Sequence record: KJ019143.1
Direction: 5' to 3' (one strand)
Length of the DNA stretch: 64,000 bases
The translations under genes and the position numbers were made by a program. Of this stretch, positions 1 through 64,000 are shown one piece after another (within the stretch, counting starts at the first letter, position 1; each line of letters begins with the position of its first letter). Below the pieces are notes generated by a model, which saw only the letters and a list, made by a program, of their open reading frames with translations, searched no databases and had not been told where the DNA came from.

Positions 1-1
1 T

Positions 2-412
2 GTAGACTATGAGGGATGGGATGCCTCTGAGGATATGATTAATCCCATGACTGAGAAGTATGGAACAGAGAATACCAGGTTTGAGGTAAAGGATATCATT
101 GATAACAAGTATCCCAAAGTGGATTTGGTTATCGCTCGTGATGTTCTATTCCACCTCAAAGAAGATTACCTAAAGAAGGTTCTCAAGAATATCAGTAAGG
201 CAGGTGTGAAGTATCTACTAGCAACTACCTTCCCAGGTTTACCTAAGAACGAAGAACTCACTCCTAAGAAATATGACGGTTGGGGATTCAGACCAATCAA
301 TCTGGATATCGAGCCTTATAATATGAAAGATTATTGTATCAATGATTTCAAGGAAACCACAGCCCCCAACAGGGGGTATCATCGTCATGTGTATTTGTAT
401 GAGGTAAAATGA
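2..412 (+). CDS. Class I SAM-dependent methyltransferase-like protein, 5'-truncated by the window edge
   Basis: Frame is open from base 2 (VDYEGWDASEDM...). Contains 'YEGWD', 'FEVKDII' and 'VDLVIARDVLFHL', typical of the class I methyltransferase core. Confidence 0.65.
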   Translation, partial: VDYEGWDASEDMINPMTEKYGTENTRFEVKDIIDNKYPKVDLVIARDVLFHLKEDYLKKVLKNISKAGVKYLLATTFPGLPKNEELTPKKYDGWGFRPINLDIEPYNMKDYCINDFKETTAPNRGYHRHVYLYEVK

Positions 413-561
413 AGATCGAAATTGAACTCTCTAAAGATGTAGAATACAAAGGAGAGAAACTAGGTGAGTATATCTGGAACCTAGAAGAGGGAATTAATCA
501 TGTTACTGGTTTTGGTGATTCACTTGAGGAATGTTTTAAGGAAATTGTGAGGTTTAGATGA
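409..561 (+). CDS. Hypothetical protein, 50 aa (MKIEIELSKD...IVRFR), not in ORF track
   Basis: ATGA overlaps with both neighbouring genes and it fills the gap exactly. Confidence 0.7.
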   Translation: MKIEIELSKDVEYKGEKLGEYIWNLEEGINHVTGFGDSLEECFKEIVRFR

Positions 562-1289
562 AGAAAGTAGCTATTATCTTTATTGGAACAGGTAGATACC
601 TAGAGTTTCTACCAAAGTATTATGAACAGGCAGAAGCAAACCTCTTCCCTGACAGACCCAAACACTACTATGTGTTTACTGATGGTGACTTAGGTAATGA
701 ACTACCTGACAATGTAACTGTATACGAACAGGAACATCTCCAATGGCCATACATCACCCTCTATCGTTTCGGTATTATCCAGAAACACCTAGAGGAGATT
801 GAGAAGGAGTGTGGTTTCCTACTCTTTATGGATGCTGATACACAGGTAGTATCCCCTGTATCGTTCGATGAAGTATTCAGGAAGGGAAAACCCTATACAG
901 GTGTTCATCACCCCTGCCACGCCCTGAATATGCCACCACACAATGAGTTTCCTGGTAGTCTAGAAACTAATACAGCATCCAAGGCAGCATGTAAACCTGG
1001 TGATGACTTCTCTGTATATTGGCAAGGTTGTGTATGGGGTGGAAACATAAAGGGTGCTCGTAAGATTATTGATACTCTCCACCACAGAACTAAACAAGAT
1101 GAGGAGAATGGAATCATTGCCAAGTGGCATGATGAAAGTCATATCAATAGATACTTCCTTGACAACAAAGATAAGGTGAATACCCTATCACCTAGTTTCG
1201 CATACCCAGAGTCCTTCACTGAGTATATGGAAGACTACGAACCTAAGATTGTACACCTAGCAAAAGAGAATTCTAAGTATCAGGTATGA
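558..1289 (+). CDS. Glycosyltransferase family 6 (ABO/alpha-1,3-Gal(NAc) transferase-like)
   Basis: 'IFIGTGRY', 'YYVFTD', DxD motif 'FMDAD' and the GT6 signature 'WHDESHINRY'. Confidence 0.9.
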   Translation: MKKVAIIFIGTGRYLEFLPKYYEQAEANLFPDRPKHYYVFTDGDLGNELPDNVTVYEQEHLQWPYITLYRFGIIQKHLEEIEKECGFLLFMDADTQVVSPVSFDEVFRKGKPYTGVHHPCHALNMPPHNEFPGSLETNTASKAACKPGDDFSVYWQGCVWGGNIKGARKIIDTLHHRTKQDEENGIIAKWHDESHINRYFLDNKDKVNTLSPSFAYPESFTEYMEDYEPKIVHLAKENSKYQV

Positions 1290-1909
1290 GTTACTTCACA
1301 GATTATGACAACGAATTCACAGTATTCGAGGCACCAAAGAACGGGGGAACTACTCTCCGTCTTTGGATATACTACGCAGGAACAGGGGAGTTGGTGAAGT
1401 CAGCGGAGTCTGAATACTACGCTGGCACTGGAGAAACATACAAACAACTCCAAGAGTGGGGTTATGTGAATGGGGAATACGAGAACCCCAAGACCCAGAT
1501 GGTATGTATCAAGAGAGACCCTGTAGATAGGTTTGTAAGTGCCTTCTATGATAAGGTAATCAAAGAGGGGAGAATCAAAGTAACCATCGATGAGTTTCTC
1601 TCAAACTATGAAGAGATACTTGATAAGTCTACCCTCAAGATGAATGATGGTAAGACTAACTTCATGAAGTTTCACTTTGAGTCACAGACATATCACTTCG
1701 GTAAAGATAAAGATCTATATCATAAGGTCTTTGATATCTCAGAGGTTGGTACTGGTCTGAAGAAGTATCTGGAGGGTAAGTGGAATATAGAACTACCTGA
1801 TGTCCATGCTAGAAATAGTGGTGGTGGTCGGAAGTTTGATCTCTCCAGGGGACAACTGAATAAGGTGAAGGAAATCTACACACAGGACTATTATAATGGC
1901 TGGTACTGA
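1286..1909 (+). CDS. Sulfotransferase family 2 protein
   Basis: 5'-PAPS loop 'APKNGGTT' and 3'-PB motif 'RDPVDRFVSAF'. Confidence 0.8.
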   Translation: MSYFTDYDNEFTVFEAPKNGGTTLRLWIYYAGTGELVKSAESEYYAGTGETYKQLQEWGYVNGEYENPKTQMVCIKRDPVDRFVSAFYDKVIKEGRIKVTIDEFLSNYEEILDKSTLKMNDGKTNFMKFHFESQTYHFGKDKDLYHKVFDISEVGTGLKKYLEGKWNIELPDVHARNSGGGRKFDLSRGQLNKVKEIYTQDYYNGWY

Positions 1910-2681
1910 AGGATATATCCTGATAGGTATTGGTGATAGGTATCTACAGATGACAGAGAACCTCACTAAAACTCTAAAGAAACATGGAGATAATAGAGGA
2001 TCCCTAACTATCACAAGATCGGATAATAGGGAACTCTATAGTGAGTGTAACACTGAGTTTGAGAGGAATGGAACTCTACCTAAGATTACCTTAGATAGAT
2101 ACTTACCTTTTGATCACAATATATTCCTAGATGCTGATATGTTATGTGTAGGTGATACACAACATGTATGGGATCTATTCAGGAGTAGTGATCAGTTTGT
2201 TCAACAGGTAGGATGTTTGGGAAGAGATCCTAACTTCCACGCTCACCAGTATGAGAGTGAGTTGGGTTTTGAGATTCCTAGAGTCCATGGTGGTTGTATC
2301 TACATCAATAGAGAGAAACTAGACCCAGGGTTCTTTCCCTATATGAGAGAGTGTTTCCTAAACTATAAACAAATATTTCATAATAGTGGTCTAACCTATA
2401 AGAATAGTAGACCAGATCAACCACTATACGCTCTAGCAAATGGTATGTGGGGATTCAAACCTGTGGATCTATACACTAACCCTATCATGACTATTGTGAA
2501 TGATAGCACCCCACCCCCACTAGATAGTGTGTTCTTCAATAAGAAGAGGGGTCCTAAGTTAGATACTCCTGTTCCCTTTGTTCATGTATTCCGTGGAGAA
2601 GAGGGTATGTCTAGGGGTTATACTAGAGGTGACCAGAAGATGTTGTTGTCCCATTATGATTACTACCTGAACTATGAATAA
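1896..2681 (+). CDS. GT-A fold glycosyltransferase, GT8-like
   Basis: 'IFLDADMLC' DxD motif, 'HGGCIYI' and 'DQPLYAL'. Confidence 0.65.
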   Translation: MAGTEGYILIGIGDRYLQMTENLTKTLKKHGDNRGSLTITRSDNRELYSECNTEFERNGTLPKITLDRYLPFDHNIFLDADMLCVGDTQHVWDLFRSSDQFVQQVGCLGRDPNFHAHQYESELGFEIPRVHGGCIYINREKLDPGFFPYMRECFLNYKQIFHNSGLTYKNSRPDQPLYALANGMWGFKPVDLYTNPIMTIVNDSTPPPLDSVFFNKKRGPKLDTPVPFVHVFRGEEGMSRGYTRGDQKMLLSHYDYYLNYE

Positions 2682-3462
2682 AACTATATGGATGTGTTGG
2701 TTCCAGGGTTGGGATAAGGCACCAGAGATTACAGAGAAGTGTTTAGAGTCCTGGAAACACTACAATAGTGATTGGGATATTGTTCTACTAGATGAATCCA
2801 ACTACAAGGATTACATCTCCATTGATAAAGAACTACCAGGACTGAAGACAAACTATATCTCACTGGGTGATATCCTCCGTCTCTTTCTACTAAAAGAGCA
2901 TGGTGGAGTATGGGCAGATGCAACTATCTTCTGTAACAAACCAGTGGATTGGGTTTTGGATTATGAGGATTCTTTCATCTTCACCAGGAAGGATAAGATG
3001 ATTGCCTCTTGGTTTGTTGCTGCTCAGAAAGATTCCCATGTTGTAGATGTATGGTATAATAAGATGTTAGAGTTCTGGAAGTATCGTATGGAAAATACAG
3101 ATACTTTCGAGCAACAATATGGTTGGATACACGCTTTGTTCCGTCAGTCCTACGCTCAGGATAAGGGGTTCAGGGATATTGTAGATAGTATGGATAAGAT
3201 TGATTGCATGAGTGATGGTCAATCTAGAGGTAAGGGTCCGCACTTCTTTGCACCCTACAGTAAATACTTCTACAACCCTATCAGTGACACGATAAAGAAT
3301 CGTATAGACTCTAAAGTTGATCCACTATATAAGTTGTCTTACAAGGCAAACACAGACTGGAGAAGTCCAGAGAACAGGGGTATCCACCCAGCAGACCAAA
3401 AGATTATGTTGGAATATCCAACTAATAGTGAACTACATTATCTACTCAACACATTAAAATGA
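2674..3462 (+). CDS. Capsular polysaccharide synthesis / GT32-like glycosyltransferase
   Basis: 'IWMCWFQGWDKAP' and 'GDILRLFLLKEHGGVWADAT'. Confidence 0.85.
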   Translation: MNKTIWMCWFQGWDKAPEITEKCLESWKHYNSDWDIVLLDESNYKDYISIDKELPGLKTNYISLGDILRLFLLKEHGGVWADATIFCNKPVDWVLDYEDSFIFTRKDKMIASWFVAAQKDSHVVDVWYNKMLEFWKYRMENTDTFEQQYGWIHALFRQSYAQDKGFRDIVDSMDKIDCMSDGQSRGKGPHFFAPYSKYFYNPISDTIKNRIDSKVDPLYKLSYKANTDWRSPENRGIHPADQKIMLEYPTNSELHYLLNTLK

Positions 3463-4364
3463 CAAATAAATCATTGGTTACCGGTGGCGCGGGTTTCATC
3501 GGGTCACATATTGTGGACCGACTTATTACACTAGGACATCAAGTCGTAGTGATTGACAATGAATCCTCTGATGGTCATGATGAATACCATTGGAACAGAA
3601 GCGGACAAGTACAAAACCATAAGGCAGACATTCGTGACTACGATGCAATCAAACACTTGTTTGGTGGAGTCAATAATGTTTTTCACCTTGCCGCTAAAGC
3701 ATCAGTACAGGCGTCAGTAGATAACCCCCTACCAACTATTGCCACACAGGTAATGGGAACCGCCAATGTATTGGAGGCAGCACGACAATCTGGTGTGAGT
3801 AAGTTTGTATATTCCTCTACTAGTGCTTGTTATGGTAACAACAACCCCATTCCTAATGTAGAAACGATGAGAGAAGATCCTCTCAACGCCTATGCTATTG
3901 GTAAGTTATCTGGGGAACAACTAGTTCGTGCCTATCACTACCTCTATGGTATGAAGACGGTGGCATTCCGTTATACCAATGTATATGGGGAGAGGGCAAG
4001 ACATGTAGGACACTATGCTCCTGCTGTTAGTAAGTTCCTAAAGATGAGAGCACAGGGAGAACCTCTAACTATCTTTGGTGATGGTGCCCAACGCCGAGAC
4101 TTTATTCATGTATCTGATGTAGTCAACGCTAACTGCTGTATTACCTATGAGGAACTAGAGCAGTGGGGTGAGACCTACAACATTGGTTATGGTAAGAACT
4201 GGAGTATCCAAGAGATTGCAGACTCTATCAGTCAGGAACAGATTCACCTATCTGCTCGTACTGGTGAGATGCGTGAGACGCTTGCTGATATTGGGAAGGC
4301 AAAGGCAGAGTTGATGTGGAAACCAAAGACTGACATCATGGATTGGATTAGGGTACAACTCTGA
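3459..4364 (+). CDS. NAD-dependent nucleotide-sugar epimerase/dehydratase (extended SDR)
   Basis: 'TGGAGFIGSH', 'FHLAA', catalytic 'YAIGK' (YxxxK) and 'RDFIHVSDV'. Confidence 0.92.
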   Translation: MTNKSLVTGGAGFIGSHIVDRLITLGHQVVVIDNESSDGHDEYHWNRSGQVQNHKADIRDYDAIKHLFGGVNNVFHLAAKASVQASVDNPLPTIATQVMGTANVLEAARQSGVSKFVYSSTSACYGNNNPIPNVETMREDPLNAYAIGKLSGEQLVRAYHYLYGMKTVAFRYTNVYGERARHVGHYAPAVSKFLKMRAQGEPLTIFGDGAQRRDFIHVSDVVNANCCITYEELEQWGETYNIGYGKNWSIQEIADSISQEQIHLSARTGEMRETLADIGKAKAELMWKPKTDIMDWIRVQL

Positions 4365-4981
4365 TGCCAGTATTCCAGAAGGACAACAAGAAAGTTCTAT
4401 TCATCCATGTTCCCAAGACTGCGGGGAGTTCTGTGAATAAACTCTTTGTGAATAATGGATATGAAATGTCCTACTATTCTGAGAGTTCTAAAGATCTATA
4501 CAATGGATTATGTGGACCACAACATCTGGACTCACTTCTATTGGAAGATGAGTTCCAAGATTTCTCTCAGTTTGATTATATCTTCTCTATCTTCAGAGAC
4601 CCAGTAGACAGACATCTATCTGAGTTCACCTGGGCACCCTGGGGACTAATGGGTAGAAACATCTACACACCAGAAAGATTTGATGAGTGGTGTCCTAAGA
4701 TATTCAGGGCGTATCAGGACTCACCATATAGGATGGATAACCACATTAGACCTCAACATGAGTTCTATGTGGATGGATGTGATGTGTATGACTATGAGAA
4801 TATCGATACACTCACAGAGAAACTATGTGATAAAATAGGTCTAGATAATAAAGAGATGCCATATGAAAGGTCTTCACGATATGATAGTGAGGATTATGTC
4901 ATCTATGAAGATACTTACGATTGTATCACTGAATTTTACAAAGGAGACTATCAATGGCAAAAGGATTCAGTCCTGTTGTGA
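4364..4981 (+). CDS. Sulfotransferase family 2 protein (second copy)
   Basis: 'FIHVPKTAGSS' and 'FRDPVDRHLSEF'. Confidence 0.85.
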   Translation: MPVFQKDNKKVLFIHVPKTAGSSVNKLFVNNGYEMSYYSESSKDLYNGLCGPQHLDSLLLEDEFQDFSQFDYIFSIFRDPVDRHLSEFTWAPWGLMGRNIYTPERFDEWCPKIFRAYQDSPYRMDNHIRPQHEFYVDGCDVYDYENIDTLTEKLCDKIGLDNKEMPYERSSRYDSEDYVIYEDTYDCITEFYKGDYQWQKDSVLL

Positions 4982-5832
4982 CTAAGGATAAGAACAAGTC
5001 CCAGTTCAAACTACAGGGTGTTCCTAGGATTTACTACATCAGTTTAGATGATCATGCTCATCGTCAAGACTATATGGAGTCCCAGTTTGAAGACTGGGGC
5101 ATCACTAACTTTGAAAGAATCTCTGCTCATGATGGTAGAGGTGATAATGATCTGAGTGATATTCTCAAAGGATCTTATCCAAAGATGATGAGTTCTGGTG
5201 AGGTTGGTTGTGTGACCTCTCACCTAAAGGCACTCAAACACTGGTTAGATACTACAGAGGGTGAAGAGTTTCTCCTTATGATGGAGGATGATTGTGATAT
5301 CTCCACTGCTTCCCACTGGGGGTTCTCCTGGAGAGAGTTTGTTGGGAATATTCCATCCCATGTAGATTGTGTTCAGTTAGCAGTTATCAACCCGGCAGAA
5401 CTACATATCAAACTCCATATCAGGTTTGTGAATGATTTCTCCACTGCCTCATACCTAATCCGTAGATCACACGCAGAGAAGTTAGTTAGACTCTATTGTA
5501 GGGGTGATAAGTATAAACTTGATAGTGATATCAAACCCAGAGCAGTTGCTGATGATCTTATCTACAACTCTGGTGTGACTCTTGCTATGCCTCTATTTGC
5601 CTTCAAGATTGCACTAGGTTCCAGTATCCATGATGTCCATATCAATACCTTCCACAAGAGTAGTCATGATGGTATCTGGGAGTTTTGGAAGAAAACAGCA
5701 CCAACTATTGAGAACTGGAAACCATTCTTCAACTATGATGCCTATCTGGGAACCCTACCACCCAATGTTGTGGTTCAACAATGGCAGCAAAAACAGGAAT
5801 CCAAAGCAAAAGATTCAGGGGCTTCGCAATAG
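4954..5832 (+). CDS. Glycosyltransferase family 25 (LPS/LOS biosynthesis-like)
   Basis: 'YYISLD...R', 'GEVGCVTSHLKALK' and 'MEDDC'. Confidence 0.85.
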   Translation: MAKGFSPVVTKDKNKSQFKLQGVPRIYYISLDDHAHRQDYMESQFEDWGITNFERISAHDGRGDNDLSDILKGSYPKMMSSGEVGCVTSHLKALKHWLDTTEGEEFLLMMEDDCDISTASHWGFSWREFVGNIPSHVDCVQLAVINPAELHIKLHIRFVNDFSTASYLIRRSHAEKLVRLYCRGDKYKLDSDIKPRAVADDLIYNSGVTLAMPLFAFKIALGSSIHDVHINTFHKSSHDGIWEFWKKTAPTIENWKPFFNYDAYLGTLPPNVVVQQWQQKQESKAKDSGASQ

Positions 5833-5851
5833 AACATATATATGTTATAAT
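5823..5851 (+). promoter_or_regulatory. Sigma70-type promoter for the hli-petF operon
   Basis: TTCGCA-17 nt-TATAAT with extended -10 TGn. Confidence 0.65.
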
Positions 5852-5876
5852 ATTTACATTCACCCATGAGGTTATT

Positions 5877-5996
5877 ATGAAATTTGGTTTTACCCCCGAA
5901 GCAGAAATCCTAAACGCTCGTTTGGCAATGTTGGGATTCGTTATCGCCGTAGGCACTTACTTGACCACAGGTCAGATTATTCCAGGAGTTCTTTGA
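5877..5996 (+). CDS. hli: High-light-inducible protein, 39 aa
   Basis: [21 protein letters not shown] carries the ExxNxRxAMxG chlorophyll-binding motif. True start is ATG 5877, not 5781. Confidence 0.92.
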
Positions 5997-6289
5997 TGGC
6001 GTTTTCTGTAACACTTAGATCACCTACTGGTGAAGATAAAGTTGTAACAGTGGAGGGAGATCAATACATCCTAGATGCCGCAGAGGAAGCGGGTGTAGAT
6101 CTCCCATATTCATGTAGAGCTGGTGCTTGTTCATCCTGTGCAGGTAAGATTGTATCTGGAAAGGTGAATCAAGAAGACCAGTCATTCTTAGATGATGATC
6201 AGATCGAAGCAGGTTTCGCACTCTTATGTGTAGCTTATGCCGAATCTGATTGTGTGATTGAGACGGAAAAAGAGGAAACCCTTTACTGA
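5996..6289 (+). CDS. petF: Plant-type [2Fe-2S] ferredoxin
   Basis: '[13 protein letters not shown]' plus distal Cys 'LLCVAY'. ATG overlaps the hli stop codon. Confidence 0.95.
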
Positions 6290-6294
6290 GACTG

Positions 6295-6444
6295 ATGTCT
6301 AATCCAAACGCTCTATATGAAGATATGGAGAAACTGAATGCCCTCTACGAAGAACTTTGTTGGGGGCATAACGATGAACTACAATTTTCCCATGACGGGG
6401 AGAGCATTATTATTACCAATAAAACCCAGGAGAAACAAAAATGA
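6295..6444 (+). CDS. Hypothetical protein, 49 aa (MSNPNALYEDMEKLNALYEELCWGH...), not in ORF track
   Basis: Open frame between petF and hli with an ATGA overlap. Resembles a conserved small cyanophage ORF (from memory). Confidence 0.75.
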   Translation: MSNPNALYEDMEKLNALYEELCWGHNDELQFSHDGESIIITNKTQEKQK

Positions 6445-6650
6445 CAGTAACAACTGAAGATGGTGGACGTACAAACATGTATGCTACTGAACCCACTATG
6501 TTTATTGATCCTTCTTACACTGAGAAGTATGGTTTAGAAACACACGCGGAACGAGCTGAAACAGCAAACGGGCGTTGGGCAATGATTGGATTTGTTTCTG
6601 GTATTGTATCCTATGTTATTACTGGTAACTTCTTCTTTGGTGTTATCTAA
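6441..6650 (+). CDS. hli: High-light-inducible protein, 69 aa
   Basis: 'AERAETANGRWAMIGF' motif and N-terminal 'MTVTTEDGGRTNMYATEP'. Confidence 0.92.
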   Translation: MTVTTEDGGRTNMYATEPTMFIDPSYTEKYGLETHAERAETANGRWAMIGFVSGIVSYVITGNFFFGVI

Positions 6651-6656
6651 TATTAG

Positions 6657-6684
6657 AAGGAGGGTTTGATACCCTCCTTTTTTT
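6657..6684 (+). terminator. Intrinsic terminator
   Basis: AAGGAGGGT/ACCCTCCTT stem followed by a T run. Confidence 0.85.
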
Positions 6685-6691
6685 GTGCTCC

Positions 6692-6699
6692 TATAAATA
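6692..6699 (+). promoter_or_regulatory. T4-type late promoter
   Basis: TATAAATA about 33 nt upstream of a structural gene. Confidence 0.8.
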
Positions 6700-6731
6700 C
6701 CTTTTAGGCACCCACACACCTTCGTATCAAA

Positions 6732-9047
6732 ATGGCATTTAAGATTAATGGCGTAGTACGCATTGATAATAGTGGCAACGGTTTTCTGGGAATTGTAACC
6801 GCTACCGACGCTAATATCACAGGAGTTCTCACTGCCACTGAGGTGGATGCGAAAGTATCATCTAAGGCAATAACTGAACAAACAGATGGAACCGTAGATG
6901 ATGTAACTGGTGCAGATGAACTATTACTATTAGATGCCGAGACTGGTGGATTACTAAGAGTATCAATAGATGAGTTCGTGCAGGGTTCAGGCATTGGAAC
7001 TCTAGTAACGGACTTTGATAACTTAACTGTTACTGGTATCACAACCGTTGCCACCCTCAAAGGTATTGGATCTAATAACATCAGTGTAGGGAGCACACTT
7101 TCCTTTGCTGATGGTACAGAGATCATCATGGGTGACTCTGGTGACTTCAGTATTCATCATGATGGTGACCATACTTACCTAGATGAGACGGGGCAGGGTA
7201 ATCTAAAACTCCGTACAAATAACTTTAGAGTAACAAATATAGCAGAAACAAAACCAGCTATTACAGCACAGGTTACTTCTGGTGTTGAGTTGTATTTTGA
7301 TGGTAATAAGAAGATAGAAACTACAAATACTGGTGTTCTTGTGAGTGGTATGCTCACTGCTGATAGATTAAGATCAGGTGATATTGCTGCTAGAAATGTA
7401 ATCACACTGGGTATTACCACTATCCAAGATCATTTGGAAGTGAATGATAGTACTGGTTCTGGTACGGAATATAATCTTAATGTTAAGACTAATGGTAGTT
7501 CTACCTTTGGTGTCTTAGGTAATGGAAATATTCTACTTGGAAACAGTTCCGGTGCTCCATTCATGGCGACGAATGATCACCACGCAACTTCCAAGAAATA
7601 TGTAGATGACGCCATCGCTGATGATCCTAGCGGTGCTGCGGCTTGGGGTACTGTTGCCTCAAACAACAGTGGTGGTGCTAGTAGTATTACTTTACTGGGT
7701 GGGATGAATGTAGCAAGTGTCACAGCTGGCACATCAAATGCAAAAGGAAATTTCGTGGTTACATTTGCCACTCCAATGCCTGATGCAAACTATTCAGTAA
7801 CCGCTAGTTATAATAACGCTAATGTTAACACATATGGGGATATTAGTGTAGGTTCTAAAACAGCAAGTAGTTTTGAGGTTCAAACTTTTGAATCATCAAA
7901 TCTGCCTGACTGGCAGGGGTTTGGATTTGTCGTCTTCGCAACCAATGCCCTCCCACCAACAGGCGGCACCGGCACAGATAGCTGGGCAGCTGTAGATCAA
8001 ACTATTGTTAATGGTGCTTGTAATGTACCGGCAAGTTTTAACGTTGCTTCAGTAACTAGAACTGGACTGGGCCTATATGACGTGGTGTTTACAACGCCGA
8101 TGCCTACTGATAAATACAGCGTTGTGGGTAGCATTACCCGAGACACATTTTCTAATTTCTGTACTTCTAATAGGTCGGCTACTGGCTTTACAGTAAAGAA
8201 CACCTATCAGAATCGCGATAACGGTGCTACTCAGTATGCAGACAACCCCTTCTCCTTCACCGTCAACGCCACCAACGCAACGCTACCTGAAACTATTACA
8301 ACGGATCAGTTTACCTCTGCGTTTAATGCTCCTACCTTCAAAAACATTCTCATCAATGGAAATCTGACAATTAATCAACGTAATGTTAATATTACATCTG
8401 TTTCTGCCGGTGAATATGGTGAAGATCGTTGGAAAAAGACATTAGGTGGGATGACGCAGATTGTTGAAGATGGTAATTATCTACCAAGTTCTTCTTACAC
8501 TTTATCTGGAACAGGTATTACTACAACTACAGCAAACTCACCTGCTTCTGGTGACTGGGACATCTCAACAACCTTTGGTGATATTCCTATTACTGCTCGT
8601 TCTATCCAACTTGAATATGGCAACGTAGCCTCAGCGTTTGACTTGAGACCGGTTGGGGTGGAGCTGAGTTTGTGTCATCGTTATTTTTATAGAATAATAA
8701 GGTCCGTCAACAGCACTCCTTTTACTATTAAATCTAACAGTAACTCAAACGACATTCCCGCTGTAGGCTCGATCGAGTGTTCTTACAGTGTAGTTTTTCC
8801 AGCCACAATGAGAACCCAACCTACTGGCTCAAATTACAGTAACAACGGAGCAAATAACTATTTGGCAATTCCAGGATATAGGGCTATTACTAACTCTTTT
8901 CTGGCAAGCGATGTAAGTTTTTCATACGCATCCTCTGAAGACGCAGTAATTTTAGTGGATACGACCTTAGGGAGCATCGGAGTAGTTCAAGGAGCTGCGT
9001 TCCCGCTAGAGGCGGCTTTTAGTTATGACATCGACGCCGAACTTTAA
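6732..9047 (+). CDS. Tail-fibre-like virion protein, 771 aa
   Basis: Late promoter and G/T/V-rich beta repeats. Two tandem 'W...ASVT...VTF.TPMP...YSV' domains. C-terminal 'KNILINGN...QLEYG...ELSLCHRYF' module typical of cyanophage fibres. Confidence 0.7.
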   Translation: MAFKINGVVRIDNSGNGFLGIVTATDANITGVLTATEVDAKVSSKAITEQTDGTVDDVTGADELLLLDAETGGLLRVSIDEFVQGSGIGTLVTDFDNLTVTGITTVATLKGIGSNNISVGSTLSFADGTEIIMGDSGDFSIHHDGDHTYLDETGQGNLKLRTNNFRVTNIAETKPAITAQVTSGVELYFDGNKKIETTNTGVLVSGMLTADRLRSGDIAARNVITLGITTIQDHLEVNDSTGSGTEYNLNVKTNGSSTFGVLGNGNILLGNSSGAPFMATNDHHATSKKYVDDAIADDPSGAAAWGTVASNNSGGASSITLLGGMNVASVTAGTSNAKGNFVVTFATPMPDANYSVTASYNNANVNTYGDISVGSKTASSFEVQTFESSNLPDWQGFGFVVFATNALPPTGGTGTDSWAAVDQTIVNGACNVPASFNVASVTRTGLGLYDVVFTTPMPTDKYSVVGSITRDTFSNFCTSNRSATGFTVKNTYQNRDNGATQYADNPFSFTVNATNATLPETITTDQFTSAFNAPTFKNILINGNLTINQRNVNITSVSAGEYGEDRWKKTLGGMTQIVEDGNYLPSSSYTLSGTGITTTTANSPASGDWDISTTFGDIPITARSIQLEYGNVASAFDLRPVGVELSLCHRYFYRIIRSVNSTPFTIKSNSNSNDIPAVGSIECSYSVVFPATMRTQPTGSNYSNNGANNYLAIPGYRAITNSFLASDVSFSYASSEDAVILVDTTLGSIGVVQGAAFPLEAAFSYDIDAEL

Positions 9048-9089
9048 ACTCCTTAATTCCTTACAATAGAACTATCACACTTTAAAACT

Positions 9090-9332
9090 ATGGCTTATAC
9101 TTACGCATTTACTGATGCTGATAACAACAGCATCAAACGCACTGATGAAGACGGTAACGTTGCATTCGTTCCAGTCGCAGAAGGCAATCGTGACTACGCA
9201 GAATATCTATCCTCTGGTATCACTGCCGATGCATACGTAGCACCACCGGAACCAGAACCCCTTACTCCAGAAGAGAAACTAGCCAACTCTGGACTGACAG
9301 TTGATGAGCTAAAGAGTTTGTTAGATCTATAG
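9090..9332 (+). CDS. Small fibre-associated hypothetical protein (possible assembly chaperone)
   Basis: Directly follows the fibre gene. 'IKRTD...AFVP...NRDYAEYL' type that often accompanies such fibres. Confidence 0.55.
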   Translation: MAYTYAFTDADNNSIKRTDEDGNVAFVPVAEGNRDYAEYLSSGITADAYVAPPEPEPLTPEEKLANSGLTVDELKSLLDL

Positions 9333-9334
9333 GT

Positions 9335-9391
9335 GTGACAGCCAGCAAACTGGCACAGGGGGTTGGCACCCTGGGGAATGTGTGTTATAAT
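9335..9391 (+). promoter_or_regulatory. Sigma70-type psbA promoter with upstream inverted repeat
   Basis: TTGGCA (9363-68)-17 nt-TATAAT (9386-91) with TGn. GTGACAG-N8-CTGGCAC dyad at 9335-9356. Confidence 0.8.
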
Positions 9392-9430
9392 AAACACATA
9401 AATAAGATATGTAAAGTTCTTATTACAACA

Positions 9431-9540
9431 CTTCCATCTAACCGAGACCTACGGGGAAGTAAAATACGTCTCTAATACCTACACCGGAGGGTGGTGTAGG
9501 AATAATACTATCGTCAGCTCCCCCTGGCACTACTTACCCT
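9431..9540 (+). ncRNA. Structured psbA 5' leader, PhotoRC-II-like RNA motif
   Basis: CTTCC(9431-35)/GGAAG(9455-59) stem crossed by GAGAC(9444-48)/GTCTC(9468-72), plus hairpin CCTACACC/GGTGTAGG (9478-9500). Position matches the PhotoRC-II motif. Confidence 0.7.
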
Positions 9541-9549
9541 TTTTACACA

Positions 9550-10629
9550 ATGGCTTCAACACTTACACGCCGTCAAGGCGCATCTATCTGGGATCAGTTT
9601 TGTTCCTGGGTCACATCAACCAACAATCGTCTTTACGTCGGTTGGTTCGGTGTTCTAATGATTCCTACATTGTTAGCCGCAACTGTATGTTTCATTATCG
9701 CTTTCGTGGGTGCTCCCCCAGTGGACATCGACGGAATCCGTGAACCAGTAGCTGGTTCACTCATGTATGGAAACAACATCATCTCTGGTGCAGTTGTTCC
9801 TAGTTCAAACGCAATCGGTTTACACTTCTACCCCATCTGGGAAGCTGCATCACTTGATGAATGGCTTTACAATGGTGGTCCTTTCCAACTAGTTGTCTTC
9901 CACTTCCTTATCGGTATCTACGCCTATATGGGACGTGAATGGGAACTCTCTTATCGTTTAGGTATGAGACCTTGGATCTGTGTAGCATACTCTGCACCAG
10001 TTGCAGCAGCTTCAGCAGTATTCCTAGTCTATCCTTTCGGTCAAGGTTCATTCTCAGACGCGATGCCCTTGGGTATCTCTGGAACATTCAACTACATGTT
10101 GGTCTTCCAAGCAGAACATAACATCTTGATGCACCCCTTCCACATGTTGGGAGTCGCAGGTGTCTTCGGTGGTTCATTGTTCTCAGCGATGCATGGTTCA
10201 CTTGTTACCTCTTCACTTGTCCGTGAGACAACTGAAACTGAGTCACAGAACTATGGTTACAAGTTCGGTCAAGAAGAAGAGACCTATAACATCGTGGCAG
10301 CCCATGGCTACTTCGGTCGTTTGATCTTCCAATACGCTTCATTCAACAACTCACGCTCACTCCACTTCTTCTTAGCCGCATGGCCAGTTGTGGGTATCTG
10401 GTTCACCGCACTTGGTGTTTCCACAATGGCATTCAACCTCAATGGTTTCAACTTCAACCAGTCTGTTATCGACGGACAAGGTAGAGTATTGAACACCTGG
10501 GCGGATGTTCTTAACAGAGCTGGTCTTGGGATGGAAGTAATGCATGAGAGAAATGCACACAACTTCCCACTAGATTTGGCAGCAGCTGAGTCCACACCAG
10601 TGGCTCTAATTGCACCATCTGTTGGTTGA
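9550..10629 (+). CDS. psbA: Photosystem II D1 protein
   Basis: Full-length D1: '[10 protein letters not shown]', '[10 protein letters not shown]', '[13 protein letters not shown]'. No intron. Confidence 0.99.
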
Positions 10630-10650
10630 TCACTCAACCTGTGGTATGAT

Positions 10651-10679
10651 AAAGGGGGACTTCGGTCCCCTTTCTTTTT
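10651..10679 (+). terminator. Intrinsic terminator with UUCG loop
   Basis: GGGGAC-TTCG-GTCCCC followed by a T-rich tail. Confidence 0.85.
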
Positions 10680-10699
10680 CTTTTGTAATGTAAAGTTTT

Positions 10700-10930
10700 A
10701 TGTCTCACGATCTAATCGAATTGCTCACTTACTATGTGATCGGTGGTGCCCTTATCATAGGACCACCCGCTATCTTTCTCATCATTGCTATGATGGCAGC
10801 ACTCCAAAATACGAAAGGTCGCATGGTTGGATACAAAGATCACAAAACTTATGGTGATTCATCCATCTACGATCCGGCACCAAAATTGCCAGTAGATCAA
10901 ACAAAATTCTTCTTGGAACTTAACAACTGA
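10700..10930 (+). CDS. Small membrane protein between psbA and psbD
   Basis: N-terminal hydrophobic helix and clean gene spacing. Confidence 0.7.
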   Translation: MSHDLIELLTYYVIGGALIIGPPAIFLIIAMMAALQNTKGRMVGYKDHKTYGDSSIYDPAPKLPVDQTKFFLELNN

Positions 10931-10941
10931 GGTAAACAAAA

Positions 10942-11997
10942 ATGACGACAAGTACACTTACAACACCACAAAGGGGGTGGTTTGATCTACTGGACGATTG
11001 GATCAAGAGAGATAGATTTATCTTTATTGGTTGGTCTGGACTTCTCCTTCTCCCCTGTGCATATCTCTCTATTGGTGGATGGCTCACTGGAACGACATTC
11101 GTAACTTCATGGTATACGCATGGACTCGCCTCCTCTTATTTGGAAGGTGCAAACTTCTTGACGGCGGCTGTCTCGACTCCTGCTGATGCTATGGGTCATT
11201 CTCTCCTTCTACTTTGGGGTCCTGAATCTCAGGGCGACTTCCAGCGGTGGCTCCAACTTGGAGGGCTTTGGTCATTTGTTGCTCTCCATGGTGCCTTCGC
11301 TCTAATTGGATTCATGCTTCGTCAGTTTGAACTGGCAAGACTCATTGGTATCCGTCCCTACAACGCTATTGCATTCAGTGGTCCTATCGCTGTATTTGTC
11401 AGTGTGTTTCTTCTATACCCACTAGGTCAATCTTCCTGGTTCTTTGCCCCCTCCTTTGGTGTGGCAGCAATCTTTAGATTCCTATTGTTTCTTCAGGGTT
11501 TCCACAACTGGACACTGAACCCCTTCCATATGATGGGAGTTGCTGGTATACTAGGTGGAGCACTACTATCTGCAATCCATGGCGTTACTGTTGAAAATAC
11601 CCTATATGAAGATGGAGAACAGAACAACACCTTCACTGCGTTCGATTCCACGCAGGAGGAAGAGACCTATTCGATGGTTACTGCGAACCGCTTCTGGTCG
11701 CAAATCTTCGGGGTTGCGTTTAGTAATAAGCGTTGGCTTCACTTCTTTATGTTGTTTGTTCCTGTCATGGGTCTTTGGGTCTCAAGTATTGGGATCATTG
11801 GGCTTGCTCTTAATCTTCGTGCTTATGATTTTGTGAGCCAAGAGATTAGAGCAGCAGAAGATCCTGAGTTTGAAACTTTCTACACAAAGAACATCCTTCT
11901 TAACGAAGGACTAAGAGCATGGATGGCACCTGTGGATCAACCACATGAGTCATTTGTATTCCCAGAAGAAGTTCTACCTAGAGGTAACGCATTGTGA
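10942..11997 (+). CDS. psbD: Photosystem II D2 protein
   Basis: '[11 protein letters not shown]', '[12 protein letters not shown]', '[10 protein letters not shown]'. RBS GAGG upstream. Confidence 0.99.
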
Positions 11998-12239
11998 TTA
12001 ACGCACTCTTCACTTTTATATTTGCTGCGGTGATGTGGGTGCAAGTCCCACAGTGGCAGGATGATTGGTCTAAGTGCGCAGTAGATGTACCTGATGTTCA
12101 ATGTCATTGGTATATCACAGCACCCGATAGCACCATGGGTGAAGGATTTAGTTGGGCGAATGCCCCTTGGTTCAGTGCTGAAGGTCTCCTTGATATTGGA
12201 GAACTTCACAACACAGTTCAATCACTTCAGGAGGCATGA
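11994..12239 (+). CDS. Conserved cyanophage/picocyanobacterial hypothetical protein with signal-like N-terminus
   Basis: GTGA overlap with psbD. 'WVQVPQW.DDWSKC...CHWYI.AP'. Confidence 0.7.
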
Positions 12240-12451
12240 TGAATATATTATTTTTAGTATTATACTTCGTCTGTTTCTGTCTCATTGCAGGTGGTGCCGC
12301 AGCTATGATGTATGCAAACATACAATCTATCTGGAACACACCACCCGCTCCACCTAAACCAATTCATCCTGAGGCACCTGTAGCAGGTGAAGAGGTTATG
12401 TATGTCGATCTAACAAGAGAAAAACTGGAAGATTTGTACCATGAACATTGA
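12236..12451 (+). CDS. Small membrane protein
   Basis: ATGA overlap, N-terminal TM helix, Pro-rich 'PIHPEAP' tail. Confidence 0.7.
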   Translation: MMNILFLVLYFVCFCLIAGGAAAMMYANIQSIWNTPPAPPKPIHPEAPVAGEEVMYVDLTREKLEDLYHEH

Positions 12452-12563
12452 ATACCTTTTAGGTTGGGTTGCTATTCTTGTTTTGTTTATAGCAACACAG
12501 AATACTGATGATGACGATGATCCAGAAGGTGGTATGATGGTTCCTTCCACTCAATCTACATAA
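12441..12563 (+). CDS. Small membrane protein, 40 aa (MNIEYLLGWVAILVLFIATQNTDDDDDPEGGMMVP...), not in ORF track
   Basis: TM helix followed by an acidic DDDDD-xGGMM tail. Ends just before a terminator. Confidence 0.7.
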   Translation: MNIEYLLGWVAILVLFIATQNTDDDDDPEGGMMVPSTQST

Positions 12564-12573
12564 CAAAACTACA

Positions 12574-12601
12574 AGGGGATTGCTAACAATCCTCTTTTTT
12601 T
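12574..12601 (+). terminator. Intrinsic terminator
   Basis: AGGGGATTG/CAATCCTCT stem plus T run. Confidence 0.75.
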
Positions 12602-12685
12602 GTATCGTTATTTTGTTTGATTGTTATATATTGTGTGTATTCTCACACAAACCATATACATAGAGTGTAGAACAAGAGGAGTATT

Positions 12686-12886
12686 ATGTTATCACATAAT
12701 CTTATTTCGCATAACCAATTAGAAGGTTGGCGAGAATCTTTTCAGAAGATAGATAAATCTACCAATAGAACAACAGACGAACTAAACCTAATTAATGATT
12801 ACTATGATTGCTTAATAGAGTGTGATGATAACCAATCAGCATGTAAGCGTATCTGTAAACATGTATTGACATCTCCACCAATTTAA
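12686..12886 (+). CDS. Hypothetical protein with CxxxC-x7-CxxxC motif
   Basis: AGGAG RBS; 'DCLIECDDNQSACKRIC'. Confidence 0.8.
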   Translation: MLSHNLISHNQLEGWRESFQKIDKSTNRTTDELNLINDYYDCLIECDDNQSACKRICKHVLTSPPI

Positions 12887-12899
12887 ATATGTTAGAATG

Positions 12900-12925
12900 G
12901 AGGGTATAACAACCCTCTTTTTTTT
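12900..12925 (+). terminator. Intrinsic terminator
   Basis: GAGGGT/ACCCTC stem plus T run. Confidence 0.75.
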
Positions 12926-13093
12926 ATGCGATTCGATTTAACCATGGATGATTATGCCATCATCCTCAACGCATTACACTATTATAAGAAAGTAGAGAAG
13001 CGTGGCAACTTCAAGCAGTATAATGAGGAGCGAGTTAACGATCTTAGGGACCGAATGGCCCACCAAATCGTCTGGGAACAGGGTGAAGAGTAG
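12926..13093 (+). CDS. Hypothetical protein, 55 aa (MRFDLTMDDYAIILNALHYYKK...), not in ORF track
   Basis: Open frame with protein-like composition that fills the intergenic gap. Confidence 0.65.
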   Translation: MRFDLTMDDYAIILNALHYYKKVEKRGNFKQYNEERVNDLRDRMAHQIVWEQGEE

Positions 13094-13208
13094 CAAATAC
13101 CACCATTTTCAGGAACCTCTCACCAAACCTTTGGGATACACTATGGGAAAACGGGTTGTTGATCGCCTATAATAAGGGGGTAGAACACAACTGGAGAGAA
13201 AATCCACT

Positions 13209-13589
13209 ATGAAAATCCAACAATCAATGCTTCGTCGTCTCGCCGCTAAGAAAGGAAAGACGCAGAACGGATTCACACTAATTGAACTGATGGTGGTTGT
13301 TGCTATCGTTGGTGTCCTGTCCGCTGTAGCACTTCCTCAACTCACTAAAGCACAAGACCGTGCTAAGTCCGCAGCCGCATCTTCCACCGCATTAAACGCT
13401 GCTAAGACTTGTTCAATCGCTATCATCGGCGGTGATTCTACAGAGGGTGACGTCGCTGAAGTTACCACAGGGGACGTTACCAATGGAGCGATCACTTGTG
13501 CTGATGATGCCGAATTCGTATTCATCGGTGGCGGAGACACATGGACAGTAGCGATGGATGACGGCATTCCCGGTAACCCTTCTAAGTAA
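13209..13589 (+). CDS. Type IVa pilin (prepilin with class III signal peptide)
   Basis: Basic leader, 'QNG|FTLIELMVVVAIVGVLSAVALP' with G-1, F+1 and E+5, and a Cys pair in the globular domain. Confidence 0.92.
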   Translation: MKIQQSMLRRLAAKKGKTQNGFTLIELMVVVAIVGVLSAVALPQLTKAQDRAKSAAASSTALNAAKTCSIAIIGGDSTEGDVAEVTTGDVTNGAITCADDAEFVFIGGGDTWTVAMDDGIPGNPSK

Positions 13590-13595
13590 AAATCA

Positions 13596-14159
13596 ATGAA
13601 CCTAATGTCCGCTCTGGTAGGACTTAGTGTTATGGGGGCTGCGGCTCCCTCAATAACACAAATGTCCATCGCACCATTCGAAGCTCAAAAGAGAGCACAA
13701 AACCTTGGAGTCGCTGAAACTGCTGCTGTAGTATTCGCCGCTACTTACGAAGGTAAGCTCGAACTCCCAGAAGATACAGACACCTGTGTATCAAAGTTAC
13801 GTGAAGGTACTGCAAACGCTTTTAGCGTTACCTGTACTGAAGGTGATGGTAAGTATGTCCAAAGTGTCACTCGTGCCTTCCGTCTAGCTGTACCTGATTC
13901 AGAACTAGATGGTGGTAATGGAACTGATACAAGCAGAGAGTTTGCATTTGAAACTCCTACTCGTTTCTCAGGACACCAATGTCCAATTCACGACAGATGG
14001 GGAACTAATGGATACAACGATAGAAATTACTCTGCCTTAGGTGGAGCTTGTATTCCTAACGATGGTTGGAATCAAACTAATTATCAGTTCTCTAATCCAG
14101 ACGCTTGGCTTTATGACATCAACAACCGTAATGGTTGGGGAGCACATCCTGACTACTAA
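13596..14159 (+). CDS. Pilin-like exported protein lacking a prepilin leader
   Basis: Long N-terminal hydrophobic/amphipathic helix and four Cys. Starts 6 nt after the pilin. Confidence 0.5.
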   Translation: MNLMSALVGLSVMGAAAPSITQMSIAPFEAQKRAQNLGVAETAAVVFAATYEGKLELPEDTDTCVSKLREGTANAFSVTCTEGDGKYVQSVTRAFRLAVPDSELDGGNGTDTSREFAFETPTRFSGHQCPIHDRWGTNGYNDRNYSALGGACIPNDGWNQTNYQFSNPDAWLYDINNRNGWGAHPDY

Positions 14160-14341
14160 TGATTGAGTTACTCGCATCTAGCATTATCATTTACGGTAAT
14201 GCCAACGGGGTGTGGTCTCCCTCACATCCCGATATTTATCCTTATTCAGAACCACCTACACGAGTAGAAAAACCTGAAACTCCAAAAACATCTACGACTA
14301 GCGGAAATGGAGATATCATTTTCCCTCAACTATTAGAATAA
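14159..14341 (+). CDS. Hypothetical protein, 60 aa, Pro/Thr-rich
   Basis: TAATG overlap with the upstream gene; ends before a terminator. Confidence 0.6.
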   Translation: MIELLASSIIIYGNANGVWSPSHPDIYPYSEPPTRVEKPETPKTSTTSGNGDIIFPQLLE

Positions 14342-14362
14342 CTAAAACTAGGAAACACACAC

Positions 14363-14385
14363 AGGAGGGCAACCCTCCTTTTTTT
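14363..14385 (+). terminator. Intrinsic terminator closing the pilin cassette
   Basis: AGGAGGG-CAA-CCCTCCT plus T run, immediately followed by TGCTATAAT. Confidence 0.8.
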
Positions 14386-14400
14386 GTGCTATAATTATAA

Positions 14401-14700
14401 GTGAGTTGTGAGATTTCTATGGACGAAAGAATAAGAACTTTATATGTCTTTCAGTCGGATGATCGTCTTATAACTCATGACGGGCATGTCCAACTAGGTT
14501 GTCATAACATGACCATGGAAAAGTTTATGTCTTTCGATAGGGAGAATATCCGATACATCGAAACCTACTGGTTGCCTGATGTATTTGGAAATAGGTATAA
14601 GCGTTCTAACTTCCAAGCACACCAGAGGGTATCTGGGGAGAAGGGTGTATTAGAACTATCTAATAACCAACCAGGAAACAGACTTGATAGGTCTGTATAA
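14401..14700 (+). CDS. Hypothetical protein
   Basis: ORF behind an extended -10 element. Start may be ATG 14418-region instead. Confidence 0.6.
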   Translation: MSCEISMDERIRTLYVFQSDDRLITHDGHVQLGCHNMTMEKFMSFDRENIRYIETYWLPDVFGNRYKRSNFQAHQRVSGEKGVLELSNNQPGNRLDRSV

Positions 14701-14728
14701 GGCACCTATATACACAAAAAGGATTCCT

Positions 14729-14938
14729 ATGGGACCTATAATTGTATTTGCTTGTTTTCTACCTATAGTTGCTATATTCATTGTAATAAAACTAGCTGTT
14801 TGGGTAGAAGCTGTTAACTCCGAAACAAACTATGTCAGAGAAGAACCTTCAAGACAACGAGGACCTTGGGTGGAAAACCCATATGAGGATATTGATGTTG
14901 AGGAAGAGGAGTATGGAGATCGCACAGACTATCGATGA
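14729..14938 (+). CDS. Small membrane protein
   Basis: N-terminal TM helix and acidic tail. ATG 14729 preferred as start. Confidence 0.65.
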   Translation: MGPIIVFACFLPIVAIFIVIKLAVWVEAVNSETNYVREEPSRQRGPWVENPYEDIDVEEEEYGDRTDYR

Positions 14939-15065
14939 AGCGATTAACGACTATTATTCGCTTCATGGACTCCCTGTTCCCGATTGGAAACTGAAAAAGA
15001 ATCCAGACTGGTGGATTGAATACTTACTTTCTCTTGGATTAACTGATAACAATGAACCCCTTTAA
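14913..15065 (+). CDS. Hypothetical protein, 50 aa (MEIAQTIDEAINDYY...)
   Basis: GAGGAG RBS directly upstream of ATG 14913. Confidence 0.7.
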   Translation: MEIAQTIDEAINDYYSLHGLPVPDWKLKKNPDWWIEYLLSLGLTDNNEPL

Positions 15066-15222
15066 GATACTCGGACCTTTCCTAAACCTATTGGTGGTGT
15101 ATAGTCTATGGTATTCTGACTTATACAGTAGGAATCGATACTACGCATATGGTATTGTATTACTACACATTCTCGTACTGGCATCAATTCCAACCATACC
15201 CGCAATTCTATATTGGTATTAA
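15052..15222 (+). CDS. Hydrophobic protein, 56 aa (MNPFKILGPF...), not in ORF track
   Basis: Two hydrophobic segments; fills the gap before talC. Confidence 0.55.
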   Translation: MNPFKILGPFLNLLVVYSLWYSDLYSRNRYYAYGIVLLHILVLASIPTIPAILYWY

Positions 15223-15224
15223 TT

Positions 15225-15875
15225 ATGAAGATCTTTTTAGACACTGCTGACTTGAATGAGATCAGAGAAGCATCATCCACTGGTTTGATTGATGGGGTGA
15301 CTACCAACCCAACACTCATTCTAAAGAGTGGTAATGACCTATACTCCACTGCAAAACTATTACAACTAGAATACCCCACATTTGAGAGTATCTCCACTGA
15401 GGTGGTTGCAGACACCGCAGAGGAGATGGTAGAGCAGGCACGTCAGTATCTTAATATTGGATCTGCAATCACTGTTAAGGTTCCTTGTACTGTAGAGGGT
15501 CTTAAGGCGTGTAGAACACTCTCAGAGGAGGGTGTGAAGACCAATGTGACCCTTGTGTTCTCTGTATCCCAGGCTATCCTGGCAGCTAAGTCAGGAGCCA
15601 CCTACGTGTCTCCCTTTGTTGGTAGGGTGAATGATAACTCCTTCAGTGGAGTTGCACTTATCCAAGCTATCTCAGAGACCTTCTCCCTACACAGGGTGAA
15701 GACAGAGGTATTGGCAGCCTCAGTTCGTGAAGCAAACCAAGTAGGACGTTGTTTTGCAGCTGGTGCTGACATTTGCACCATCCCAACCAAAGTATTCTGG
15801 AAGATGTACGAGCACATTCTCACAGAGAAAGGTTTAGAACTCTTCCAAAAGGACTGGGAGAACTCAGTACGATAA
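15225..15875 (+). CDS. talC: Transaldolase (TalC/MipB type)
   Basis: 'MKIFLDTAD', 'GVTTNPTLI', Schiff-base 'VKVP' and 'YVSPFVGR'. Confidence 0.96.
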   Translation: MKIFLDTADLNEIREASSTGLIDGVTTNPTLILKSGNDLYSTAKLLQLEYPTFESISTEVVADTAEEMVEQARQYLNIGSAITVKVPCTVEGLKACRTLSEEGVKTNVTLVFSVSQAILAAKSGATYVSPFVGRVNDNSFSGVALIQAISETFSLHRVKTEVLAASVREANQVGRCFAAGADICTIPTKVFWKMYEHILTEKGLELFQKDWENSVR

Positions 15876-15903
15876 AGTGTGAATATTCACACTTTAAGTA
15901 TTA

Positions 15904-15911
15904 TATAAATA
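15904..15911 (+). promoter_or_regulatory. T4-type late promoter
   Basis: TATAAATA upstream of ORF 15939. Confidence 0.65.
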
Positions 15912-15938
15912 TTAAAGAATACATATTTCTTTGCATAA

Positions 15939-16145
15939 ATGAAACGTCCAGCCTTTTATTTGGTTGCGAGTGTTGTTATTGTTCAGATGTTAATGGCGGC
16001 GGGGGTATTATTTGGTTGTTTTGCACGACCGGATCCCCGTTGTACCGGAGATAAGGCATCTGATTTACTGAATAATATTATTGTACAAACTTTCGCACTC
16101 TATGCGGCTGAGAAAGTTTCCCATAAAGACGATAAACAAGTATAG
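15939..16145 (+). CDS. Small membrane protein under a late promoter
   Basis: TM helix and Cys pair. Confidence 0.6.
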   Translation: MKRPAFYLVASVVIVQMLMAAGVLFGCFARPDPRCTGDKASDLLNNIIVQTFALYAAEKVSHKDDKQV

Positions 16146-16184
16146 TGTGGTAGAATAGGGGAGAACACCTCCACCTATTTTTTT

Positions 16185-16673
16185 ATGCCTATCAATAAAG
16201 AGTATTATGATAAATGGTATGGGATATGGAGTTCCCAATCAGAAGATGTATTGGAAGTTACTGCCTTAGTTAGAGCTATTGAATGTACTAATGGGTGTAT
16301 TCAGTGGGCGTTTAGGGACGATGATGACAGGTCACTACCCATTGAGAAGACCAGAGAGGCTATGAAACTCTCCATGGGTGTGATGAAGAATAAGGTTTTA
16401 CCATTCCCTGATGGTGGGAAGTTTGTTATCCCAGAGGATGTAGTTCCCCTCATGGATAAGTCCAGAGATATTTACATTAGAGGATTCAAACAAGGTGATG
16501 AGGATGCCTACCAAGAGTTTATGGCACTATCCAAGTCACACTTTGTTGTAATGGGTAGAGAGAGGATGGATAGAAACTTCCAGAAGGTGAAGGATCATTT
16601 CATAGATGTGTTTAGTGACTACTGGATTGAGATGGGTAGGGGATATGTTTATGCCCTTGGGGAGTATGTATAA
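16185..16673 (+). CDS. Hypothetical protein
   Basis: 162-aa ORF with no recognised motif. Confidence 0.75.
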   Translation: MPINKEYYDKWYGIWSSQSEDVLEVTALVRAIECTNGCIQWAFRDDDDRSLPIEKTREAMKLSMGVMKNKVLPFPDGGKFVIPEDVVPLMDKSRDIYIRGFKQGDEDAYQEFMALSKSHFVVMGRERMDRNFQKVKDHFIDVFSDYWIEMGRGYVYALGEYV

Positions 16674-16697
16674 ATATCTGGTATCGCTTCTCCTCCA

Positions 16698-16889
16698 ATG
16701 GACGAAAATAGTGCATCACGTATTTTAGATTCAGCAGGAAAAGGTGGGCATGTTAATCCTACCGCCCTGGCTGTTACCATACGTGCCGCAGTGAAGGAAT
16801 GTCTAGACCATAATGGTATGGTTAGTATGTCATCCCTCTACGAACTCAGTTGTCAGTTGGAAAAGAAGGGAAAAGAGTGGTATGATTAG
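16698..16889 (+). CDS. Hypothetical protein
   Basis: Preceded by TATAAATA at 16669-16676. Confidence 0.65.
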   Translation: MDENSASRILDSAGKGGHVNPTALAVTIRAAVKECLDHNGMVSMSSLYELSCQLEKKGKEWYD

Positions 16890-16909
16890 TAAACTTATTT
16901 GGTGATGTC

Positions 16910-17110
16910 ATGAGTGAAAAACTTTGGGTGAAGATGGCGGAAGTATTCTACAATAAGGATGCCGAGACCGCAGAGCGAATGGGAGTTGAGAACTTCTTCA
17001 ATAAAGCAGCATCTAGAATGATTACAGTTGTTGCTGAGAGTATTGATGGGGAGGAGAGACTATACCTAGAAGAGCAATCCAAAATAGCAGAGGCTGAACA
17101 ACGAGTATGA
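16910..17110 (+). CDS. Hypothetical protein
   Basis: ATGA overlap with the next gene. Confidence 0.65.
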   Translation: MSEKLWVKMAEVFYNKDAETAERMGVENFFNKAASRMITVVAESIDGEERLYLEEQSKIAEAEQRV

Positions 17111-17334
17111 ACACTTACTATGTGATAGTATACACACTAGTATTCTTTGTTGGTGTATGTATTATTGAACCCAACCTACTCAAGTGGATAGAACTCCAGT
17201 TTAAGTGGGCAGGTATAAACGTTAGAAGAGCTATACTTATAGTTCAATTTCATCCACGTAACTTTGTTACCAACTGGATAATTCGTAGGAAGTTTCAGAA
17301 GATTATCAGAGAACATAGTCAACCTAAAGAGTAG
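17107..17334 (+). CDS. Small membrane protein
   Basis: N-terminal TM helix and basic tail. Confidence 0.65.
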   Translation: MNTYYVIVYTLVFFVGVCIIEPNLLKWIELQFKWAGINVRRAILIVQFHPRNFVTNWIIRRKFQKIIREHSQPKE

Positions 17335-17343
17335 GAGTTAGTT

Positions 17344-17520
17344 GTGATTGAGACTTTGGCATTTGTTTTCCTTTCATGCCAAGATGCACGTCAGGTTGCA
17401 GATCGTGCAATGAATACTGAGAGTATTACCAAAGAAGTAGCCATAGAAGTTATTATTGAACTTGATATAGCTTCTGGCGGCAAATGTAACTTACCTGGAA
17501 TAACTGATGGGCATGTTTGA
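17344..17520 (+). CDS. Hypothetical protein, 58 aa (GTG start, ..LAFVFLSCQDARQVADR..), not in ORF track
   Basis: AGGAG RBS at 17332-36 and an open frame filling the gap. Confidence 0.65.
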   Translation: MIETLAFVFLSCQDARQVADRAMNTESITKEVAIEVIIELDIASGGKCNLPGITDGHV

Positions 17521-17896
17521 TACTATAAGATGCTCCTATGATATTGGAGAACTAACTGATGTAGAATGTCAGTCTAAGAATATAGATGATTGGGGAGGCA
17601 CTATGTCTTTCTATTGGGTAGATCCTAATGGGAGGTTGTGGTCTCCCAGTTATGCTGGAACCTATGACTTTGTTCCTGAAGAGGGACCCTTCCCTGAGCT
17701 CGGAAAGGGGAAGCTTAGTCATGTACAATATTTGGGTACTACACCTAATGGAACTCATGGGAAGTATCAGTTCGTATCTATGACAAGATGTATAGAGATA
17801 TATGATACAAAAACACATGCAGATGGGTATGTAGAGTTTGTGACATGTTATTTGTCATTCTACCAAGGACTACTGAGAGATTACTTTTATAAATAA
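17507..17896 (+). CDS. Conserved phage hypothetical protein (MGMFDTIRCSY...)
   Basis: 129-aa ORF of the 'MGMFD..C...CQ.K' type. Confidence 0.75.
   Translation: MGMFDTIRCSYDIGELTDVECQSKNIDDWGGTMSFYWVDPNGRLWSPSYAGTYDFVPEEGPFPELGKGKLSHVQYLGTTPNGTHGKYQFVSMTRCIEIYDTKTHADGYVEFVTCYLSFYQGLLRDYFYK
17888..17895 (+). promoter_or_regulatory. T4-type late promoter
   Basis: TATAAATA 26 nt before ORF 17922. Confidence 0.75.
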
Positions 17897-17921
17897 GTCC
17901 ATATAGAGTTGTTTTTAACCA

Positions 17922-19427
17922 ATGGATCTCCAATCATATATCCAACTTAAAGAGGCGTACACCAACGTCCACTCCCCAAAGGTAGAAGTCACTAGAGAAG
18001 AAGTTGATGCTTTCATTGATGCTCTACTGGAAGAAGGATACGATCTAAGTGAGTTCACTTGGGAGGAAGTCCGTGATGCTTACCTAGAAGAGGGTGTTGC
18101 TAATAATCCTCGTTGGGGAGTTATTGGTCAAGGTGCAAGACTTCTTCAGAAAGGTTTTGGTAACAAACAACAGGGAGATGCTGCTAGGGATTATGAGACA
18201 TCTGTAAATAATATTAATAGTCGTAGAAATCAAAATTCTAGTACATCAACCGCAACTGCTAACGAGATTGCAGCAGAAACCAAAGGTAGGAAAGCTCAGA
18301 CAGGTGGTGGATCTAGTTCTAGTGGATCTAGTTCTAGTGGATCTGGTGGATCAAGTCTCTCTGATTCTGTTGCTAGAAAACAGAAAGAGGCTGATGCCAA
18401 ACGCGCAAGACAAAGGGAGACTGGTGGAACTGGAGCCACCGACAATAAGCCCGCTGGTGGTTCTGGTGGCTCCGGTGGTTCTGGCGGTTCTGGTGGCTCC
18501 GGTGGTTCTGGTGGATCCGGTGGCGGCAGTAATAGACCAGTAGCAAAGGCTAAGCCAGTACAGACAGCACAACAGAAGGCAGACTCTTCTACTAACGCAC
18601 AGTATGACAAGTTGAGGAAGTCTGATCCAGCTGCCGCTAAGAAGTTTGGTATGGCTGCATCACAGAAGAAGTTTGGTAATCAACTAAAGCCAAAGACTCC
18701 AAATCCATTGATGAGGGGTATGAATACTGCTTCTACTAAGCCAGCAACTACTCCTAAGCCAGCAACTACTCCTAAGCCAGCAACTACTCCTAAGCCAACA
18801 ACTCCAGTATCAGACTCATCTCCTGTTAGGGCAATGAGTAAGACTACCCCCACACCAGCTGCCTCCAAGCCAAAGGCAACACCTATCAAGTCAAGTCGCC
18901 TAAACAAGGCACTATCCAGTGTTGGTGAAGCAGTGGAATTTGATTCCTTTGATATCATCCTAGAATACCTAGTTGATTCTGGTTTCCCACAACAGGAAGC
19001 TCTCGTCATCATGGCGGAAATGCCTGAAGAGAAACGCGAAGAGATTCTCGAAGCTATGAAGCATCGTGACGCCAAGACTGGTGAAGTCACAGACAAGCCT
19101 GAAATTGGCAAGACATACTACCCCCATGGTGAGCGTCAGAAGTCTTCTGTAGCTCTTCGCAAAGAGAAGGAGAGGGCAGATGCTAAAAAGAAATCAGTGA
19201 AGGAGGATAGAGCTTCCCTCGCAGATGCCTATCGGGCAGTTTATTCTGAGGAAGCTTCCGATACTAAAAAGGATAAGCACCTAGAGCGTGGTGGTCACTC
19301 TGCTAAGACTGACTATAGTAAGCCACCTTCTACTGGTAACACCTTCGGTAAGAAGCCATCTATGAGTGAGGAAGATCGTAGTGAGGCTATGGCTAAGATT
19401 GTGGCTAGAATGAAAGGTAAGAAATAA
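17922..19427 (+). CDS. Late, low-complexity protein; probable internal head/virion protein
   Basis: Late promoter. Acidic helical motifs 'LKEAYTNV', 'EEGYDLSEFTWEE', 'FDIILEYLV' and 'LADAYRAVY' flank GGS and KPATTP repeats. Confidence 0.6.
   Translation: MDLQSYIQLKEAYTNVHSPKVEVTREEVDAFIDALLEEGYDLSEFTWEEVRDAYLEEGVANNPRWGVIGQGARLLQKGFGNKQQGDAARDYETSVNNINSRRNQNSSTSTATANEIAAETKGRKAQTGGGSSSSGSSSSGSGGSSLSDSVARKQKEADAKRARQRETGGTGATDNKPAGGSGGSGGSGGSGGSGGSGGSGGGSNRPVAKAKPVQTAQQKADSSTNAQYDKLRKSDPAAAKKFGMAASQKKFGNQLKPKTPNPLMRGMNTASTKPATTPKPATTPKPATTPKPTTPVSDSSPVRAMSKTTPTPAASKPKATPIKSSRLNKALSSVGEAVEFDSFDIILEYLVDSGFPQQEALVIMAEMPEEKREEILEAMKHRDAKTGEVTDKPEIGKTYYPHGERQKSSVALRKEKERADAKKKSVKEDRASLADAYRAVYSEEASDTKKDKHLERGGHSAKTDYSKPPSTGNTFGKKPSMSEEDRSEAMAKIVARMKGKK
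18456..18530 (+). repeat. 9-nt tandem repeat encoding (GGS)n
   Basis: GGTGGTTCT/GGTGGCTCC units. Confidence 0.9.
18738..18791 (+). repeat. Three exact 18-nt repeats encoding KPATTP
   Basis: AAGCCAGCAACTACTCCT x3. Confidence 0.9.
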
Positions 19428-19439
19428 TAGTGTTATAAT

Positions 19440-19471
19440 AACCCCATAGGTCCATTCCCATGGGGTTTTTT
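19440..19471 (+). terminator. Intrinsic terminator overlapping an extended -10 element
   Basis: AACCCCAT/ATGGGGTT stem plus T run; TGTTATAAT at 19431-39. Confidence 0.7.
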
Positions 19472-19505
19472 GTTATGAATACATAAAACTAAATGGACTT
19501 ACTCC

Positions 19506-19880
19506 ATGAATACATATGGTTCTCCTGAAGGCTATCTCTTTAACCTTCATACCTGCTCAGCATCAGAAGCGAAGCGAATGTGGAAAGAATCTATAAAGAA
19601 TGATTGGAAACATAAATGTGCTTATTGTGGATCGGAACATGAAATTACTTTAGATCATATAGTACCCAAAGCGAAAGGGGGTACTAGTCATACAACCAAT
19701 GTCGTAGCTTGTTGTCGTTCTTGTAACGGGAGTAAGGCATATGAGGATTGGATTATCTGGTATATTCAACAGCCGTTCTTCACTGAAGAGAGGAGGGAGG
19801 CTATTGAAAAGTGGATGGAGAAGGGCCTCCTCAACAATAACTTAGTTGCATATCCACCCAGAAGAAATGTCGTTTATTGA
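19506..19880 (+). CDS. HNH endonuclease (McrA-like, Zn-binding)
   Basis: 'CAYCG', 'TLDHIVPKAKGG' and 'NVVACCRSCNGSK'. Confidence 0.9.
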   Translation: MNTYGSPEGYLFNLHTCSASEAKRMWKESIKNDWKHKCAYCGSEHEITLDHIVPKAKGGTSHTTNVVACCRSCNGSKAYEDWIIWYIQQPFFTEERREAIEKWMEKGLLNNNLVAYPPRRNVVY

Positions 19881-19886
19881 GTCTTT

Positions 19887-20015
19887 ATGGATTCCTATCA
19901 CCCGTCTAGGGCAGATCAAGAACTAGAACTAGAACAGCAAGAACTAAAAACAATCATAGGAGGATCTATACTATCCTTCTTCACTGTACTTATACCTTTT
20001 ATTATACTTCTCTAA
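19887..20015 (+). CDS. Membrane protein, 42 aa, not in ORF track
   Basis: MDSYHPSRAD...SILSFFTVLIPFIILL with a C-terminal TM helix. Confidence 0.5.
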   Translation: MDSYHPSRADQELELEQQELKTIIGGSILSFFTVLIPFIILL

Positions 20016-20034
20016 AACCTTTCAGTTCAGGCGA

Positions 20035-20042
20035 TATAAATA
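20035..20042 (+). promoter_or_regulatory. T4-type late promoter
   Basis: TATAAATA upstream of the giant structural gene. Confidence 0.8.
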
Positions 20043-20096
20043 AACCTAAGAAGAGTATATGCGTTCTTCGTCGGATAGCCTGAATCGACAAAAGAG

Positions 20097-23000
20097 ATGA
20101 TCTCAACAGCGACTAAGATTAAATTTAAAAGGTCTGGTGTAGCCGGACGTAGACCCTCCTTAGCTGATCTTCAGTTAGGTGAATTGGGGATCAATTATAA
20201 CGATGGTAAACTATTTTTCCGACAGGAAAATGAAGTAGTTGGCTCTCGTATCATTGAACCTGGACAGGGTGATGTAATCGGTAAGACTATTTTCGTATCC
20301 ACAAAGGGTAACGATAACAATAGTGGTCTTAACGAAAGAGATGCCAAGAGAACTGTTAAAGCGGCCGCCGCAGTAGCAGAACCTGGTGACTCCATCAAAC
20401 TGTATCCAGGTCAGTACATCGAAGATAACCCTATCGTATTTAAGGATAGGGTATCTGTAGAGGGTATGGAGCTTCGTAACGTTCTCGTTACTCCAGCCAA
20501 CCCCAGTAAAGACTTGTATCAAGTTGGTGAGGCGTTCCACGCTACCAACCATTCCTTTGTGTCCAATAGGGATTCAACAGATGGTGCCTCTATTATCACC
20601 TATCGTCCTCTAGAGGGAACTGCGTCTGACAGGTATTTTGACGCGGCTAGACTCATCAGGGACAATCTTAGCTTCATTGCTAACGAGACAGTAGGTTTCC
20701 TAACCAGTGGATATTCAGGCTTTGCCGCTGGTCAGAGATCACAGGACGCTGCTCGTGCTCTAGAACTAAACAAGAACTTCATAGTAGAAGAAGCATTTCA
20801 ATATATCAACTCTCCTGATTATACAGGAGCCACATACTTCAACCCAGACCCAGCACAGTGTAAGAGAGACCTAGGAAATATCATTGATGGTTGGAGATAT
20901 GATCTCATCTCTGATGGTAACACCAGATCTACTGGTCTTGGTCTAACCTACTACGCACCTATTCCCTTTGTGAATAGTGCTAATGTTGCTGACCTTGTAT
21001 ACAACAGAAATAACGGTGATGTTCTAATTGAAACCGACGTAGATACACAGGTTTCAGTTGGTGAGAAGATCAAACTACAGGATATCAGACTAGAGTGTGG
21101 TTCCTACAATAACGACTTCTTTATCACTGGTTTCAAGTATGATAACACCAGTGGTATTGGAACAGTTAATCTACCCTTTATCCATAACGTCAAGGTTGGA
21201 GACCTTGTTAAGTTTGATGGTTTAGAGTTTGATTGTCCTGCCTATGGTGCCATTGAATATGGTATCCAAGACTTCAAGTATAATGAAACTACTGGTGGAA
21301 GTGTTGTCACACTCACCGAAGATCATGATCTAAAGATTGGTGACACCATTGAACTAAGAGACCTTCAGTTCGATTGTCCCGCCTATGGTGGTGACTTCAC
21401 TAACATCATCAACCTAGAATACAATAAGACCAGTGGTCAGGGTGTTATCACATATGACAAACCCGCCGATCTCAAGTCTGGTGACGTTGTTATCCTCTAT
21501 GACCTCACACTAACTTGTGATGCTTATGGTAACGCTATCTCAGTTACTGATTTCTCTTATGATAACTTCACTGGTATCACTGAAGTAGAAGTAAATAGAC
21601 CCCACAACCTCCGTCCCGGAGACCTAATCAAACTAGAGAACCTTAAGTTCTCTTGTGATTCCTACCTTAATGAAACATACAAGGTCTCTAACTTTGTATA
21701 TAATGAGAGCACTGGTGATAGTGTCCTCACCCTAACTGAACCACATAGTTTAGTTGCTGGTAAGAACGTCAGACTTGCTGACCTAGTTTTCTCCTGTAAC
21801 TCCTATGTTCCAACCGCTAAAGCAATCTCTGATTTCCAGTATGATGAAGTAGTTGGTATCTCTACTATTACTCTAGCATCTCCACACAACTTATCAGTTG
21901 GTGAGCAGTTCAGACTAGAGGATTTAGTATTCTCCTGTAACTCATATTCCTTCACTGATATTCCTATCATTGATGCACCATATGATAATGTAACTGGTTA
22001 TGTAACCCTATCGTTCTCTGGTGACCACGGACAACAGGTTGGTGAGAGAGTAAGACTCAGAGATATTGAGTACTCCTGCCCTGGTGGTTCAGGTATCACT
22101 ACAACCTTGTTCCCCGATGGAACCTTTGGTTATGAGTTTGAAATCCTAAGTGTTCCAAACACTAAGAAGATGATTCTTAATGTTGGCACCTCCACTATTG
22201 AACACTCCTATGTGAGTGGTGGTACTGCTACCGTTGGTATTACAACTACTATCTTCCCTGATGGAACACAAGGTTTCGACTTCAATGTATCCAGTGTTAA
22301 TAGTTCCACTGTTATCGAAGCAAGTGTTGGTATTTCTACCATCGCTCACAACTATGTTTCTGGTGGATCATTATTCGTTGGTTTCACTACCACAGTATTC
22401 CCCGATGGAACACAAGGTGATACCTTCAGAGTTAATTCTATTCCTTCTAGCACTCAAATCAGTGTTAATGTTGGTGTATCTTCTATCGCCCATACTTTCG
22501 TATCCGGTGGTACAGCAACTGACCTAGACTCTTTCATCCCTGTATCTGGTTTCACCTACAATGAAGGTGACGGAACTGGACTAGTATCCCTAGACAAGGC
22601 ACACAACCTAGTGGTTGGTGACTCTTTTGTTCTAGAGGATCTTAAGTTCAACTGTAACTCCTACAGAACAGGTGGTACTTCTACTATTGATATCACTAAC
22701 TTTGAGTATGATAAGGTAACCGGACTATCTACAGTCACACTATCTTCTTCACACAACCTACATGTTAATGATACCGTAGCACTATATGATATCAAGTTCT
22801 CTTGTCCTGGTGGTTCAGGTATTACAACTAATATCTTCCCCGATGGAACCAGAGACAACTTCTATGATGTAGTTGCTGACCTAAACCCCAACCAGATTAT
22901 TGTTCGGGTTGGTAAGTCTGACATTACTCACACATACGCTAGTGGTGGTAGTCTATCCGTTGGTATCACTACTAACATCTTCCCTGATGGAACTAGACCT

Positions 23001-26000
23001 TCTGGTGACTTCTTCCAGGTTATCTCTGTTCCTTCTACCAAGTCTGTTCTAACTCAGGTTGGTCTATCCTCTATCGCTCACTCATACGCAAGTGGTGGTA
23101 AGTTCTACACTGGTATCACTACTAATGTATTCCCACAGGTATTCACCGACCCCAACATCAAGGTAACCAACGCTGTATATGACGAAGTATCTGGTGTTAT
23201 CACCATTACTACTAACAAGGCACACGGACTTACCGCTACCGCACCTGTTCTACTACAGGATCTAAACTTCTCTTGTCTCTCTGGTGGTGTAGGAAACACC
23301 CCAGGCAACCTTGTGTTCCCCAGGAACCAGGAAGTTTATGATGTTGTGTCCGTTCTATCTACTACACAATATACGATCAATGTAGGTCCTTCTGACTTCT
23401 CTCACACTTATGTTGATGGTGGTACTTCTACCACACAGAACATCACTAAGGCATCCTACAACAAAGGAACTGGTGATCTAACAGTAACCCTAGACAAGCA
23501 ACACGGTTATTCAGTTGGTGATCGTGCTAGTGTGGTTGATCTCCTCTTCTCCTGTCAGTCTGGTGGTCCTAACAACCAACCTGGAACACTTCTATTCCCT
23601 CGTCCTACTGATGAGTATGAAGTTCTATCTGCAAGTGGTAAGACACTCACAGTTAATGTTGGAGCGTTCCCATCACTAGTTCATACCTATAAGAATGGTG
23701 GATCACTAACCTATAGTTCTACTGTACTTCCTGTAAGTAACGCAGTTTATGATCAATCAACTGGAGTTCTAACACTCACCACATCAATTGCACTAGGGGC
23801 ACCTGTTGGTTCTACCATTAAGATGCAGGGTCTAAACTTCTCCTGTGCCTCTGGTGGTCCTGGTAATGACGCTGGTGCTATTGTATTTCCAAGACTAGAC
23901 ACTCCTACCTTCAAGGTGAAGGAAGTCAAGAGTGGTGTATCCTATGTTATCAATGTAGGAACCTCTACACTCTCACACACATATACATCTGGTGGTTTCT
24001 CCTCACTCAAGAAGTTGAAGAACGACCCCAATATTTTCAAAGTTATCGACACCCCAACACCTAGTAAGGTTATTACTAATGTCGGTGTATCCTCTATCGC
24101 TCATGACTATGTGAGTGGTGGTAATATGTTCGTGGGTATCACCACTAATGTATTCCCTGATGGAACTCGCCCTGATGGAAGTAGGTTCGAAGTTATCTCC
24201 GCCCTATCACCCAACCAGGCACTCATCAACATCGGTGTTTCTACTATCACCCACAACTACGATAGTGGTGGTAGGATGCAGTATGGTACTACCAATGAGA
24301 GACCTGTTCTAGACTTCCTATACGATGGTCAGACTGGTATCTCCACTGTAACTATTAGAGGAACTCATGGTTTGAACCAGGGTGACCTAGTGAAACTCAG
24401 AGGTCTTGAGTTCGCTTGTACTAACTCACCTGGTATTACAACTACTATCTTCCCAGATGGAACTGCCGCTGGTCTCAATATCTACAAGGTTACTGAGATT
24501 ATTAGTAACAGTACCTTCAAGACAAATGTAGGTAGAGTTGGATTCGATCATACTTACATCCAAGGTGGTTCCGCTTTCGTTGGTATCACTACTAACATCT
24601 TCCCAGATGGAACACAAGGTTACAACTATACAGTTGCCGCCATTCCTAATAAGAATCAGGTAACAGTTGATGTGGGTATCTCCAGTATCCAACATGATTA
24701 TATTCGTGGTGGATCACTATTCTCTGGTAAGACTAACGAGAGAGATATCGCAGACTTCAAGTATGATCACATCTCTGGTGATGCGGTTCTTACCTTCAGA
24801 AAGGCACAGAACTTATTCACACAAGATCTAGTAAAACTTAAGAACCTTCAGTTTGATTGTCCAAACTCTACTGGTATCACTACTACTCTCTTCCCAGACG
24901 GAACCAGAAGTAACCTCTTCCTAATCAAGGAGAGACTAAACCCAACACAGTTCAAACTCAATGTTGGCACTTCACCATTCGGTCATGACTATGTGAGAGG
25001 AACAGGTCAGGCATTCGTTGGTATCACTACTAACATCTTCCCTGATACCAAGACACAACCAAGTAAGTTATTCAAGGTTGTTGATGTCCCAACTCCTACT
25101 ACTATCTCCGCCAAGATTGGTGTATCCACTATCTCCCACTCATATGTTAAGGGTGGTAAGGTATTCGTTGGTATTAACACTGATATCTTCCCTGGAGATG
25201 AGCAAGTATCACCACTAGGTGACACATATACAGTTCAGAGTATCACTAAAGATGGTGAGTTGGTTATCAATGTTGGACTATCTTCTATCAGTCACTCCTA
25301 TGGTGGCGGTGGTAAGGTTCTATATGGACAGAGTTCTGGTAACAACCTACAACATATCACTGGTCCTGGTGTACTAGACGCAACCATCGCCGCTATCGAT
25401 TTCGAGAAACAGGTAGCAATCAACGCACTAAACAACAGACCTTGGGGTTCATTCGTTCCTGAAGAGACTGCTGTTGTGGAGGCGTTCGCCTATGATAACC
25501 AGACTGGTTTCGGAACAGTAACCGCTAGGGGAATCAACGTCAACACTGGTGACACCATCAGGATGAGTGACATTCAGTTTGTTTGTTCTGAGGAGTACGC
25601 AGGTGTAACCACTACCTTCTTCCCTGATAATACTAGACCAGAGGGTCAGTACTTTAGAGTAGAAAGAAGAATCAACATCGATGAGTTTGAAGTTAATATT
25701 GGTGTTTCTACTATCAAACACGTATTCAACTACGAAACAGGTGGTAACGTATATCGTTACAGACAGTCTATTCTAGATGTTAACTACGATAGATCCAGTG
25801 GTATCACTAGTATCCGAGCAACCAAGCATGGTTACAAGGCGAAAGATATCGTGGAACTAGGTGATATCGAGTTCGATTGTCCCGTATTCAAACCTCAATA
25901 TGATATTGAGAACTTTGTTTATGATAACACAACTGGTCTATCCACAGTTACTACTACTGTAGATAACACTATCAAGGTAGGTGACAATGTAAAACTAGCA

Positions 26001-29000
26001 GACATCAAACTAGAGTGTCCTCCATATGGTAACCAGAGAGTTATTGATAACTTTGTTTATGATAACAAGAGTGGTCTTTCCACCATATCACTAACAGCAG
26101 CACACGGACTCAACCTAAGACCTAGACCTTCTGTTTCTATCTCTACCGCCCTCTATGATAACCAGACTGGTATCCTAACCGTTACCACCAATGCTGACAT
26201 CAACTTCACCGATAGAAGTGGTCAGGGTGTTCAACTCAGTGGTCTAAGGTTCTCCTGTGACTCCGCTGGTTTCCCTGGAACTCTCACCTATCCTGAAGAG
26301 AATCTAGTTTATGATATCCTAGAGATTCAGTCTCCTAGTAAGTTTAAGATTAATGTTGGTCTCTCCACTATCGCTCACGAGTATGTGAATGGTGGTGCCG
26401 CTACTAAGGTTGATAGATTCGATGTGAAACTACAGGGTATCAAGTTTGATTGTCCCGCCTATGGAAACACAATCGATGTTACTAACTTCCTATACGATCA
26501 GAGAAGTGGTAACTCACTAGTTACCGTAGATAAGGCACACAAACTATCTGTTGGTGATAACATCAAACTAGCGGATCTCAAGTTCCAATGTGCTCCATAT
26601 GGTAACGATTACAATGTTCTAAACGCAGATTACGACAACACAACTGGTATTATTACAGTAACCACTAACCAAAACATCAACGGTGTTGGTGTTGGTGATA
26701 CTATTCGCCTCTCCAGACTACAGTTTGATTGTGTAGGTAGTGGTCCTGAGTATAATATCACTAACGTATTCTTCAATACTGGTAACAGATCAGTTATTCT
26801 CACAGTTCCTGAAAGACCAATTGGTCTAAACCCAGGTGATGACATTAAACTAACCAATATGTCATACCTAGAAGGTGGTAGTGGTAATGTAGTTGCGTAT
26901 CCAGACGGAAGAGATTCGAGTCTAAACATCTTCCGTATCAATGATGTTCAACCTAACTCCATTCTCCCTGGATACTTCGATGTAACCACAGCGTTCCCCA
27001 ATGTTAAGGATCCTTTCGCGATCTTCAACAATACTGGTAGACTAACCACTGGTATTACTACTAACATTTACCCTGAGAATGTAGGTGCTGAAGGTGGTTT
27101 CTATGAAGTTATCCGCCTAAGACAAGATAACCAGTTTGAGATTCAGGTAGGAACCTCTACTATCACTCACAACTATGTGAGACAAGGACAGATGTTCACT
27201 GGTGTAACCACCAACTTCTTCCCTGGTAACCTACAGAACTCACCTAGAGGAAACATCTTTGAGATTGTGGAAGTTCCCACAGCAACACAGGTGAGAATCA
27301 ATGTAGGTGTATCTTCTATCTCTCATAGTTATGATAGTGGTGGTCAGATGTTTGTTGGTATCACTACTAACATCTTCCCTGATGGAACCAGAGGTAACCT
27401 ATTCCCAGTTGTTGGTGTAGCAAATACACTCACCCTAAGAATCGACGCTGGTGTATCCAGTATTCCTCACAACTATGTTTCTGGTGGAGAACTATTCGTA
27501 GGTATTACAACTAATATCTTCCCTGGTAACTCACAGAACTCACCAAGAGGTAGTATCTTCAAGGTTCTATCTAAGGATAACGAGTGTGGTGCTGATAGAT
27601 TTACTATCAATGTTGGTGTATCTTCCATCACTCACGGTTATGTTGAGGGTGGAACAGTCACCACTGGTGTTACAACTAACAAGTTCCCTGATGGAACACA
27701 CGGATTCAAGTTCCCTGTTATCGATGTTCTAGATGACAACTACTTCACCGTGAATGTTGGTACTTCTACTATCACTCACAACTATATCTCTGGTGGTTTC
27801 ACTAGAAGACTTGAAGTTCCTATCAATAGTTTCGTATATGATAGAGTTTCTGGTCTATCCACAGTGGGTATCCAAAGTCACAGAATGAATATCGGTGACC
27901 TTGTGAAACTTCGTGATGTGAAGTTCAACTGTGATCCATATGGTGGAGAAAAGACTATCTCTGGTGTTGTTTATGATAATACCTCTGGTAGAATGACCGT
28001 TAACACCACTGGTTCTCATAGTCTAAACATCAATGATGTTGTGAAACTCTCCAATATTCAGTTGGATTGTTCCCCATATGGTAACGAGAGAACTATTACC
28101 GCCGCCACCTACAACAGAAACAATGGAAACCTAAGTGTTCAGGTATCTGAACCTCACAACCTCAAGATTAGTGAGAATGTGAAACTTAAAGGTTTAGAGT
28201 TCTCCTGTTCCTCAGAACACGCAGGTGTGACAACAACAATCTTCCCAGATTCAACCGCACCTTCTCTAAACATCTACGCCATCCAGAGTATCACCAACTC
28301 CACAACCTTCATGGTTAATGTTGGAACCTCTACTATCAGTCACAACTATGTTTCTGGTGGTTCCGCTTTCGTAGGTATCACAACTAACATCTTCCCAGGT
28401 GATAGCCAGAACTCCCCCAGAGGTTCTTTCCTCAGTGTGGTAGATATCCCAGCATCAGACGCCTTCGTGGTGAATGTAGGGGTTTCTACTATCTCTCACG
28501 GGTATGTTAGAGGTGGATTGGTTCAGACAGGTATTACAACTGATGTATTCCCTGATGGAACACAGAGTGATTTCTTCAAGATTGAAGATGTCCCTAGTAA
28601 TAATACAGTTGTAATCAACGCAGGTATCTCTTCTATCATCCATAGATACAACTCTGGTGGTTTCGCCGCCAAGTATGTTACCTATCAGTCCAATAACTCA
28701 CAACTACTTGATAGTTCTGTTATTAGAGTGAGTGGTGATTGTATGGCAGTTGGTGAGAGAGTTGAAGAACTCGCAGGTATTGTTACCTCCATCATCAAGA
28801 ATGGTCCTTCAATCGCACCTGGTGGTATTCCAGTAGATGTGGTAAGTGCATCCTACGACCAGTCTGGTGGAGCACTATCAGTCACAGTCAAAGACGCAAT
28901 TGACCTCACACCAACTAACATAGTTAGAATCGAAGGTCTTATCTTCGAGTGTGAGTCCTCTGGTGTAACAAACACTCGTGTATATCCTGACAATAAGGTA

Positions 29001-32000
29001 TTCAACTATGAGGTTCTATCAGTTCAGTCTCCAACAACCTTCACTATCAATGTAGGTTCTCAGGCAGATATCCCACACACATATGTGAATGGTGGAACTG
29101 TAAGACCAGGTAACAAGTTTGATGTGGCAACCGCAACCTACAATACTGAAAATGGTATTGTGAGAGTTACTACCACTGAAGATAACTACTTGGTTCTTGG
29201 TAGAGGAGTTAACCTACAGGGTCTAAACTTCTCCTGTACCTCTGGTGGTCCTAACAACAAACCTGGAACACTAACCTTCCCCGACAAAACACCAACCAAT
29301 GTAACCGCCGCCACATATGATAGTGTGACTGGTGTATTACGTATCACAACCAACAGACCTCACCAAGCATACAAGGACGCGTTTGTATCCCTAAACGGAC
29401 TAACCTTCACTTGTGATCCAGGTGGTCCTCTAGTATTCCCTAGAAACCCTGATACTAAGTCCTTCAGAGTTACTAAGAGAGTTGATGACTACACATATGA
29501 GTGTCAGTTGGCACCAACCAATAAGGTTCATACTTATCTAAGTGGTGGTACTTCCTCCACAGGAAACGGAAACTTCAGAGTTTCTCGTCTCATTGATACA
29601 AAGACCTTCGAAGTCACAATGGTTCCTCTAGATCTACCACATACCTATGTAAATGGTGGTTCCGCCGCTAGTGTATTCACTAGACAGATCATTGATGGAA
29701 TCAACATCAACACTAGGAAGTGTGCTAGAGACGTTAGACGTATCTACCTCGCAGTGGCACACGATATCACTCGTGGTGGTAACTGGAAGTGTGTTGAAGG
29801 AGCGAAACTCTACTACGATAACGTGGGTCAAACCAAGTTTATCTCTGGTGGTGAAGTAAATCAAACCGTTGAGGCACTTGACTTCTCCCTAAACATTGTT
29901 AGATGTTTAATCAACAACGTAACATGGGGTGGAGTTCCAAGAGGATATCTCACTAAGGGTGAGAGAAGTGAACTAAGAATTCCATCTTCAGCTAAGACTT
30001 CAGTGGTTGGTTTCAGACAACAACTACTTTCCAACCAATACACTACTCAGAAGAAGAGTATTTCTGGTATGGTATACGATAACCTTACGGGTATCGCAAC
30101 CGTCACCACTAAACTCTCACATGAACTCATCAAGTATGATGGTATTCAACTCTCAGATATTGAGATGAGATGTACTGGTAGTCCAAGGATTACCACCAAT
30201 GTATTCCCTGATGGAACACAAGGTGAGATCTTTGAGGTTATGGAAACTCTAGATGATAGAGTAGCATACATCGTAACTGACGCGTCATACACCAACACCA
30301 CTGGTAAGTTGGTAGTAACAACAACAGGAAACAATGATATTCCTGTTGGATCAAGAGCAAAACTAGATGGTTTACTCTGGACTTGTTCATACGATCCTTC
30401 AAAACAACTTAAGTTCCCAGAGAACAGGAAGTTCCGTTATGAGGTTATCGCAAAACCAGATGGTACAACACTAGAGTTCAATGTTGGTATCTCTACGATT
30501 CCACACACATTTGTTCCAGCTCCTATAGATGTTGAATACACAGTCAAGGAGGATCCAGTTAAGTTTAAGGTTCATGTTGGTACAGTTTCCTTCCCACACA
30601 CCTACTTCGGTGGTGGAACAGTATGGCACAAACTACCATTCACTCCACCTTTCACCCAAACACAGATCAAGGACGTATCACAACAGAAAGATCCAGTCCA
30701 GTTCTCTAACAATACTCCTAACGGATGTGCTAATGTATTCTCCGCTATCAGTAATTGTATTGGTGTTGTTACTAGTATCGTAGCAAATGGATTAGAAGGA
30801 TCAGGTATCTCCACAACTTATCCAGGTAATGATGGTAAAGGTGTTCCAACTATGGATGAGATGCCTTCACAGGGTGTTGGTAACATTATCAAAGGTCCAT
30901 ACATCAGAAACTGTACGAACTTCGTTCCCAAGTCTATTGGTATGAGAATGGATGGTTTCGACGCGGAACCTGGTGATGAAATCTCCAATGGTGTTCAAGG
31001 TTCATCTAACGTTGACTCCTTCACCCAGTTCAACCCTGGTGGTGTTGGTTGTTCCATCTCTAACGGAACCTACCAACAGTTGGTTTCTATCTTCACTATC
31101 TGTTGTGACGAAGCAATCGTATGTGACTCTGGAGCACAACTCGACCTCACTAACTCCAACTCTTCCTTCGGTAGATTGGGTCTAGTCGCAAGAGGTATTG
31201 GTGATAAACTCTCCAAGTGTATCGACAGATATACTGGCATCGTCGCCAAAGAGGCATCAATCGAAGATGACTTAGTTGTTGTGAAGGGTATTGGTGATAA
31301 GAGACCTTACGATGGTCAGGGTATTTTCTTCGGAGAACTCTTCAGGGATGTGGTTAGTATCGAAGTTCTGGACGGTGGTTCAGGTTACAACGATGATATT
31401 CCACCTAACGCGTTTGTCGCAGAACCTACTGGTCCCGCTGGTATTAAGGCGGAAGTTTCACCAACAGTCAGAGATGGTGTTGTTGTTTCTATCGAGGTTA
31501 TCGCAAATGGTAACCAATACAGAGAGAAATTCCCTGAGGTTGTAATATCACCTCCTAAGAGTCCTCTTGGTAGAACCGCAAAAGCAAGGGCAATTACCGA
31601 ACCTCTCTACTATAATGTAGAAAGTTCTTCCCCACCTGAAGAGGGTACAACTAGTATCATCTTCAAACAGCGTCTAAATAATACCGTATCGGTAGGCACA
31701 ACTGTATTCTTCTCTAGATTAAGTCTACAGATTGCCTCCTCTCACTCCTTCGAATACATTGGTGCTGGTAACAGCATTAACGGAGCAAGACCTTCTGAAG
31801 GTGGAGTTCCAATTAAGGAAAATGAGATCGTGAAGGAAGACGGTGGTTCAATTGTCTATACCTCCACTGACCAGGCAGGTAACTTTAACATTGGTGACGA
31901 TTTCGTTATCAACCAGTTCACTGGTACTATCACTGGTAGATCGTTCGATCAATCAGTCCTAAATAAAGTTACTCCACTCATCATCGCCCTAGACAGTTAA
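20097..32000 (+). CDS. Giant virion structural protein, 3967 aa (baseplate/fibre-associated) with about 31 nested beta-repeat domains
   Basis: N-terminal 'KIKFKRS...LGELGINYNDGKLF' module and 'IFVSTKGNDNNSG' beta-helix start. Repeats 'YD..TG...C' and 'NVG.S.I.H.Y..GG'. C-terminal 'VDSFTQFN...TNSNSSFG...SHSFEYIGAG'. Confidence 0.8.
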   Translation: MISTATKIKFKRSGVAGRRPSLADLQLGELGINYNDGKLFFRQENEVVGSRIIEPGQGDVIGKTIFVSTKGNDNNSGLNERDAKRTVKAAAAVAEPGDSIKLYPGQYIEDNPIVFKDRVSVEGMELRNVLVTPANPSKDLYQVGEAFHATNHSFVSNRDSTDGASIITYRPLEGTASDRYFDAARLIRDNLSFIANETVGFLTSGYSGFAAGQRSQDAARALELNKNFIVEEAFQYINSPDYTGATYFNPDPAQCKRDLGNIIDGWRYDLISDGNTRSTGLGLTYYAPIPFVNSANVADLVYNRNNGDVLIETDVDTQVSVGEKIKLQDIRLECGSYNNDFFITGFKYDNTSGIGTVNLPFIHNVKVGDLVKFDGLEFDCPAYGAIEYGIQDFKYNETTGGSVVTLTEDHDLKIGDTIELRDLQFDCPAYGGDFTNIINLEYNKTSGQGVITYDKPADLKSGDVVILYDLTLTCDAYGNAISVTDFSYDNFTGITEVEVNRPHNLRPGDLIKLENLKFSCDSYLNETYKVSNFVYNESTGDSVLTLTEPHSLVAGKNVRLADLVFSCNSYVPTAKAISDFQYDEVVGISTITLASPHNLSVGEQFRLEDLVFSCNSYSFTDIPIIDAPYDNVTGYVTLSFSGDHGQQVGERVRLRDIEYSCPGGSGITTTLFPDGTFGYEFEILSVPNTKKMILNVGTSTIEHSYVSGGTATVGITTTIFPDGTQGFDFNVSSVNSSTVIEASVGISTIAHNYVSGGSLFVGFTTTVFPDGTQGDTFRVNSIPSSTQISVNVGVSSIAHTFVSGGTATDLDSFIPVSGFTYNEGDGTGLVSLDKAHNLVVGDSFVLEDLKFNCNSYRTGGTSTIDITNFEYDKVTGLSTVTLSSSHNLHVNDTVALYDIKFSCPGGSGITTNIFPDGTRDNFYDVVADLNPNQIIVRVGKSDITHTYASGGSLSVGITTNIFPDGTRPSGDFFQVISVPSTKSVLTQVGLSSIAHSYASGGKFYTGITTNVFPQVFTDPNIKVTNAVYDEVSGVITITTNKAHGLTATAPVLLQDLNFSCLSGGVGNTPGNLVFPRNQEVYDVVSVLSTTQYTINVGPSDFSHTYVDGGTSTTQNITKASYNKGTGDLTVTLDKQHGYSVGDRASVVDLLFSCQSGGPNNQPGTLLFPRPTDEYEVLSASGKTLTVNVGAFPSLVHTYKNGGSLTYSSTVLPVSNAVYDQSTGVLTLTTSIALGAPVGSTIKMQGLNFSCASGGPGNDAGAIVFPRLDTPTFKVKEVKSGVSYVINVGTSTLSHTYTSGGFSSLKKLKNDPNIFKVIDTPTPSKVITNVGVSSIAHDYVSGGNMFVGITTNVFPDGTRPDGSRFEVISALSPNQALINIGVSTITHNYDSGGRMQYGTTNERPVLDFLYDGQTGISTVTIRGTHGLNQGDLVKLRGLEFACTNSPGITTTIFPDGTAAGLNIYKVTEIISNSTFKTNVGRVGFDHTYIQGGSAFVGITTNIFPDGTQGYNYTVAAIPNKNQVTVDVGISSIQHDYIRGGSLFSGKTNERDIADFKYDHISGDAVLTFRKAQNLFTQDLVKLKNLQFDCPNSTGITTTLFPDGTRSNLFLIKERLNPTQFKLNVGTSPFGHDYVRGTGQAFVGITTNIFPDTKTQPSKLFKVVDVPTPTTISAKIGVSTISHSYVKGGKVFVGINTDIFPGDEQVSPLGDTYTVQSITKDGELVINVGLSSISHSYGGGGKVLYGQSSGNNLQHITGPGVLDATIAAIDFEKQVAINALNNRPWGSFVPEETAVVEAFAYDNQTGFGTVTARGINVNTGDTIRMSDIQFVCSEEYAGVTTTFFPDNTRPEGQYFRVERRINIDEFEVNIGVSTIKHVFNYETGGNVYRYRQSILDVNYDRSSGITSIRATKHGYKAKDIVELGDIEFDCPVFKPQYDIENFVYDNTTGLSTVTTTVDNTIKVGDNVKLADIKLECPPYGNQRVIDNFVYDNKSGLSTISLTAAHGLNLRPRPSVSISTALYDNQTGILTVTTNADINFTDRSGQGVQLSGLRFSCDSAGFPGTLTYPEENLVYDILEIQSPSKFKINVGLSTIAHEYVNGGAATKVDRFDVKLQGIKFDCPAYGNTIDVTNFLYDQRSGNSLVTVDKAHKLSVGDNIKLADLKFQCAPYGNDYNVLNADYDNTTGIITVTTNQNINGVGVGDTIRLSRLQFDCVGSGPEYNITNVFFNTGNRSVILTVPERPIGLNPGDDIKLTNMSYLEGGSGNVVAYPDGRDSSLNIFRINDVQPNSILPGYFDVTTAFPNVKDPFAIFNNTGRLTTGITTNIYPENVGAEGGFYEVIRLRQDNQFEIQVGTSTITHNYVRQGQMFTGVTTNFFPGNLQNSPRGNIFEIVEVPTATQVRINVGVSSISHSYDSGGQMFVGITTNIFPDGTRGNLFPVVGVANTLTLRIDAGVSSIPHNYVSGGELFVGITTNIFPGNSQNSPRGSIFKVLSKDNECGADRFTINVGVSSITHGYVEGGTVTTGVTTNKFPDGTHGFKFPVIDVLDDNYFTVNVGTSTITHNYISGGFTRRLEVPINSFVYDRVSGLSTVGIQSHRMNIGDLVKLRDVKFNCDPYGGEKTISGVVYDNTSGRMTVNTTGSHSLNINDVVKLSNIQLDCSPYGNERTITAATYNRNNGNLSVQVSEPHNLKISENVKLKGLEFSCSSEHAGVTTTIFPDSTAPSLNIYAIQSITNSTTFMVNVGTSTISHNYVSGGSAFVGITTNIFPGDSQNSPRGSFLSVVDIPASDAFVVNVGVSTISHGYVRGGLVQTGITTDVFPDGTQSDFFKIEDVPSNNTVVINAGISSIIHRYNSGGFAAKYVTYQSNNSQLLDSSVIRVSGDCMAVGERVEELAGIVTSIIKNGPSIAPGGIPVDVVSASYDQSGGALSVTVKDAIDLTPTNIVRIEGLIFECESSGVTNTRVYPDNKVFNYEVLSVQSPTTFTINVGSQADIPHTYVNGGTVRPGNKFDVATATYNTENGIVRVTTTEDNYLVLGRGVNLQGLNFSCTSGGPNNKPGTLTFPDKTPTNVTAATYDSVTGVLRITTNRPHQAYKDAFVSLNGLTFTCDPGGPLVFPRNPDTKSFRVTKRVDDYTYECQLAPTNKVHTYLSGGTSSTGNGNFRVSRLIDTKTFEVTMVPLDLPHTYVNGGSAASVFTRQIIDGININTRKCARDVRRIYLAVAHDITRGGNWKCVEGAKLYYDNVGQTKFISGGEVNQTVEALDFSLNIVRCLINNVTWGGVPRGYLTKGERSELRIPSSAKTSVVGFRQQLLSNQYTTQKKSISGMVYDNLTGIATVTTKLSHELIKYDGIQLSDIEMRCTGSPRITTNVFPDGTQGEIFEVMETLDDRVAYIVTDASYTNTTGKLVVTTTGNNDIPVGSRAKLDGLLWTCSYDPSKQLKFPENRKFRYEVIAKPDGTTLEFNVGISTIPHTFVPAPIDVEYTVKEDPVKFKVHVGTVSFPHTYFGGGTVWHKLPFTPPFTQTQIKDVSQQKDPVQFSNNTPNGCANVFSAISNCIGVVTSIVANGLEGSGISTTYPGNDGKGVPTMDEMPSQGVGNIIKGPYIRNCTNFVPKSIGMRMDGFDAEPGDEISNGVQGSSNVDSFTQFNPGGVGCSISNGTYQQLVSIFTICCDEAIVCDSGAQLDLTNSNSSFGRLGLVARGIGDKLSKCIDRYTGIVAKEASIEDDLVVVKGIGDKRPYDGQGIFFGELFRDVVSIEVLDGGSGYNDDIPPNAFVAEPTGPAGIKAEVSPTVRDGVVVSIEVIANGNQYREKFPEVVISPPKSPLGRTAKARAITEPLYYNVESSSPPEEGTTSIIFKQRLNNTVSVGTTVFFSRLSLQIASSHSFEYIGAGNSINGARPSEGGVPIKENEIVKEDGGSIVYTSTDQAGNFNIGDDFVINQFTGTITGRSFDQSVLNKVTPLIIALDS

Positions 32001-32004
32001 GATC

Positions 32005-32355
32005 ATGGCAGCAGTTGCTTTAAATACGTTCAAAACGGTCAGGCATTTAGTTTCTGATTCCAATGTGGGGATTTATACATCCCCCATTGGTGTTGCCTCT
32101 ATTGTCCTATACGCTCAGGCGACACACGTTGCGAACGATGAAAGTGTATATTTCATTAACTTTTCACATGCTCGTCCCGACGAGGATCCTGTGCAGTTTG
32201 AAATCATTAAGGATGGTCCAGTTATCCCTAATGACGCACTAAACCTATTAACAGGTAGATTAGTTCTCGAAACTGGAGACGAACTTAGAGTATCAGGAAA
32301 TACGACCGGAGATGTGAAGGTTGTTGTTTCTATTCTAGAGACTGCAAAGTCTTAA
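32005..32355 (+). CDS. Small virion structural protein
   Basis: Beta-rich 116-aa ORF directly after the giant gene ('LNTFKT', 'GRLVLETGDEL'). Confidence 0.7.
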   Translation: MAAVALNTFKTVRHLVSDSNVGIYTSPIGVASIVLYAQATHVANDESVYFINFSHARPDEDPVQFEIIKDGPVIPNDALNLLTGRLVLETGDELRVSGNTTGDVKVVVSILETAKS

Positions 32356-32389
32356 TAGCATAACACACACACACCCAAAGCGTAGACCA

Positions 32390-35300
32390 ATGCCTCTAAA
32401 TTATCTTACCGGAAGAGTAAGTAGATTACAAGTTGGATTTCCAGGGTTTTCAACAGCAAAGGACCTTACAGTTGATGTAGCAGGTGCCATTGGTATTGAT
32501 ACCCAAAACCCAAGAGCAGCTGCCGACTTCCCAGATGTCAGTATCCGTGGTGATATTGTTGACTCTGTTGGATTTACCGGTGGTATTGGGTATTTTCTAG
32601 CGCAAGATGTTCAGGGTGTTCGGTGGGTAGAGGCTCCACCTATCAACTCTAATGCCATCTTAGTGTTAGACAATGGAGTTATCGTTGGTGCTGGATCATT
32701 CATTGGTCTAAACTTTGACTCTGGTAAGGATGAGGACTTCCTCTCGGTTGTTCCTGACCCACTAAACCCACAGATTGCAAAGATTGCATATGATGTTCGT
32801 TGGGTAAGATATAATTACGGTAATAATAAAGGTATCTCCACAGGTTTTGGAGATAATGGTGACTACTCCTCTATCCCTGGTTATGGAACCACAGAGGCAG
32901 TTGGTGTTACCTCAGTTGGTATTGGTACTAACCAACCACTAGATGACTTCCAAGTTGGTATTGGATCTACTGGTGTTACTATCAACGGACCTCTAGGTCT
33001 AGTTGATGCAGAAATTATTAAAGCAAAATCAATCTCGGTTGAAGGAAACCTAGAGGTTGAATCACTTATTGTTAGACCTGGTGTTGCCACTCTAACCACT
33101 CTAGATGTATTGAACGAGGCGTTCATACCAGTAGAGTATGTTGGTTTCTCCAGCATTCAAGATGCAAATATTGATGCTCTCTTTGCTAATCAGTTACTAG
33201 CAGGTATTACTACCCTAGGTTTCGGTGGTGAAGATGTATTCATCCTCAACGACTTATATGTTCAGGGTGGTTTAGGTACCTTCGATGGCGACGTATTCGT
33301 TGGTGGAGACCTAACTGTTAAGGGTGAGACGTTCTTCAACCAGATTAACGCAGTCAACTTATCAGTATCTGGTATTGCCACTATCGTCCAAGCGGAGATA
33401 GCTGTTGGTTTAGTTACCGATCTAAAAGTATCTGGTTTCTCTACACTATCAGATTTCTCATTCAACATTGGTGTTGGTACATACCTAGAACTAGAAGATC
33501 TAGATGTATCTGGTGTTGGTAGTTTTGGTGTTGTCAACTCTGGTGATATTAATGTTAGTGGTGGTTTAACCGCTAGTGAGATTGATGCAGATAAGGGATA
33601 CATTGGTATTCTCACAGCAGACTCTATTGTATCTGGTGCAGGTACTATTGGTTCTATCGAGTCTGATGGGAACCTAACAACACTTAATGATATTATTGTT
33701 GGTGGTGCTTCAACCTTCGTTGGTTTGGGTACTTTCCAAGACGATCTCTTTGTTGGTGGTGACCTCTTTGTTAGAGGTGATGTTACCTTTAAGAATATTA
33801 ATGGTGAACAACTACTAATCAGTGGTATTGGTACCATCAAGGAACTAGTCTTTGATAGTGGTATTGGAACCTCACTAGAAGTGAGAGATCAGATTACGAC
33901 TGGTATATCTACGATCAATGAAGCAGATATTCAAGATGCCGCTGTTGAGAGACTTACTGTTGGTGATGCAGAGATCATCGGTATCGCAACTATTACCGAG
34001 ATTGATGTAGATAGAGGTAGAGTTGGTATCCTAACTGGTACAGACCTCTCCTATGCTGGTATCGGTACTATCACGGAGATTGATGTTGACCAGGGTAGAG
34101 TTGGTCTAGTCACTGGTGACACACTACTATACTACGAACAGTCTAGGATCAATAGAGTTACCTTCTTTGATAACTACCTATCAGTTAATCAGAGTCTAAG
34201 AGTTTCTGGTCTCTCCACCTTTGTTGGAACAGGTACATTCTTCAATGACTTGTATGTTGGTGGTGACCTATATGTTGCTGGTGAACTAAACTTCAAACAA
34301 CTCAATGGTGAGAACCTATACCTAACTGGTGTTGGTACCATCTATGATTTACGTAACACTGTTGGTTTCATTACTAACCTCTACGTAGAAGAGTCTGTAA
34401 CTGGTTTAGCAACCATCAGTAGTCTAGTTGGTTCTTCCGCTACCATCACAGACTTCACTGGACAGTCACTACTCATCCAGAATCCATTCAACCCAATGCC
34501 TTTGGATCCAACTGGGATCCCAGGACAGGGTGTTATTGATAGTCTCCTAGTTAGAAACCTAACTTCTTCTAACAACATTCTAGCCAATGACATTGATGCC
34601 AACTTCGTTGACACCGATGATCTAAAGGCTGGTGTTGGTACTATCACTGACCTAGAGTGGACTACCGCTGTTGGTGATGACACTACTACCAATACTCTAC
34701 AGGTTACTGATACAGCAACCATTAACATCATCGATGCCAATCAGATCGATGCCGAAGATGCTAATATTGGAGTTGCCACCCTCTCTAGTCTCCTAGTAAC
34801 TGGTGTCACTACCTTCAAGGGTCAGGTTGATATTGAGGATATTGAGTTCGTTGACCAGAGTGTCACCGGTATTTCCTCTATCAACATCCTCAAGTTCAAT
34901 GTTGGTTATGGAACTTACCTAGAGGTCACTGACTCAGTAACTGGTGTTGGAACTATTGGTCTTGCCAGTATCACAACCGCTCAGGTATCCTTCCTAGATG
35001 TAAGAGATGAGGTAGTTGGAGCATCCACTATTGGTGTTCTATCAGTAACTGAAGGATTTGCAGTATCTGGTTTCTCCACCTTTGTTGGTTTCACTACCTA
35101 TAAAGGAGATGTATTTGTTGATGGTAACTTAACTGTTACTGGTTTCGTTAGTTTCACACAACTAAACGCTGATCAATCACAGATTGGTATCCTAACTGTA
35201 TTCGATGCGTTAGACGCTAGAACGGGTGTTGGTACATTCAAACACCTAGAGACAGTAGATAGTGCAGTTCTATCAGGTGTATCTACCATTGGACTCACAA

Positions 35301-37996
35301 CCTTCAAGAATGGTGATGTTAATATCAACCGCAACTTAACAGTTGGTGGTATCACTACCTTCATTGGTAATGTTTTCATTGAGGATACTGAGTTTGTAGA
35401 ACTAAGTGTTACCAATCAGGCTAACATTAACAAACTATTTGTAAACTCTGGTGTTGCAACTCAGTTTAGTATTGGTGTTGCTACTATCACCCAGTCACTA
35501 ACAGGTATCGCCACTATTGGTGACCTCAATGTAACTGGTCTTTCTACCTTCGTTGGTCTCGCTACCTTCCAGGGTGATGTTTATGTTGATAGTTACCTAG
35601 AAGTATCTAAGGATGTTGTAGTTGGTTCAGCACTAACAGTTCCTAACCTTACATTCACTGATGGTGATGGACAGTTCCTCAATATTCAGGAAGAGGTTGT
35701 TGGTGTATCCACTATTGGTTTTGCTAGTATTACAGATGAGATAGTAGGAACTTCCACTATCTTTAGATCCAATATTCGTGACCTAGCAGTATCCGGTCTC
35801 TCCACCTTTATTGGTGATGTGTTGATGGGTTCCAATCTAGATGTGGTTGGTGATATATCTGGAACTAATATATCAATTGCACAATCAGTAACCTCCGACA
35901 CCCTATTCACTAGGTTTGCTGATATTGAGGGATCCAATACTGGTGTTGCTACTATTGGTTTCGCCACTATAACCGAACTCTTCACTGAGGATCTAACGGT
36001 TGTAGGAACCTCCACCTTCGTTGGTTTCACAACGATGACGGGAGACCTAAACATTGAGGGTAACCTTAATGTAACTGGTGTTGTTACCTTCCAACAGTTA
36101 GACGCAACTCAGTCACAGATTGGTATCCTAACGGTATTCAACTACCTAGACAACCAAGGAGACCTAAGAGTAGTTGGTTTCTCCACACTCGGTGACTTCT
36201 CAGCCAACTCCGGTATCCTTACCAGTATTGAATCTGGTGAGATTGATGTAACCGGTGATGTTTCTATCGGTGGAACACTAGGTGTTGCCGGTGAAGTTGG
36301 TTTCTCCAGTAACTTCTATACCGTTGGTATTACTACCCTCGCTTCTGGAACTGGTATTGTTACTACTGGTGGTGACCTCTATGTTGGTGGTAACCTATTC
36401 GTATATAACGATATTGTATATGATGAAATCATTGGTCGTAACCTAGACATCAGTGGTATTGGTACTATCGCAGACCTCAGAGTGGGTCTTGGTAGTATCG
36501 CAGACCTTAGAGGTACAACACTCAGGTATCAGACTGGTATTATTACTTCACTCAGAGCAGAAGATTCTGAAGTTGGAAGACACATTGGTACCTCAGTTGT
36601 TGTAGAGAACATAACTGCTACTGGTCCTTCTACTTTCGTTGGTGTTGTTACTACTACTAACGAACTCTTTGTTGGAACTAACCTATTCGTAGGTAACAAC
36701 GCAGATATCCAAGGTGATATCTTCGGTAGAAACCTAACACTCGAACTAAACGCCTCTGGTACTACACTAGACTTTGATTCAGGTCAGATCGATGACCTTA
36801 TCTCACAGTATATACTCTCTGATGACTTGTTTGTCACTGGTATTACTACTTCAGTTGCGGCACAAATCAACTTCCTGAATGTATCTGGTGTAACTACTTC
36901 ACCTATCATTAACTCCACACTACTAACCAACTCTGGTTTAGTTACAACTGGTAGTCTATATGTTCAGGGTCTAGCACAGGTAGAAACAACTCTACTTGTA
37001 GATGGTAACTCCATCTTCAATGGTCCAGCACTCTTCAATGATACAGTTACAGTCAATGACGACATTAATGTAACAGGTGATATCACCTTCAACGATATCA
37101 GTGGTATTAATGGTAACTTCGCTGGTATTGTTACCGCAACGAAACTCAAGTCCAACTTCCTAGAGGTTAATGGTCAAACAGCCATTACTGGTTTGGCTAC
37201 CTTCTTCAGTGGATTGAATGTAAGAGGTGGTCCTCTAGTAGTAGATAATCAGATCTTCGCTAACTCTGGTTTCGTTACTACCATTCAGGGTACTGACTTA
37301 ACATATACTGATGGTATTTTCTTAGGTGATCTACAGGTCAATAAGGATACAACCATCAACCAGAACCTAAGAGTTGTTGGTATCACTACCTCAACCAACT
37401 TAGATGTATCAGCACAAACTGAAACCTCACTACTAAGTGTAACGGGTGTAGGTACTATTCCAATCTTATACTCCACCAATGGTGAGTTTAAGACTTCACT
37501 CAAGACGGATCAACTCTTCTTTAATACTGGTTTAGGTACATACCTCAGTGTTACTGATCTAAATGTTGTTGGTGTTGCTACTATCCCAACACTAGACATT
37601 GAATTCCTAGAAGCTGACAGAGCTGAAATTGGTATTCTAACCGTCACAAATAGAACTGATATCAGTGATACTTCCAGTATCTTTAGTTACAGACTAACTA
37701 CATCTGGATCAGCCACCAACGTAACTCTCTACGACTCCTCAGTTTATAGAAGTTTCGAGGCAAATATCCAAGTATCCACTGGTAGTAGTTTCCAATCTAG
37801 TAAGATGCATGGTTTGAGTGATGATAACTCTACACCAAATGTACTCTTCAATGAAACTTCTTACCTCTCTAATGGTGGTGAGTTGGCTGAGTTTGATGTA
37901 TCAGGTTCCGCTGGTAACAATGTTATCCTAACAGTTACTCCATATACAGTTGGAATTACAACCTATATACTTTCAGTAACCGCGGTAAGGGTCTAA
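32390..37996 (+). CDS. Long tail-fibre-like protein, 1868 aa
   Basis: Many 'STF.G..TF..DLYVGGDL.V.G' and 'NL.ISGIGTI' shaft repeats. Confidence 0.75.
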   Translation: MPLNYLTGRVSRLQVGFPGFSTAKDLTVDVAGAIGIDTQNPRAAADFPDVSIRGDIVDSVGFTGGIGYFLAQDVQGVRWVEAPPINSNAILVLDNGVIVGAGSFIGLNFDSGKDEDFLSVVPDPLNPQIAKIAYDVRWVRYNYGNNKGISTGFGDNGDYSSIPGYGTTEAVGVTSVGIGTNQPLDDFQVGIGSTGVTINGPLGLVDAEIIKAKSISVEGNLEVESLIVRPGVATLTTLDVLNEAFIPVEYVGFSSIQDANIDALFANQLLAGITTLGFGGEDVFILNDLYVQGGLGTFDGDVFVGGDLTVKGETFFNQINAVNLSVSGIATIVQAEIAVGLVTDLKVSGFSTLSDFSFNIGVGTYLELEDLDVSGVGSFGVVNSGDINVSGGLTASEIDADKGYIGILTADSIVSGAGTIGSIESDGNLTTLNDIIVGGASTFVGLGTFQDDLFVGGDLFVRGDVTFKNINGEQLLISGIGTIKELVFDSGIGTSLEVRDQITTGISTINEADIQDAAVERLTVGDAEIIGIATITEIDVDRGRVGILTGTDLSYAGIGTITEIDVDQGRVGLVTGDTLLYYEQSRINRVTFFDNYLSVNQSLRVSGLSTFVGTGTFFNDLYVGGDLYVAGELNFKQLNGENLYLTGVGTIYDLRNTVGFITNLYVEESVTGLATISSLVGSSATITDFTGQSLLIQNPFNPMPLDPTGIPGQGVIDSLLVRNLTSSNNILANDIDANFVDTDDLKAGVGTITDLEWTTAVGDDTTTNTLQVTDTATINIIDANQIDAEDANIGVATLSSLLVTGVTTFKGQVDIEDIEFVDQSVTGISSINILKFNVGYGTYLEVTDSVTGVGTIGLASITTAQVSFLDVRDEVVGASTIGVLSVTEGFAVSGFSTFVGFTTYKGDVFVDGNLTVTGFVSFTQLNADQSQIGILTVFDALDARTGVGTFKHLETVDSAVLSGVSTIGLTTFKNGDVNINRNLTVGGITTFIGNVFIEDTEFVELSVTNQANINKLFVNSGVATQFSIGVATITQSLTGIATIGDLNVTGLSTFVGLATFQGDVYVDSYLEVSKDVVVGSALTVPNLTFTDGDGQFLNIQEEVVGVSTIGFASITDEIVGTSTIFRSNIRDLAVSGLSTFIGDVLMGSNLDVVGDISGTNISIAQSVTSDTLFTRFADIEGSNTGVATIGFATITELFTEDLTVVGTSTFVGFTTMTGDLNIEGNLNVTGVVTFQQLDATQSQIGILTVFNYLDNQGDLRVVGFSTLGDFSANSGILTSIESGEIDVTGDVSIGGTLGVAGEVGFSSNFYTVGITTLASGTGIVTTGGDLYVGGNLFVYNDIVYDEIIGRNLDISGIGTIADLRVGLGSIADLRGTTLRYQTGIITSLRAEDSEVGRHIGTSVVVENITATGPSTFVGVVTTTNELFVGTNLFVGNNADIQGDIFGRNLTLELNASGTTLDFDSGQIDDLISQYILSDDLFVTGITTSVAAQINFLNVSGVTTSPIINSTLLTNSGLVTTGSLYVQGLAQVETTLLVDGNSIFNGPALFNDTVTVNDDINVTGDITFNDISGINGNFAGIVTATKLKSNFLEVNGQTAITGLATFFSGLNVRGGPLVVDNQIFANSGFVTTIQGTDLTYTDGIFLGDLQVNKDTTINQNLRVVGITTSTNLDVSAQTETSLLSVTGVGTIPILYSTNGEFKTSLKTDQLFFNTGLGTYLSVTDLNVVGVATIPTLDIEFLEADRAEIGILTVTNRTDISDTSSIFSYRLTTSGSATNVTLYDSSVYRSFEANIQVSTGSSFQSSKMHGLSDDNSTPNVLFNETSYLSNGGELAEFDVSGSAGNNVILTVTPYTVGITTYILSVTAVRV

Positions 37997-38016
37997 AACA
38001 CCTCTCCCACTCCCTC

Positions 38017-38024
38017 TATAAATA
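38017..38024 (+). promoter_or_regulatory. T4-type late promoter
   Basis: TATAAATA upstream of the GTG start at 38068. Confidence 0.8.
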
Positions 38025-38067
38025 TCTGTATATCTAACACTGCAGATTATAGGGGGAATGTGAACCC

Positions 38068-41000
38068 GTGGCGAATCAGAATTTTCGTGTCAAAAAAGGT
38101 ATAGAAGTTGGCTTAGGTGCCACTTTTCTATACGCAGACGACAGTGGAGTTGGCATTAATAGTGCTAGCCCACGATCAAACCTAGACGTTCGAGGTAGAT
38201 CCCAAACAGAGGAACTACTGGTAGACAACTATGCAGAGGTGCAAGGACCCTCTACATTCGTTGGACTAGGTACCTTTGGGGGTGATCTATATGTTGGGAA
38301 TGATCTATATGTAAAGGGCAACCTATCATTCACCAGTTTTGAATCTGAGACTGGTAATGTAACAGGTGTTCTTACCACAAGAGACTTTAATGTAACCGGA
38401 TTATCTACGTTTGCGGGAGACGCCACCTTCCAAAGTGACGTAAATATCTCTGGTGCTTCTTCAATTACTGGAAACTTAGTAGTTTCTGGTGCCTCTACGC
38501 TCACAGGTATCGTCACAACTGGCGATGACCTCTATGTGGGTGGTAGTTTATATGTATTCAATGATATCTTCTATGATGAGATTACTGGTAGAAACCTCAG
38601 TATCTCTGGTATTGCCACACTCAGACAGTTAGAAATCCAACAGGACCTAGAAGTTGCAGGTCTCTCCACATTTGTTGGTTTAGTATCGTTCAGAGATGCA
38701 GTAGGTACAAACCTAACAGTTTATAATCTTTCCGCCAATACTGGTAACTTCGTAGAGATTAACGTCGATGGTGGAGGAGGCGGCGGTGGCGGTACTGGTA
38801 TCGATAGTACCTCCGTCAATACCGAGTTCTTAAACGTCACTGGTGTTGCAACATTTAACAATGGTATTGCCACCAACTTCAGTGCAGAGTTTATTGACGC
38901 TGGTGTAACCACAACTACCGACCTCCACTTCACTAATGGTTACGGTGTCAATCTCAATATGAGTGGCATCACAACTGTTGGTATTCTAACAGTCTATGAG
39001 AATATCTATGACTCTAGAAACCAAGTTGGTTATGGTGACTCACTACTAGTCACACAGGGTGGGAAACTAGTATGGACTAGACCTGATATTGCAGGTATTG
39101 CCACTTCATTCCAACCAGGTTCTACCTTCTATGTAAGTGAGAATGGTAGTAATACCAATGATGGTAGAAGTCCAGAGAAAGCATGGGGCTCTATTGCATA
39201 TGCCGTATCACAGATTGGAGATACTTCTCACGATATTCTAGAGGTTACTGCTGGTGAATACACAGAAACCTTCCCTATCACAGTCCCTAAAGGTCTAACC
39301 ATTTCTGGTGCTGGACAAAGGGCAACCATTGTCAGACCGTCACAGGCAACCGAAACCAATGATGGTTTCCTACTAAACGATAGATCCACTATCCACAACA
39401 TGACAGTTGTTGGATTCTACAAACCACAAGGTTCTATCAACTACGCCTTCAAGTTTAGTGTTGGAGCAGCAATCACCAGTAGAAGTCCTTATGTTGATAA
39501 GGTCACGGTCATCAACAAAGGTACTCAGACAAGTGCCAGTGACCCATATGGTTATGGTTCAGCTGACTCCTACCCAACCACAGCACCTGGTGGTGCTGGT
39601 GTTTTAGTTGATGGTAGTGTAGTTGCAACCAACTCACTAGAAGCAGCAATTCTCCTCAATGAGGTTACACTATTCACTGCTGGCAACCAAGGTATTAAGA
39701 TTACCAATGGTGGTAGAGTAGAGTGGTTAAATGGTTTCATCTACTTCGCTTCTGAAGCACTTGTAGGTCTTAGTGATAAGACTACTGGTTTAGCGGGTGC
39801 TGGTAAGGCAAGACTAACCCTAGAGAACGCCTCTGGTGGATTGGTTGGTGGTAATACCGTTCAATACTATGATAGTGATGGAACCACAGTTCTTGCTTCT
39901 GGTACCATTGATAATGTATCTGGTAGTTATGTAACACTAACCAACGCTGGTGTTGGTACATTCACAACTCCTAGAAATAGAACAGCCAAGAAGGTTGACT
40001 TTGTTAATGGAGCACAACTATCCACAGCACAGGCAAGGTTCGGTACATCCTCACTAGATGTAACTGGTGCCGGAACTGATAACATCACAGTTGATTCCAC
40101 TTCAGACTTTGGGTTTGGAACTGGAGACTTCACCGTTGAATTCTGGATATACAGAACTGGTAATATTAATGGTAAGGTAATCTGTGACTTCAGAGATACC
40201 GCCGCTACAGATCAAGCAATTACTATCCAAGGTGATGGTGGTAATGAGACTGATGTTTATATTGGTACTACATCCGTTGTCACTGGTACAGTTCCTACCA
40301 CACTGAATGCTTGGAACCATATCGCTGTTTGTAGAGTTGGTTCTACCATCACTCAGTATATTGATGGTGCTGTTTCTGGTAGTGGAACTGCTGCTACTGA
40401 TCTAGGTGTTGCTAGACAACTAACCTTTGGTGATAGGTACGACAATAGTAACAACGGTCCTACAGCATACCTAGATGAACTTCGTGTCACTAAGGGGGCA
40501 GCAAAATACACAGGAGCATTCACTTCACCTTCAGTAGCACTCACAGGTGATAAGGATACTTCTATCCTACTACACTTTGATGGTATCAATGGAGCAACCT
40601 CCACTACAGATGATATCATTGTCCTCCAGGATATTCGTATCACTGGTGGCAACACAGCAGATAAAGTTACCCTAGCAGACTACAGTCAGTTTGGTGCTGA
40701 CCTCAGGTCCATCGCTTGTGCCATTGAATATGGTAACCAGGGTATGATTGGTGATGGTGATGGAGTAACTCTCCGTGCTATCTCTATCAACTTCAACCAT
40801 GTAGGTGCTCTTGGTGATATCACTAACGATCCTAACCTAGCGATTCAATCGAACGAGGTTATCGAACTCAATGGTGGTCAAGTATCCTATGTAAGTATTG
40901 ACCAGAAGGGTGACTTCAGAGTTGGTGAAGCATTCTATGTGAATCAGGAGACTGGTGAAGTATCCTTTACAGATACTGTAACAGACCTAACTGCCCTATC

Positions 41001-44000
41001 CTCACTCACTATTACTGATGGCACTAACAGTAGTATCATTACTCCTACTTCCGGTAGGTTTGGTAATGTTCTTATCAGTGGTCAGAGTGTAGAGAGTGTA
41101 ACCGGAGACCTCAACATTAAGACTGGTGGTTCCGGTGAGATCAATATCTTTGGTAACACCAATGTTATTGGTATTCTAACCGCTCAGATCATTGAGATTA
41201 ATGCTATTCAGAAGGGCGATACAGCAATCGCTCTAGATGATACTGGAACTGATGGGACTATCCGTTTCATCACAGACGGACAAGAAGCACAACGCATTAC
41301 AAACCAACAGAGAGTTGGTATTAACACCACCACCCCAGTTACTCAGTTAGAAGTTAAGGGTGGAACACAACTAGAGAACTTAAATGTAACTGGTATTGCC
41401 ACACTTAATGGTGTTGGTATTGCTACTATCGGTGGTGATCCTGACTTCAGGAACTTAAATATCACTGGACTATCAACTTTCGCTGGTGTTGGTACTTTCC
41501 TCAGTGACTTGTATGTTGGTGGTAACCTCAGTGTCCTAGGTGATATCAAGTTTGATGAAGTTGATGCGAGAAACGCCAACATCACTGGTATTGCCACAGT
41601 TGGTTTCGCCTCTATCACAGATGCCAGAGTTGGAAGTGCCCTCACTAACTTGGGTCACACTCAACTCAATACTCTGAATGTAAGTGGAGTATCTACACTA
41701 TCACTACTAGAAGTCAGTGGTAACTCAGTATTTACTGGTATCTCTACCTTCAATAACAATGTAACTATCAATGGTGACCTCACCATTAATGGTTCTCAGA
41801 ATGTAGATAGTTTTGGAACTGGTGATTTAATAGTTAGTGGTATTGCTAGTATCAACCAGGCGAAGATCGCCACTGGTATTGTTACCACACTAACTGCCAC
41901 TAGAACAGAGTCAGCAGAATTAAAAGTAACTGGTCTCTCCACCTTTGTTGGTGTTGCTACCTTTGCTAACGATGTATTCGTGGCAGGTAACCTCAATGTT
42001 CTAGGAGATATTGCATATGATGAAGTCACTGGTAGAAACCTAAACATCTCCGGTATCGCAACCATCGGGTTCGCCTCTATCACAGACGCCAAGATTGGTG
42101 TCGCCACTATTACAAAACTTGATGTCACTGAGATCAATGTAGATGGTGGAACAGGTATTGATGATAACTCAGTAACTACAGAGAACCTAGTTGTTAGTGG
42201 TATCGCTACCATCAACTCAGGTATCCTCACAACCCTCCAGGCGGAGGTAGGAAGTATCACAAACCTCACCGCTGGTGTTTCTACCTTTACTGGTATTGTA
42301 ACCACTACAGAGGATCTATACGTTGGTGGAAACCTCTACGTATTCAATGATATCTTCTATGATGAAATCACTGGTAGGAACCTTTCTATCTCTGGAGTAT
42401 CTACATTAGGTTTCGCTTCTGTTAGAGATCTAAGAGTATCTGGTGTCGCTACATTCCTTGGTGATGTGGAGATCAGTGGATCACAGATTGTTGACTCACT
42501 AATAACTGGTGACTTGGAAGTTACTGGTGTTACTACAACTAAGGAACTAAGATTTACAGACGCTGTTGGTGTAGGACTCACACTCACCAATCTAGTTGTA
42601 ACTGGTAACGCGGAACTCAATGGTTCTGGTATTGTTACCGCTGGTCAAGACATCAACTTCAGAAACCTAGAAGTTGCTGGTCTATCAACCTTTGTTGGTC
42701 TCCAGTCCTTCAGGTCAGCAGTTGGAACGGCACTCACAGTTTATAACCTAAGAGTTCCTGAAAATGGTATTGTTTCACTACCTGGTATTCCTGTTCAGGG
42801 TGGGGACGCTGAGTTTAGAAACGTCAATGTAACTGGTGTATCTTCCTTCAGTGGAGTATCAACTTTCGGTAGTGACCTCTATGTGGATGGAAACCTATTT
42901 GTTTCTGGTCTAGACTTCAGAGAGACACTTGCTGGTGAAAACCTATTAGTTGCTGGTGTTGGTACTGTTAATAATCTCAATAGTAATATTGGTATTATCA
43001 CTCATCTACAGGCAGGTATATCAACCTTCACTGGTATCACCACCTTCCAGAGTGATGCCTCCTTCTTGAGTGATGTATATGTAGATGGAAACCTTAATGT
43101 TACGGGTGACATTAGATATGATGAGGTGAATGGTAGGAACTTGAATATCAGTGGTATCGCTACCATTGGTTACTCCTCTATCACAGACGCCAAGATTGGT
43201 GTTGCTACTATCTCCACACTATCCTTTGGTGATGGTGTTGGAACAGCACTCACACTTACAGACCTCACGGTAACAGGTGACGCCAACCTCAATGGTTCTG
43301 GTATTGTAACCGCTGGTTCTGATGTAGCGTTTAGAAATCTAGAAGTAACTGGACTATCTACCTTCACTGGTGTTGGTACTTTCCTCAGTGACTTGTATGT
43401 TGGTGGTGACCTCTTTGTATTCAATGATATCAAGTATGATGAGATTAATGGTAGAAACCTAAACATCTCTGGTATCTCCACACTTGGTTTCACTTCTATC
43501 TCCGACATCAGAGTATCTGGTGGTTCTACCTTCTTAGGTAATGTAGAGATTGATGGAAACCTAGATGTAACTGGTGACCTAACCTTTGATGAGTTTGATG
43601 CCACTAACGCTAACATCACTGGTATTGCCACTATTGGTAACCTACTAGCGGGTGTGGGAACTATCACCACACTATCATCTACTGATGGTGAGATTACAAC
43701 ACTAACCTCTACTGATACTGTTGTTGGTACTCTAACCGCCACTGATGCCACTATCACTACACTAGGTGTTACTGATAGTATAGTTGGAACCTCTACCATT
43801 ACAACACTCAGTGTTACTGATAGTGTAGTTGGAACTTCTACTATCACAACACTCAACTTCACTGATGGTGTTGGAGTAGCACTCACACTCACTGACCTCA
43901 ATGTTCTAGGTGAAGCTAACCTCAATGGTTCTGGTATCGCAACCGCTGGTTCTGATATAGAGTTTAGGAACCTCAGTATTACTGGTCTCTCCACCTTTGT

Positions 44001-45624
44001 TGGTGTAGCAACCTTCCAAGATGACTTGTATGTGGCAGGTAACCTGAATGTATTGGGTGACCTAACCTATGATGAAGTGAATGGTAGAAACCTTAACATC
44101 TCTGGTATCGCTACCATTGGTTTCGCCTCTATCACAGACCTAAGAGTATCTGGTGTAACTACCTTCCTCGGTCCTGTTAATATCGATGGTGGTCAGCAAA
44201 CCGACTTCATTCAAACCACAGACTTGATTGTCACTGGTGTTGCCACTATTGGTTACGCAACTGTCACTAAGTTGATCGCTGATCACAGTGATATGAGGAA
44301 CCTGAATGTATCAGGTATCGCCACTATTGGTAGTCTCGTATCAGATGGTAATGGTGGAATCATTGTAGATGGTGCTGTATCCATTAGTGGTATTGTTACT
44401 ATTGGTGAAAACTCTATCATTCTCGATGGTAGAAAGGATGTAGAAGCGATCTACTTGGGTGATACTGGAAGAGCAATCGTCTCTGGTATTACTACTGATG
44501 GTAAGAGAACTTATGTCAAATTTGATGATGGTAGATTTGATAGACTAAATGTATCTGGTATCTCTACCTTCAATGATGTAGTATCCACATCATCTACTAT
44601 CACTAACCTAGATGTAACCACAGCAACTGTTGGTTTCCTAACCGCAACTCAGGGTTATGTTGGAGTTCTAACCGTTGGAAACCTCAGTAATGGTGGTGGC
44701 GGTTCTGTTATCGGTGAGGACATTACTACCAGAAACCTCAGTGTAACTGGTGTATCTACCTTCGCAGGTATTGTTACTACCTCTGGTGATCTCTATGTTG
44801 GTGGTGATCTCTTTGTATTCAATGATATCTTCTATGATGAGATCAATGGTAGAAACCTGAATATCACGGGTGTCGCCACTATCGGTTACTCCTCTATCAC
44901 TGATGTTAGAGTATCTGGTGTAGCAACATTCCTAGGTGATGTGAATATCTCTGGTGTTACTTCTGTAACCACACTGGAGGCAACTGGCATTGATGCCTAT
45001 CGGGTTACTACTCAGAGATTGATCGTACCCGATGATGGTTTCGTACAACTACCTGGTATCCCAGTTAGTGGTGGTTCCGCTGAGTTCTCAGAACTATTAA
45101 TAACTGGTATATCTAGTTTCGTTGGAGTCGCCACCTTCAAGGATGATGTGTATATCGATGGTGACTTTATTGTTGGTGGATCTCAGGTTATTGATAATGT
45201 TGCTACTGAGAACATTATCATCAGTGGTATTGCTACAATAAGAACAGGTGAGATCACTGAACTAAATGTAGGAATTGCTACAGTTGGATTCCTCACAGCC
45301 ACTGATGGATACATTGGAGTTCTAACAGCTCAGAACTACACTTCACTCTCTGATGAGAGACTCAAGTCTAACATTGAAACTATTGATGATGCTCTAGCGG
45401 GTGTTCTCAGACTCGATGGTGTAATGTTCCAGTGGAATAATACTGGCAAAACTGATATGGGTGTTATCGCCCAACAGGTGGAGGCGGTATTCCCCGAGAT
45501 CGTACATGGGGATGATACAAAGGGAGTCAATTATAACGGTCTTATTGGTGTACTGATCGAAGCAGTCAAGGAACTCAAAGTAGAAAACGATAGTCTCAGA
45601 GAGAGACTAGACAGACTGGAGTGA
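38068..45624 (+). CDS. Long tail fibre, 2518 aa, with LamG/ConA-like domain and C-terminal S74 intramolecular chaperone
   Basis: 'DFTVEFWIYR...WNHIAVCR...YLDELRVTKG' LamG domain; 'SDERLKSNI...GVIAQQVE...YNGLIGVLIEAVKEL' S74 domain. Confidence 0.85.
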   Translation: MANQNFRVKKGIEVGLGATFLYADDSGVGINSASPRSNLDVRGRSQTEELLVDNYAEVQGPSTFVGLGTFGGDLYVGNDLYVKGNLSFTSFESETGNVTGVLTTRDFNVTGLSTFAGDATFQSDVNISGASSITGNLVVSGASTLTGIVTTGDDLYVGGSLYVFNDIFYDEITGRNLSISGIATLRQLEIQQDLEVAGLSTFVGLVSFRDAVGTNLTVYNLSANTGNFVEINVDGGGGGGGGTGIDSTSVNTEFLNVTGVATFNNGIATNFSAEFIDAGVTTTTDLHFTNGYGVNLNMSGITTVGILTVYENIYDSRNQVGYGDSLLVTQGGKLVWTRPDIAGIATSFQPGSTFYVSENGSNTNDGRSPEKAWGSIAYAVSQIGDTSHDILEVTAGEYTETFPITVPKGLTISGAGQRATIVRPSQATETNDGFLLNDRSTIHNMTVVGFYKPQGSINYAFKFSVGAAITSRSPYVDKVTVINKGTQTSASDPYGYGSADSYPTTAPGGAGVLVDGSVVATNSLEAAILLNEVTLFTAGNQGIKITNGGRVEWLNGFIYFASEALVGLSDKTTGLAGAGKARLTLENASGGLVGGNTVQYYDSDGTTVLASGTIDNVSGSYVTLTNAGVGTFTTPRNRTAKKVDFVNGAQLSTAQARFGTSSLDVTGAGTDNITVDSTSDFGFGTGDFTVEFWIYRTGNINGKVICDFRDTAATDQAITIQGDGGNETDVYIGTTSVVTGTVPTTLNAWNHIAVCRVGSTITQYIDGAVSGSGTAATDLGVARQLTFGDRYDNSNNGPTAYLDELRVTKGAAKYTGAFTSPSVALTGDKDTSILLHFDGINGATSTTDDIIVLQDIRITGGNTADKVTLADYSQFGADLRSIACAIEYGNQGMIGDGDGVTLRAISINFNHVGALGDITNDPNLAIQSNEVIELNGGQVSYVSIDQKGDFRVGEAFYVNQETGEVSFTDTVTDLTALSSLTITDGTNSSIITPTSGRFGNVLISGQSVESVTGDLNIKTGGSGEINIFGNTNVIGILTAQIIEINAIQKGDTAIALDDTGTDGTIRFITDGQEAQRITNQQRVGINTTTPVTQLEVKGGTQLENLNVTGIATLNGVGIATIGGDPDFRNLNITGLSTFAGVGTFLSDLYVGGNLSVLGDIKFDEVDARNANITGIATVGFASITDARVGSALTNLGHTQLNTLNVSGVSTLSLLEVSGNSVFTGISTFNNNVTINGDLTINGSQNVDSFGTGDLIVSGIASINQAKIATGIVTTLTATRTESAELKVTGLSTFVGVATFANDVFVAGNLNVLGDIAYDEVTGRNLNISGIATIGFASITDAKIGVATITKLDVTEINVDGGTGIDDNSVTTENLVVSGIATINSGILTTLQAEVGSITNLTAGVSTFTGIVTTTEDLYVGGNLYVFNDIFYDEITGRNLSISGVSTLGFASVRDLRVSGVATFLGDVEISGSQIVDSLITGDLEVTGVTTTKELRFTDAVGVGLTLTNLVVTGNAELNGSGIVTAGQDINFRNLEVAGLSTFVGLQSFRSAVGTALTVYNLRVPENGIVSLPGIPVQGGDAEFRNVNVTGVSSFSGVSTFGSDLYVDGNLFVSGLDFRETLAGENLLVAGVGTVNNLNSNIGIITHLQAGISTFTGITTFQSDASFLSDVYVDGNLNVTGDIRYDEVNGRNLNISGIATIGYSSITDAKIGVATISTLSFGDGVGTALTLTDLTVTGDANLNGSGIVTAGSDVAFRNLEVTGLSTFTGVGTFLSDLYVGGDLFVFNDIKYDEINGRNLNISGISTLGFTSISDIRVSGGSTFLGNVEIDGNLDVTGDLTFDEFDATNANITGIATIGNLLAGVGTITTLSSTDGEITTLTSTDTVVGTLTATDATITTLGVTDSIVGTSTITTLSVTDSVVGTSTITTLNFTDGVGVALTLTDLNVLGEANLNGSGIATAGSDIEFRNLSITGLSTFVGVATFQDDLYVAGNLNVLGDLTYDEVNGRNLNISGIATIGFASITDLRVSGVTTFLGPVNIDGGQQTDFIQTTDLIVTGVATIGYATVTKLIADHSDMRNLNVSGIATIGSLVSDGNGGIIVDGAVSISGIVTIGENSIILDGRKDVEAIYLGDTGRAIVSGITTDGKRTYVKFDDGRFDRLNVSGISTFNDVVSTSSTITNLDVTTATVGFLTATQGYVGVLTVGNLSNGGGGSVIGEDITTRNLSVTGVSTFAGIVTTSGDLYVGGDLFVFNDIFYDEINGRNLNITGVATIGYSSITDVRVSGVATFLGDVNISGVTSVTTLEATGIDAYRVTTQRLIVPDDGFVQLPGIPVSGGSAEFSELLITGISSFVGVATFKDDVYIDGDFIVGGSQVIDNVATENIIISGIATIRTGEITELNVGIATVGFLTATDGYIGVLTAQNYTSLSDERLKSNIETIDDALAGVLRLDGVMFQWNNTGKTDMGVIAQQVEAVFPEIVHGDDTKGVNYNGLIGVLIEAVKELKVENDSLRERLDRLE

Positions 45625-45682
45625 TAAATACAAATACGGCTCAATGAGCCCTTTTGTACGTACACAAAGGAGAAAAACCTAA

Positions 45683-48600
45683 ATGGCATATTTACTTTCT
45701 AATGGGGGCGTTATTATTAACGACTCCAGAGAAATCGTAAATGCTGGGGTTGTAACTGCTACTGCGTTCTTTGGGGACGGTTCTGGTTTATCTGGAATCG
45801 CAACCATTTCTGATGGGGGAATCTCCATCGGCGACGCAAACATCACTGGAAACTTAAATGTTTCTGGTATTTCTACCGTAGAATTCTTAAACGCTTCTGA
45901 CATTAATGTCGGCGGTGCTTTAACAGTCACAGGTGATCTATCTGTCGGTGGTGATTTATCTTTTGATGAGGTTTCTGGTAGAAACCTAAACATCACTGGT
46001 ATTTCCACACTCGGAACAGTTAAGATTTCAAATGGCATTGTAACCGCCACTAGTGGCGTTGTTACATATTACGGTGATGGTAGCAATCTAACCGGCATTG
46101 ACATCACAGATAGTGATGTAAGACTCAGAAACCTTTCGGTTACTGGTGTCTCTACATTCACAGGTGATGTATCTTTTGGAGCAAACGCTTCTCTAGTAGG
46201 CGACCTAACTTCTGGTCGTAACGCAAACCTTTCAGGTATTGCGACAGTAAATGATATCTATATTGATAACTTACTTTATGATTCCAACAATAATGTTGGA
46301 GCAGCTGGTTCAATTCTTGTAACCGCAGGTGGAAAGTTACAGTGGCTACCGCCCGATCAAGCGGGTATTGCTACAGTATTCCAACCAGGAAATACATTCT
46401 TTGTTTCTAAGAATGGTGATGATAGTAGTGATGGTCTCTCCATGGAGAAATCATTTGCTACCATTTCCTACGCTCTGTCTCAGATTTCATCAGGGACAAA
46501 CAACGTTCTCTTAATCACCGCTGGTGATTATGAAGAAGTATTCCCACTATCAGTTCCCGATGGACTGACTGTTAAGGGTGTTGGACAACGTGCGGTTCTA
46601 GTTAGACCCACTTCAGCTACAGAAACCAACGATGGTTTCCAACTTGGTAACGCATCCACAGTTGAAGATTTGACCATTGGTCAGATGTTTAAACCTCAAG
46701 GTGCTTCCAATAATAACTACGCTTTCACATATAGAAGTGGTGCTACCATTTCATCTCGTGGACCTTATGTTTCTAGAGTTACGGTTCTAAACAAAGGTAG
46801 CGTAACTTCTACCTCTGACCCATTTGGATATGGTTCAGCTGATGCTTATCCAACGACTGCCCCTGGTGGTGCTGGTGTATTGGCTGATGGTAGTGTTCTT
46901 AACTCCGCCTCACTAGAAGCCTCATTCCTACTTAACGAAGTCACCACCTTCACTGCCGGTAACATCGGTATTGATATGGTCAACGGTGCTCGTGTTGAGT
47001 GGTTGAATGGTTTCTCCTACTTCGCATCCGAGGGTGTTAAAGGTAGAGCTGACCAGTCAACTGGTTTGTATGGTGCAGGTAAGACGAGACTAAGAGTTGA
47101 GAACGCCTCTGGTGGTCTAGTCAATGGTAATACCATTGAACTCTATGATATTGATGGCACGACTAGCCTTGCTAGTGGTACTATTGACGGCACCAGTGGT
47201 GCATACACGACCCTGACTACTGGTGGTACTGGTACCTTCGATATTGCAGGAAGTCGTAAGGCGAAAGCTGCCTCATTCGTTGATACAGCCTCTCTATCTA
47301 CAACACAAGCCAAATTCGGGAATGCTTCACTAGATGTAACTGGTCAGTCTACTGATTGTATCAATGTTGATCCAAGCAGTGACTTCGGTTTCGGTACTGG
47401 TGACTTTACAGCTGAATTCTGGTTGTATAGAACATCAGCTACTGCTGGTGCTACTATTCTCGATATGAGAGATGCAGCTGATACTGATTCAGCTCTATCT
47501 ATTAGAGAGAACACTAGTGATGTTATTGAAGTTCTTGTCGGCAACTCTGTTGTTCTAACTTCATCCACAAGTGCTATTGGTAATGCCGCTTGGTATCACA
47601 TTGCTGTTGCCCGTTTGGGTAGCACAATGGAACTATTCATTAATGGTGCCCAGGAAGATTCAGCATCCAATTCATCTGACTTAGGTCTAAGCCAGTCACT
47701 CACCTTTGGTGCTGACTATGCTAACGCCAATGGTACTATTTCGTTCTTAGATGAACTCCGTATCGAGAAGGGTGCTGCTAAGTACACGAATCCGTTTACT
47801 CCTTCCACTGTACCCCTTGAGGGTGACCGTGGTACAGCTATCCTACTCCACTTTGATGGATCAAATGGAGCAACTGAAGCTCCTGATGATATTCAGATAT
47901 TCCAGGATATCCGTATCAGTGGTGGTAACACAGCTGACAGATTATCACTTGCTGACTACAGTCAGTTTGGTGCTGAGTTGCGTTCCTCTGGTTGTGCTGT
48001 TGAGTATGGTAACAAAGGTGTCGTCGGAGACGGTGCTGGTGTTGCTCTAAGACTCATCGGTATTAACTTCAGTTTCGTAGGTGCCCTAGGTGATCTAACT
48101 AACGATCCAAACCTAGCCGTTCAGGCTAATGAAGTTACAGAAACCAACAATGCTGAGGTATCTTTCACCAGTATTGATCAAGGTGGTGACTTCCGTGTTG
48201 GTGAATCCTTCTATGTTAACCAGGAAACTGGTGATGTATCATTCAACAACACAACAACTGATCTAACCTCACTATCTAGTCTAACCATCACTGATGGTAC
48301 TAACAACTCACTTATCACTCCTACCTCTGGTAGATTTGGTAATGTTCAGATCTCTGGACAGCAAGTTGCTTCTGTATCTGGTGACCTAGACCTAGTAACC
48401 GCTGGTGGTGGTGAAGTTAACATCTACGGTAATACTAACGTTGTTGGTATTCTAACCGCACAGGTTGTTGAGATCAACGCTATCCAGAAGGGTGATACTT
48501 CTATCGCTCTAGATGATACCGGTACTGATGGTACTATCCGGTTTAACACCGATGGTTCTGAGGCAGGTAGATTCACTAAGGATAACGACCTTGCAGTAAC

Positions 48601-51553
48601 ACACAACTTCCGCGTTGGTGGAATTGGTACTATTCCAAACTTGGTAAGTACTACTGCAACCATCACAACTCTAAATGTTGAGAACCTTGTCAGTAGTGGT
48701 AGCACTAGTGGCGGTGGCGGAACTGGTATCGGTTCTACCGCTATCAATTCACCTAACCTTAATATTTCTGGTCAGGCAAACTTCAACAACGTCAACGTTT
48801 CTGGTGTTGCCACGGTTCCTGATCTAACTGTAACCAACTCCTTTACTAATACTGGTTATTCAACCATCACTGGTGACGCCGAAGTTGGTGGAAATCTATG
48901 GTTGAAGGGTGACCTCAATGTTATCGGTTCCCAGAATGTTAGCGAGTTCTTCGCTACCAATATGGAGATCTCTGGTATCGCTACCTTCGGTACCGTAAAG
49001 GTCAACAGTAATGTCCATTGTGACGATACTGTATTTGTTGGCGGTGCTGTAACAATCACTGGTCCAATCACAGCAGTGGATATCTTTGCCACTGGTATTG
49101 GAACCATTCCTGTAGCAGATGTTGGACATGCCGATGTTGATTCTATCAATGTCACTGGTATCTCTACTATCTCTCAGGTTGATATCGGTAAGATTACCGT
49201 AGGTGACTTCACTGTAACTGGATTTGCAACTGTCACTGACGGACTTGAAGTTATCGGTCCTGTCTCATTTGGTGGTTCTATCACACAACTACCTCTACCA
49301 ACTGGTCAAGGTGGTGTTTGGTTTGACAACTCTGTTGTGGGTGTCGGCACACTACTCGCCACTAATGCATCAATTAGCGGACTCCTCGGAGTTGGTAATT
49401 CATTGGGTGTTGCTGGTGATGCCTACATCGATGGAAACATCATTGGTTCTGGTGGTACTATCTCTAATTACAACGAGATTATTACACCTCTCCTAACCGC
49501 AACTGATATCGATGCAGCTACACTCGATGTTAGTGGTAACGTAACCATTGATGGAAACGTAGACCTTGGTGACACATCTGCCGACTTCGTTAGAATCAAC
49601 GGTAGAGTAAGTACTTCCTTTATTCCTTCTACTGATAGTGCAACTGACTTAGGTAGCAATGGTCTCAGGTGGAAAGAACTCTTCGTTGATAAACTCACCC
49701 TCACAGATGATGCTGCTATTGGTGGTGATCTATCTGTTGGTGGTAGTGTATCTGCCGATTATGTAGATACTACTGAACTCAATGTCAGTGGTGTTGCAAC
49801 CTTCGCTCAGATTTCAATTGGTGGTGGCGGCGGTGGTATTAGTACCAACGGCGTTATTATTAACAATGTTACTGTTACTGACCAGAGTACTCTTAACAAC
49901 CTCATTGTTTCTGGTGTATCAACCTTCGTTGGTGTTTCTACCTTCAAGGGTGATGTCTATATCGATGGTAACCTAATCATTGATGGTGATAACAGTCAGG
50001 ATCTAATCAGTGGTACTAACCTACTCGTCAGTGGTATTGCTACCATCGGCACACTAGGTGTAACTACAAACTTAACTGTTGGTGGTGATGTACTTGTCAG
50101 TGGTGCTATGACCGCTGGTTCATACAATGGTGATGGTTCTCAGTTAGATAATCTACCTGCAGCATCAATCACAACCTCCATAACACCTACAACTAGGGTG
50201 AATGGTGATACACTACAGACTGGTGATCTATGGTATGACTCTTCTGAGTTACGCCAGTATACTTACTATGATGATGGTGGATCCGTTCAGTGGGTACCTT
50301 CAGCCCCAGAACCTACTATTCCTGATTTTACCTACGCAGGTAACACAGGTATTGGTACTCTATCCTTAGGGGATGATACTTTCTCTGTTGTTGGTGATGG
50401 TACAAACGTAGTCACTACTGCAAGTGGTGTAACTACTACCGTAACCATTTCACTATCCGATAGTGTGGCAATCGCCGGTTCTATGACCGCTGGTAGCTTC
50501 CTTGGTGAGAACCTCAATGTTTCTGGTGTATCAACCTTCGTTGGCGTTACAACCTTCAGAGGTGATGTCTTCATCGAAGGTAACCTAATCATTGATGGTG
50601 ATGAGAGTCAGGATCTAGTCAGTGGTACTAACCTAATTATTACTGGTATTGCTACCATTGGTACATTAGGAGTAACTACTACTACTACCAATACTCTCAC
50701 CGTACTCGATACCTTCACTCTAGATAACCCAGTCAATTCTATCGGAATTAGTTCTGATCTAGGTGGTGCCGGTGCTGCTCACACAGCTCTTGCTTCCCAG
50801 TTAGCAATCAAACAATACATTGATGCTAATAACTCAGATCAAAACCTAAACTTCACTGGTGATACTGGTTCTGGCTCGATTGGTCTTGGTACTGAATTCC
50901 TAGAGGTTCGTGGTACAGCACAACAGGTTACAACCATTGGTGTTGGTAACAGTGTTGTTATTGGACTACCTAACACAGTAAGAGTACCACAGAGACTATA
51001 TGTTGGTGGTGGTGCCTTTACTCAGGTTATGGATGCCAACTCCGCTTCTGGTGTGGTATTTGCCAATAAGATTGTTACGATCAACAAAGGTCTAACCCTC
51101 AGTAGTAGTGACCTAACCGGAGTTCGTAACCTAGTTCAGACTGGTATTGCAACTCTTGGTACAGTTAACTTCTCTGGTGTAACAACCACTGTAGGTAACG
51201 CATTCGTTGGTAATGACTTAAGTGTCTTAGGCACAGTCAACGCTAATGACTTTAACTCTACTTCTGACGCTACTAGAAAAGAAGACGTAGTTGAGATTGA
51301 AGATGCACTCGCTAAGGTCCTAGACCTACGTGGTGTAACATTCAACTGGAAGAATGGTGAAGGATCATCTGCTGGTGTTCTTGCACAAGAAGTTCAGATG
51401 GTTCTACCTGAGATTGTTAAGGGTGATGTAGGCAATATGTCCGTTCAGTATAACGGTATTATAGCACTTCTCGTCCAAGCAGTCAAGGAACTCTCTTCTG
51501 AAGTTGAAGAACTCAAGAGAACCAAGAGTGACAAGAGAAGGAAGAAATCCTGA
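45683..51553 (+). CDS. Long tail fibre paralogue, 1956 aa, with LamG domain and S74 chaperone
   Basis: 'DFTAEFWLYR...WYHIAVAR...FLDELRIEKG'; 'SDATRKEDV...GVLAQEVQ...YNGIIALLVQAVKEL'. Confidence 0.85.
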   Translation: MAYLLSNGGVIINDSREIVNAGVVTATAFFGDGSGLSGIATISDGGISIGDANITGNLNVSGISTVEFLNASDINVGGALTVTGDLSVGGDLSFDEVSGRNLNITGISTLGTVKISNGIVTATSGVVTYYGDGSNLTGIDITDSDVRLRNLSVTGVSTFTGDVSFGANASLVGDLTSGRNANLSGIATVNDIYIDNLLYDSNNNVGAAGSILVTAGGKLQWLPPDQAGIATVFQPGNTFFVSKNGDDSSDGLSMEKSFATISYALSQISSGTNNVLLITAGDYEEVFPLSVPDGLTVKGVGQRAVLVRPTSATETNDGFQLGNASTVEDLTIGQMFKPQGASNNNYAFTYRSGATISSRGPYVSRVTVLNKGSVTSTSDPFGYGSADAYPTTAPGGAGVLADGSVLNSASLEASFLLNEVTTFTAGNIGIDMVNGARVEWLNGFSYFASEGVKGRADQSTGLYGAGKTRLRVENASGGLVNGNTIELYDIDGTTSLASGTIDGTSGAYTTLTTGGTGTFDIAGSRKAKAASFVDTASLSTTQAKFGNASLDVTGQSTDCINVDPSSDFGFGTGDFTAEFWLYRTSATAGATILDMRDAADTDSALSIRENTSDVIEVLVGNSVVLTSSTSAIGNAAWYHIAVARLGSTMELFINGAQEDSASNSSDLGLSQSLTFGADYANANGTISFLDELRIEKGAAKYTNPFTPSTVPLEGDRGTAILLHFDGSNGATEAPDDIQIFQDIRISGGNTADRLSLADYSQFGAELRSSGCAVEYGNKGVVGDGAGVALRLIGINFSFVGALGDLTNDPNLAVQANEVTETNNAEVSFTSIDQGGDFRVGESFYVNQETGDVSFNNTTTDLTSLSSLTITDGTNNSLITPTSGRFGNVQISGQQVASVSGDLDLVTAGGGEVNIYGNTNVVGILTAQVVEINAIQKGDTSIALDDTGTDGTIRFNTDGSEAGRFTKDNDLAVTHNFRVGGIGTIPNLVSTTATITTLNVENLVSSGSTSGGGGTGIGSTAINSPNLNISGQANFNNVNVSGVATVPDLTVTNSFTNTGYSTITGDAEVGGNLWLKGDLNVIGSQNVSEFFATNMEISGIATFGTVKVNSNVHCDDTVFVGGAVTITGPITAVDIFATGIGTIPVADVGHADVDSINVTGISTISQVDIGKITVGDFTVTGFATVTDGLEVIGPVSFGGSITQLPLPTGQGGVWFDNSVVGVGTLLATNASISGLLGVGNSLGVAGDAYIDGNIIGSGGTISNYNEIITPLLTATDIDAATLDVSGNVTIDGNVDLGDTSADFVRINGRVSTSFIPSTDSATDLGSNGLRWKELFVDKLTLTDDAAIGGDLSVGGSVSADYVDTTELNVSGVATFAQISIGGGGGGISTNGVIINNVTVTDQSTLNNLIVSGVSTFVGVSTFKGDVYIDGNLIIDGDNSQDLISGTNLLVSGIATIGTLGVTTNLTVGGDVLVSGAMTAGSYNGDGSQLDNLPAASITTSITPTTRVNGDTLQTGDLWYDSSELRQYTYYDDGGSVQWVPSAPEPTIPDFTYAGNTGIGTLSLGDDTFSVVGDGTNVVTTASGVTTTVTISLSDSVAIAGSMTAGSFLGENLNVSGVSTFVGVTTFRGDVFIEGNLIIDGDESQDLVSGTNLIITGIATIGTLGVTTTTTNTLTVLDTFTLDNPVNSIGISSDLGGAGAAHTALASQLAIKQYIDANNSDQNLNFTGDTGSGSIGLGTEFLEVRGTAQQVTTIGVGNSVVIGLPNTVRVPQRLYVGGGAFTQVMDANSASGVVFANKIVTINKGLTLSSSDLTGVRNLVQTGIATLGTVNFSGVTTTVGNAFVGNDLSVLGTVNANDFNSTSDATRKEDVVEIEDALAKVLDLRGVTFNWKNGEGSSAGVLAQEVQMVLPEIVKGDVGNMSVQYNGIIALLVQAVKELSSEVEELKRTKSDKRRKKS

Positions 51554-51557
51554 TAAC

Positions 51558-51586
51558 TTGCCATACTCCTTCTGATCCTGTATAAT
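51558..51586 (+). promoter_or_regulatory. Sigma70-type promoter embedded in an 11-bp inverted repeat
   Basis: TTGCCA-17 nt-TATAAT; CTTCTGATCCT (51569-79) / AGGATCAGAAG (51597-607). Confidence 0.6.
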
Positions 51587-51621
51587 ACCTTTGTGGAGGA
51601 TCAGAAGTTGGCTCTAAGCTT

Positions 51622-51645
51622 AGACCCCTTATGGGGTCTTTTTTT
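51622..51645 (+). terminator. Intrinsic terminator
   Basis: AGACCCC-TTAT-GGGGTCT plus T run. Confidence 0.85.
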
Positions 51646-51684
51646 ATGCCATAATAAATAGAAGTGATAACTCCATGAAGACAC

Positions 51685-52053
51685 ATGTCTCTTTCAATTA
51701 CTACTGCCACTACTACACATGATGGTGTAGTTACTGATGTACAATGGGCTTATACTACATCTGAAGGTATTATCTCAGGTGGTCACACAATGCAAGGAAC
51801 ACCTGGTAGTGTTACATTAGAAAATGTTAATGAATCTGTTATATCTGGTTGGTTAGAAGAACAGATGGATACCTCACACTTTGATAGACTTTGTTCTGAA
51901 AGAGGTTTCCCAACAGAAGAAGAGAAAGAAGACAGAACCTTCAACTTCTCAGAAACAGGTACAATGGAAGAAGTAGTTGCACCTGAGCCTGAGCCTGAAC
52001 CTGAAGATAATGTTGGTATTGCAACCGATGGTTCATCTGGTATTTCAACTTAG
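51685..52053 (+). CDS. Hypothetical protein, probably fibre-associated
   Basis: Preceded by TAATAAATA; 'VTDVQWAYT...VISGWLEEQM'; PEPEPE tail. Confidence 0.65.
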   Translation: MSLSITTATTTHDGVVTDVQWAYTTSEGIISGGHTMQGTPGSVTLENVNESVISGWLEEQMDTSHFDRLCSERGFPTEEEKEDRTFNFSETGTMEEVVAPEPEPEPEDNVGIATDGSSGIST

Positions 52054-52089
52054 AAACTTTTAATCTTCCAAAAGAACAAAATTATTCTA

Positions 52090-52764
52090 ATGTCTCAAAT
52101 CAATTTCCCAAATATCCCATCAGATGGTGATGAGTTTTTGGCACCCAATGGTACAACTTACCAATATGATTCCGACACAGGTCAGTGGAAGATTCTATTA
52201 GGTCCTGGTGCCGATGGTCCCAAGGGTCCTATAGGTCCTGAAGGTGCTACTGGATCCACAGGTCCCGATGGTCCTACTGGTGCTACTGGAACGGATGCTA
52301 CAAGAATAACTGGTGAGATTATTGCATTTGGTGGAACTACTGTTCCATCTGGTTGGCTTGAATGTAATGGTCAAGCTGCTCCTAGTGCTCTTGCTGCTGT
52401 ATTAGGTATATCTAATGTACCAGACTTACGTGGTGAGTTTATAAGAGGATTTGATAACGGTAGAGGTGTTGATAGTGGCCGTGCCATTCTCACCGCTCAG
52501 GGTGATGAATTTGAGAGTCACACACACATTCAAAATTCCCATAACCATACACAAAATCCACACACTCACCAAGCAAATTACACACCCTTAACCTATGTGG
52601 CGGGGCAACCACAAGCAAATGGATTGGTTACCGCGGTAACAGCTCTAACAAACATTTCCACAAACACAGCAACTAATATTGCAAACACAGCAACCAACCA
52701 AAGCACAGGTGGCACTGAAACCCGTCCACGCAACATATCTCTGATGTACATCATTAAAACCTAA
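52090..52764 (+). CDS. Tail-collar domain protein with short collagen-like segment
   Basis: 'GEIIAF...PSGWLECNGQ...PDLRGEFIRG.D.GRG.D', 'ETRPRNISLMYIIK' and GXY repeats. Confidence 0.88.
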   Translation: MSQINFPNIPSDGDEFLAPNGTTYQYDSDTGQWKILLGPGADGPKGPIGPEGATGSTGPDGPTGATGTDATRITGEIIAFGGTTVPSGWLECNGQAAPSALAAVLGISNVPDLRGEFIRGFDNGRGVDSGRAILTAQGDEFESHTHIQNSHNHTQNPHTHQANYTPLTYVAGQPQANGLVTAVTALTNISTNTATNIANTATNQSTGGTETRPRNISLMYIIKT

Positions 52765-52768
52765 ACCC

Positions 52769-53416
52769 ATGTCTCAAATTAATTTCCCAAATAGCCCATC
52801 CGATGGTGAAGAGTTTCTAGCATCTAATGGAACTACGTATCGATACGATAGTTCTACGGGTCAGTGGAAGATTCTATCAGGTCCTGGTGTTCAGGGACCC
52901 GCTGGTAATACAGGTCCTACTGGATCTATTATTATGTGGGGAACTTCAACACTACCAGAGGGATATATCGAATGTAATGGTCAATCTACTTCTGGATATA
53001 CAGCTTTAGCTGCGTTATATGGTTCCAATGTCCCAGATCTTCGTGGTGAGTTTGTAAGGGGTTGGGATAACGGTAAGGGTACTGATAGTGGTCGGGCTCT
53101 ATTGGGTAGTCAAGGCGAATCGTTTAAAAGCCACACACACACTCAGAATTCACACAATCACAGTCAGAATTCACACAATCACACACAGAATCCCCACAAA
53201 CACACGCAACAACTGGGTGGAACTATTTCATCTGACCTTTTGCAATCCGGGAGCTATCGGATTGGTAACGCAAATTCTGCATCAGTTAGTAATACCACAG
53301 CAACCAATAAATCTACTACAGCAACCAATAACGCAGCCACAGCAACCAACCAAAGCACAGGTGATACTGAAACCCGTCCACGCAACATATCTTTGATGTA
53401 TATTATTAAGACCTAG
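52769..53416 (+). CDS. Tail-collar domain protein (paralogue)
   Basis: Same collar motifs and the same N-terminal 'MSQINFP' module. Confidence 0.88.
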   Translation: MSQINFPNSPSDGEEFLASNGTTYRYDSSTGQWKILSGPGVQGPAGNTGPTGSIIMWGTSTLPEGYIECNGQSTSGYTALAALYGSNVPDLRGEFVRGWDNGKGTDSGRALLGSQGESFKSHTHTQNSHNHSQNSHNHTQNPHKHTQQLGGTISSDLLQSGSYRIGNANSASVSNTTATNKSTTATNNAATATNQSTGDTETRPRNISLMYIIKT

Positions 53417-53452
53417 TGTGATATAATAAATACACTGTAAGAATACTATATT

Positions 53453-53686
53453 ATGTACACCCTATACTCCAAACTAAACTGTTCTCATTGTAAAGCAATT
53501 GAGAATGTATTTGATCTAAAGAACATTCCATACACCAAGAAAACACTAGGTCTAGACTTCACTAAGGTGGAGTTTATGGAACAATTTGGTAGAACTACTT
53601 TCCCCAGAGTAGTCAGTAATGAAGGAGTGGTATTGGGTGGTGCTAGTGAAACTGTTAAAATCCTAAAAGAACAAGGTATCCTTTAA
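53453..53686 (+). CDS. grx: Glutaredoxin
   Basis: 'LYSKLNCSHC' CxxC, 'TTFPRV' cis-Pro motif and 'LGG'. Confidence 0.85.
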   Translation: MYTLYSKLNCSHCKAIENVFDLKNIPYTKKTLGLDFTKVEFMEQFGRTTFPRVVSNEGVVLGGASETVKILKEQGIL

Positions 53687-53898
53687 TGTCTCAAATTAAT
53701 TTTCCAAGTTCACCAGATAATGGTGATGAGTTTTTAGCCGGTAATGGCACAACATATCAATATGACAGTGCAACAGGTCAGTGGAAGATTCTATCAGGTC
53801 CTGGATCTCAAGGTCCTATAGGTCCTGCAGGTCCTCTTGGATCTACAGGTGCTACTGGACCTACCATTGATATTGGTGCCCTACCAGAACTTAGTTGA
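53686..53898 (+). CDS. Mini fibre-like protein: MSQINFP module plus collagen GXY
   Basis: Third copy of the N-terminal module; ends 'IDIGALPELS'. Confidence 0.7.
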   Translation: MSQINFPSSPDNGDEFLAGNGTTYQYDSATGQWKILSGPGSQGPIGPAGPLGSTGATGPTIDIGALPELS

Positions 53899-53932
53899 TA
53901 TGTTATAATGTATCATAGTAACTCTATGATAT

Positions 53933-54691
53933 ATGGCTGCCCCTGTTGTTAAGATTTTGACTCCTGCATATATGGGTCAAGTGACCACACAATATATGCA
54001 TAGTCTTATTGAATTTATACCATATGCTATGAGTAATGGTATAAATGTAACCTTTGAGACAATGCCCAACTGTTCTCTCATCAGTTTGGGTAGGAATGTG
54101 ATGCAGTCTAGAGCACTCAGAGATCCCACATGGACTCATCTAATGTGGATTGATTCTGATATTAGATTTCCAAAGGAAGCTATTATCAGTATGTTATTTG
54201 ATGATAAACCTATTATGGGTGGTTTCTATCCAAAGAAGTCACTACCCATTGACATGGCAAGTTCTCCCATGCCTGGTGGTGAAGAAACTGAGCAACTATT
54301 TGAAACTGATTATGTTGCCACTGGTTTCATGTTAATTAAACGTGAAGTCATTGAGAAGATGCAAGATTCATACCCTGAACGTAAGTTTTTCTATCAGGGT
54401 AGTGACGAATATTATGATCTATATGCACCTTACATCGATGAAGATTCACCTAATAGATTATTTCTCACTGAAGACTACGCCTTCTGTCGTCTAGCACGTA
54501 AGATTGGTTATAAGTCATACATGTCCAAGAGATTTACTCTAGGTCATATTGGTGTCTATGAGTTTAATTGGAATACAGAAAAGAATCTATCACAAGCATA
54601 TATTCAGAAGTATGCACAACCAAAACAAAAACTAGAAAAGGTTGAAGGTGATAGTGAAGATTACAATAAACTAGATGATCTTCCACAATAA
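53933..54691 (+). CDS. GT-A fold glycosyltransferase-like protein
   Basis: 'ILTPAY', 'SLISLGRN', 'HLMWIDSDI' (DxD) and 'LTEDYAFC'. Confidence 0.75.
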   Translation: MAAPVVKILTPAYMGQVTTQYMHSLIEFIPYAMSNGINVTFETMPNCSLISLGRNVMQSRALRDPTWTHLMWIDSDIRFPKEAIISMLFDDKPIMGGFYPKKSLPIDMASSPMPGGEETEQLFETDYVATGFMLIKREVIEKMQDSYPERKFFYQGSDEYYDLYAPYIDEDSPNRLFLTEDYAFCRLARKIGYKSYMSKRFTLGHIGVYEFNWNTEKNLSQAYIQKYAQPKQKLEKVEGDSEDYNKLDDLPQ

Positions 54692-54719
54692 ATACTAACA
54701 CTAGAACTACCACAAACAA

Positions 54720-55947
54720 ATGTCTATAAGAACTGCTTATTACTTAATGCAAAGAAGTGGCGTTAATTATAAGGTTTCGGGATTAGATCTTATAAACAGA
54801 GACACTTCTATACTTAATGCTGGTGATGTATTTTTGGTTGAAAGGAGTGGAACTGCATACAAATTTACAGTATCACTTGATGCAGGAGGGGATGTAGATA
54901 CATCTAGCATTCAAGATGATGATCTGTTTGTTTGTTTTATTGATGGATCTGAAAAGAAAATTAATGGATTAGAGTTTAGTGCTCTAGTTAGTCCGAACGT
55001 ATGGGAAACCAAAGACAGTTGGACTCATATTATTACAGATATAGAATACGAATGGCAAAGCGTATATGGTTATGATCATGATGGTGTCTATCGATTAGAT
55101 GGAACATTAATAGCTGCTGCTGCTTCCAGCACCGAGCTCACGACTGAATCAGAATTTGTGATCACTGGTAATAGTTCTACTGTGAGTGCAGGCGGCATTG
55201 ATGTTAGAGTAGCGTGGCTTAGTAACATAGGCACAAGAACAGACTTAAGTCGTGCGTTCGAAGATCTACCCGATCTGACTTTATTTGATGGGTATTGGGA
55301 TACGACCAACGTTACAAACATGGCACAGATGTTCTACAACGTTGGACCTTTTACAGCTGACGTTAGTAGTTGGAATACATCTAATGTGACTAATATGTCG
55401 GATATGTTCTATCGCTCGGGTTGGGGTGATTACACCTTCAATGTTACAGGGCTTTCTTCCTGGGATACAACGAATGTCACATGTATGTCGTTTATGTTTG
55501 AAGGCATTGATCTAACTGAAGATATTACTGGTTGGGATGTTTCTAATGTAACTAATATGGCGGGTATGTTCGAGTTCGGTATCTTCAACCAAAACATTGG
55601 TGGTTGGGATGTTTCTAATGTAACTAATATGAGTTATATGTTCCACGAGAATAACACCTTCAATCAAAACATTTGGTTGGGATGTTTCTAATGTAACTAA
55701 TATGAGTTATATGTTCCACGAGAATAACACCTTCAATCAAAACATTGGTGGTTGGGATGTTGCTAATGTAACTAATATGGTTGCTATGTTCTATTACTAT
55801 AGTGGTGGACAATTTGCTGGACAATTCAACCAAAACCTAAGTGGATGGTGTGTAACTAACATTGGATCTAAACCTAATGACTTCGATACTAATTCTGGTT
55901 TCGCAGGTCAGACCGCCCTACAACCACAGTGGGGTACTTGCCCATAA
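54720..55947 (+). pseudogene. BspA/DUF285 leucine-rich-repeat surface protein fused to a phage structural N-terminus, split by a frameshift
   Basis: 'WDTTNVTNMAQMF' and 'WDVSNVTNMSYMF' repeats in ORFs 54720-55691 and 55702-55947. Removing one 73-nt duplicate yields a single 384-aa ORF. Confidence 0.8.
55601..55746 (+). repeat. Exact 73-bp tandem duplication
   Basis: 55601-55673 is identical to 55674-55746 by base-by-base reading. Confidence 0.92.
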
Positions 55948-56564
55948 TGAGTAAGGTTGATATTGTTATTCCTTGTCATGAGTTATATGAAATTCTTGGA
56001 GAATGTATTGAATCAGTTTTAGAAACCAAATCTCACAATCCAAATACCTTCGGTCAAGTTATTCTAGTTGATGATGACTCCTCATCAGAGGGAACACTAG
56101 AAGAATACTTCAGTGACAAATATCCTGATGTTAAATACGTCAGGAATCCAAACAGGATGTATTTTAGTGGAACTGTTAATCATGGTTCTGACTATGTTAC
56201 ATCCAAATACTTTATGATGCTAAATTCTGATACTCTAATTGAAACTCCAAATTGGTTGGAGGTTATGGTAGAGGAATATAACTCTGATGATAAGATTAAG
56301 ATTATTAGTGCAAACTTTAATGATCGCAAACCATACTTTTCTGGAGGACCATTTGTGTGTGGTGTTTGTCTTATGATGGAGATTGATTTGTTCAGACAAA
56401 TAGGAAAGTTAAAATCTGATGGTAAATTCATTCACTGGCATAGTGATAAGAAATTACAGAATGATGTACGTCGTATGGGATATTTGAATGCTTTATCCAC
56501 TGCTAAGATAAAACATTTGGGAGGCAGATCCCGCGGATATATTCCTACTGAATTGGAAAGATGA
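55947..56564 (+). CDS. Glycosyltransferase family 2
   Basis: 'VDIVIPC', 'VILVDDDS' and 'MLNSDT'. ATG overlaps the upstream TAA. Confidence 0.85.
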   Translation: MSKVDIVIPCHELYEILGECIESVLETKSHNPNTFGQVILVDDDSSSEGTLEEYFSDKYPDVKYVRNPNRMYFSGTVNHGSDYVTSKYFMMLNSDTLIETPNWLEVMVEEYNSDDKIKIISANFNDRKPYFSGGPFVCGVCLMMEIDLFRQIGKLKSDGKFIHWHSDKKLQNDVRRMGYLNALSTAKIKHLGGRSRGYIPTELER

Positions 56565-57553
56565 AAAGAGTTCTTGTGACAGGTGGTGCTGGTTTCATCG
56601 CTCACCATCTAATCTTAATGATATTAGAAACTACAGACTGGGAGATTATTAGTTTAGATAGATTAGACTTCAGTGGTAATTTGAATAGGTTATATGATAT
56701 TCTATTAGAATCTCCTCATAAGTCTAGAGTTAAGATAGTATATCATGACCTAAAGGCACCTATCAATCCATTGGTGGCATCAGATATTGGAAAGGTAGAT
56801 TATATTCTACACCTTGCTGCTGGATCACATGTTGATCGTAGTATTGAGTATCCTTTAGAGTTTGTTATGGATAATGTTGTGGGAACCTGCAACATATTAG
56901 ACTTTGCTAGAACACAGGATCTGATTCGGTTTATCTACTTTGGAACTGATGAAGTGTTCGGTCCCGCTCCTACAGGTGTAAGTTATAAGGAGAATGATAG
57001 ATACAACTCAACCAATCCATATAGTGCCAGTAAGGCAGGTGGTGAGGAACTATCAGTATCATTTCAAAATACCTATGGTGTTCCAGTGTATATCACACAC
57101 ACTATGAATGTATTTGGACAGAGACAACACCCAGAGAAGTTCATACCTATGTGTATTAAACGCATCAGGGACGGTCAAGTTGTAACTATTCATAGTGATG
57201 AGACTAAAACCATACCAGGATCTAGACACTACATTCATGCGGAGGATGTATCTGATGCTATTATGTTCCTCCTATCCTATGAGAGTGATGAGAAGTGTCC
57301 CAAGTTTAATATTGTAGGAACAGAAGAGTTGAATAACCTACAACTAGCACAGATCATTGCTGAAATTCAAGGAAAGGAATTAAACTATGAGATGGTTGAT
57401 TTTCACACATCAAGACCGGGACATGATCTTCGATACTCATTGTGTGGGGAGAAAATGAAGTCATTGGGTTGGGAACCAAAGAATATAAGAGATAGGATTG
57501 AAGAAGTTGTTGATTGGACACTTGATAATGAACGTTGGATTAGTGTGTTATAA
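56561..57553 (+). CDS. rmlB: dTDP-glucose 4,6-dehydratase-like SDR
   Basis: 'TGGAGFI', 'HLAAGSHVDRSI', 'TDEVFG', 'NPYSASKA' and 'RPGHDLRY'. Confidence 0.8.
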   Translation: MKRVLVTGGAGFIAHHLILMILETTDWEIISLDRLDFSGNLNRLYDILLESPHKSRVKIVYHDLKAPINPLVASDIGKVDYILHLAAGSHVDRSIEYPLEFVMDNVVGTCNILDFARTQDLIRFIYFGTDEVFGPAPTGVSYKENDRYNSTNPYSASKAGGEELSVSFQNTYGVPVYITHTMNVFGQRQHPEKFIPMCIKRIRDGQVVTIHSDETKTIPGSRHYIHAEDVSDAIMFLLSYESDEKCPKFNIVGTEELNNLQLAQIIAEIQGKELNYEMVDFHTSRPGHDLRYSLCGEKMKSLGWEPKNIRDRIEEVVDWTLDNERWISVL

Positions 57554-57568
57554 TAATGAGGTTAGGGG

Positions 57569-57576
57569 TATAAATA
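57569..57576 (+). promoter_or_regulatory. T4-type late promoter
   Basis: TATAAATA; GGAGG RBS downstream. Confidence 0.7.
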
Positions 57577-57599
57577 ACTAAAAATAGGAGGCTATTAAG

Positions 57600-57830
57600 A
57601 TGCTTACCGTATCAATTGTGTTTGGGGTTATCCTACTCCAAATGTTCCTCCTCCTAGGTGGTGTTATCGGGTACCTAGCTTATGGGTACCTATCAATACA
57701 AGCCTCCCAGCTACCCAATCATCCTGAATTCTACGATGAAGAAGGAAACGTACTACCAGATGAAATTCTTGCTATTCGTTTTGAGCATAGCTATGGTCAG
57801 GATGGAGAGTGGATTGGTGAAGAGGATTAA
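57600..57830 (+). CDS. Small membrane protein (DUF2973-like, from memory)
   Basis: TM helix followed by 'HPEFYDEEGNVLPDEILAIRF'. Confidence 0.7.
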   Translation: MLTVSIVFGVILLQMFLLLGGVIGYLAYGYLSIQASQLPNHPEFYDEEGNVLPDEILAIRFEHSYGQDGEWIGEED

Positions 57831-57853
57831 ACTATTACTTTTTGGAAAACATT

Positions 57854-58459
57854 ATGACAGAAGCGACAGAAACCAAGAAACCGCGTAGCGCACGAAAGGC
57901 ACGCAAACCAGCGGCACCCAAAGTCCCTACCTCCCTACCAAACAATCCTTTGATGTTTGAGATTCTTGACATGGCATCCCGTACTAGGGGTACTGAAAAG
58001 AAGGTAGATGTTCTCAAGAGATATGGGTGTGGTGCTCTAAAGGCACTATTCATCTGGAACTTTGATGAAACTGTAGAGTCTGCTCTACCACCAGGTGAGG
58101 TTCCCTACTCTGGATATGAAGAACAGCATGTATACAGTGGAACACTAACTGATAAGATTGAAGAGTCTTCACGTCAGATGTATGAGAATGGAAGTTTCTC
58201 ATTGGGTTCTACTGATGCCAACGCTAAGACTACACTAAGGGCACAATGGAAGAACCTCTATCACTTTGTTGAGGGTGGTAATGGTGGTCTATCTAAAACA
58301 CGTCGTGAGATGATGTTTATCAACCTCCTAGAATCTGTTCATCCCCTGGAAGCAGAGATCCTCATCCTAGTCAAGGATAAGGAACTTGACACCAAGTATA
58401 AGGTTCCCTTTGAGGTTGTAGAAGAAGCATTCCCCGAGATCCAATGGGGAGGACGTTGA
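57854..58459 (+). CDS. Conserved T4-like cyanophage hypothetical protein
   Basis: 'LFIWNFDE...LPPGEVPY', 'LYHFVEGGN' and 'LESVHPLEAEIL'. Confidence 0.8.
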   Translation: MTEATETKKPRSARKARKPAAPKVPTSLPNNPLMFEILDMASRTRGTEKKVDVLKRYGCGALKALFIWNFDETVESALPPGEVPYSGYEEQHVYSGTLTDKIEESSRQMYENGSFSLGSTDANAKTTLRAQWKNLYHFVEGGNGGLSKTRREMMFINLLESVHPLEAEILILVKDKELDTKYKVPFEVVEEAFPEIQWGGR

Positions 58460-58485
58460 CATAAATACAAAGGATATGTTATAAT
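58456..58485 (+). promoter_or_regulatory. Consensus sigma70 promoter overlapped by an NtcA-like box
   Basis: TTGACA (58456-61)-18 nt-TATAAT (58480-85) with TGn; GTT-N8-TAC at 58455-68. Confidence 0.85.
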
Positions 58486-58492
58486 ATCCACA

Positions 58493-58579
58493 CGTTCAAC
58501 CCACTTCGGTGGGTCGCAAGTAAGTCGCGGAACGGATTCGTTCATCCAGGAAACTGGACGCAAACGACTGAAGGAACGG
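58493..58579 (+). ncRNA. Tandem glutamine-riboswitch-like aptamers (glnA/Downstream-peptide family)
   Basis: Two copies of CGTTCA-[hairpin]-CGCAA...GGAACGG (58493-535 and 58539-579). Hairpins are ACCCAC-TTCG-GTGGGT and TCCAG-GAAA-CTGGA; P1 is CGTTC/GAACG. Confidence 0.8.
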
Positions 58580-58612
58580 GTTTTAACTAACCTCAACTTC
58601 AGGAGTACTACT

Positions 58613-58780
58613 ATGAACACTCTCGCACTCATCAAAAAGCAGATCAACAAAGCTGCCGCACTCCACAACGCTCAGATCTCTCACACCGCCTATCGTGGTG
58701 TTGAGTATGATGTTAGTTGTGATCAGTCTTCCGAGACACATGGCACTTTCTGCTACCGCGGACGCACTTATAACAAGTGA
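58613..58780 (+). CDS. DUF4278 / GifB(IF17)-like peptide, 55 aa, not in ORF track
   Basis: MNTLALIKKQINKAAALHNAQISHTAYRGVEYDVSCDQSSETHGTFCYRGRTYNK has two YRGxxY motifs; AGGAG RBS. Confidence 0.85.
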   Translation: MNTLALIKKQINKAAALHNAQISHTAYRGVEYDVSCDQSSETHGTFCYRGRTYNK

Positions 58781-58801
58781 GTCCTAACTGAATAGTGTAG
58801 G

Positions 58802-58832
58802 AAAGGGAAGGACTTGTTTCTTCCCTTTTTTT
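58802..58832 (+). terminator. Intrinsic terminator
   Basis: AAAGGGAAG/CTTCCCTTT stem plus T run. Confidence 0.85.
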
Positions 58833-58863
58833 GTGCTATAATATAAACAAGTATTCTATCATC

Positions 58864-59043
58864 ATGGACACAGACAAAGTAAAGTTTCTCATTCAATCCA
58901 TAGAGGTTCTCATTGATGAACTAAAATCAGAAGTATATGCTGAGGGTGAAACTTTTAAAGTAAGTGAAACCCAGTACTCAGAGGAATCAGAAATTCCAAC
59001 GACTATAACAAACTTTTATCCTGAAGTGACGGACGATCTATGA
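58864..59043 (+). CDS. Conserved cyanophage hypothetical protein
   Basis: MDTDKVKFLIQSIEVLIDELKSEVY; ATGA overlap with thyX. Confidence 0.7.
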   Translation: MDTDKVKFLIQSIEVLIDELKSEVYAEGETFKVSETQYSEESEIPTTITNFYPEVTDDL

Positions 59044-59792
59044 AACCAGTCAAGGCAGATACACTCCTCAAACTAGATCCTCACCAGAAGGTTGAGATGA
59101 TCCGTTGTACTCCCAACCCACAGCAACTTGTGTTTATGGGTGGTAAGAATGACTATAGTGAGTTACCTATTGAAGACACAGACATTCCTCAAGAGAAGGA
59201 GTGTGGTGAGTGGGTTATTGAGCAACTCTTAGCGAACGAGAGGGGACACTGGGGACCCCTAGAACACCCCTCTATCACCTTCTCCTGTAGTGGGTTCGTT
59301 CATAATGTTATCGTTCAGGCAAGAACCCATAGAGTAGGTATTAGTTTTGATGTACAATCACAACGATATACCTGCAAGAGAATCATAAAAGTAGCAGAGG
59401 GGAAACTATCACCCCAGTCAGTATTCTATGTGAGACCTCCTGGTTTCTATACTAATAGGAAGGGGAAGAAGTACGAATGGATAGACGCAGACTATCAAAC
59501 TCAGTTAGGTCTCTGTCAGGCTGCAGCTGAACGATTTGCTCGTCAGTTTGAGAATGGTGTATCTGAAGAACACGCTCGTGATTATCTACCACAGAATATT
59601 CGTCAGAACTTTGTAGTCACCTTTAGTCTTCGTTCTCTCCTACACTTCCTAGATCTTCGAGCTAAACTAGATGCTCAGTTGGAAATCCAAGCTCTATGTG
59701 AGGCTATGATTGAACCTACTAAGACCTGGATTCCTGAAATCTTTGAATACTACTCAGAGAAAAGACTACACAGGGCAAGACTTGCCCCCTAA
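59040..59792 (+). CDS. thyX: FAD-dependent thymidylate synthase
   Basis: 'GHWGPLEH', 'QARTHR...SFDVQSQRY', 'EHARDYLP' and 'SLRSLLHFLDLR'. Confidence 0.93.
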   Translation: MKPVKADTLLKLDPHQKVEMIRCTPNPQQLVFMGGKNDYSELPIEDTDIPQEKECGEWVIEQLLANERGHWGPLEHPSITFSCSGFVHNVIVQARTHRVGISFDVQSQRYTCKRIIKVAEGKLSPQSVFYVRPPGFYTNRKGKKYEWIDADYQTQLGLCQAAAERFARQFENGVSEEHARDYLPQNIRQNFVVTFSLRSLLHFLDLRAKLDAQLEIQALCEAMIEPTKTWIPEIFEYYSEKRLHRARLAP

Positions 59793-59820
59793 ATATTTTT
59801 ATGTCTAATGGAGGACTATT

Positions 59821-60063
59821 TTGGCGAAATTTGATGTGATCAATAAAGACACTGGGGAGACTAAAATCATTGATGTTAGTGTCCATGAAATCACCCAGTG
59901 GTATGAAGATAATAAACCTTGGGTTCGTGACTGGTCACAGGGATGTGCTGGTGGAGGTGAGATTGGTGACTGGAGAGACACTCTAAGAAAGAAAGCACCA
60001 GGTTGGAATGATGTATTGGGTGTAGCCGCCTCACAGAGAGGCTCCCGAGTCAAGAAGCTCTGA
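59821..60063 (+). CDS. Conserved T4-like hypothetical protein upstream of phoH
   Basis: GGAGG RBS before TTG; 'INKDTGE...W...N..W.RDWS'. Confidence 0.75.
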   Translation: MAKFDVINKDTGETKIIDVSVHEITQWYEDNKPWVRDWSQGCAGGGEIGDWRDTLRKKAPGWNDVLGVAASQRGSRVKKL

Positions 60064-60088
60064 TTTTTAGTATTATTGTATAGTTATT

Positions 60089-60856
60089 ATGGCCGCTAGA
60101 AAGAAAAGAACATCTGCGAACTCCAACATTGGGGTAGGACTTACTACCAAGCAGATGAAGAGGAAGAAACCAATCAATAGTGACTTCCTCACCAGAATTG
60201 AACCCATGACGGATAACCAGAAGTTGTTATTCGATGAGTATGATAAGGGACAACACATTGTTGCCTATGGTTCTGCTGGTACTGGTAAGACCTTTGTAAC
60301 CCTCTACAAGGCGTTGAAAGAAGTATTAGATGAAAGGACACCTTATGAGAAAGTATATCTCGTCAGGTCTCTTGTAGCAACCAGAGAGATTGGTTTCCTT
60401 CCTGGTGACCATGATGATAAGGTAGCTATCTATCAGATTCCATATAAGAATATGGTGAAGTATATGTTTGCAATGCAGACAGACTCTGACTTTGAAATGT
60501 TATATGGAAACCTAAAGTCACAAGAGACTCTAAGTTTCTGGAGTACCTCATTCCTTCGTGGTACTACACTAGACAAGGCAGTTATCATCGTAGATGAGTT
60601 CCAGAACCTCAACGCACACGAACTTGATTCCATCATGACTCGTGTTGGTGAGGATACTAAGATTCATTTCTGTGGTGATGCAACTCAGTCTGACCTTACC
60701 AAGGCGTCAGAAAGAACAGGTATCATGGACTTCATGGCTATTCTAGAAAGAATGCCCTCTATCAGTAAGATTGAGTTTGGTCTAGATGATATTGTTAGAT
60801 CTGGTTTGGTTAAAGAATACCTAACTGCTAAGGCAGAGTCTGGTATTGAGATCTGA
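60089..60856 (+). CDS. phoH: PhoH-like ATPase
   Basis: Walker A 'GSAGTGKT', 'EIGFLPG', 'FLRGTTL' and 'IIVDEFQN'. Confidence 0.95.
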   Translation: MAARKKRTSANSNIGVGLTTKQMKRKKPINSDFLTRIEPMTDNQKLLFDEYDKGQHIVAYGSAGTGKTFVTLYKALKEVLDERTPYEKVYLVRSLVATREIGFLPGDHDDKVAIYQIPYKNMVKYMFAMQTDSDFEMLYGNLKSQETLSFWSTSFLRGTTLDKAVIIVDEFQNLNAHELDSIMTRVGEDTKIHFCGDATQSDLTKASERTGIMDFMAILERMPSISKIEFGLDDIVRSGLVKEYLTAKAESGIEI

Positions 60857-60886
60857 TGTGGTATAATAGTATTGTCTTTACTATAG

Positions 60887-61567
60887 ATGATGCCATTTAT
60901 TCACAGCCCTATTGATCTACCAAACCTTGAGAGGTACCCTATCAACGGGGTTCGGTATTATAAAGTACCAGATGGAGATACACTACACACTCTAGTGTCA
61001 GTAACCTCTGTAACTTCACACTGGAAGGCAGACTTCTTCCGTAAGTGGAGAGCAAAGGTTGGTGAAGAGGAAGCTAATCGTATAACAAATAGAGCAACAA
61101 CTAGGGGTACAGACATGCACCTACTAACTGAACACTATTTGAGGAACGAGACTCTACCAAAGGCAAAGGTTCCTATTGCCGATCTCCTATTCAAGATAGC
61201 TAAACCAGAGTTGGATAAGATCAACAATATCATTGTCCAAGAACAGGCAATGTATAGTTTGAAACTTGGTATCGCTGGTACTCCTGATTGTATTGCTGAC
61301 TACAATGGGGAGTTATCCATCATTGACTTTAAGACATCAGCCAGACCCAAACCCAGAGCGTGGATTGAAGGTTACTTTGTTCAAGCATCAGCATACGCTT
61401 GTATGTTGTATGAACTCACAGGACTAAAGGCTAAGAACCTAGTTATTATTATGGCGTGTGAAGATGGTGAGTGTGTGGTATATGAAGAGCGTGATATAAT
61501 GAAGTACGCAAGACTACTTCACCAATACATTACCAAATTTGTAAACGACAAACTAGAGGAACTATGA
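60887..61567 (+). CDS. PD-(D/E)XK exonuclease (T4-like phage exonuclease A family)
   Basis: 'SVTSV', 'RGTDMH', 'AGTPDCIA...IIDFKTS' and 'YFVQASAYA'. Confidence 0.88.
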   Translation: MMPFIHSPIDLPNLERYPINGVRYYKVPDGDTLHTLVSVTSVTSHWKADFFRKWRAKVGEEEANRITNRATTRGTDMHLLTEHYLRNETLPKAKVPIADLLFKIAKPELDKINNIIVQEQAMYSLKLGIAGTPDCIADYNGELSIIDFKTSARPKPRAWIEGYFVQASAYACMLYELTGLKAKNLVIIMACEDGECVVYEERDIMKYARLLHQYITKFVNDKLEEL

Positions 61568-61827
61568 GCAAAGAAGAGTTTAATAAAGTATTGGAGGAGA
61601 AGTTTATCACCCCCATTCATTTCTCCTATGAGGTGGAGAAGATTGTATTGAAGGAAAAGGTTAACTATATTGATGGTATCCTCCTCTATTGTGAGAGGGA
61701 AAGTATTGAGGTAGAAGCTATTCCCAAACTGATGACTAAACCCCTCAAGGAGAAGCTGAAAATTGATGCCAATCGCTTGAACTTTATGAAGTCCAGAAAC
61801 TTCTCTATGGCAAAGTTACCACTCTGA
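61564..61827 (+). CDS. g33: gp33 late-transcription coactivator
   Basis: 'FSYEVEKIV...NYIDGILLYCE...KPLKEKLKIDA..LNFM' and synteny with gp59. Confidence 0.85.
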   Translation: MSKEEFNKVLEEKFITPIHFSYEVEKIVLKEKVNYIDGILLYCERESIEVEAIPKLMTKPLKEKLKIDANRLNFMKSRNFSMAKLPL

Positions 61828-61867
61828 TCTTTATTATTATATGATGTACATTCGAGGAACAGGCTCA

Positions 61868-62455
61868 GTGAAACCTCTAGAAGTTTATAAACTATATCTC
61901 GCAATGAAGAGGCACTTTACTTCCTCCTATGATTACTTTAAGTATAAAGGAAAGACAAGGTGCTCTGAAGCTAGCTTCAATAAGAACAAGCAGAAGTATT
62001 TCTTCGAGCGTATGAGTAGGAAGCTTAGCGACGAAGAAGTAAAACTCTACTTCCTCTCTTGTTTCTTAGCAACTGATAACCCCTCTTCTATTTGGGTTGG
62101 TGAGATCATGAGAACCGGGGAGGATAACTTTAGAGAACTAGTCAAGAGGCATCAAAGTATGTCTTACATATTCACACAGGAGTGTGAGTCAATTTTTTCG
62201 GAACATAAGCTCCCAGAGGCATTCGACGCCACAATGGGTCACCCCCCAATTTTGAAGGGATATCTACGGGGAGAGGTGAGTATTGAGACTTTAGTGATAC
62301 TCGAAATGATCTTTGGGTTCTCCAAGAACTTAGATCGTAAACTAAAAGATCCTGTATGGGACATAGTGTGTATGAAAATGAAGAAATACCGCCCGTTCCT
62401 GAATATAGAGTTAGATAAGTATAAGAAGATACTAAGAAACATAGTGTATGTCTGA
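61868..62455 (+). CDS. g59: gp59 helicase loader
   Basis: 'VYKLYLAMKRHF..YDYFKY.GK' and 'ISIETLVIL'. GTG 61868 is the likely start. Confidence 0.88.
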   Translation: MKPLEVYKLYLAMKRHFTSSYDYFKYKGKTRCSEASFNKNKQKYFFERMSRKLSDEEVKLYFLSCFLATDNPSSIWVGEIMRTGEDNFRELVKRHQSMSYIFTQECESIFSEHKLPEAFDATMGHPPILKGYLRGEVSIETLVILEMIFGFSKNLDRKLKDPVWDIVCMKMKKYRPFLNIELDKYKKILRNIVYV

Positions 62456-63058
62456 GAACAACAGAGCTATACTAAGTGATATAGATATGTTATAATAGAA
62501 ATAACTACACTCTTACTATGTGGTATGTGTATCTATATCTAAGAGAAGATAGAACCCCTTACTATGTGGGTAAGGGGACTAGAAATAGGTGCCATGCCAA
62601 AAATAGAACCTGTGAGGTTCCCCCCGCCGATAGAATTACTATCGTAAAGTATTTCCAAGATGAAGATGATAGTTACGCGTATGAAGAATGGCTGATAAGA
62701 TTATACGGAATAAAAAGAACTGGTGGAATATTAGAAAATAAAACAATAGGTAGAAGTGGTAGTAAAACTCTACATAGAACCGAAACCGAGTTCAGAGAAA
62801 GACACAAAGAGGCTATGAAGAAATATAACCAAAGTGATAAGGGGAAGAAAACACGACAAAATAATATGGAAAATATCAGAGCGAGGAAGAAAAGATATGC
62901 GGAAAATAACAAAGAAAAGGTGAGAGAATACCAGAGAGAGTGGAGAGAGAAAAATAAAGAGAAGTATAACGAATACCAAAAGAATCTAATGAGAAAGAGG
63001 AAAGGTGTGGTATAATGTATAATAAATACCAGGTAAAGCAATATAGTGTATGTCTGAG
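62441..63058 (+). repeat. 16-bp direct repeat flanking the GIY-YIG cassette
   Basis: ATAGTGTATGTCTGAG at 62441-62456 and 63043-63058. Confidence 0.85.
62518..63015 (+). mobile_element. Free-standing GIY-YIG (Seg-like) homing endonuclease
   Basis: 'YVYLY...PYYVGKG..NR', 'YEEWLI..YG' and 'LENK'. A-rich basic tail and own TGTTATAAT element. Confidence 0.8.
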
Positions 63059-63418
63059 TTTTTCGATTCCGAACAAGTACAGAAAGCTCTAAGCGAAATA
63101 GCTTTCCTACAGAATAAGGTGATGATGTTCACTGCTGTTGCTGCCTTCGCTGATGAAGAAGAACAGAGAGAGAATATCATGACACTCAGATTACTTCTGA
63201 GCAAACAGGAAAACATGTATAACAGATGTGCTCTGAGTGATAGTGAAGAAGCTAAAGAGTTAATGATAGAAGTGATGAAACACTTCTCTGAGCATGATAT
63301 TCCTACAAATCAACCAATGGGTGAAGTATTCAAAGCAATCCGTGAAAGGGTTGATGATATTGAAAACGATCTCAACCGGTTCATAGAAGAAGGGGAAACA
63401 GATCCCTGGTTCTTCTGA
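63050..63418 (+). CDS. Conserved cyanophage protein (DUF1825-like, from memory)
   Basis: 'FFDSEQVQ...EI..LQ...RLSLSD.EEA'-type sequence in the usual position between gp59 and gp32. Confidence 0.7.
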   Translation: MSEFFDSEQVQKALSEIAFLQNKVMMFTAVAAFADEEEQRENIMTLRLLLSKQENMYNRCALSDSEEAKELMIEVMKHFSEHDIPTNQPMGEVFKAIRERVDDIENDLNRFIEEGETDPWFF

Positions 63419-63436
63419 GGTGTGTTATAATATAGT

Positions 63437-63919
63437 ATGAAATACCTTGACATGTATTCCGTCTATCCTGATGGTAGAGTCCTGAGGGAAGACGGAAAGG
63501 AGATGAAACACTATACTAATCAGTATGGTTATAAGTTTGCCTCCCTAAAATGTGAGGACGGAAAGTTCCGTACCTTCTATATTCACAGAATGGTGGGTGA
63601 AGAGTGGTTGACAAACCCCTCTAACCTGCCTATAATAATGCATATCGATGATGACCCTTCTAATAACCACTGGACTAATCTTCAATGGGGCACACAGAAG
63701 GACAACATCCGTGATATGATGAAGAAGGGTAGGAGAGGGAAACCTGTGGTGGTAAAACACTATAAACTTCTATCCCCAGAGGGGAAAGTGTATGAAGTCA
63801 CTAACATGAAAGAGTTCTGTAAGGGTAAAAATCTTAGCTCTAGCAGTATGACTGGAATGTATCGTGGCTATCAGGGAAGAACCCAACACAAGGGTTGGAC
63901 TCGATATACTGAAACCTAA
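63437..63919 (+). mobile_element. Free-standing HNH homing endonuclease (NUMOD4/I-HmuI-like)
   Basis: 'YSVYPDGRV', 'YIHRMV', 'MHIDDDPSNNHWTNLQWGTQKDN'; own TGTTATAAT element. Confidence 0.88.
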
Positions 63920-63931
63920 ATATCCAGTGGC

Positions 63932-63960
63932 TTGGCATCCACAATATTATCGTGTATAAT
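63932..63960 (+). promoter_or_regulatory. Sigma70-type promoter for the gene beyond the window (probably gp32)
   Basis: TTGGCA-17 nt-TATAAT. Confidence 0.75.
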
Positions 63961-64000
63961 ATGAAAGTTCAGCCGTTATCCAACGAATCTAAAACATCCT

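Follow-up and report, generated by a model that had tools for sequence, protein, structure and literature searches.

Organization of the locus

The window analysed here, the whole 64,000-nucleotide stretch taken from sequence record KJ019143.1, belongs to the genome of Synechococcus phage ACG-2014f, a T4-like cyanomyovirus. It contains five parts in the following order: a sigma-70 promoter, two repeats of a glutamine aptamer, a ribosome-binding site, an open reading frame (ORF) of 55 codons and an intrinsic terminator. The parts that flank the aptamer repeats are:

58456–58485, + strand: sigma-70-type promoter (TTGACA, 18-nt spacer with TG, TATAAT; 12/12 consensus)
58601–58605, + strand: Shine-Dalgarno (SD) motif AGGAG, 7 nt upstream of the AUG
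58613–58780, + strand: gene of the 55-residue protein (RefSeq gp282, phrog_545), DUF4278-like
58803–58832, + strand: intrinsic terminator (G+C-rich hairpin of 10 bp, then seven T)

The same layout is found in relatives, in 373 of 50,697 phage records and in more than 590 IMG/VR viral contigs, and this combined distribution covers most T4-like Synechococcus phages. Promoter, SD motif, ORF and terminator are all conserved among these relatives. A self-contained transcription unit, in which a consensus sigma-70 promoter, glutamine-type aptamers and an AGGAG ribosome-binding site precede a small DUF4278-like ORF closed by a terminator, is what an earlier reading of the sequence on its own (the sequence-only reading) had described, and this description is borne out in all its parts. 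The pairing of a glutamine aptamer with a DUF4278 ORF has previously been reported in cyanobacteria (Weinberg 2010, PMC2864571; Klahn 2018, PMC6212724). The kind of module is thus already known from these organisms, and the ACG-2014f copy adds an architectural variant.

The promoter consists of a -35 element, TTGACA (58456–58461), and a -10 element, TATAAT (58480–58485), the latter preceded by TG. Only three near-consensus promoter sites occur on both strands of the 64-kb window. In 77 of 88 unique relatives, a pattern of the form TTGAC[AT]-N16-18-TAnnnT precedes the first aptamer strand by an unchanged distance, and the hexamers, their spacing of 16–18 nt and their conserved position all correspond to a sigma-70 promoter. 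Transcription is predicted from these elements to start at about 58491–58493, at the first aptamer strand, and we infer that the module is expressed early. An NtcA operator at the promoter was rejected as a conserved feature: the GT-N10-AC of the window overlaps the -10 element, the relatives carry GGTCTATAATAGACC, and their spacing is wrong, with no GTA...TAC. At the other end of the unit, an SD-like motif is kept in 56 of 57 unique relatives, and a hairpin with a T-run follows the ORF in 51 of 57. The terminator hairpin of the window (58803–58827) runs directly into the seven T's that end at 58832, and the stretch 58780–58835 folds at -18 kcal/mol (z=-2.96); the terminator was missed by a simple terminator scan and confirmed by folding.

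The 55-residue protein and its family

The ORF is real and carries two YRGxxY motifs, as the sequence-only reading had stated; it had been missed only by the first ORF track, since it is already present in RefSeq as the hypothetical protein gp282 (YP_009134493.1). In the wider family, no columns other than those of the two motifs, Y27-R-G-V-E-Y and Y48-R-G-R-T-Y, are invariant or nearly so, and the protein ends two residues after the second motif. Judged from its codon differences, the ORF is under purifying selection: in a set of 56 unique relatives, 53 of the 55 codons vary at their third position, against 25 at the first and 16 at the second, and 66% of all codon differences are synonymous.

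The protein resembles Pfam DUF4278 (PF14105), as had been expected, but at a score (21.7 bits, E=2.7e-4) below the gathering cut-off of 25.3. DUF4278 is the sole family matched by 24 of 24 family members (best E 3.5e-5), all below the cut-off, and distant relatives such as P0228 and P0194, which lie behind glutamine-II-type aptamers on other phage-like contigs, pass it. The context is also that of DUF4278 proteins: a glutamine aptamer immediately precedes the gene of a short protein in which YRGxxY is repeated. An AlphaFold2 model (pLDDT 79.5, pTM 0.38) predicts an N-terminal helix followed by two β-hairpins that carry the YRGxxY motifs; this model had no fold match in the PDB with E below 4, and the peptide had no sequence match there.

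When the peptide profile was run against the genomes of 185,579 species, it gave no close cyanobacterial homologue and recovered only three contigs, all in mis-binned phage-like MAGs, and searches from the distant relatives gave four matches each, on phage-like contigs. A cyanobacterial origin of the peptide was therefore not retained, as neither the scan nor these searches recovered a direct host homologue. A zinc site composed of C36, C47, H43 and H18/H24 was also discarded, these residues being invariant only in the close clade and replaced in wider relatives.

Two glutamine-aptamer cores in the leader

The elements of the aptamer region, given here in the nested arrangement discussed below and with the four P1-type strands numbered S1 to S4, are:

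58493–58579, + strand: outer glutamine-I-type aptamer (RF01739 alignment, covariation)
58493–97 (S1, CGUUC) with 58574–78 (S4, GAACG), + strand: outer P1
58499–58514, + strand: outer P2 hairpin with UUCG loop
58515–18, + strand: outer CGCA strand
58523–27 (AGUCG) with 58565–69 (CGACU), + strand: shared P3
C58517 with G58579, + strand: long-range pair of the outer unit, which also has a GAAG junction
58529–58562, + strand: inner unit, placed on the end of P3 and containing the same core in circularly permuted form
58529–35 (S2, GGAACGG), a 3-nt linker AUU and 58539–44 (S3, CGUUCA), + strand: inner P1-type strands
58545–58 (UCCAG-GAAA-CUGGA) and 58559–62 (CGCA), + strand: inner hairpin and inner CGCA strand

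The Rfam covariance model of the glutamine-I family (RF01739) matches 58491–58582 with 41.1 bits (E=1.6e-5), above its gathering score of 35, and this alignment corresponds to the outer unit from S1 to S4. Both repeats contain the full core, that is CGUUCA, a hairpin, CGCA and then GGAACGG. Taken alone, repeat 2 (58537–58582) reaches 35.0 bits on RF01739, and repeat 1 (58491–58537) only about 21 bits. Of the two families named in the sequence-only reading, the glutamine-I assignment is thus confirmed by Infernal, whereas the glutamine-II model (RF01704) gives 32.1 bits with repeat 2, just under its cut-off of 33, with non-canonical pairs in the aligned P2; in addition, the 3′ strand of the window RNA is not enclosed by an adjacent helix, unlike in the RF01704 pseudoknot P2. 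The covariation expected for P1–P3 of RF01739 is present, with changes on both sides at three pairs of P2 and one pair of P1, while P3 is 100% paired and varies only from G–C to G–U (three G–U variants).

Both units contain the ligand-pocket nucleotides C1, G2, G18, C19, C39, G40 and G41, as defined by crystal structures and mapped from PMC6698751. None of the 63 unique leaders departs from the C1:G40 pair, the G2:C39 pair with its G18 triple or the long-range pair, and the inner-unit core (A6′, CGCA, G35′ and G41′) is equally constant, including in the lineages without an embedded ORF (the window, L002, L003 and L006). This conservation suggests that the inner unit, like the outer one, would bind glutamine.

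Probable nested arrangement of the aptamers

In the window the four P1 strands are identical, so that the topology rests entirely on the relatives. Of the 63 unique leaders, 61 have C:G and 2 have U:A as the top pair of the outer P1, and the top pair of S2:S3 is formed without exception, by G:C in 27 leaders and by C:G in 36. The G-to-C change in S2 is accompanied by a compensating C-to-G change in S3 in 77 of 80 viral contigs, which were chosen for their changed S2 by our own search pattern, and this across seven different linkers. S1 and S4 stay mutually complementary in these S2-changed contigs, and six of the loci combine an S1 of sequence CGUUU with an S4 of sequence AAACG. As shown by these compensatory changes, the P1-type strands pair outer with outer and inner with inner, which argues that the two aptamers are nested on a shared P3, a topology that rests on one discriminating base pair per helix and possibly on only two independent compensatory events. 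The nested model leaves 99.4% of the cells of the 63-leader alignment paired, with eight pairs changed on both sides.

Two independent aptamers lying side by side (S1:S2 and S3:S4), as in a classical tandem riboswitch that sharpens the response, would agree with the head-to-tail order of the repeats, each with its complete core, with the score of repeat 2 on its own and with the tandem glnA RNAs of the literature (PMC2864571, PMC10265488). The lineage of L012 and L015, which has only one 5′ half and one 3′ half, must use the S3:S4-equivalent pairing; this pairing can therefore stand alone, and both registers are physically possible. However, the side-by-side model leaves the top pair of each P1 mismatched in 36 of the 63 unique leaders, where the nested model keeps its pairing, and its fold in the window is less stable by 8.5 kcal/mol (-17.9 versus -26.4 kcal/mol). 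It also leaves the conserved AGUCG/CGACU complementarity unused, and the deletion variant L018, which lacks S3, can form only S1:S4. We consider the side-by-side arrangement distinctly unlikely; the two repeats of the sequence-only reading are both present with their full core, but the compensatory changes favour nesting over the independent tandem that it had assumed.

The nested topology in turn raises the question of what the inner unit does. The outer aptamer may be the only one to sense glutamine, the inner repeat being a structural extension of P3 without a ligand site of its own, left over from a duplication and serving in other phages as a tolerated insertion site for small ORFs. Indeed, the inner junction strand before S2 measures 1–2 nt in place of the canonical GAAG, so that the E-loop may be missing, the loop joining G41′ to C1′ has only 2–4 nt, and in most relatives the inner 3′ half also encodes the end of the embedded ORF (...W-D-A-N-D-stop), which confounds its conservation. 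With its junction shortened, the inner unit may thus be unable to bind glutamine. Against this, its core is invariant in the 63 unique leaders, ORF-free lineages included, and the glutamine-II aptamer tolerates splitting into two strands (PMC6698751), which indicates that aptamer connectivity is flexible. We regard sensing by the outer aptamer alone as possible, although we lean towards two ligand-binding units.

In 311 of the 373 phage records, a complete ORF of 53–66 codons is located inside the P2 loop of the inner aptamer. Its start codon adjoins the 5′ arm of the inner stem, and its last five codons and stop codon form the 3′ half of the aptamer and part of the strand that masks the SD motif (anti-SD strand, see below). 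The inner aptamer is thereby split by about 165 nt, so that standard Rfam scans miss it. ACG-2014f has lost this ORF: the frame of the window that reads ...LDAND-stop has neither a start codon nor an SD motif and is not coding here. These features may together represent an undescribed architecture, in which two cores share one P3, the inner one being circularly permuted and interrupted in most phages by an embedded ORF, a proposal that we make tentatively and judge to be almost evenly balanced, slightly on the doubtful side. If it is correct, translation of the embedded ORF would unfold the sensor and could be coupled to the downstream peptide gene, providing a combined metabolite-and-translation logic, and one of the commonest phage riboswitches would have been largely overlooked. 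The ACG-2014f version is compact, with 121 nt from the predicted start site to the AUG and no embedded ORF, which makes its leader the most convenient natural construct for biochemistry on the nested double aptamer.

A putative translational ON switch

The aptamer region leads into an expression platform with two helices:

58568–58602, + strand: expression platform (MFE fold, covariation)
58568–73 (CUGAAG) with 58597–602 (CUUCAG), + strand: anti-SD helix, overlapping the SD motif
58578–82 (GGGUU) with 58589–93 (AACCU), + strand: hairpin H, which uses the S4 positions G40 and G41

The anti-SD helix is fully paired in 80 of 82 unique platforms, ends 9–11 nt before the AUG and shows covariation (G:C in 33, A:U in 26, G:U in 23 and A:C in none). 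Hairpin H is predicted in 48 of 51 unique linkers, starting at G40/G41 with stem sequences that differ from one linker to another. The MFE fold of the window leader consists of exactly these OFF-state helices (z=-3.74). In secondary-structure energy the OFF state (-45.2) is favoured over the best ON state (-35.8) by about 9 kcal/mol, so that the switch must rely on tertiary and ligand energy, or else on co-transcriptional kinetics.

The two covarying helices, one masking the SD motif and the other engaging the ligand-contacting GG, support a translational ON switch. Reporter assays have shown both types of glutamine riboswitch to be ON switches, and for gifB a helix that masks the SD motif has been proposed (PMC6212724, PMC6698751). 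On the basis of this sequence comparison, the module is probably a translational ON switch by which the phage makes synthesis of a small DUF4278-like protein responsive to glutamine. In the mechanism that we propose, a strong host-type promoter would start the transcript about one base before the RNA sensor; the first CGUUC and the last GAACG strands would form P1 of the outer glutamine-I-type three-way junction, and the two middle strands would pair to place the inner, circularly permuted copy on the far end of the shared P3. At low glutamine, the CUGAAG–CUUCAG helix would overlap the SD motif and mask the ribosome-binding site, with two G's of the ligand pocket locked into hairpin H. At high glutamine, in a nitrogen-replete host, the ligand would stabilize P1 together with the long-range C:G pair, which would prevent the anti-SD helix and hairpin H from forming and allow translation of the 55-residue peptide. 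The terminator would close the unit.

The opposite behaviour, an OFF switch or a transcriptional switch through which glutamine lowers peptide synthesis, appears very improbable. Direction is not certain from sequence, and the SD-masked fold is the ground state when secondary-structure energy alone is considered. However, the anti-SD strand and hairpin H use P3, the GAAG junction, G40 and G41, all of which are needed by the bound aptamer; since the switch helices share nucleotides with the ligand-bound form, binding should unmask the SD motif. In addition, the stretch from the aptamer to the ORF contains no hairpin with a U-run that would resemble a terminator, and both characterized glutamine riboswitch types are ON switches (PMC6212724).

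Possible target of the peptide

The sequence-only reading had the peptide tune glutamine synthetase (GS), a claim that the present data do not support: the protein scores below the Pfam cut-off and has no IF7-like C-terminal region. The accompanying caveat, that inhibition by IF17 lies in its IF7-like part, proved correct. This C-terminal region inactivates GS and carries the GS-binding residues, whereas inhibition does not require the DUF4278 part of IF17, whose main effect is to stabilize the protein (PMC6316151); the phage protein, of 55 residues, ends with its DUF4278-like part. A GS-inactivating factor that works like IF17 and shuts down host GS at high glutamine would fit the association of riboswitch and DUF4278 seen in gifB/IF17 (PMC6212724) and the small, basic nature of the peptide with its two YRG motifs, and co-evolved GS binding by short picocyanobacterial DUF4278 proteins is left open by the authors of the host work (PMC6212724, PMC6316151). 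Beyond the sequence arguments given above, IF-mediated GS control has been considered absent in marine picocyanobacteria, the hosts of ACG-2014f (PMC6316151), and neither structural comparison nor the PDB lends support to such a factor, which makes it unlikely. Our best guess is a target shared with the riboswitch-controlled DUF4278 peptides of the hosts, namely a component of nitrogen assimilation or signalling.

Glutamine is a signal of cellular nitrogen status, and cyanophage production is limited by nitrogen supply. Because of this limitation, the target of the peptide would show how the phage adjusts infection to the nitrogen state of its host, and it could also reveal the role of the hosts' own riboswitch-controlled DUF4278 peptides. 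Riboswitches are regarded as rare in phages. In a survey of 2017, cyanophage genomes yielded no more than two glutamine aptamers (PMC5473149). On the reading proposed here, abundant ocean viruses would carry their own direct glutamine sensor gating a conserved small protein.

Comparison with known systems

The window RNA shares with glutamine-I aptamers (glnA motif, RF01739), a marine and cyanobacterial family, the three-way junction of P1, P2 and P3, the CGNAAGUA and GAAG junctions and the GGAACG strand. Tandem copies of the glnA type are known, and isolated matches occur in cyanophage genomes (PMC5473149, PMC9964418). It differs from this family in that its long-range pair is C:G, as in type II, and not G:C, and in that its P3 carries a circularly permuted second core instead of a small hairpin. 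With the glutamine-II aptamers (Downstream-peptide, RF01704) and their short DUF4278 ORFs (yfr6/PMM1846) in marine Synechococcus and Prochlorococcus, it has in common the pocket sequence, the host group and the position of the sensor directly upstream of a YRG-motif peptide of 30–100 residues under an ON switch. However, the window RNA has no P2 helix that would turn the 3′ strand into a pseudoknot loop, it is encoded by a phage and consists of two nested units, and its peptide belongs to a separate phage clade, phrog_545.

The glutamine-I riboswitch of gifB/IF17 in Synechocystis sp. PCC 6803 resembles the phage module in its control of translation, through an SD-masking helix released by glutamine (PMC6212724), and in the N-terminal DUF4278 part of its product, but IF17 has an IF7-like C-terminal domain that binds and inactivates GS, and the phage peptide has none. 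Methylophilales phage Melnitz and Pelagibacter phage Mosig (PMC9004378) are likewise marine myoviruses with a glnA-type aptamer of their own; there, however, the aptamer is linked to a tmRNA gene and not to a DUF4278 peptide, and its expression platform was not analysed. Two further parallels are analogies only, with no homology. The tandem glycine riboswitch, which occurs in nature, senses an amino acid with two aptamers that contact each other. In group I introns, the textbook example, a functional RNA tolerates a protein-coding ORF in one of its peripheral loops, as happens in the relatives of the window phage with their embedded ORF.

Locus and its elements

Region 58300-59000 of the window shares 99.4-100% identity with 26 genomes of Synechococcus phage ACG-2014f, a T4-like cyanomyovirus of the Kyanoviridae. 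The 55-aa ORF is hypothetical protein gp282 in RefSeq NC_026927; its neighbours there are a DUF6433 protein on one side and, on the other, a 59-aa ORF and then thyX. The promoter, aptamer repeats, ribosome-binding site (RBS), ORF and terminator listed in the sequence-only reading are all five present, which confirms that observation.

Elements of the window
58456-58485: promoter, TTGACA-18-TATAAT, 12 of 12 consensus positions
58493-58497: leader strand S1, CGUUC
58530-58534: leader strand S2, GAACG
58539-58543: leader strand S3, CGUUC
58574-58578: leader strand S4, GAACG
7 nt upstream of the AUG at 58613: RBS, AGGAG
58613-58780: peptide ORF with YRGVEY and YRGRTY motifs
58803-58832: terminator, a 10-bp G+C-rich hairpin and then seven T's (overlooked by a simple terminator scan)

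The 64-kb window has only three near-consensus promoter sites, this one among them. A covarying inverted repeat spans the -10 box of this promoter (58472-58489; GGATAT...ATATCC in the window, and GGTCTATAATAGACC, GGTATATAATACC, GGTGTTATAATAACACC, TGGTATAATTACCA and ATGTCTATAATAGACAT in relatives); because its 3' arm precedes the predicted transcription start, it would act on DNA or on read-through transcripts. Its identification as an NtcA site was rejected. Right behind the terminator T-run, an extended -10 promoter-like TGcTATAAT (58834-58842) precedes the next small ORF (58864-59043, phrog_2848), and TATAAT is found there in several relatives too. Elsewhere in the window, a PhotoRC-II RNA motif (RF01717; 9418-9513, 69.4 bits) is the known psbA-associated cyanophage element.

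Searches with the peptide yield 373 phage records, 451 protein clusters (90% identity) and upwards of 592 IMG/VR contigs, nearly all of the phages being Synechococcus myoviruses such as S-RIM2, S-RIM8, S-RIM12, Syn19, Syn30, S-SM1 and the S-CAM phages. The homologues are all annotated as hypothetical, and the peptide belongs to PHROG family phrog_545. In 77 of 88 unique relatives the distance between the promoter and the first aptamer strand is constant, and the Shine-Dalgarno sequence (SD) and terminator are found in 56 and 51 of 57, respectively. Among relatives, 53 of the 55 peptide codons vary at the third position and 25 and 16 at positions 1 and 2, and synonymous changes make up 66% of codon differences, a pattern of variation that shows the signature expected of a genuine protein gene. 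A search of genome collections revealed no close homologue in any cyanobacterial genome. L082, L083 and L084 are the sole matches there; filed under 'Euryarchaeota archaeon TMED129' and 'Verrucomicrobiales bacterium', these contigs almost certainly come from cyanophages and were wrongly binned into metagenome-assembled genomes.

Probable nested aptamers in the leader

The Rfam search bears out the proposed aptamer, with an RF01739 match at 58491-58582 scoring 41.1 bits (gathering score 35). Searched alone, the second repeat reaches 35.0 bits with RF01739 and 32.1 with RF01704, and the first about 21 bits. In the leader, a hairpin and a CGCA come after each CGUUCA. These elements correspond to those that form the glutamine pocket in crystal structures (PMC6698751): the pairs C1:G40 and G2:C39, the triple with G18 and the long-range pair C19:G41.

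As all four strands are mutually compatible, the window sequence alone cannot assign their pairing, which may be nested (S1:S4 with S2:S3) or side by side (S1:S2 with S3:S4). Viral contigs were therefore compared. In those scanned for an altered S2, with variants picked by our own pattern, S2 = CAACG is accompanied by S3 = CGUUG in 77 of 80, across seven linker sequences, S1 and S4 still being CGUUC and GAACG; six contigs combine S1 = CGUUU with S4 = AAACG. In an alignment of 63 unique leaders with variable loops masked, the nested model, scored over S1:S4, S2:S3, both hairpins and the P3 helix AGUCG:CGACU, has 99.4% of cells paired and eight pairs changed on both sides, whereas under side-by-side pairing the top pair of both P1 helices fails to form in 36 leaders, a discrimination that turns on one base pair per helix and perhaps on as few as two independent events. 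In the window the nested fold is also more stable, by 8.5 kcal/mol. A single-unit lineage (L012, L015) that lacks the first aptamer entirely shows that the other register is workable too.

Given the support for nested S1:S4 pairing, the Rfam alignment, which covers both repeats with a 41-nt insertion in P3, is not an artefact and represents the outer aptamer. In the inner unit the order is S2, 3-nt linker, S3, hairpin, CGCA; this is the cyclic helix order of the outer unit, opened at P3 and closed at P1, and the inner unit is thus a circular permutation on the shared P3.

Expression platform

The motif CU[G/A]AAG shares nucleotides with the GAAG junction and with the 3' strand of P3, and its pairing partner, [C/U]UU[C/U]AG, overlaps the SD. 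All six positions of this anti-SD helix are paired in 80 of 82 unique platforms; across the 82, the central pair is G:C in 33 cases, A:U in 26 and G:U in 23, with no instance of A:C. Of 51 unique linkers, 48 are predicted to form a hairpin whose 5' arm starts at G40/G41 of S4, the stems differing in sequence (GGA/UCC, GGAU/AUCC, GGGG/CCCU; GGGUU/AACCU in the window). Because both structures need nucleotides of the ligand-bound aptamer, glutamine binding should release the SD: the anti-SD helix and the G40/G41 hairpin would be lost and expression turned on. The minimum free energy (MFE) fold of the window leader is the SD-masked state (-45.2 kcal/mol, z = -3.74). Reporter data for both types of glutamine riboswitch, as well as the mechanism put forward for gifB, are consistent with an ON direction (PMC6212724, PMC6698751). 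The window has no terminator between sensor and peptide ORF, which argues for translational control.

A further pairing in the MFE fold, predicted but not backed by covariation, joins GUUCA of S1 (58494-58498) to UGAAC of the start-codon region (58614-58618), where all members of the close peptide family begin AUG AAC ACN (Met-Asn-Thr). This pairing might provide a second layer of start-site masking. In some relatives (L029, L073, L076, L082, L093, L100 and others), the stretch from S4 to the SD is lengthened by about 30 nt, comprising ACGGAUCC, a covarying GNRA/UUCG-capped hairpin and then GAGAAGGUU. 'Triple' glnA arrangements are mentioned in a review (PMC10265488).

An ORF inside the inner aptamer loop

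The inner hairpin loop is GAAA in the window, and in most related phages it is a complete ORF, phrog_504.

Positions of the phrog_504 ORF
Locus L030: 2793-2960
Locus L209 (S-RIM2, KX349227): 451-618
Window: missing at 58545-58558

This ORF of 53-56 codons occurs in 311 phage records, compared with 373 for the peptide. Its AUG, immediately preceded by CGUUCAUCCC in L030 and cultured S-RIM2, abuts the 5' arm of the inner hairpin, and the GGAG that is its SD shares the GG of S2. It ends ...UGG GAC GCA AAC GAC UGA AGGAACGG, the last five codons and stop forming the hairpin 3' arm, CGCA, the 3' strand of P3 and a portion of the anti-SD strand. Rfam finds the riboswitch in three of 20 related loci tested, the window being counted separately, all with a short or partly deleted loop, and fails on the other 16 with the peptide gene. 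The ACG-2014f leader is thus a compact form, lacking the embedded ORF, of a cassette that is widespread in cyanomyoviruses and from which it derives.

Two natural variants score above the Rfam threshold: a deletion in L018 (2859-2970), where S2 GGAAC is fused to the last 22 embedded-ORF codons and S3 is lost, and an insertion in L006 (1245-1389), where a long non-coding hairpin replaces the embedded ORF. A second, unrelated ORF of 65-66 aa occupies the same loop in L012, L015, L025 and L027, some 250-60 nt ahead of the peptide ORF; it has a hydrophobic, signal-peptide-like N terminus and ends ...RDA[HN]D-stop because the aptamer sequence dictates it.

The peptide and glutamine synthetase

AlphaFold2, with a 37-sequence alignment, predicts an N-terminal helix (residues 3-23) and two short β-hairpins at the YRG motifs (pLDDT 79.5, pTM 0.38), and the peptide has no match in the PDB by fold or sequence. 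The suggested DUF4278 kinship holds in part: it is the sole Pfam family matched consistently, by 24 of 24 members, every score being below cut-off; one member also matches DUF5969 weakly. An exhaustive profile search of 1.84 billion representatives returned only 112 relatives. The distant ones resemble picocyanobacterial 'downstream peptides', two of ten exceed the DUF4278 cut-off, and those that could be placed lie on phage-like contigs downstream of glutamine-II-type aptamers. In two GC-rich, non-T4-like phage-type contigs, aptamers with covarying pseudoknot strands (CGUUG/CAACG in L205, 3925-4000; CGUCG/CGACG in L207, 2262-2333) precede distant DUF4278-like ORFs.

The association of aptamer and phage peptide family is robust; the peptide's link to glutamine synthetase (GS) is not. 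IF17 inhibits GS via its IF7-like C-terminal part, the DUF4278 part chiefly stabilizing IF17, and IF-type control has been considered absent from marine picocyanobacteria (PMC6316151). The proposal that the phage senses nitrogen status and makes a GS-tuning peptide thus stands for the sensor and is premature for the effector.

Comparison with known systems

The window RNA is a member of the glutamine-I class. Ames and Breaker (2011) reportedly described tandem glnA forms; outside that work, the searchable literature holds no description of the phage peptide family as a regulated gene, of nested or permuted aptamer pairing, of this expression platform or of an ORF within an aptamer loop. Published already are tandem glnA RNAs (PMC2864571), the association of glnA RNA with DUF4278 genes (PMC6212724) and occasional glutamine riboswitch matches in cyanophage genomes (PMC5473149, PMC9964418, PMC9602691). 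Assignment of the ACG-2014f element to a known riboswitch type is well supported; its architectural variant, together with a phage distribution far wider than reported, should interest riboswitch and cyanophage specialists.

Follow-up and report, generated by a model that had tools for sequence, protein, structure and literature searches.

Glutamine riboswitches are RNA sensors of nitrogen status in marine picocyanobacteria. One described form, the glutamine-I aptamer (glnA motif, RF01739; PMC2864571, PMC6212724), has several features in common with the element described here, namely an outer P1 of CGUUC and GAACG, a P2 hairpin, a covarying long-range pair, the loop-E strands CGNAAGUA and GAAG, a P3 helix and a DUF4278-type ORF downstream. 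It differs in that P3 here ends in a second three-way junction, aptamer-like and 37 nt long, which reaches a maximum of about 250 nt in relatives, and in that the long forms of the present element are missed by Rfam. The glutamine-II aptamer (Downstream-peptide motif, RF01704; PDB 6QN3, PMC6698751) shares with our element the sequences CGUUCA, CGCA with a C:G long-range pair, and GGAACGG, as well as the hosts, the class of gene controlled and a variable core pair, C5:G36. It is distinguished by a P2 strand after GGAACGG and a pseudoknot, neither of which is present here.

In the crystal, glutamine-II dimerises by domain swapping, the core helix being a hybrid, and a riboswitch in two pieces has been engineered (PMC6698751, PMC7357161), so the pocket is compatible with exchanged strands. 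Core strands of two units are thus exchanged to build each pocket, as we describe below. The crystal dimer forms between molecules and is considered an artefact of crystallisation, whereas the exchange reported here is within one chain, nested, and conserved by selection.

Tandem arrangements of glutamine aptamers have been catalogued (Sherlock 2022, PMC9481103): there are 157 doublets and 4 triplets, which are classed as pseudo-cooperative, have multiple expression platforms and are treated as independent riboswitches. These also have two glutamine-type repeat units per leader, but in the present element the units are separated by 1–5 nt, are interdigitated and serve one platform. That review of tandem riboswitches makes no mention of nesting, and some of its doublets may be the nested element. 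Apart from Ames & Breaker 2011 (RNA Biol 8:82), which lies outside the comparison, no published account of nested glutamine aptamers was found; an alignment belonging to that paper shows wide insert columns in P3. The tandem glycine riboswitch likewise has two sites for one amino acid, a single platform and a logic that may be cooperative; its aptamers stand side by side and make tertiary contacts, whereas in the present element a stem of one aptamer houses the other, and a helix is common to both.

Circularly permuted natural RNAs are familiar among ribozymes, the hammerhead types I–III and the twister permutations being examples. They resemble the present case in that the core is opened at a different stem, and differ in that here the permuted RNA is a putative riboswitch aptamer. 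No natural circularly permuted riboswitch aptamer was found in the literature searched.

What is new here is a variant of the glutamine riboswitch with nested aptamers sharing P3, which is widespread in cyanophages and would bind glutamine.

The locus and its features

The window, that is, the whole 64,000-nt stretch of record KJ019143.1 that was analysed, is 96–100% identical to Synechococcus phage ACG-2014f. A blastn search with 58440-58800 matched 395 phage records, nearly all of them Synechococcus or Prochlorococcus cyanophages. The element at 58493-58579 is part of a leader that has a DUF6433 gene on its 5' side and a 55-aa ORF on its 3' side. We consider it likely to be one composite glutamine riboswitch with two nested cores, for which we propose an ON switch linked to the ribosome-binding site. 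The features of the locus, all on the plus strand, are as follows.

57842-58459, plus: upstream gene, DUF6433 / phrog_461, 205 aa; its stop (58457-59) lies inside the -35 hexamer of the riboswitch promoter
58456-58485, plus: promoter, TTGACA, 18-nt spacer with TG, TATAAT; consensus match 12/12, sigma-70-type
58493-58497, plus: a1, CGUUC, 5' strand of outer P1, pairs with 58574-58578 (RF01739 alignment, MFE fold, covariation)
58499-58514, plus: H1, outer P2 hairpin, 6 bp, UUCG loop (Rfam, MFE fold, covariation)
58515-58522, plus: L1, CGCAAGUA, outer joining strand; C58517 makes a long-range pair with G58579, and AGUA (58519-22) is the 5' half of loop E
58523-58527, plus: x, AGUCG, first pentamer, 5' strand of the shared P3 (Rfam alignment, MFE fold, covariation)
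58529-58535, plus: b1, GGAACGG, inner aptamer, core strand of 3' type; helix of 58530-34 with 58539-43, long-range pair of G58535 with C58561
58536-58538, plus: linker, 3 nt, between the trailing G of b1 and a2
58539-58543, plus: a2, CGUUC, inner aptamer, core strand of 5' type; forms a helix with 58530-34, capped by a 4-nt loop (58535-38)
58545-58558, plus: H2, inner hairpin, 5 bp, GAAA loop (MFE fold, RNAalifold, pair counts)
58559-58564, plus: L2, CGCAAA, inner joining strand; loop-E GUA absent (sequence, covariation)
58565-58569, plus: x', CGACU, second pentamer, 3' strand of the shared P3 (Rfam alignment, MFE fold, covariation)
58570-58573, plus: GAAG, 3' half of loop E (GAA, 58570-72) and the G before b2 (Rfam alignment)
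58574-58579, plus: b2, GAACG + G, 3' strand of outer P1 and outer long-range partner (Rfam, MFE fold, covariation)
58597-58605, plus: CUUCAG (58597-602), alternative partner of 58568-73, overlapping the Shine-Dalgarno sequence AGGAG (58601-05) (MFE fold, covariation)
58613-58780, plus: putatively regulated ORF, 55 aa, two YRG motifs, DUF4278/IF17-like (Pfam and PHROG matches)
58805-58832, plus: terminator-like hairpin, GGGAAG / CUUCCC, 9-nt loop, followed by a T run (read from the sequence)

The promoter ends 7 nt before a1, which would put the transcript start at 58493 or just before it. Of 215 distinct regions upstream of homologous elements, 194 have a similar promoter that ends 7–9 nt 5' of the first CGUUC. 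An NtcA-like box (GTT-N8-TAC, 58455-58468, over the -35) was considered as a conserved part of the element and rejected, since GTAN8TAC occurs in only 34 of the same 215 distinct upstream regions.

The 55-aa ORF belongs to phrog_545 (E = 1.4e-35). Its match to Pfam DUF4278 (E = 2.7e-4, 21.7 bits) is below the cut-off of 25.3, and a downstream ORF with YRG motifs is found across the homologues. The terminator-like hairpin beyond it is absent from the output of the hairpin scanner, its 9-nt loop being larger than the scanner's maximum of 8 nt. One RNA-library contig ends at 58831, near this hairpin, but contig ends cannot prove RNA ends; the stretch is present in contigs of six RNA-library runs, and contigs cannot show start, strand or transcription. 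Directly 3' of the hairpin is a second TATAAT-type box (gctataat, 58835-58842), and a 70-aa ORF occupies 58831-59043. With promoter-like boxes on both sides, the three components (riboswitch, peptide gene, terminator) resemble a self-contained cassette. Elsewhere in the window, at 9418-9513 (+), there is a full-length match to the PhotoRC-II RNA motif (RF01717, 69.4 bits against a cut-off of 39), a known cis-regulatory motif of cyanophages.

Nested pairing of the core strands

The glutamine-I model RF01739 matches 58491-58582 over its full length (positions 1-53) at 41.1 bits, against a gathering cut-off of 35. It aligns the whole stretch as one aptamer, with P1 formed by 58493-97 and 58574-78, P2 corresponding to H1, and P3 to AGU/ACU, the start of x and the end of x', around a 41-nt insert (58526-58566). 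P3 is a short hairpin in RF01739, while here it is closed by the 37-nt three-way junction in place of a loop. Outer P1 encloses the whole aptamer, both in the MFE fold and in the homologues, and there is a covarying Watson-Crick long-range pair, C58517:G58579. Compensatory changes in H1 are found at all four pairs counted. The apparent loop-E strands, AGUA (58519-22) and GAA (58570-72), flank P3 and are conserved as A(A/G)GUA and (G/A)AAG.

The original prediction treated the two repeat units as separate aptamers locked together by a loop-loop pairing. The pentamers on which it rested, AGTCG at 58523-58527 and CGACT at 58565-58569, are indeed exact reverse complements, each flanked by a CGCA joining strand and a GGAACGG segment. 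It was also correct that neither unit has an internal P3 hairpin, there being 7 nt between the joining strand and GGAACG in each, and that unit 2 has no downstream pseudoknot partner, as no complementary strand follows its GGAACGG. Unit 2 was also considered as a glutamine-II aptamer with a downstream P2 strand and rejected: the alignment of RF01704 to 58536-58586, at 32.1 bits, falls short of the cut-off of 33, and its stem contains mismatched or non-standard pairs. A complement of 5 bp arises by chance in 5.4% of shuffles of two 15-nt joining regions, and in 12% of equally spaced pairs of 15-mers across the window. In a single sequence the complementarity alone is thus weak evidence, and its significance comes from the homologues.

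Homologous loci were collected from IMG/VR using a pattern for the repeat arrangement, the downstream peptide, and three forced-variant patterns, in which a non-consensus base was required at one position and its candidate partners were left free. Parsing yielded 231 distinct full elements from cyanophage contigs, all with the same architecture, and a linker of 1–5 nt (mostly 2–3 nt) between the trailing G of b1 and a2. The nested layout is common to hundreds of marine cyanophage contigs (cyanomyovirus). Parts of the motif were fixed in several scans, so their invariance is partly by construction, and the unbiased subset consists only of the 51 distinct loci anchored on the peptide. One of the three forced-variant scans, with the pattern CGTTDA, gave mostly chance matches, the CGUUU class alone being useful. 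The matches listed from a scan of host genome contigs, at least 120, were all chance matches with no true element among them.

Because the four core strands are identical in the window, the window alone cannot distinguish a nested from a tandem arrangement, and the homologues must decide. The counts for the four informative positions are given below; they come from variant classes that were deliberately enriched, and are not phylogenetically independent events.

a1 position 5: nested, with b2, 230/231 paired (C:G 226, U:A 4); tandem, with b1, 184/231, 47 mismatches
a2 position 5: nested, with b1, 231/231 paired (G:C 185, C:G 43, A:U 3); tandem, with b2, 188/231, 43 mismatches
L1 position 3: nested, with the base after b2, 228/231 paired (C:G 209, G:C 19); tandem, with the base after b1, 174/231, 57 mismatches
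L2 position 3: nested, with the base after b1, 224/231 paired (C:G 193, G:C 28, U:A 2, G:U 1); tandem, with the base after b2, 177/231, 54 mismatches

Each nested pair is therefore seen as at least two Watson-Crick types, whereas in the tandem reading every variant is a mismatch. In four loci the strands a1, b1, a2 and b2 read CGUUU, CAACG, CGUUG and AAACG, which fits only a1:b2 with b1:a2. Most variant classes lie on several P3 backgrounds (two for the C:G class of b1:a2, seven for the G:C class of the outer long-range pair and five for the G:C class of the inner one), so one inherited event does not account for each of the main classes; the U:A class of a1:b2 and the A:U class of b1:a2 have one P3 background each. 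In alignment A1, of 41 short forms, the outer long-range pair is CG in 31 and GC in 10 when read as nested, and 10 cells are unpaired when read as tandem.

Structure prediction agrees. The MFE fold of 58489-58585 is nested, with a b1:a2 hairpin and H2 beside it, and RNAalifold gives a nested consensus for the 41 short homologues, again with a1:b2 and the b1:a2 hairpin. The nearest-neighbour energies are -30.2 kcal/mol for the nested and -21.7 kcal/mol for the tandem arrangement. The nested topology, its helices and both long-range pairs (C58517:G58579 and C58561:G58535), each of which covaries independently of the other, are thus shown by computation. It follows that the aptamers do not each close their own P1, as had been supposed: the P1 strands and the long-range pairs are exchanged between the units.

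The covariation check that had been suggested for the pentamer helix was carried out on the 231 distinct elements, in which x and x' covary strongly. In an analysis of 192 elements 90% of P3 cells are paired, compared with 79% after shuffling of partners, and none of 2000 shuffles reaches the observed value. The partner sets include AGUCG/CGACU, AGUCA/UGACU, GGUCG/CGACU, GGAAGG/CCUUCC and GGACGG/CCGCCC, and there is an 8-bp family, AGCCGACN/N'GYYGACU, with U:A, G:C or A:U as its eighth pair. Two more sets, AGUCU/AGACU and GAGCAUA/UAUGCUC (the latter in locus L125), are in loci that fall outside the parsed 231. A MAFFT alignment of the 41 short forms has changes on both sides at four of eight P3 pairs, and in the longer families C·A or A·C mismatches are frequent at position 3. 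The helix between the units is therefore real and joins them in such a way that they cannot fold independently, but it is not a loop-loop contact. Nor does a kissing helix take the place of P3, since in the Rfam alignment this helix is itself the P3 of a glnA-type aptamer.

The inner core and its relatives

Inside P3 the order of segments, 5' to 3', is x, CG, b1, a short loop, a2, A, H2, L2 and x'. As read from the sequence, this is the order of a glutamine-I aptamer whose ends have been joined and whose P3 loop has been opened; in other words, the core is circularly permuted and makes use of the same P3 from its far end. The inner core has no loop E, and its joining strands are shorter than in any solved glutamine aptamer. 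It has the core helix, with b1:a2 paired in all 231 elements by three types of pair, the CGN joining strand, the long-range pair, and evidence of selection.

Many relatives are considerably longer. In 159 of the 231 distinct elements H2 is 140–210 nt long, examples being L210:2369-2533 (-), L203:3091-3276 (-), L128 and L147, while the phage of the window has an H2 without an ORF. In 141 of 150 long forms examined, H2 contains an intact ORF of 53–62 aa (phrog_504). Its AUG is 9–11 nt after the start of a2, its likely Shine-Dalgarno sequence (GGAG) is formed by the end of b1 and the linker, and its stop consists of the last U of x' and GA or AA from the loop-E strand. From this placing of the stop, the phrog_504 peptides end in WDAND or WDAHD. 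At gathering thresholds Rfam found none of the six ORF-bearing relatives tested, and three of the four short ones.

A few loci depart from this plan. In L125:300-612 (+), where P3 is of the GAGCAUA/UAUGCUC type, a longer ORF ending ...EWDASRA* runs into the position of H1 and L1, a third CGUUC is at the expected place of L2, and there is no a1 within 330 nt upstream of b2. At a guess from its sequence, this ORF might encode an HNH-type nuclease, in which case a mobile gene may have inserted into the riboswitch. Loci L132, L133, L135 and L137 (about 420-610) are a single lineage without a1, H1, L1, x and b1; the coding region reaches a2, what remains is a2, an ORF-bearing H2, L2, x' and b2, and the only core pairing possible is a2:b2. 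In L205, L277 and L306, b2 (there GAACGA) is followed by CUGAAGGAAAC, a short hairpin and another CGUUCAUCCCAU unit, so more than two units can be chained. These chains may be the triplets counted in PMC9481103.

The tolerance of H2 for inserts of 140–210 nt, and the loss of a2 in L138, raise the question of whether the inner junction is functional at all. It could be that there is a single glnA-type aptamer, and that the junction inside its P3, left over from a duplication or serving as a scaffold, does not bind glutamine; Rfam does treat 58526-58566 as an insertion, and the lack of loop E in the inner unit would be in keeping with this. A scaffold, on the other hand, needs complementarity only. 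In the 51 unbiased, peptide-anchored loci the inner GGAACGG, CGUUCA and CGCA are invariant except for the pair b1-36:a2-5, and this sole varying core pair corresponds to C5:G36, the core pair reported to be variable in the glutamine-II structure (PMC6698751). In the same structure the long-range pair C19:G41 ends the ligand-binding helix, and glutamine-I has an equivalent pair (PMC6698751). The inner counterpart of C19:G41 joins position 3 of L2 to the base after b1, which lies in the closing loop of the b1:a2 hairpin and yet covaries with L2. When a scan forced a base other than G after b1 and left L2 free, it returned 65 loci with C and an L2 of CGG, 8 with A and CGU, and 2 with U and CGG, together with about 14 mismatches, so that L2 is complementary to the variant base in 75 of about 90 variant loci. 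This inner long-range pair is mismatched in 7 of the 231 elements, which is what might be expected of a remnant. The covariation nevertheless implies that the inner core keeps the long-range pair of an aptamer and, together with the invariant core, argues for a working core rather than a spacer. We therefore regard an inert insert as unlikely.

It is also conceivable that the tandem pairings form first during transcription, with a1:b1 as a first sensor, and are then replaced by the nested ones, both states being functional. Transcription does produce a1, H1, L1 and b1 first, in relatives b1 and b2 can lie up to about 200 nt apart, and four of the five a1:b1 pairs are possible in every variant; but among the 231 elements neither the fifth a1:b1 pair nor a long-range pair from L1 to b1 shows signs of selection, and such a relay, which adds an extra state without evidence, seems to us distinctly improbable. 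A transient a1:b1 pairing during transcription may still occur.

As for two self-closed aptamers (58493-97/58530-34 and 58539-43/58574-78) locked by a 5-bp kissing pseudoknot of their internal loops, the identical core strands make these pairings possible on paper, the glutamine-II model nearly reaches its cut-off on unit 2, the Rfam glutamine model aligns the a2-to-b2 unit alone in L559 and L571, and the lineage without the 5' half has only a2:b2 to form, but the arrangement is rejected as hardly credible on covariation and energy: the tandem partners are mismatched in 43–57 of 231 elements where the nested ones stay complementary, the fold is about 8.5 kcal/mol worse before a kissing helix that adds only about -4.5 kcal/mol (the value of the isolated x:x' duplex), the halves of loop E occur only in L1 and before b2, as suits one helix between both, and three short linkers would have to cross a 5-bp helix.

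A proposed switch and its significance

The preferred reading, one composite riboswitch with two nested cores, has a single expression platform. There is none after unit 1, which is followed by the 3-nt linker (58536-38), and after unit 2 there is one alternative helix, linked to the ribosome-binding site; in pseudo-cooperative tandems, by comparison, each aptamer has its own platform. In the MFE fold of a longer leader that reaches the start codon, CUGAAG (58568-73) is base-paired with CUUCAG (58597-602). The former, made up of the end of x' and the loop-E strand, is the proposed switching sequence. The alternative helix is only 6 bp long and covers two Shine-Dalgarno bases. Among the homologues, U stands opposite in all 47 cases of a loop-E strand beginning with A, and an initial G faces C in 45, U in 29 and A in 2, an association with a Fisher p of 1e-13 when kinship is ignored.

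On the basis of these observations, we hypothesise that both cores bind L-glutamine, and that binding would fix P3 and loop E. This would withdraw CUGAAG from its partner at the Shine-Dalgarno site. The formation of P3 and loop E would thus release the ribosome-binding site, and the 55-aa DUF4278/IF17-like ORF would be translated at high glutamine, making the element an ON switch. The direction suggested here would agree with that of the glutamine riboswitches known to precede DUF4278/gifB genes, which are ON switches (PMC6212724). Since both sites would stabilise one shared helix, with one platform for the two cores, the dose-response to glutamine may be cooperative.

It is worth adding that the full leader, in its MFE fold, pairs GUUCA of a1 (58494-58498) with UGAAC at the start-codon region (58614-58618, within AUGAAC). 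This may be a second way of hiding the start codon in the unbound state; it is absent in relatives whose ORF starts with AUGGCA.

Riboswitches have been thought rare in phages, a 2017 survey having reported two glutamine aptamers in cyanophage genomes (PMC5473149). The failure of Rfam to detect the ORF-bearing forms explains the undercount, and implies that counts of phage riboswitches based on Rfam are underestimates. The nested two-core design is compact and conserved, and has mostly been missed by the standard models.

It may be the first circularly permuted riboswitch aptamer. More tentatively, and as a possibility that we would place somewhat below even, it could be the first natural riboswitch in which a permuted aptamer for the same ligand sits in the stem of another, the two forming a cooperative clamp that is coupled to translation of the inner ORF. 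If so, two glutamine sites would clamp one helix, and an RNA of about 90 nt would respond cooperatively, in the manner of a switch. In most cyanophages, where the inner hairpin would also enclose a translated phrog_504 ORF, with its ribosome-binding site in the inner core and its stop in P3 and loop E, sensing and the translation of two genes would then be physically coupled. The element provides a natural test case for the coupling of two ligand sites through one helix. The gene that it would control is, by similarity, a putative IF17-like inhibitor of glutamine synthetase, and the finding suggests how phages read the nitrogen status of their host during infection.
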